A DNA stretch of 13,291 nucleotides from an uncultured Myxococcales bacterium (lineage in GTDB: Bacteria; Myxococcota; UBA4151), in contig CAXGWI010000102.1 of NCBI GenBank assembly GCA_964013405.1, positions 1 through 13,291 of the forward strand. Direction: 5' to 3'. The notes below the pieces were generated by a model. It was not told where the DNA came from. It did no database searches and saw only the letters and a list, made by a program, of their open reading frames with translations. Of the stretch, positions 1 to 13,291 are shown one piece after another. Both the position numbers and the translations under genes were made by a program. Numbering within the stretch: the stretch's first letter is position 1; every line of letters starts with the position of its first letter.

Positions 1-493
1 GGCGCACATCGAAGTTCGTGAAGCCACGGTTGACGTCATACATGGCCTTCACGGCGTTGTTGATGGTCGCCACGAGGCCCGTGGGGGCCTTGTTCTCGCA
101 CTCGTGATAAACAGCCAGCCGGCTCTCGATACGAATCTGGCCGGCACCGGCGGCACCGCCGCCCCGGAACTCGTAGTCGTAGGGACACCACTGGGTGAAG
201 TACTCATCTTGATCATAGGGTCCGTTGCCCCGCAACTGCTCCGCATAGGCCTGCTTGTCGAAGCCCGAGATCAGCCCGGTTTTGATGAGCCCGTTGGCCC
301 AACCTTCCAATTCCAACAGCTGCCCAGCATCGGTGTCGATGGCCAAGGCTTGGACGGCCCCTTTGAGCCGCTCGTCAAACTTCGGATCGTTGCGTACCTT
401 CGTCCAAATGGACTTTAAGCATTTCGAGCCCATGCCACCGAGACCCACAAATAAGGTGGGGGTGACCTTTCCTGATGATTCAATGTTCTCCAC
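1..493 (-). CDS. Tubulin/FtsZ-like GTPase (Tubulin_2 / FtsZ-like family), N-terminal 164 codons; runs off the left edge
   Basis: Not in the ORF track. Manual translation from GTG at 493 (SD-like GAGAGG upstream) is open to the edge: MENIESSGKVTPTLFVGLGGMGSKCLKSIW...VQALAIDTD...FRGGGAAGAGQIRIESRLAVY...NFDVR. It has the T1 loop (VGLGGMG), T2 (AIDTD) and T3 (GAGQxR..xRLA) motifs of tubulin-like proteins. The GGGTGSG-type signature is expected beyond the edge and cannot be seen. Confidence 0.88.
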   Translation of the reverse strand, partial: MENIESSGKVTPTLFVGLGGMGSKCLKSIWTKVRNDPKFDERLKGAVQALAIDTDAGQLLELEGWANGLIKTGLISGFDKQAYAEQLRGNGPYDQDEYFTQWCPYDYEFRGGGAAGAGQIRIESRLAVYHECENKAPTGLVATINNAVKAMYDVNRGFTNFDVR

Positions 494-527
494 TGTCTTT
501 CCTCTCTCAGCCCCAGGCTGACGTCAT

Positions 528-3401
528 TTATTGTTTAATCACAAAGTGGTAATTCCGGATCTTGAGTCTAATTGAACTCATGCCCGGCATGATTTGTCCG
601 ACCGGTAAATCCGTGTACTCGATTTCTTGCGTGGCCTGGTTCAAGCTCCAGCTCTTCACGCCTTTGCTGACGATCTCCACGTCGAAGGTTCGCCCGTTCG
701 ACTTGGGATAGAGCACGGCTTGAATCGGGACCCGACGCAGCTTTCTCGCCACGTAACACTTGGCAAAAACACCCTTGGGCGGCCCGCCCAGGATCGCTCG
801 GTTGCAGCGACCATGGGCTGCAGGGTGTGGAAGGAAGCGCCAGATCGCCTTCACCTTGCACTTTTCGAGCTTGTGACTCGGGTGCCCTTCCATGTCATTG
901 CAGAAGGCGACGACATCCTCTGAAACATCGCTGACGATCCACCGAGCCGTCGGTGACTTCTTGCGCTTGAAGTGAAAGCTCCTGCTGAAGAACAGCCGAT
1001 AGTAGCCACCGAGGAACCACAGGACAAAGGCGATCCCGAGGGCGCAAAGGAGCCAGTAGATGAGTGTTGGCAACCAGCAGGTGAGGAAACTCCCAGCCAC
1101 CGTCGCCGGGACCTCCAGTGTCACCGGCGCACCGTAGGCTTTGCCTTCTTTAGTCACCGGCTGCAGCATCAAGGGCAGCATGTCGCCCGCAGCACTGCAG
1201 CAGCGCCCCGGTGTCAGCAGATAATCAAAAGAGGTCGCACCGGGCTTGAGCTTGAAGCGCTCCGGATGGTCCACATCGGTGCTGCGCACAACCCAGCGGG
1301 CCTCCCGAACCTGCGGGTCATCATCGTTCACCGCCGCTTCGGTCTTGGAATAGAGCTTGAAGTAGAAGGGGGCACCGATGTCCGCTTCCACCTTGACGCT
1401 CCCCGTGGCCGCTTGCCGCAGCTCTGCGGTGATCGGCTCCGGCGCAAAGCTCAGCTTGAACTTCACGTTGCCATCCACTTGGAAGTTGCGGTTACCCGCG
1501 GGGTCTGAGCCATCTTTTAGATGGAGCTGGAGGTTGCCGTCGAAGGCCGGATTCTCCACGTCACCATGGCAGAAGGGCCGGGCCCGAAAGGCGATTTGCA
1601 GATTGGTGGCCTCACCGCCCGGCGGCAGCTTTTTGAAACCGTCTTTGGCGCCCACGAGATTGATGTCGAGGCAGTCGGGCATTTTGTCCAGTTGCTCACC
1701 GGCAACCCCTTTGATGCCGATCAGCGAACTTTCGGTGGATTTGCAGGTCACGCTGACCGTCGTCGTCGTGCCTGCAGGGATGGCGCCCACGGCCAACTGG
1801 GTACCGCCTTCGCTATAGGCACAATCCACCTTCCGATTTTTACACTCAAAGACCCGTAGGTCGCCCAAGTCTAAAGGAATCCGAGAGCCGGGTGCGCCCC
1901 ATACTAGACTCCCCTTCAGTGTATGGTGTCCTTCGGGGCAATTAGGCAGCGAGACGATCCAGCGGTCCCCTTCCGGCGATAACCTTTGGTCTACGGGGAA
2001 CTCTACGCTGTTACCGTTTTCGTCCCGCGTCACGCGCTTGAGTTCCCAGGCGGGTTCGTCGAAGGCATCTTTCATACTCGGGTCGAGAATAGAGATACCA
2101 CCGCCCCCCGCCGACTTCGCCTCCGGACTCAACTCAAGGCACACGGTTTTGCCTGGCTCAAAGGTGAGCTTTTGCGCTGCCGGATCAAGGGGTAGCTCGC
2201 CGCACTGCCCACCCGTGGCGAGATAGATCGGCACATCACCTCGGTCGATATCATATTTGGCTAACTGCAGTGCAGACCAAGTCTTCGCTTTGAGCGAGAT
2301 CTTTACCTTCTCGCCGGGCTCGAAGTTCTTGGGGTCCAGACTAAAGGTCACCACGGCTGAAATGAAGCGCTTGCAGGGGCCCGGATCACACTTCAGCTTG
2401 TTCGCTGCATTTTTGAACCCCGCTCTCTTAAGGCCCCCAAGATACTCATCTTTCAACCCACTATGATCGTACTGAAACACATCGGGCACGACGGTCTTCG
2501 TCGGTTTGATCTCTTGTTGAGACTCCAAGCCCTCCAACTTCAAGCCCAAATCATCCCAAGTCTGTCCAGCCTCGGCCTCGGCCAGCAGCACCATTTGTAC
2601 CGATTCAGCACCGACGAACCCTTCCGCCAAGTCCTGGACGGGGCCGCCACCGGCCCGACCGATCCGTTCATCGGAACCCGGTTTCGGATGCAAATAGGTC
2701 TTCCCGCGGGCGGCAGCGATGACCTGAGCGAAGTAGGGTAGAAGGTCTGCGGAGCTGCCGATCTGCAGGGTATCGCCGCCGCCACGAAATTCTTTGGGAT
2801 AGGTGAAGAGCGGCTTGTCTAACTTCACGCGCCCCTTGAAGGTCACAATGTAGAATGCCAAGCGGTCTCGCCAGGCTTTCCCCCGGCTCCAAGCCCCTGC
2901 ACTCTTCAACCTCTCATTTGACTCACCAACACAGTCACCGTCGGTCATGAAGAGCACAACCGGCTTCACCGAATCATCTTTGGCGTGCTCGTCCAACTGC
3001 TTTGCCAAGACCTTGAGTGCCCGACCGCAGGGGGTGAGAGGCCCGGCATAATGACTAATTGGGCTGGCCGGGCCCAGGTGTTCATCGAGCAAATTTTTCT
3101 GTTTGAGCGTGAAGGGCTTCGCGGGGCGGTGAAAGAGTGCTTTGCCCTGATTGAGGGGGATGACCTGAAGTTTGTCGTCATCGGTCAACAGGCTGGAAAA
3201 TGCCCGCACGGCAACGATCGCAGATCGGTGCGTATCGGCCGCTGGGAACTTCCCTTGCTGAGTGGGAAATGCCATGCTGCCCGAATCATCGATCAACAAA
3301 TAGTATTGGAGCTGTTTCACGTCTTCCGCCGCACCCGCGGTGCCTGGGCAGAAGAGCGCAAGGGCTGCTGCCAGGGAAGAGAGACGCATCGCAGAGGTCA
3401 T
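528..3401 (-). CDS. Exported, single-pass membrane-anchored von Willebrand factor A (vWA) domain protein, 957 aa
   Basis: N-terminal signal peptide (MRLSSLAAALALFCPGTAGA). MIDAS motif LLIDDSGSM (DxSxS at 3276-3290), a conserved T (GPLTP) and LFMTDGD. Long beta-rich, Cys-containing region, a hydrophobic TM helix (WLPTLIYWLLCALGIAFVLWFLGGYY) and a basic ~150-aa C-terminal tail. The start could be Met1 (3401) or Met5 (3389). Confidence 0.88.
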   Translation of the reverse strand: MTSAMRLSSLAAALALFCPGTAGAAEDVKQLQYYLLIDDSGSMAFPTQQGKFPAADTHRSAIVAVRAFSSLLTDDDKLQVIPLNQGKALFHRPAKPFTLKQKNLLDEHLGPASPISHYAGPLTPCGRALKVLAKQLDEHAKDDSVKPVVLFMTDGDCVGESNERLKSAGAWSRGKAWRDRLAFYIVTFKGRVKLDKPLFTYPKEFRGGGDTLQIGSSADLLPYFAQVIAAARGKTYLHPKPGSDERIGRAGGGPVQDLAEGFVGAESVQMVLLAEAEAGQTWDDLGLKLEGLESQQEIKPTKTVVPDVFQYDHSGLKDEYLGGLKRAGFKNAANKLKCDPGPCKRFISAVVTFSLDPKNFEPGEKVKISLKAKTWSALQLAKYDIDRGDVPIYLATGGQCGELPLDPAAQKLTFEPGKTVCLELSPEAKSAGGGGISILDPSMKDAFDEPAWELKRVTRDENGNSVEFPVDQRLSPEGDRWIVSLPNCPEGHHTLKGSLVWGAPGSRIPLDLGDLRVFECKNRKVDCAYSEGGTQLAVGAIPAGTTTTVSVTCKSTESSLIGIKGVAGEQLDKMPDCLDINLVGAKDGFKKLPPGGEATNLQIAFRARPFCHGDVENPAFDGNLQLHLKDGSDPAGNRNFQVDGNVKFKLSFAPEPITAELRQAATGSVKVEADIGAPFYFKLYSKTEAAVNDDDPQVREARWVVRSTDVDHPERFKLKPGATSFDYLLTPGRCCSAAGDMLPLMLQPVTKEGKAYGAPVTLEVPATVAGSFLTCWLPTLIYWLLCALGIAFVLWFLGGYYRLFFSRSFHFKRKKSPTARWIVSDVSEDVVAFCNDMEGHPSHKLEKCKVKAIWRFLPHPAAHGRCNRAILGGPPKGVFAKCYVARKLRRVPIQAVLYPKSNGRTFDVEIVSKGVKSWSLNQATQEIEYTDLPVGQIMPGMSSIRLKIRNYHFVIKQ

Positions 3402-3501
3402 AAACTGCCTTCACAGCCATTTCAGCCGGACTTCTACAAGGCCCGTTACCTTTCGTGAAGATGGCCCGCGTCAGTTTTTTATAGGCGCCGACCGAACCCC
3501 C

Positions 3502-4470
3502 TTACGGCAGCTCCTGAGCCCAGCCTTCAAGCAGCGCATCTGGCCTCGGCGCCAAACGACATTGAAGTCCAGCAAGCCCATGAATTTCCTCAATCTCTCT
3601 AAAGATCGTCGGAATATTATTCGGACCACCGAACAGGACGATGCGATCCGCGGGCATGCCCAACTTCATGAGCCCGGGGACAACGTTGTCGAGATCTTTG
3701 AAGGAGGGTTTGTAGTGGCCAGAGTTGTTGGCGATGATCACAGCTTCCAAGTCGCCGGCGGTATCTTTGAGCACCCAAAGTTCGCCGGCCATGAGGATGG
3801 GGTTGTCCTCAAATCGCTCCGCCGTGCCGACGAGCAGAGAGTGTCCTGCCTTGGGTTTGCCGCCCCGGTGCGCCTTGGCGGTCGGGTACACTCGGGTGCT
3901 GTAATCCGGCAGCATCACATAGTCGTAATGGACCCGGTGACCCATGCGCTCGAGGCGGGGCTCATCGAGGGCGATGATGTCATCGAAGCTGCCGCCGCCG
4001 GCCAAAAAGGCCTGCACCCGTTGATCGTACTCCTGTTGCCTCATGTCGGGCTCCAGATCGTCGGCGGTCTTGAAGGTGTTTTTGTAGAGGGTTCTCGCCT
4101 CGGGATAGATGGGCTTGTTGGGCCAACCACCGGAGCCATGGACCAGGCGCCCGAAAGCGCCATCGAAACGGGCGAATTGGGCCCCCGCTTGCCGCAGCAG
4201 TGAGAAGGCTTGATCCTTCAAGGCCAGATAGCCGGCTTCGTCGCGAGCCCGACCCCCGCCGGTTTGAGGGTCGAGGGCATCCAGGGCAGAGATCAGCACT
4301 GCCTCGGCCCGGGCGATCGCCTGGCCCAAATCCTCGTAGACCCCGATCAATGCATCGAGGGTTTCCACCTCACTGCCCGCCACCCGCTGTATTCGCTGTC
4401 CTGCAGCTGCTAACTCGGCCCCTAGCCGGGAGTTGGGTAACCCTCCACCGCTCGTGTTCCCTTGACTCAT
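3502..4470 (-). CDS. Hypothetical protein (~322 aa): helical N-terminus plus C-terminal HS...AGE...NxSGHYxP domain (IQM-core-like, putative enzyme/toxin)
   Basis: The ORF track starts it at 4545. ATG at 4470 has GGAGGG upstream (4479-4484) and is the more likely start. Motifs: YDYVM, AGHSLL (His codon 3841-3843), PILMAGEL and IANNSGHYKP (SGHYKP 3706-3723). Confidence 0.75.
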   Translation of the reverse strand: MSQGNTSGGGLPNSRLGAELAAAGQRIQRVAGSEVETLDALIGVYEDLGQAIARAEAVLISALDALDPQTGGGRARDEAGYLALKDQAFSLLRQAGAQFARFDGAFGRLVHGSGGWPNKPIYPEARTLYKNTFKTADDLEPDMRQQEYDQRVQAFLAGGGSFDDIIALDEPRLERMGHRVHYDYVMLPDYSTRVYPTAKAHRGGKPKAGHSLLVGTAERFEDNPILMAGELWVLKDTAGDLEAVIIANNSGHYKPSFKDLDNVVPGLMKLGMPADRIVLFGGPNNIPTIFREIEEIHGLAGLQCRLAPRPDALLEGWAQELP

Positions 4471-4622
4471 ATCGCTCGCCCTCCGGTGATTCGCCCATCG
4501 GCCTAGCACCGGCCGTCCCCCTTGCCTAGTGGGCCCGCTGGACAAGCCAGGTACCTTGCCAAGATGGGAATCGATCTTCTATGGGCACGTTGATGGGTCT
4601 CAGCCCGCGAAAAGGAATCAAG

Positions 4623-5078
4623 ATGCTGCGCTTTTACCCCCGAGTTCTCCTGCTTCTTGGGGGCCTCGGCCTCATGGCGTGTTCCGAATCTCCGGAAGCC
4701 CTCAGGGCATCTGCTGCGGAGGTGGAAGAACAACGCACCCAGTTGGTGGAGCGGCTCTGGGAGGACTTTCAGGCCGAATCGAAGATGGGCACCTTGGATG
4801 TGGCCGCAGCCCAGGCGAAGGCCCGGGGCACCAAGCCCGGTGATGACTTCGCCCAGGGGGTGGTGGACAACCTCCTCCACAGTGTAAAAAGCGAGTTTAA
4901 AGAAGCTTTTATGAAGCAGGTCGAGGTGGCCGGCGAGGGCAAGGCGGTGAACACGGGCATCCAAGTGGCCGATCAGTTCTTCGCCAAAGACGAGGTGCGA
5001 GCCAAGTGCCGAGAGGCCAATCGGCTGGCGGCCCAAGCAGAAGCGCTACGGAAACAGGCAGCAGGCCCCCAACCCTAG
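4623..5078 (+). CDS. Putative lipoprotein of unknown function (151 aa), helical
   Basis: ATG 4623 is preceded by AAGGA. MLRFYPRVLLLLGGLGLMA-C-SES is a basic n-region, hydrophobic h-region and lipobox (LMAC). A second Cys lies near the C-terminus (AKCREA). Confidence 0.78.
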   Translation: MLRFYPRVLLLLGGLGLMACSESPEALRASAAEVEEQRTQLVERLWEDFQAESKMGTLDVAAAQAKARGTKPGDDFAQGVVDNLLHSVKSEFKEAFMKQVEVAGEGKAVNTGIQVADQFFAKDEVRAKCREANRLAAQAEALRKQAAGPQP

Positions 5079-5138
5079 CCAAAAGCTCGCTGCGTTTCTA
5101 AACTCCAGCCCGAACAAACCCCGCTGGAGGCCAGGACG

Positions 5139-5816
5139 ATGGAAGCAGCAGAAGACCAAGCATCTGTTGGCGTCTTCGATCGCCGGGAGACCGACCAACC
5201 GCTGATCGCCCGGGGCACCTATAATCTCCTGATCGGCGCCACCCTGTGCTGGGGCTTCGGTCTCAACTGGTGGATGGTGCAAAACATCCCACCGGAAACG
5301 CCCTTGGCCTGGGGGTTTTGGCCCTTCATCATCGGCTATTTCATTTGCTGTATGACTGGCGTGGCCCTTTTTCAGGGCTCGGATCAGCCGCTGATTAGCT
5401 TCCTCGGCTACAATCTCGTGGTGGTCCCCTTCGGCCTGGTGGTCAACGTGGTGGTCTCCCAGTACGACCCCAGCTTGGTGGTCGAAGCCATGAAGGTCAC
5501 CGGCCTGATCACCATCATCATGATGTCGTTTGGCTCCCTGTTTCCCACCTTTTTCTTGGGCCTGGGCCGGATCCTCTTCATCTCGCTTCTTGCGATGATC
5601 ATCGTCGAGTTGTTGGCGATCTTCGTCTTTGACTGGGATCGAAACCTCATCGACTGGATCGTCGCCGGTATTTTTTGCGGCTACATCGGCTACGACTGGG
5701 CCCGAGCCCAGCGCATCCCCTCGACCCTCGATAATGCCATCGACAGCGCGGCCTCGATCTACATGGACATCATCAATTTGTTCCTGCGAATCTTGCGCAT
5801 CATGGGTCGGCGATAA
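5139..5816 (+). CDS. Bax inhibitor-1 / YccA (TMBIM) family membrane protein
   Basis: About 7 hydrophobic helices. C-terminal family signature GYIGYDW...AIDSAASIYMDIINLFLRILRIMG, with both conserved aspartates. GGAGG/AGGA upstream of the ATG. Confidence 0.9.
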   Translation: MEAAEDQASVGVFDRRETDQPLIARGTYNLLIGATLCWGFGLNWWMVQNIPPETPLAWGFWPFIIGYFICCMTGVALFQGSDQPLISFLGYNLVVVPFGLVVNVVVSQYDPSLVVEAMKVTGLITIIMMSFGSLFPTFFLGLGRILFISLLAMIIVELLAIFVFDWDRNLIDWIVAGIFCGYIGYDWARAQRIPSTLDNAIDSAASIYMDIINLFLRILRIMGRR

Positions 5817-5930
5817 GGTTAAAACGCGCACGTTGCTCGGCCACGCCAGTGGGCCGGCAGAGGGGCTAGGCGGCCTCGATCAGAAGCGCGTATAGGCTGC
5901 CTCGACACCTTGAACAGGAGTGGGTTTGTT

Positions 5931-7646
5931 GTGACACCCTGCGCCCTCGACCGATCACTCGTCGCCTCGCTGCCGACGCCCCTCGCACACCACCTGCAAG
6001 AGCTTCTCGACGAAGAGGAACCCCGCAGCGCCGATGAGATTTCAGAGTTTCTCACCGTGTTGCTGGAATACGTCGCCGCCGTTGCGCTCGCCGACTATCT
6101 GGCCTGCGAAACGGCGGAAGCTCAACCGAGCCTTGATGGGTGGCTGGTGACCGCCCTTTCCAGCGGACGGGTCGGCCTTGGCATCTGGCTTCGGTGGACC
6201 CAGTTGGCGGTCAAAAGCACACCGGATCCGGCCCTTGGCTTCTTGCGGGACTATGTTGAGGCCAATGACCTCGACGATCCGAACAGTGATCTCAACTGGC
6301 TCCTGGGCTTCAGAAACGATGTAATGCACGGGGGCTTCGTGGCGCCCTTGCCCAAGATTAAGCAGGCGAAAAAGCGCCTCGAAGCCCTGTTGGCTTCTCT
6401 GCAGCCCCTCTTCGCCTTGAACCCCATGGGCTGCCTCGATTCCCAAGAGAGTTGGCTCAACCTCGCCGGCCTTCAGCCCCATCCCTGTGGGGCCCCCGAA
6501 GACCTGCCCGAGCCTGTCGAAGGCGGCGCGGTCGTCTTGTGTGGCGAGGGCGCATCACCCCGGCTTCGCTTGGATCCACTCTGCAGTTTTCATGAAGAGG
6601 GGCTGGCGCTGCAGCATGACTGGAAGCAACACCATGAGTCCCTGTTTGAGCGCACTCGGCTGGCGGCTTTTTTTACCCGTTACCAGCGCGAGCGAATGGG
6701 CATCATCCCCGATGACAGCTGGCGACAGGCCTGTGCTGCGGAGCGACCGCCAGGGGGCTATCGACGTCGTCCGGAGCGGGAGGCTGACTTGCAGCGGTTG
6801 GCTGAGGAGCCCGGCCTGCAGCTGCGCCTCGTGGGCGCCCCTGGCTCAGGACGAAGCAGCCTAACTCACCACTGGATCGAACAGTATCAGGGACCGGTGG
6901 CCGTGTACCCGGTCCTCGCCAACAGCGTGACGTGTGACCCCGAAGTGCTGCGCCGGTGGGTGGCCCAATCCCTCTCTCGACTCTTACTCGAAGAAGACGC
7001 ACCCGCTGCCGCTTTGAAGGCCGACCCCCGCAAGAAAGACCTGCAGGTTCAAGACCAATGGCAGCAGCGCTTAACCACGGCCTTGGCCCGTTGCCAGCAT
7101 CGGCCGGTCCTGGTGATCGATGACGCCGAAGACCTGGGCTCCGGGATTTATGCCCAACAATCAAAGAGCGGCTGTCTTCGCCTGGCCCGGCAAATGAAGG
7201 TCTCAGTGTTGATGATTCATCGGCCCAGCGGCCGGCCGCCAGCCCAAGGGGATGGGGTCATCGAATTGGGGTGCTGGTCGGTGGATGAACTCGGTGTCTG
7301 GGGTGATGAACCGGATGTGCTCTGGCAGAAGACAGGGGGCTATACGGCCTGGCTTGCTGCCCCGGATCGCACCCAAGCCTGGCTGGTATCAGAGCGGGAT
7401 GCGCGCTGTCGAGATCCGCTCACCGCCCATTGCTTTCATGCATTGAGCGACTCGAGCCTGACGGCGCTAGAGATCGCTGACCGAATCGATCTGGCCGGGC
7501 ACCGGGCCTTCAGCCCAGAGGTGGAGCTACAGCTTCGCAGCCAGCTGGATTGGTTGGAGACAGAGAAGGTCACCGAAGCCGGCAAGGACGTGCTGCGCTA
7601 CCGCCTTCATCCGGCCATGGAGCGAGTCCTGGAGGCCCAGCGATGA
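5931..7646 (+). CDS. HEPN-like N-terminal domain + degenerate STAND-class P-loop NTPase + winged helix (~571 aa)
   Basis: GTG 5931 follows AGGAG (5916-5920); the ORF track uses TTG 5910. RNDVMH (Rx4H) at 6312-6329. Walker A-like GAPGSGRS at 6834-6857, Walker B-like VLVIDDAE at 7107-7130. C-terminal wHTH-like segment LTALEIADRI...RYRLHPAMERVL. Confidence 0.78.
   Translation: MTPCALDRSLVASLPTPLAHHLQELLDEEEPRSADEISEFLTVLLEYVAAVALADYLACETAEAQPSLDGWLVTALSSGRVGLGIWLRWTQLAVKSTPDPALGFLRDYVEANDLDDPNSDLNWLLGFRNDVMHGGFVAPLPKIKQAKKRLEALLASLQPLFALNPMGCLDSQESWLNLAGLQPHPCGAPEDLPEPVEGGAVVLCGEGASPRLRLDPLCSFHEEGLALQHDWKQHHESLFERTRLAAFFTRYQRERMGIIPDDSWRQACAAERPPGGYRRRPEREADLQRLAEEPGLQLRLVGAPGSGRSSLTHHWIEQYQGPVAVYPVLANSVTCDPEVLRRWVAQSLSRLLLEEDAPAAALKADPRKKDLQVQDQWQQRLTTALARCQHRPVLVIDDAEDLGSGIYAQQSKSGCLRLARQMKVSVLMIHRPSGRPPAQGDGVIELGCWSVDELGVWGDEPDVLWQKTGGYTAWLAAPDRTQAWLVSERDARCRDPLTAHCFHALSDSSLTALEIADRIDLAGHRAFSPEVELQLRSQLDWLETEKVTEAGKDVLRYRLHPAMERVLEAQR
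7631..7646 (+). promoter_or_regulatory. Shine-Dalgarno plus ATGA stop/start overlap (translational coupling)
   Basis: GGAGG-cccagcg-ATGA. The TGA at 7644-7646 ends the first STAND gene and the ATG at 7643-7645 starts the second. Confidence 0.75.
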
Positions 7647-10600
7647 GTCGATTGAGCCCCCAGGAAGCGAGCGAACAGGTCCAGGCCCTCCTCTCGAGCG
7701 ACGCCGGGCGAGGGCTGCTCGAGCGTATCGAATCCGGTGAATTACGCGACAACAAGCAGATTCAGTTCGCCGTTGCTGCCACCTTCAACGACCTGCCGAG
7801 CATCCAGGGCCTGGAGCCCTCGGACCAAAAGCAAGTGCTGGGTCGGCTTGGGGGGGCATTGCGCAAAGCGATCCCTGCGCCCCCGAAAGTCCTGGGCCCC
7901 GGGGAGCTCTTGGCGGCGCTCAGCAAAGAACAACGGACCCGCTGGCGGCGAGAGCAAGTCGAAGCCATGGTCACCCCTGTGGCCTATTTAGCCCATCAGG
8001 CCTATCAGGCCTTGGCCTTAGCGTCGGATCACCCCCGCCGCCGGGATTTGGGCTGGGATCTGGTGAATGCGGGGATCACGAGCCTGCGCTACGCCGCGGT
8101 GGTCGCCCTGGCCGAATATGTCGATGAGACAGCGGCGGTTCGCCTTGAAGACCAGCAGCTCAACCGGGCGCTGGTGGAAGCGCTTCAGCATCCAGCGGAT
8201 GGCACCTGGAGCGCCTTGTTGTTTCGCCCCTCGGCCGGCGCGGACCACAGTCTGATCTCGGTTTTAGCCCGACGGGCCCGACGGCGTGTCGAAGCGCTCG
8301 ACTGTCTCCAGGGCGAGCTCAACAGCAAACAAAGTCAGCACCTCTCTGATTGGATCGGCAAAAATGCCCCTGCGGGCTTTCCGGCCAAAGGGCCCTCGGG
8401 CGTTGCGGATCTCATCGATGTGTTTGTTCGCTTTCGCAACGAGTTAGTCCACGGCGCCTACATGCAGCAGCGTCCCGATAGCGTGACGGTCGAGGCTCTG
8501 GGCCAGTTCCTGGACTTGCTCCTAGCCCAGTTGGCTCCCCTCCTCCGCGTCCCGCTCGTGGTCCTTGAAGATGATGGCGATGAATGGTGGGCCTGCGGCT
8601 CGGCCTTGGTGAACATGAAAACCACCGAGGCGCCCCCCAACGCCTTTGCATTCGAAGCCGACCACGTGGGCCGCCCCCTGCTTGCGCTGCCCGGGGGCCC
8701 GCTCTCATTGGCCCCCTGGATCACCGTGGCCGATATGAGCACCGCCACCTATCGAGTCGCCGGCGAGGAGCCGCCCCCCGAAATCGGTCTCTCGGAGGTG
8801 GTTTTCTTCAACCGCTTTGAGGCCTCCGTCCTCCATTACCTCGGCTTTGTGGGGCGGGCCCAATTGCCCCACCACGACCTCGAAGAACGGGCGCGAGCGG
8901 AGTCCGCGTATCAGCGCTTTGCCGCGCATATGGAAGGTCTTCGGGCGGCGGCCGCTCCCCCCAGCGCACGCCGCCAGGATCCGGTCCTTCGCTTCGACGA
9001 GTTGGCCGAGTTCCATGGGCAGAACTTTGTGGGGCGGCAGCAGGCCGCCCAAGCCTTGCTCGATTTCGTGGCCGAGCCCACGGCACCGCTCGGTCTCGTG
9101 ACCGCCAAACCTGGCATGGGCAAATCCGCATTGTTCACCACCCTCTACCGCCAGTTTGGCGAGGTCGGCCAACAAAGCGGGTGGATTTTCCATTTCTCAG
9201 CCCGGGCAGACCAGCGTGACAACGCAGTCCTCGGCCTACGCTCGCTCATCGCCCAAGCTCTTGAGCAGATGGGTTTAAAAAAGCCCAACGAGGCGAAGAT
9301 CAAACCCCCTCTACCCTGGTCTTACAGCGACCTGAAAGATCGGTTCCAAGAGACTCTGGCCGCCCTCGGTGCCCACTATGAAGCCAAGGGACAGCGTGCG
9401 GTGATCTTGATCGACGCGATCGACGAGCAAGAACCTCGCCCTGGGGCGCCGCCAGAGTCGATCTATCGGGCACTGCCCGAAGACCTCCCTCCAGGGGTGG
9501 TGGGTCTCATCAGCGTCCGAATCAACGACGCCCATGAAGCCACGGGCGTCGAGGCCGGTCTTTTGGCCGCGCCTCGAGTGCAGAAGCTCCCGGAACTGGC
9601 CCCTTTACCGGGCCTGAGCCCGGCCGACGTGGAACAGCTCCTTCGAGAGAAGCTCGGCTTGGGCGCCGAGGTGGATGATGGGGTCATCGACCGCATCGAA
9701 ACCGCTGCGAAACGGCCTGATGATGGCACTCTGGATCCATTTTACCTGCGCTTTCTTGCCGATGGCGTGCGGGAAAAGACCATCGACTTAAGCGATGCCG
9801 GCAATGTGCCAGCAGGCCTGGAGAGTTTCTTCGACGCCATTTGGTGGGACCTGGATCCCAGCGACGATTTTTTGCTCCACCGCGTGGTCGGCATGCTGGC
9901 GGAGATGGAAGGCTTTGGCAGCGACGCCTTGTTCGCCGACGCCCTTCACCGGGATGAAGACGGCGTGGCAAAGCGCCGGTTTGGTATCAACAAGCTGCTG
10001 GTGCGCTCCGGGGCCGGCAGCGGCGAGCTGCGCTACGGCCTCTTCCACGACCGTTTTCGCTGGTATGTTCAAAGTCGGTTTCGCCAGGCAGACCGGGCTC
10101 GGGCCCTCCATCTGCCCCTGCTGCACACCTGTGAACGGGGCGTGGACACTGCGGATCATTACAGCGCCCGCTACCACAGCTACCACCTGGCTGCCCTGTG
10201 CGATCACCCGGGCTTGAGCGAGGCAGAACGCCAAGACCACCGGGAGGATTTTTGGCAGCGAATTCGCGCCAGCGAATTTCACCGTCGCAACTTTGCCGCC
10301 CTGGAAGACGAGCACGCGGTCATTGCTGATTTCAAACGGGCCTTTGATGTCTTTCGACCGCGGGTCACCGACGAACCTGCAGTAAAAACAGCCAAAGCCC
10401 AGCGGGCGACGGCGCTGGCGCTGGCCTGCATGGAGCAAGTGGCGGGCGTGGCCAATGAAGCCCGGGCCCGACTCCACGATTATGCACGAGAGGGCGACAC
10501 CGTCCGGGTCATTCAACTGGCCAACCGCGCGGGTGGAACGGCCCTGAACTGGATGACCCTGCTGCGAGCTGCAGCCACCATGGTATCGGTGCAACTGGAC

Positions 10601-10792
10601 CCCTCGCCCTTGTTCGAGGCGATCGAGGCGAGCCGAGCACCGAGTTTGCGCCCCAGCGACCAGGAACCGCTCGCCCAGTTGCTTGCGGCGGCCGAGGCGC
10701 CAGAAGCCCTGCGTGACTATGTCAGCAGCTGCGGTGAAGCCGACCCGCCACCCGTCCCAGCAGCAGCGGCAGAAACGGAAGCAAAGCCATGA
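7643..10792 (+). CDS. HEPN-like domain + NACHT-type STAND NTPase + wHTH/helical domains (~1049 aa)
   Basis: ATG 7643 overlaps the upstream stop (ATGA) and has GGAGG at 7631-7635. RNELVH at 8435-8452. FVGR motif, Walker A AKPGMGKS (9104-9127), WIFHFS strand and NACHT-style Walker B VILIDAIDE (9401-9427). Also PFYL, wHTH end YGLFHDRFRWYV and helical YSARYHSYHLA. Confidence 0.85.
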   Translation: MSRLSPQEASEQVQALLSSDAGRGLLERIESGELRDNKQIQFAVAATFNDLPSIQGLEPSDQKQVLGRLGGALRKAIPAPPKVLGPGELLAALSKEQRTRWRREQVEAMVTPVAYLAHQAYQALALASDHPRRRDLGWDLVNAGITSLRYAAVVALAEYVDETAAVRLEDQQLNRALVEALQHPADGTWSALLFRPSAGADHSLISVLARRARRRVEALDCLQGELNSKQSQHLSDWIGKNAPAGFPAKGPSGVADLIDVFVRFRNELVHGAYMQQRPDSVTVEALGQFLDLLLAQLAPLLRVPLVVLEDDGDEWWACGSALVNMKTTEAPPNAFAFEADHVGRPLLALPGGPLSLAPWITVADMSTATYRVAGEEPPPEIGLSEVVFFNRFEASVLHYLGFVGRAQLPHHDLEERARAESAYQRFAAHMEGLRAAAAPPSARRQDPVLRFDELAEFHGQNFVGRQQAAQALLDFVAEPTAPLGLVTAKPGMGKSALFTTLYRQFGEVGQQSGWIFHFSARADQRDNAVLGLRSLIAQALEQMGLKKPNEAKIKPPLPWSYSDLKDRFQETLAALGAHYEAKGQRAVILIDAIDEQEPRPGAPPESIYRALPEDLPPGVVGLISVRINDAHEATGVEAGLLAAPRVQKLPELAPLPGLSPADVEQLLREKLGLGAEVDDGVIDRIETAAKRPDDGTLDPFYLRFLADGVREKTIDLSDAGNVPAGLESFFDAIWWDLDPSDDFLLHRVVGMLAEMEGFGSDALFADALHRDEDGVAKRRFGINKLLVRSGAGSGELRYGLFHDRFRWYVQSRFRQADRARALHLPLLHTCERGVDTADHYSARYHSYHLAALCDHPGLSEAERQDHREDFWQRIRASEFHRRNFAALEDEHAVIADFKRAFDVFRPRVTDEPAVKTAKAQRATALALACMEQVAGVANEARARLHDYAREGDTVRVIQLANRAGGTALNWMTLLRAAATMVSVQLDPSPLFEAIEASRAPSLRPSDQEPLAQLLAAAEAPEALRDYVSSCGEADPPPVPAAAAETEAKP
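10789..10792 (+). promoter_or_regulatory. ATGA stop/start overlap coupling the NACHT gene to the LRR gene
   Basis: gcaaagccATGAgt: TGA 10790-10792 is the STAND stop and ATG 10789-10791 opens the LRR frame. Only a weak SD (GGA) lies upstream. Confidence 0.7.
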
Positions 10793-13291
10793 GTTCGGGG
10801 GAAGAAAAGAAGCTCTTTCAAGTCACGAAAGACCAAGTCGAAGGGATTCGGGAGGCGATGGCGGGTTGTGACGGTGAGTGGCAAATCGCCATCCGAACAG
10901 GTCCCGACTGGAACGTCAAACAGGCTCCCGTGAAGGAAGACTTGGATTGGAATACATCGGAGATTGTGAAGACGGTGACATGCCCTTCAGGGTGGTTACA
11001 GGTGATGGCCTTCACCGCATCTTGGAGCAAAATGGCGTTGCCGGCCCGTCGGGGGTCGACCACCAAAGCACGTTGCCCCGTACCGATGGGGCTCAACTGG
11101 CCGACGATCAAAGACGAAGGTGATGGGGAGGAGACAGCTCGCGAGGGCTATGAGCTGAGGATGCGGGTGACCGGCAAGGACACCACAAAACTAGGAGACC
11201 TGCCCGCGGCTTTCGCGGCACTCCCTGCTCTCGGCGACCTGAGGATCTTCGGCTGCAAAGCCCTCACGGACATCTCTGGCCTTGAAGGACTCACAAATCT
11301 CACGAATCTAAGTCTCCGTAATTGCGGGTCCCTCTCGGACCTCTCGGGCGCTGAAGGGCTGACAAGCCTCGAGACCTTGGACCTCGCAGGCTGCCAGTCT
11401 GTCACGGACCTCTCGGGAATCAAAGGACTCACAAATCTCACGACCCTCAACCTCGGCTGGGGGGGGAAATCCCGCACGGACGCCTCGGGCATCGAAGGGC
11501 TCACAAGCCTTGAAACCTTGAGCCTAGAGTCGTGTCGCTCCCTCACAAACGTCTCTGGCCTTGGAGGACTCACCAGCCTCAAAACCTTGGACCTCAAGAA
11601 TTGCAAATCCCTCACGGACGTCTCTGGCCTTGAAGGACTCACTCAATTGGAGCGCTTGAACCTTAAAAACTGTGAAGCCCTCACAAACGTCTCTGGCCTT
11701 GGAGGACTCACAAGCCTCAAAACCTTGGACCTCGAGAATTGCAAATCCCTCACGGACGTCTCTGGCCTTGAAGGACTCACTCAATTGGAGCGCTTGAACC
11801 TTAGAACCTGTGAAGCCCTCACAAACCTATCTGGCCTAGAAACACTCACCAGCCTCAAGAGCTTGAACCTCAAGGGTTGCAAATCCATTACCCACTTCCC
11901 TGACCTCGCAGGACTGACAGACCTCGAAACAATCGATCTACAATGGTGCGAAGCCCTCGAGGATATCTCTGGCTTTGAAGGACTCACAAGCCTTGAAACC
12001 TTGAACCTCTGTTGGTGCAACTCCATCACGAACATCTCACCACTCGAAGGACTCACTCAACTCACAAACCTGGACCTCAATACCTGCGCATCCCTCACAG
12101 ACATCACACCACTCATAGGGCTCACTCAAATCACAAACCTGGACCTCAGATCGTGCAATTCCCTCACAAATCTATCTGGTCTTGAAGGGCTCACTCAAAT
12201 CACGAGCCTGGAACTCACTTGGTGCGAATCCCTCACGGACCTCTCGGGAATCAAAGGACTCAATCAACTCATGAGCCTGGAACTCTCCTTCTGCAGCTCC
12301 CTCACGGACCTCTCGGGGCTCGAAGGACTCACGAAACTCACGAGCATCGACCTCATGGACTGCACATCCATCACCGACATCACAGCACTCAAAGGACTCA
12401 GTCAACTCACGAGCCTGGACCTCCGTAAGTGCAGTTCCCTCACGGATCTCACAGCACTTAAAGACCTCGACGCATTAGAATATCTCAACATCACAGGCTG
12501 CAACGAACTCAATGAACCACATCTTTGGTGGCCACTCGAGCAACTACCCAGGCTTCAGCAACTCAAGAGCAACCTCCCCGCTTGGTTCGCCACAAGGACC
12601 CTCGCCCGAGCAGCCATCGGTCGCTCAGATACAGAAGCAGCAGCGGAAAATATCGAAGACTGGCTAGAGACGGCCAACGGCCGTCCTGAAGCAGAAGGAT
12701 TGCTGGCCGCAGTGGGCGGCTGCGCAGCACTCCTGGCACCGGAGGAGACTGGGCTGAGCGCCCTGCAGCAATGCCTCAAACTGGCTCGGCTCCACGATGC
12801 GAAGGACGTCGCCGGTCTTTACAAAGCCGCACTGCCTCTGGCTGCCCACGATGCCGTCGCTGCCGAGCTGGAAACCTCCGTTCAGCAGACCGACTTTTTG
12901 ATGCCTCCGGAATCCCTCGCTGGCTTGGCAACTCAACTCCACTTAGCTGACCATGACTGGGCACAGCCCCTGGCGGCGGTGGTCTTGGAACGCAGCGTCA
13001 CCGCTGTGCTTGAGGTCATGGCAGCACAGGAGCCCCCCGAGTGGACCGCTCGAACCGCTGCCACTTTGGTGACCGATCTCGCCGATCATCAAGACGCGCT
13101 CATCCCTGAGGGCTTTCCTTTGAGCGCCCAAACCCAAAGCACCGTTCTGGAGCGGCTTGGCGCCCTCGCTGACTGGGGCGGCGCTGAGGACAGCGCCGTG
13201 CATCTCTTCGCCTTGGTGGCCCTGCGCCACGGGGTTGAGGAAGAAGCCGAGACGGTTCAATCCCTCTATGATGCCCTGGAGTCCTTAGCGC
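10789..13291 (+). CDS. Leucine-rich repeat protein (>834 aa): ~147-aa N-terminal region, ~19 Cys-containing LRRs, C-terminal alpha-helical domain; runs off the right edge
   Basis: Not in the ORF track. ATG 10789 overlaps the STAND stop (ATGA) and frame +1 has no stop to the window end (MSSGEEKKLFQVTKDQVEG...LGDLRIFGCKALTDISGLEGLTN...SLYDALESLA). No signal peptide. Confidence 0.92.
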   Translation, partial: MSSGEEKKLFQVTKDQVEGIREAMAGCDGEWQIAIRTGPDWNVKQAPVKEDLDWNTSEIVKTVTCPSGWLQVMAFTASWSKMALPARRGSTTKARCPVPMGLNWPTIKDEGDGEETAREGYELRMRVTGKDTTKLGDLPAAFAALPALGDLRIFGCKALTDISGLEGLTNLTNLSLRNCGSLSDLSGAEGLTSLETLDLAGCQSVTDLSGIKGLTNLTTLNLGWGGKSRTDASGIEGLTSLETLSLESCRSLTNVSGLGGLTSLKTLDLKNCKSLTDVSGLEGLTQLERLNLKNCEALTNVSGLGGLTSLKTLDLENCKSLTDVSGLEGLTQLERLNLRTCEALTNLSGLETLTSLKSLNLKGCKSITHFPDLAGLTDLETIDLQWCEALEDISGFEGLTSLETLNLCWCNSITNISPLEGLTQLTNLDLNTCASLTDITPLIGLTQITNLDLRSCNSLTNLSGLEGLTQITSLELTWCESLTDLSGIKGLNQLMSLELSFCSSLTDLSGLEGLTKLTSIDLMDCTSITDITALKGLSQLTSLDLRKCSSLTDLTALKDLDALEYLNITGCNELNEPHLWWPLEQLPRLQQLKSNLPAWFATRTLARAAIGRSDTEAAAENIEDWLETANGRPEAEGLLAAVGGCAALLAPEETGLSALQQCLKLARLHDAKDVAGLYKAALPLAAHDAVAAELETSVQQTDFLMPPESLAGLATQLHLADHDWAQPLAAVVLERSVTAVLEVMAAQEPPEWTARTAATLVTDLADHQDALIPEGFPLSAQTQSTVLERLGALADWGGAEDSAVHLFALVALRHGVEEEAETVQSLYDALESLA
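11230..12552 (+). repeat. Intragenic LRR array: 18 regular units of 69 bp (one of 72 bp) plus a degenerate 19th, consensus LxxLxLxxCxxLTDxSGLEGLTx
   Basis: Units start at 11230, 11299, 11368, 11437 (24 aa), 11509, 11578, 11647, 11716, 11785, 11854, 11923, 11992, 12061, 12130, 12199, 12268, 12337, 12406 and 12475. The DNA motifs ccctcac and gaaggactcac recur. Confidence 0.95.
11541..11816 (+). repeat. Near-perfect 138-bp tandem duplication (two-LRR unit)
   Basis: 11541-11678 and 11679-11816 differ at 4 of 138 positions by manual alignment. A further partial copy (cctcacaaac) starts at 11817. Confidence 0.93.

Follow-up and report, generated by a model that had tools for sequence, protein, structure and literature searches.

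The window (the whole stretch of DNA analysed here, 13,291 bases) is a complete contig of a 3.9-Mb genome. It carries three co-oriented open reading frames on its forward strand, A (5931–7646, 571 aa), B (7643–10792, 1049 aa) and C (10789–13291, at least 834 aa). The original prediction placed an ATGA overlap at both the A/B and the B/C junction, and both are in the sequence. Gene A begins with GTG, and a TTG at 5910 is also a possible start. No sigma-70-like promoter was found at the locus, and terminator-like matches numbered 10 against 5.5 ± 2.8 in shuffled sequences. A clear membrane helix is absent from A, B and C (maximum 19-residue hydrophobicity 1.7, 1.9 and 1.6 respectively). The tetranucleotide usage of the contig is ordinary (rank 40 of 65, with the A–B stretch at the 75th–95th percentile), so misbinning is not indicated. 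A and B each occur once in the genome. At 528–3401 the window also has a vWA-like gene, which has no counterpart among the related loci listed.

Domain structure of A, B and C

Gene A encodes a HEPN-like helical domain, a small β subdomain and a decayed STAND module (NBD, HD1 and winged helix), and no sensor follows the winged helix. In the structural model of A (pLDDT 89.9), residues 269–568 resemble the archaeal STAND-like ATPase 2fna (Z 16.4, rmsd 4.4, 274 residues aligned), and comparison with CED-4 gave a Z of 14.3. Together with a profile match to the STAND of B, these comparisons place the NBD-HD1-winged-helix fold of STAND NTPases at residues ∼ 260–571. The winged helix itself resembles DNA-binding ArsR-type domains. 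In an alignment of 60 family members (A5), mostly 13–47% identical to A, the R-N-x3-H motif (R128–H133, 6312–6329 on the forward strand) is almost invariant, with the Arg kept in 59/60 rows, the Asn in 58/60 and the His in 60/60. The Walker A motif (6834–6857, forward strand) has Arg in place of Lys; Lys is found in 20 of the 60 rows, Arg in 12 and other residues in the rest, and the first Walker B Asp is kept in 32. The STAND catalytic residues (the Walker A Lys and the Walker B acids) are thus not conserved in the A family, and the HEPN residues stay while the Walker residues drift. From these sequences we infer that A is a pseudo-NTPase with a conserved nuclease-type site. Among Pfam HEPN families, RiboL-PSP matched 3 of the 60 A proteins, below the cut-off. 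A profile search of 1.84 billion representative sequences returned 71 A proteins at E ≤ 1e-30, and since the full-length members are nearly all 510–630 aa long, this is a family without a sensor in any member.

Gene B encodes an N-terminal helical cap, a putative HEPN-fold domain (residues 94–302), an intact NACHT/NPHP3-like STAND module (454–812) and an HD2/arm-like extension (∼ 812–1030). The protein scores above the Pfam cut-off for both NACHT and NPHP3_N, and it has all the hallmarks of a STAND NTPase: intact Walker A and B motifs, HD1, a winged helix and a fold that matches Apaf-1, CED-4 and Avs3. Its R-N-x3-H motif (R265–H270, 8435–8452, forward strand) has R, N and H in 15/15 rows of alignment A3. 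The Walker A motif AxxGxGKS (9104–9127, forward strand) has K494 in 15/15, and the Walker B residues D591, D594 and E595 and the winged-helix His802 are likewise each present in 15/15. The model of B is moderate (pLDDT 64). With the whole-B model, residues 94–302 aligned with the HEPN region of Roquin (4txa) at a Z of 9.7, middling for a helical bundle (rmsd 3.2, 132 aligned). The Pfam HEPN family Swt1-like matched 2 of 15 B proteins below the cut-off. Both A and B have the R-x4-6-H motif of HEPN RNases, which lies at a helix end; the motif aligned with that of a Csx1 structure at an E of only 0.23. Residues 454–935 aligned with residues 121–551 of Apaf-1 (1z6t), from the NBD to HD2, with Z 10.6, rmsd 12.2 and 304 residues aligned.

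B proteins come in two lengths, a long form of 1029–1054 aa (8 rows) and a short form of 712–778 aa (7 rows), and neither has a repeat array. The short form ends ∼ 10–20 aa past the winged-helix His in 7/7 rows, just ahead of the extension (10076–10732, forward strand), which is present in long-form B only. By sequence, this extension has no significant match to the free-HD2 profile described below or to the C-terminal domain (CTD) of C (hhalign 0.2% and 1.1%, free-HD2); in the model it appears HD2-like, by structure only.

A and B are distant paralogues at the profile level, each with a HEPN-like domain followed by a STAND module. BLASTP did not detect the relationship (E 0.10), and profile–profile comparison recovered it for the N-terminal domain (98.4%, E 4e-15) and the STAND (95.5%, E 1.5e-8). 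This bears out the original prediction of two paralogues with RNxxxH motifs ahead of a STAND and winged helix, one STAND degenerate and the other intact. The prediction that neither ends in a repeat array also stands, but B does continue past the winged helix into its extension.

Gene C was predicted to be an LRR protein of about 19 units. The array is indeed of 19 units of 23 aa (residues 148–592, 11230–12564, forward strand), counted from 17 pattern matches of which two span two units, and it contains a recent 138-bp duplication with a 91% match. The prediction missed the other parts of the protein. A conserved N-domain of ∼ 45 aa (10789–10956, forward strand) is 51% identical over 37 aa (E 1e-9) to an ORF that lies 80 bp after a long B gene in a related locus (L002). 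It is followed at codons ∼ 62–107 by an inverted fragment of the host rho gene (10972–11109, reverse strand), which is read through in frame on the forward strand and is identical at 111/138 bases (80%) to the rho gene on contig C55 (E 6e-30). The array leads into a helical CTD (start at 12565–13291, forward strand) that belongs to no Pfam family and defines the family of C. The window is the whole contig, and the contig end cuts C at 834 aa. The CTD is ∼ 430 aa long in full-length relatives, and, judging by homology, another contig of this genome (C183) probably opens with the rest of it. This domain is 27% identical over 267 aa (E 7e-24) to a gene adjoining the long B of another locus (L003). 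Homologues of C residues 575–834 were absent among proteins of 458–1460 aa, and continuity from LRR to CTD was seen beyond the window in two contig-cut genes (L003 and L039). Internalin and XopL were considered as relatives of C and rejected; their matches lie far below the cut-off and reflect the LRRs only.

C alleles differ between near-identical marine strains, as seen in contigs of marine metagenomes, a comparison that registers presence only. A contig of one run (X1) covers 7237–10871 with 63 differences in 3635 bases (1.7%) and then departs from the window sequence; a second run (X2) has the same loose end. Translated by hand in the frame of C, the sequence past this point keeps 6 of 11 residues, so it is another member of the C family. 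A third variant, in run X10, follows after 10835 with 5 of 10 residues kept, on a contig that does not reach B. The stretch 10800–10871 within the N-domain is common to the strain variants, and divergence sets in there. In X1, X2 and X6 a contig enters C at 10800 from the stop of a different upstream ORF, with an in-frame start, as would be expected of a tandem array or of another copy of the gene. The window's own arrangement is bridged from 10736 to 10943 without a difference by a contig of run X8, which may be the source sample. Joints within the LRR array, possible artefacts of repeat collapse, were left out of the count.

Conservation of the pair and its partner genes

A lies directly 5′ of B in 16/16 distinct loci whose DNA extends past A (the window, L002–L007, L009–L011, L016, L035, L043, L062, L065 and L066). 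This count leaves out four loci that end inside A, one that is identical to the window (L015) and four without the A side (L008, L012, L013 and L014). A scan of metagenomes for the pair gave at least two loci. The A family is rare: it was found in 6/401 genomes of the phylum of genome G061, in 9/182 of its class, in 3/201, 1/18 and 1/37 genomes of further sets, and in 0/300 other genomes of the window's phylum. Searches of plasmids and of viral contigs gave no match to A. Named relatives are mostly from Myxococcota, plus a Litoricola genome and a cluster labelled Dehalococcoidales, and the distribution is patchy. The 20 A proteins form 8 clusters at 40% identity, and the genomes are incomplete, interrelated MAGs.

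The original prediction proposed a survey of homologue neighbourhoods, in which the pair should be kept while the partner is swapped, and this is what we see. A complete pair together with its next gene is visible in 10 loci, and in 9 of these an adjacent repeat, HD2 or C-family gene is present; L010 is fully visible and has no adjacent partner. Large membrane-like genes beside L002 and L007 were considered as a shared component and rejected, as there is no homology between the two. The lineage of G547, G548, G549 and G321 has the pair downstream of a conserved radical-SAM gene and no sensor next to it, in what looks like a vertical housekeeping context.

In a tree of A, the loci of the long-B/C type (6 rows) separate from the rest (14 rows) with 100/100 support. 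The long-B clade has an adjacent C-family gene in 4/4 informative loci (the window, L002, L003 and L009): in L003 a convergent CTD gene lies beside the pair, and in L009 the 3′ end of a CTD gene directly precedes A. A further locus (L039) has a single related HEPN-STAND protein of 881 aa with a similar tail, 3′ of an LRR-CTD gene. The two LRR fragments of genome G063, in L005 and L039, do not overlap exactly at their ends by ≥ 15 bases; they may be one gene, and we therefore do not count them as two independent loci. The CTD was found in G061, G063 and G677 only, and in 0/173 and 0/198 A-negative genomes, counts that come from shallow profiles trained in part on positive genomes, so that the independent finds are G677 and two extra copies in G061. 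Pairs of the short-B clade have WD40 or TPR proteins next to them, which share a helical motif at their N-terminus. Partner type thus tracks the length of B, with short B accompanied by free HD2 plus TPR or WD40 and long B by N-domain plus LRR plus CTD. A predicted complex of residues 470–1022 of one long B (P0009) with the CTD of its neighbour scored 0.00 in two runs and is evidence neither way.

Free HD2 genes and the split point

A profile of the shared N-terminus (A8) also matched 9 full-length STAND proteins, always downstream of the Walker A motif and STAND match, and in 7 of the 9 it falls no more than 60 residues past the winged-helix motif. HD2, the point at which short B breaks off, is therefore where the free genes begin. 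One of them gave a weak score for the Apaf-1 helical domain (E 5e-4).

Free HD2 genes are present in 10/12 A-positive and in 2/371 A-negative genomes, at 1–6 per genome and often unlinked to the pair. Among 182 genomes of one class the figures are 7/9 A-positive against 1/173 A-negative (E ≤ 1e-6), or 5/7 A-positive when the two genomes that supplied training rows are set aside. Five further A-negative matches in this set are in cis, and one more match has no locus. The second set of 201 genomes gave 3/3 A-positive against 1/198 others, the latter a doubtful partial match; one genome of this set, G608, lies outside the training set. Fisher tests returned P values of 2e-10 (class) and 3e-6 (second set), both overstated because kin are not independent (the 8 clusters noted above) and MAGs are incomplete. 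In these large searches 7–21 candidates were scored per genome. The A-positive genomes without a free HD2 gene at E ≤ 1e-6 are G549, which has a weaker match, and G550, which belongs to the long-B clade. Conversely, free HD2 genes without a pair were found in G192 (clear) and G662 (doubtful). Inspection of unlinked copies on other contigs gave 6 in G548, 3 in G547, 2 in G321 and 4 in G567. Nine genes from genomes without a pair-adjacent sensor were scanned for TPR or WD40 repeats, which were clear in 6, weak in 1 and absent in 2. No free HD2 gene was found in the window's genome, in agreement with the idea that long B has retained an HD2 of its own.

The original prediction of an exchangeable, separately encoded sensor is partly supported, in that the pair is constant (16/16), the partner is an LRR, TPR or WD40 protein encoded apart and C varies between strains. 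It is refined in that partners are swapped according to clade, of which there are two, and that the split falls at a precise point.

Known systems and the proposed receptor

PADLOC found no known defence gene in the window beyond weak STAND-like matches, and across the 60 A proteins nothing better than 4e-5. A search of the ESM Atlas gave clusters that are unnamed or of NPHP3_N type only. An A–B pair with sensors in trans was not found in the literature searched, and the original prediction that the architecture is not a named system is in line with this, although individual proteins might appear in the supplementary tables of PMC13581612, of PMC8195603 or of the preprint on bNACHT. The prediction's contrast with known bacterial systems was slightly too strong. 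nSTAND2 is a mobile two-gene operon of an active and an eroded STAND, predicted to form a hetero-ring, with HEPN among its effectors (Kaur et al., 2021; PMC8195603), and among bacterial NACHT proteins bNACHT16 has LRRs in cis at its C-terminus (10.1101/2022.07.19.500537).

The likeness to nSTAND2, whose effector is HEPN or GT4, extends to two adjacent STAND genes, one of them eroded, and a putative HEPN effector, an arrangement found in 16/16 loci. Unlike nSTAND2, the pair does not match PF20702, which has no hit at E ≤ 1 in the window's genome and is not among the 25 of 40 families listed for the 60 A proteins or among the families of the 15 B proteins; B is NACHT/NPHP3_N-like instead, and the HEPN motif is present in both genes. 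The passage on nSTAND2 in PMC8195603 describes no repeat sensors in trans. With the Avs1-21 and bNACHT proteins the system shares an N-terminal effector, a STAND switch and sensors of TPR, WD40 or LRR type (PMC13581612; 10.1101/2022.07.19.500537), and the B model aligns with Avs3 as it does with Apaf-1. In those proteins the sensor lies in the same chain, mostly of a single gene, and bNACHT genes are rarely in operons (10.1101/2022.07.19.500537). The A–B chain, in contrast, breaks off at the WHD/HD2 border or, in the long form, a short extension later, and a two-gene core goes with several sensors per genome. The best curated Avs model, Avs1b, reached 17.3 bits against a cut-off of 1500, and PADLOC gave 25 bits for Avs1b over the STAND part only. 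With its sensor encoded apart and its scores short of every curated model, the pair is not a member of Avs or bNACHT. The 2026 survey of STAND proteins clustered only in-cis C-terminal regions of ≥ 400 aa and mentions split Avs7/Dsr1 in its methods (PMC13581612); judging from those methods, A–B pairs would fall outside its sensor set. The iSTAND MoxR-vWA ternary systems also place an inactive STAND in a multi-gene conflict system (PMC7159879), but no MoxR-vWA core was seen beside the pair in any locus and no MoxR match was found among the neighbours scanned. The A–B pair is not nSTAND2, not Avs and not a PADLOC system, and A–B plus separate sensors is likely an undescribed immune receptor.

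We favour, with a probability of about 0.6, a reading in which A and B are the sensor-less HEPN-fold/STAND core of an NLR-type immune receptor and separate repeat proteins, here C, are the likely sensors in trans. In Apaf-1 and the NLRs the order of domains is NBD-HD1-WHD-HD2-repeat, and HEPN RNases act as dimers with a dimeric active site. The docking and ATP-loading steps of the mechanism we propose follow the established Apaf-1/NLR logic, and its RNase step follows the dimeric HEPN site. By analogy with Apaf-1, NLRC4 and Avs, a free module would dock on B and complete an NBD-HD1-WHD-HD2-repeat receptor, in the sister clade through the module's own HD2. In the clade of the window, C would probably dock on the helical extension of B; C lacks an HD2 and is linked to long B by genomic evidence only, which makes this the weakest and least supported step. 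Once an invader molecule had bound to the repeats, B would be able to exchange ADP for ATP, and B would co-assemble with the NTPase-dead A into a ring. The two different HEPN domains could thereby pair and contribute one R-x4-H each to a composite RNase site, and the predicted cleavage of RNA would lead to growth arrest or death. One core could serve several sensors, each of them gained, lost and shuffled independently. The architecture, the patchy distribution and the diversification of the sensors suggest an anti-phage role; the lack of a known defence gene around the pair in the window and the stable, housekeeping-like setting of the pair in one lineage count against it.

A broader version of the same idea, which we put somewhat short of even odds, is a modular NLR network in which one HEPN-STAND core is served by sensor heads without an NTPase, spread over the genome, snapping on at the WHD/HD2 border and swappable between strains as cassettes. 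The heads would be HD2 plus TPR, HD2 plus WD40 or LRR plus CTD. The window would then represent the LRR branch, in which near-identical marine strains would swap sensor alleles at a 5′ stretch that they have in common.

Several other readings were weighed. It is unlikely that A and B form an nSTAND2-like hetero-ring that works by itself, with the dead STAND of A as the receptor (for example of nucleic acid) and the repeat genes as co-residents of a conflict island. Such a role would suit the winged helix of the DNA-binding ArsR type in which A ends and the lack of an adjacent partner in L010, and inactive STANDs have been proposed as nucleic-acid receptors by Kaur et al. (2021; PMC8195603). 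Against it, the free genes begin at the very domain that short B lacks; they also track the pair by genome even when unlinked, and partner type goes with the length of B. Less likely still is a version of the split receptor in which A is a brake rather than a co-effector, as in plant paired NLRs or toxin–antitoxin systems, and the sensor releases B. The decayed NTPase motifs of A, and its position, always as the first gene and translationally coupled to B, would be expected of a brake, but a pure inhibitor has no need of the HEPN R, N and H, which are kept in 58–60 of 60 proteins down to 13% identity.

We rate lower again a split STAND switch for a job other than antiviral defence (prey or kin recognition, programmed death or RNA regulation), in which HEPN would bind RNA without cutting it, as in Roquin. 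The catalytic-type R-N-x3-H is invariant, the distribution over Myxococcota, one Litoricola genome and the cluster labelled Dehalococcoidales is patchy, and the repeat partners diversify and vary by strain, all of which speaks against it. In its favour are the Roquin HEPN region as top structural match of the B N-domain, the preponderance of Myxococcota among the named relatives and the absence of known defence neighbours among those seen; the Pfam neighbours of B are NPHP3/NACHT-like, a family region that includes non-immune STANDs (PMC13581612). The last rival concerns the window alone and is very improbable: C would be an LRR gene of no relation to the pair that came to lie next to it by chance, or the B–C junction an assembly chimera. 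The rho piece inserted in C and the different ORF upstream of the window's C variant in contigs of three runs could be read in this way. The X8 contig bridges the junction, with the caveat on its origin given above, and the C-family genes that flank the long-B pairs of L002, L003 and L009 largely refute it.

The favoured reading, a sensor-less core with separate sensors, has its closest parallels outside bacteria. In plants, paired and networked NLRs (sensor and helper, NRC), and in mammals NAIP/NLRC4, connect several sensors to one executor through hetero-oligomers. Plant NLR and NAIP sensors carry a nucleotide-binding domain of their own, whereas the putative sensors here have none. In the literature cited above, bacterial STAND receptors have sensor and switch in one chain. 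If the reading is correct, a design in which many sensors feed one executor, so far known from plants and mammals, would extend to bacteria. NLR specificity would be encodable as free cassettes, with as many as six different heads for one core and a natural split at the autoinhibitory WHD/HD2 border. Autoinhibition mediated by HD2 would become testable by mixing purified parts, and the core could provide a programmable kill switch for laboratory strains. Surveys restricted to sensors in cis would have missed a whole class of receptor, and orphan TPR and WD40 genes of Myxococcota would gain a role.

Genes upstream of the pair

Directly upstream of A, the first of the two adjacent HEPN-fold/STAND paralogues (A and B, the pair), lies a Bax inhibitor-1 family gene (PF01027; window 5139-5816, + strand). 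No gene of this family was found beside the pair in the other loci. The minus-strand gene at window 3502-4470 encodes a 322-aa protein that has an N-S-G-H-Y/F-K-P motif and belongs to no Pfam family. Since a homologue with 50% identity is encoded directly after a CTD gene (one sharing the helical C-terminal domain of C) in genome G061 (L072:1394-2350, +), the 322-aa protein may be an occasional extra component or effector. A tubulin-like gene (PF13809; window 2-493, -), cut by the contig start, is located behind the gene for a 957-aa protein (528-3401, -), whose N-terminus is signal-like and which has a DxSxS motif of vWA-like appearance by eye; it gave no Pfam match. These two genes possibly constitute a vWA-tubulin system.

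Gene C, its presumed 3′ neighbour and other LRR genes

The LRR gene C contains, at window 10972-11109, a 138-base inverted copy of the Walker A region of the host rho gene (80% identical), which is in frame with C and decaying in the rho frame. On contig C183, the presumed 3′ end of C is followed by a gene (L115:566-1342, +) whose product has a weak CBS match and carries an R-N-x3-H-like motif close to the N-terminus. Two further stand-alone LRR genes of the window's genome (C41:12344-13498 and C60:4029-6077) have an N-terminal helical motif in common and do not share the CTD.

Related loci and distant A-like proteins

In genome G063, a three-gene operon (L039:6294-12596, -) combines an LRR-CTD gene, a single HEPN-like STAND of 881 aa whose tail resembles long B, and a free HD2-TPR gene. 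It may form one large locus with the L005 contig, where a full-length HEPN-like STAND (1412 aa, helical tail; L005:855-5093, -) is encoded 3 kb from the pair and is possibly an unsplit relative. A free HD2-TPR gene precedes A in a Litoricola single-cell genome (L007:6295-8007, +); its HD2 part is interrupted by a stop codon, and an intact relative lies 7 kb after B in a sister genome (L013:7701-9758). At greater distance, the profile search with A returned A-like proteins 510-585 aa long (P0108-P0163), in which the Walker A lysine is kept and the R-N-x3-H motif is absent; perhaps these represent sister systems with the roles reversed.
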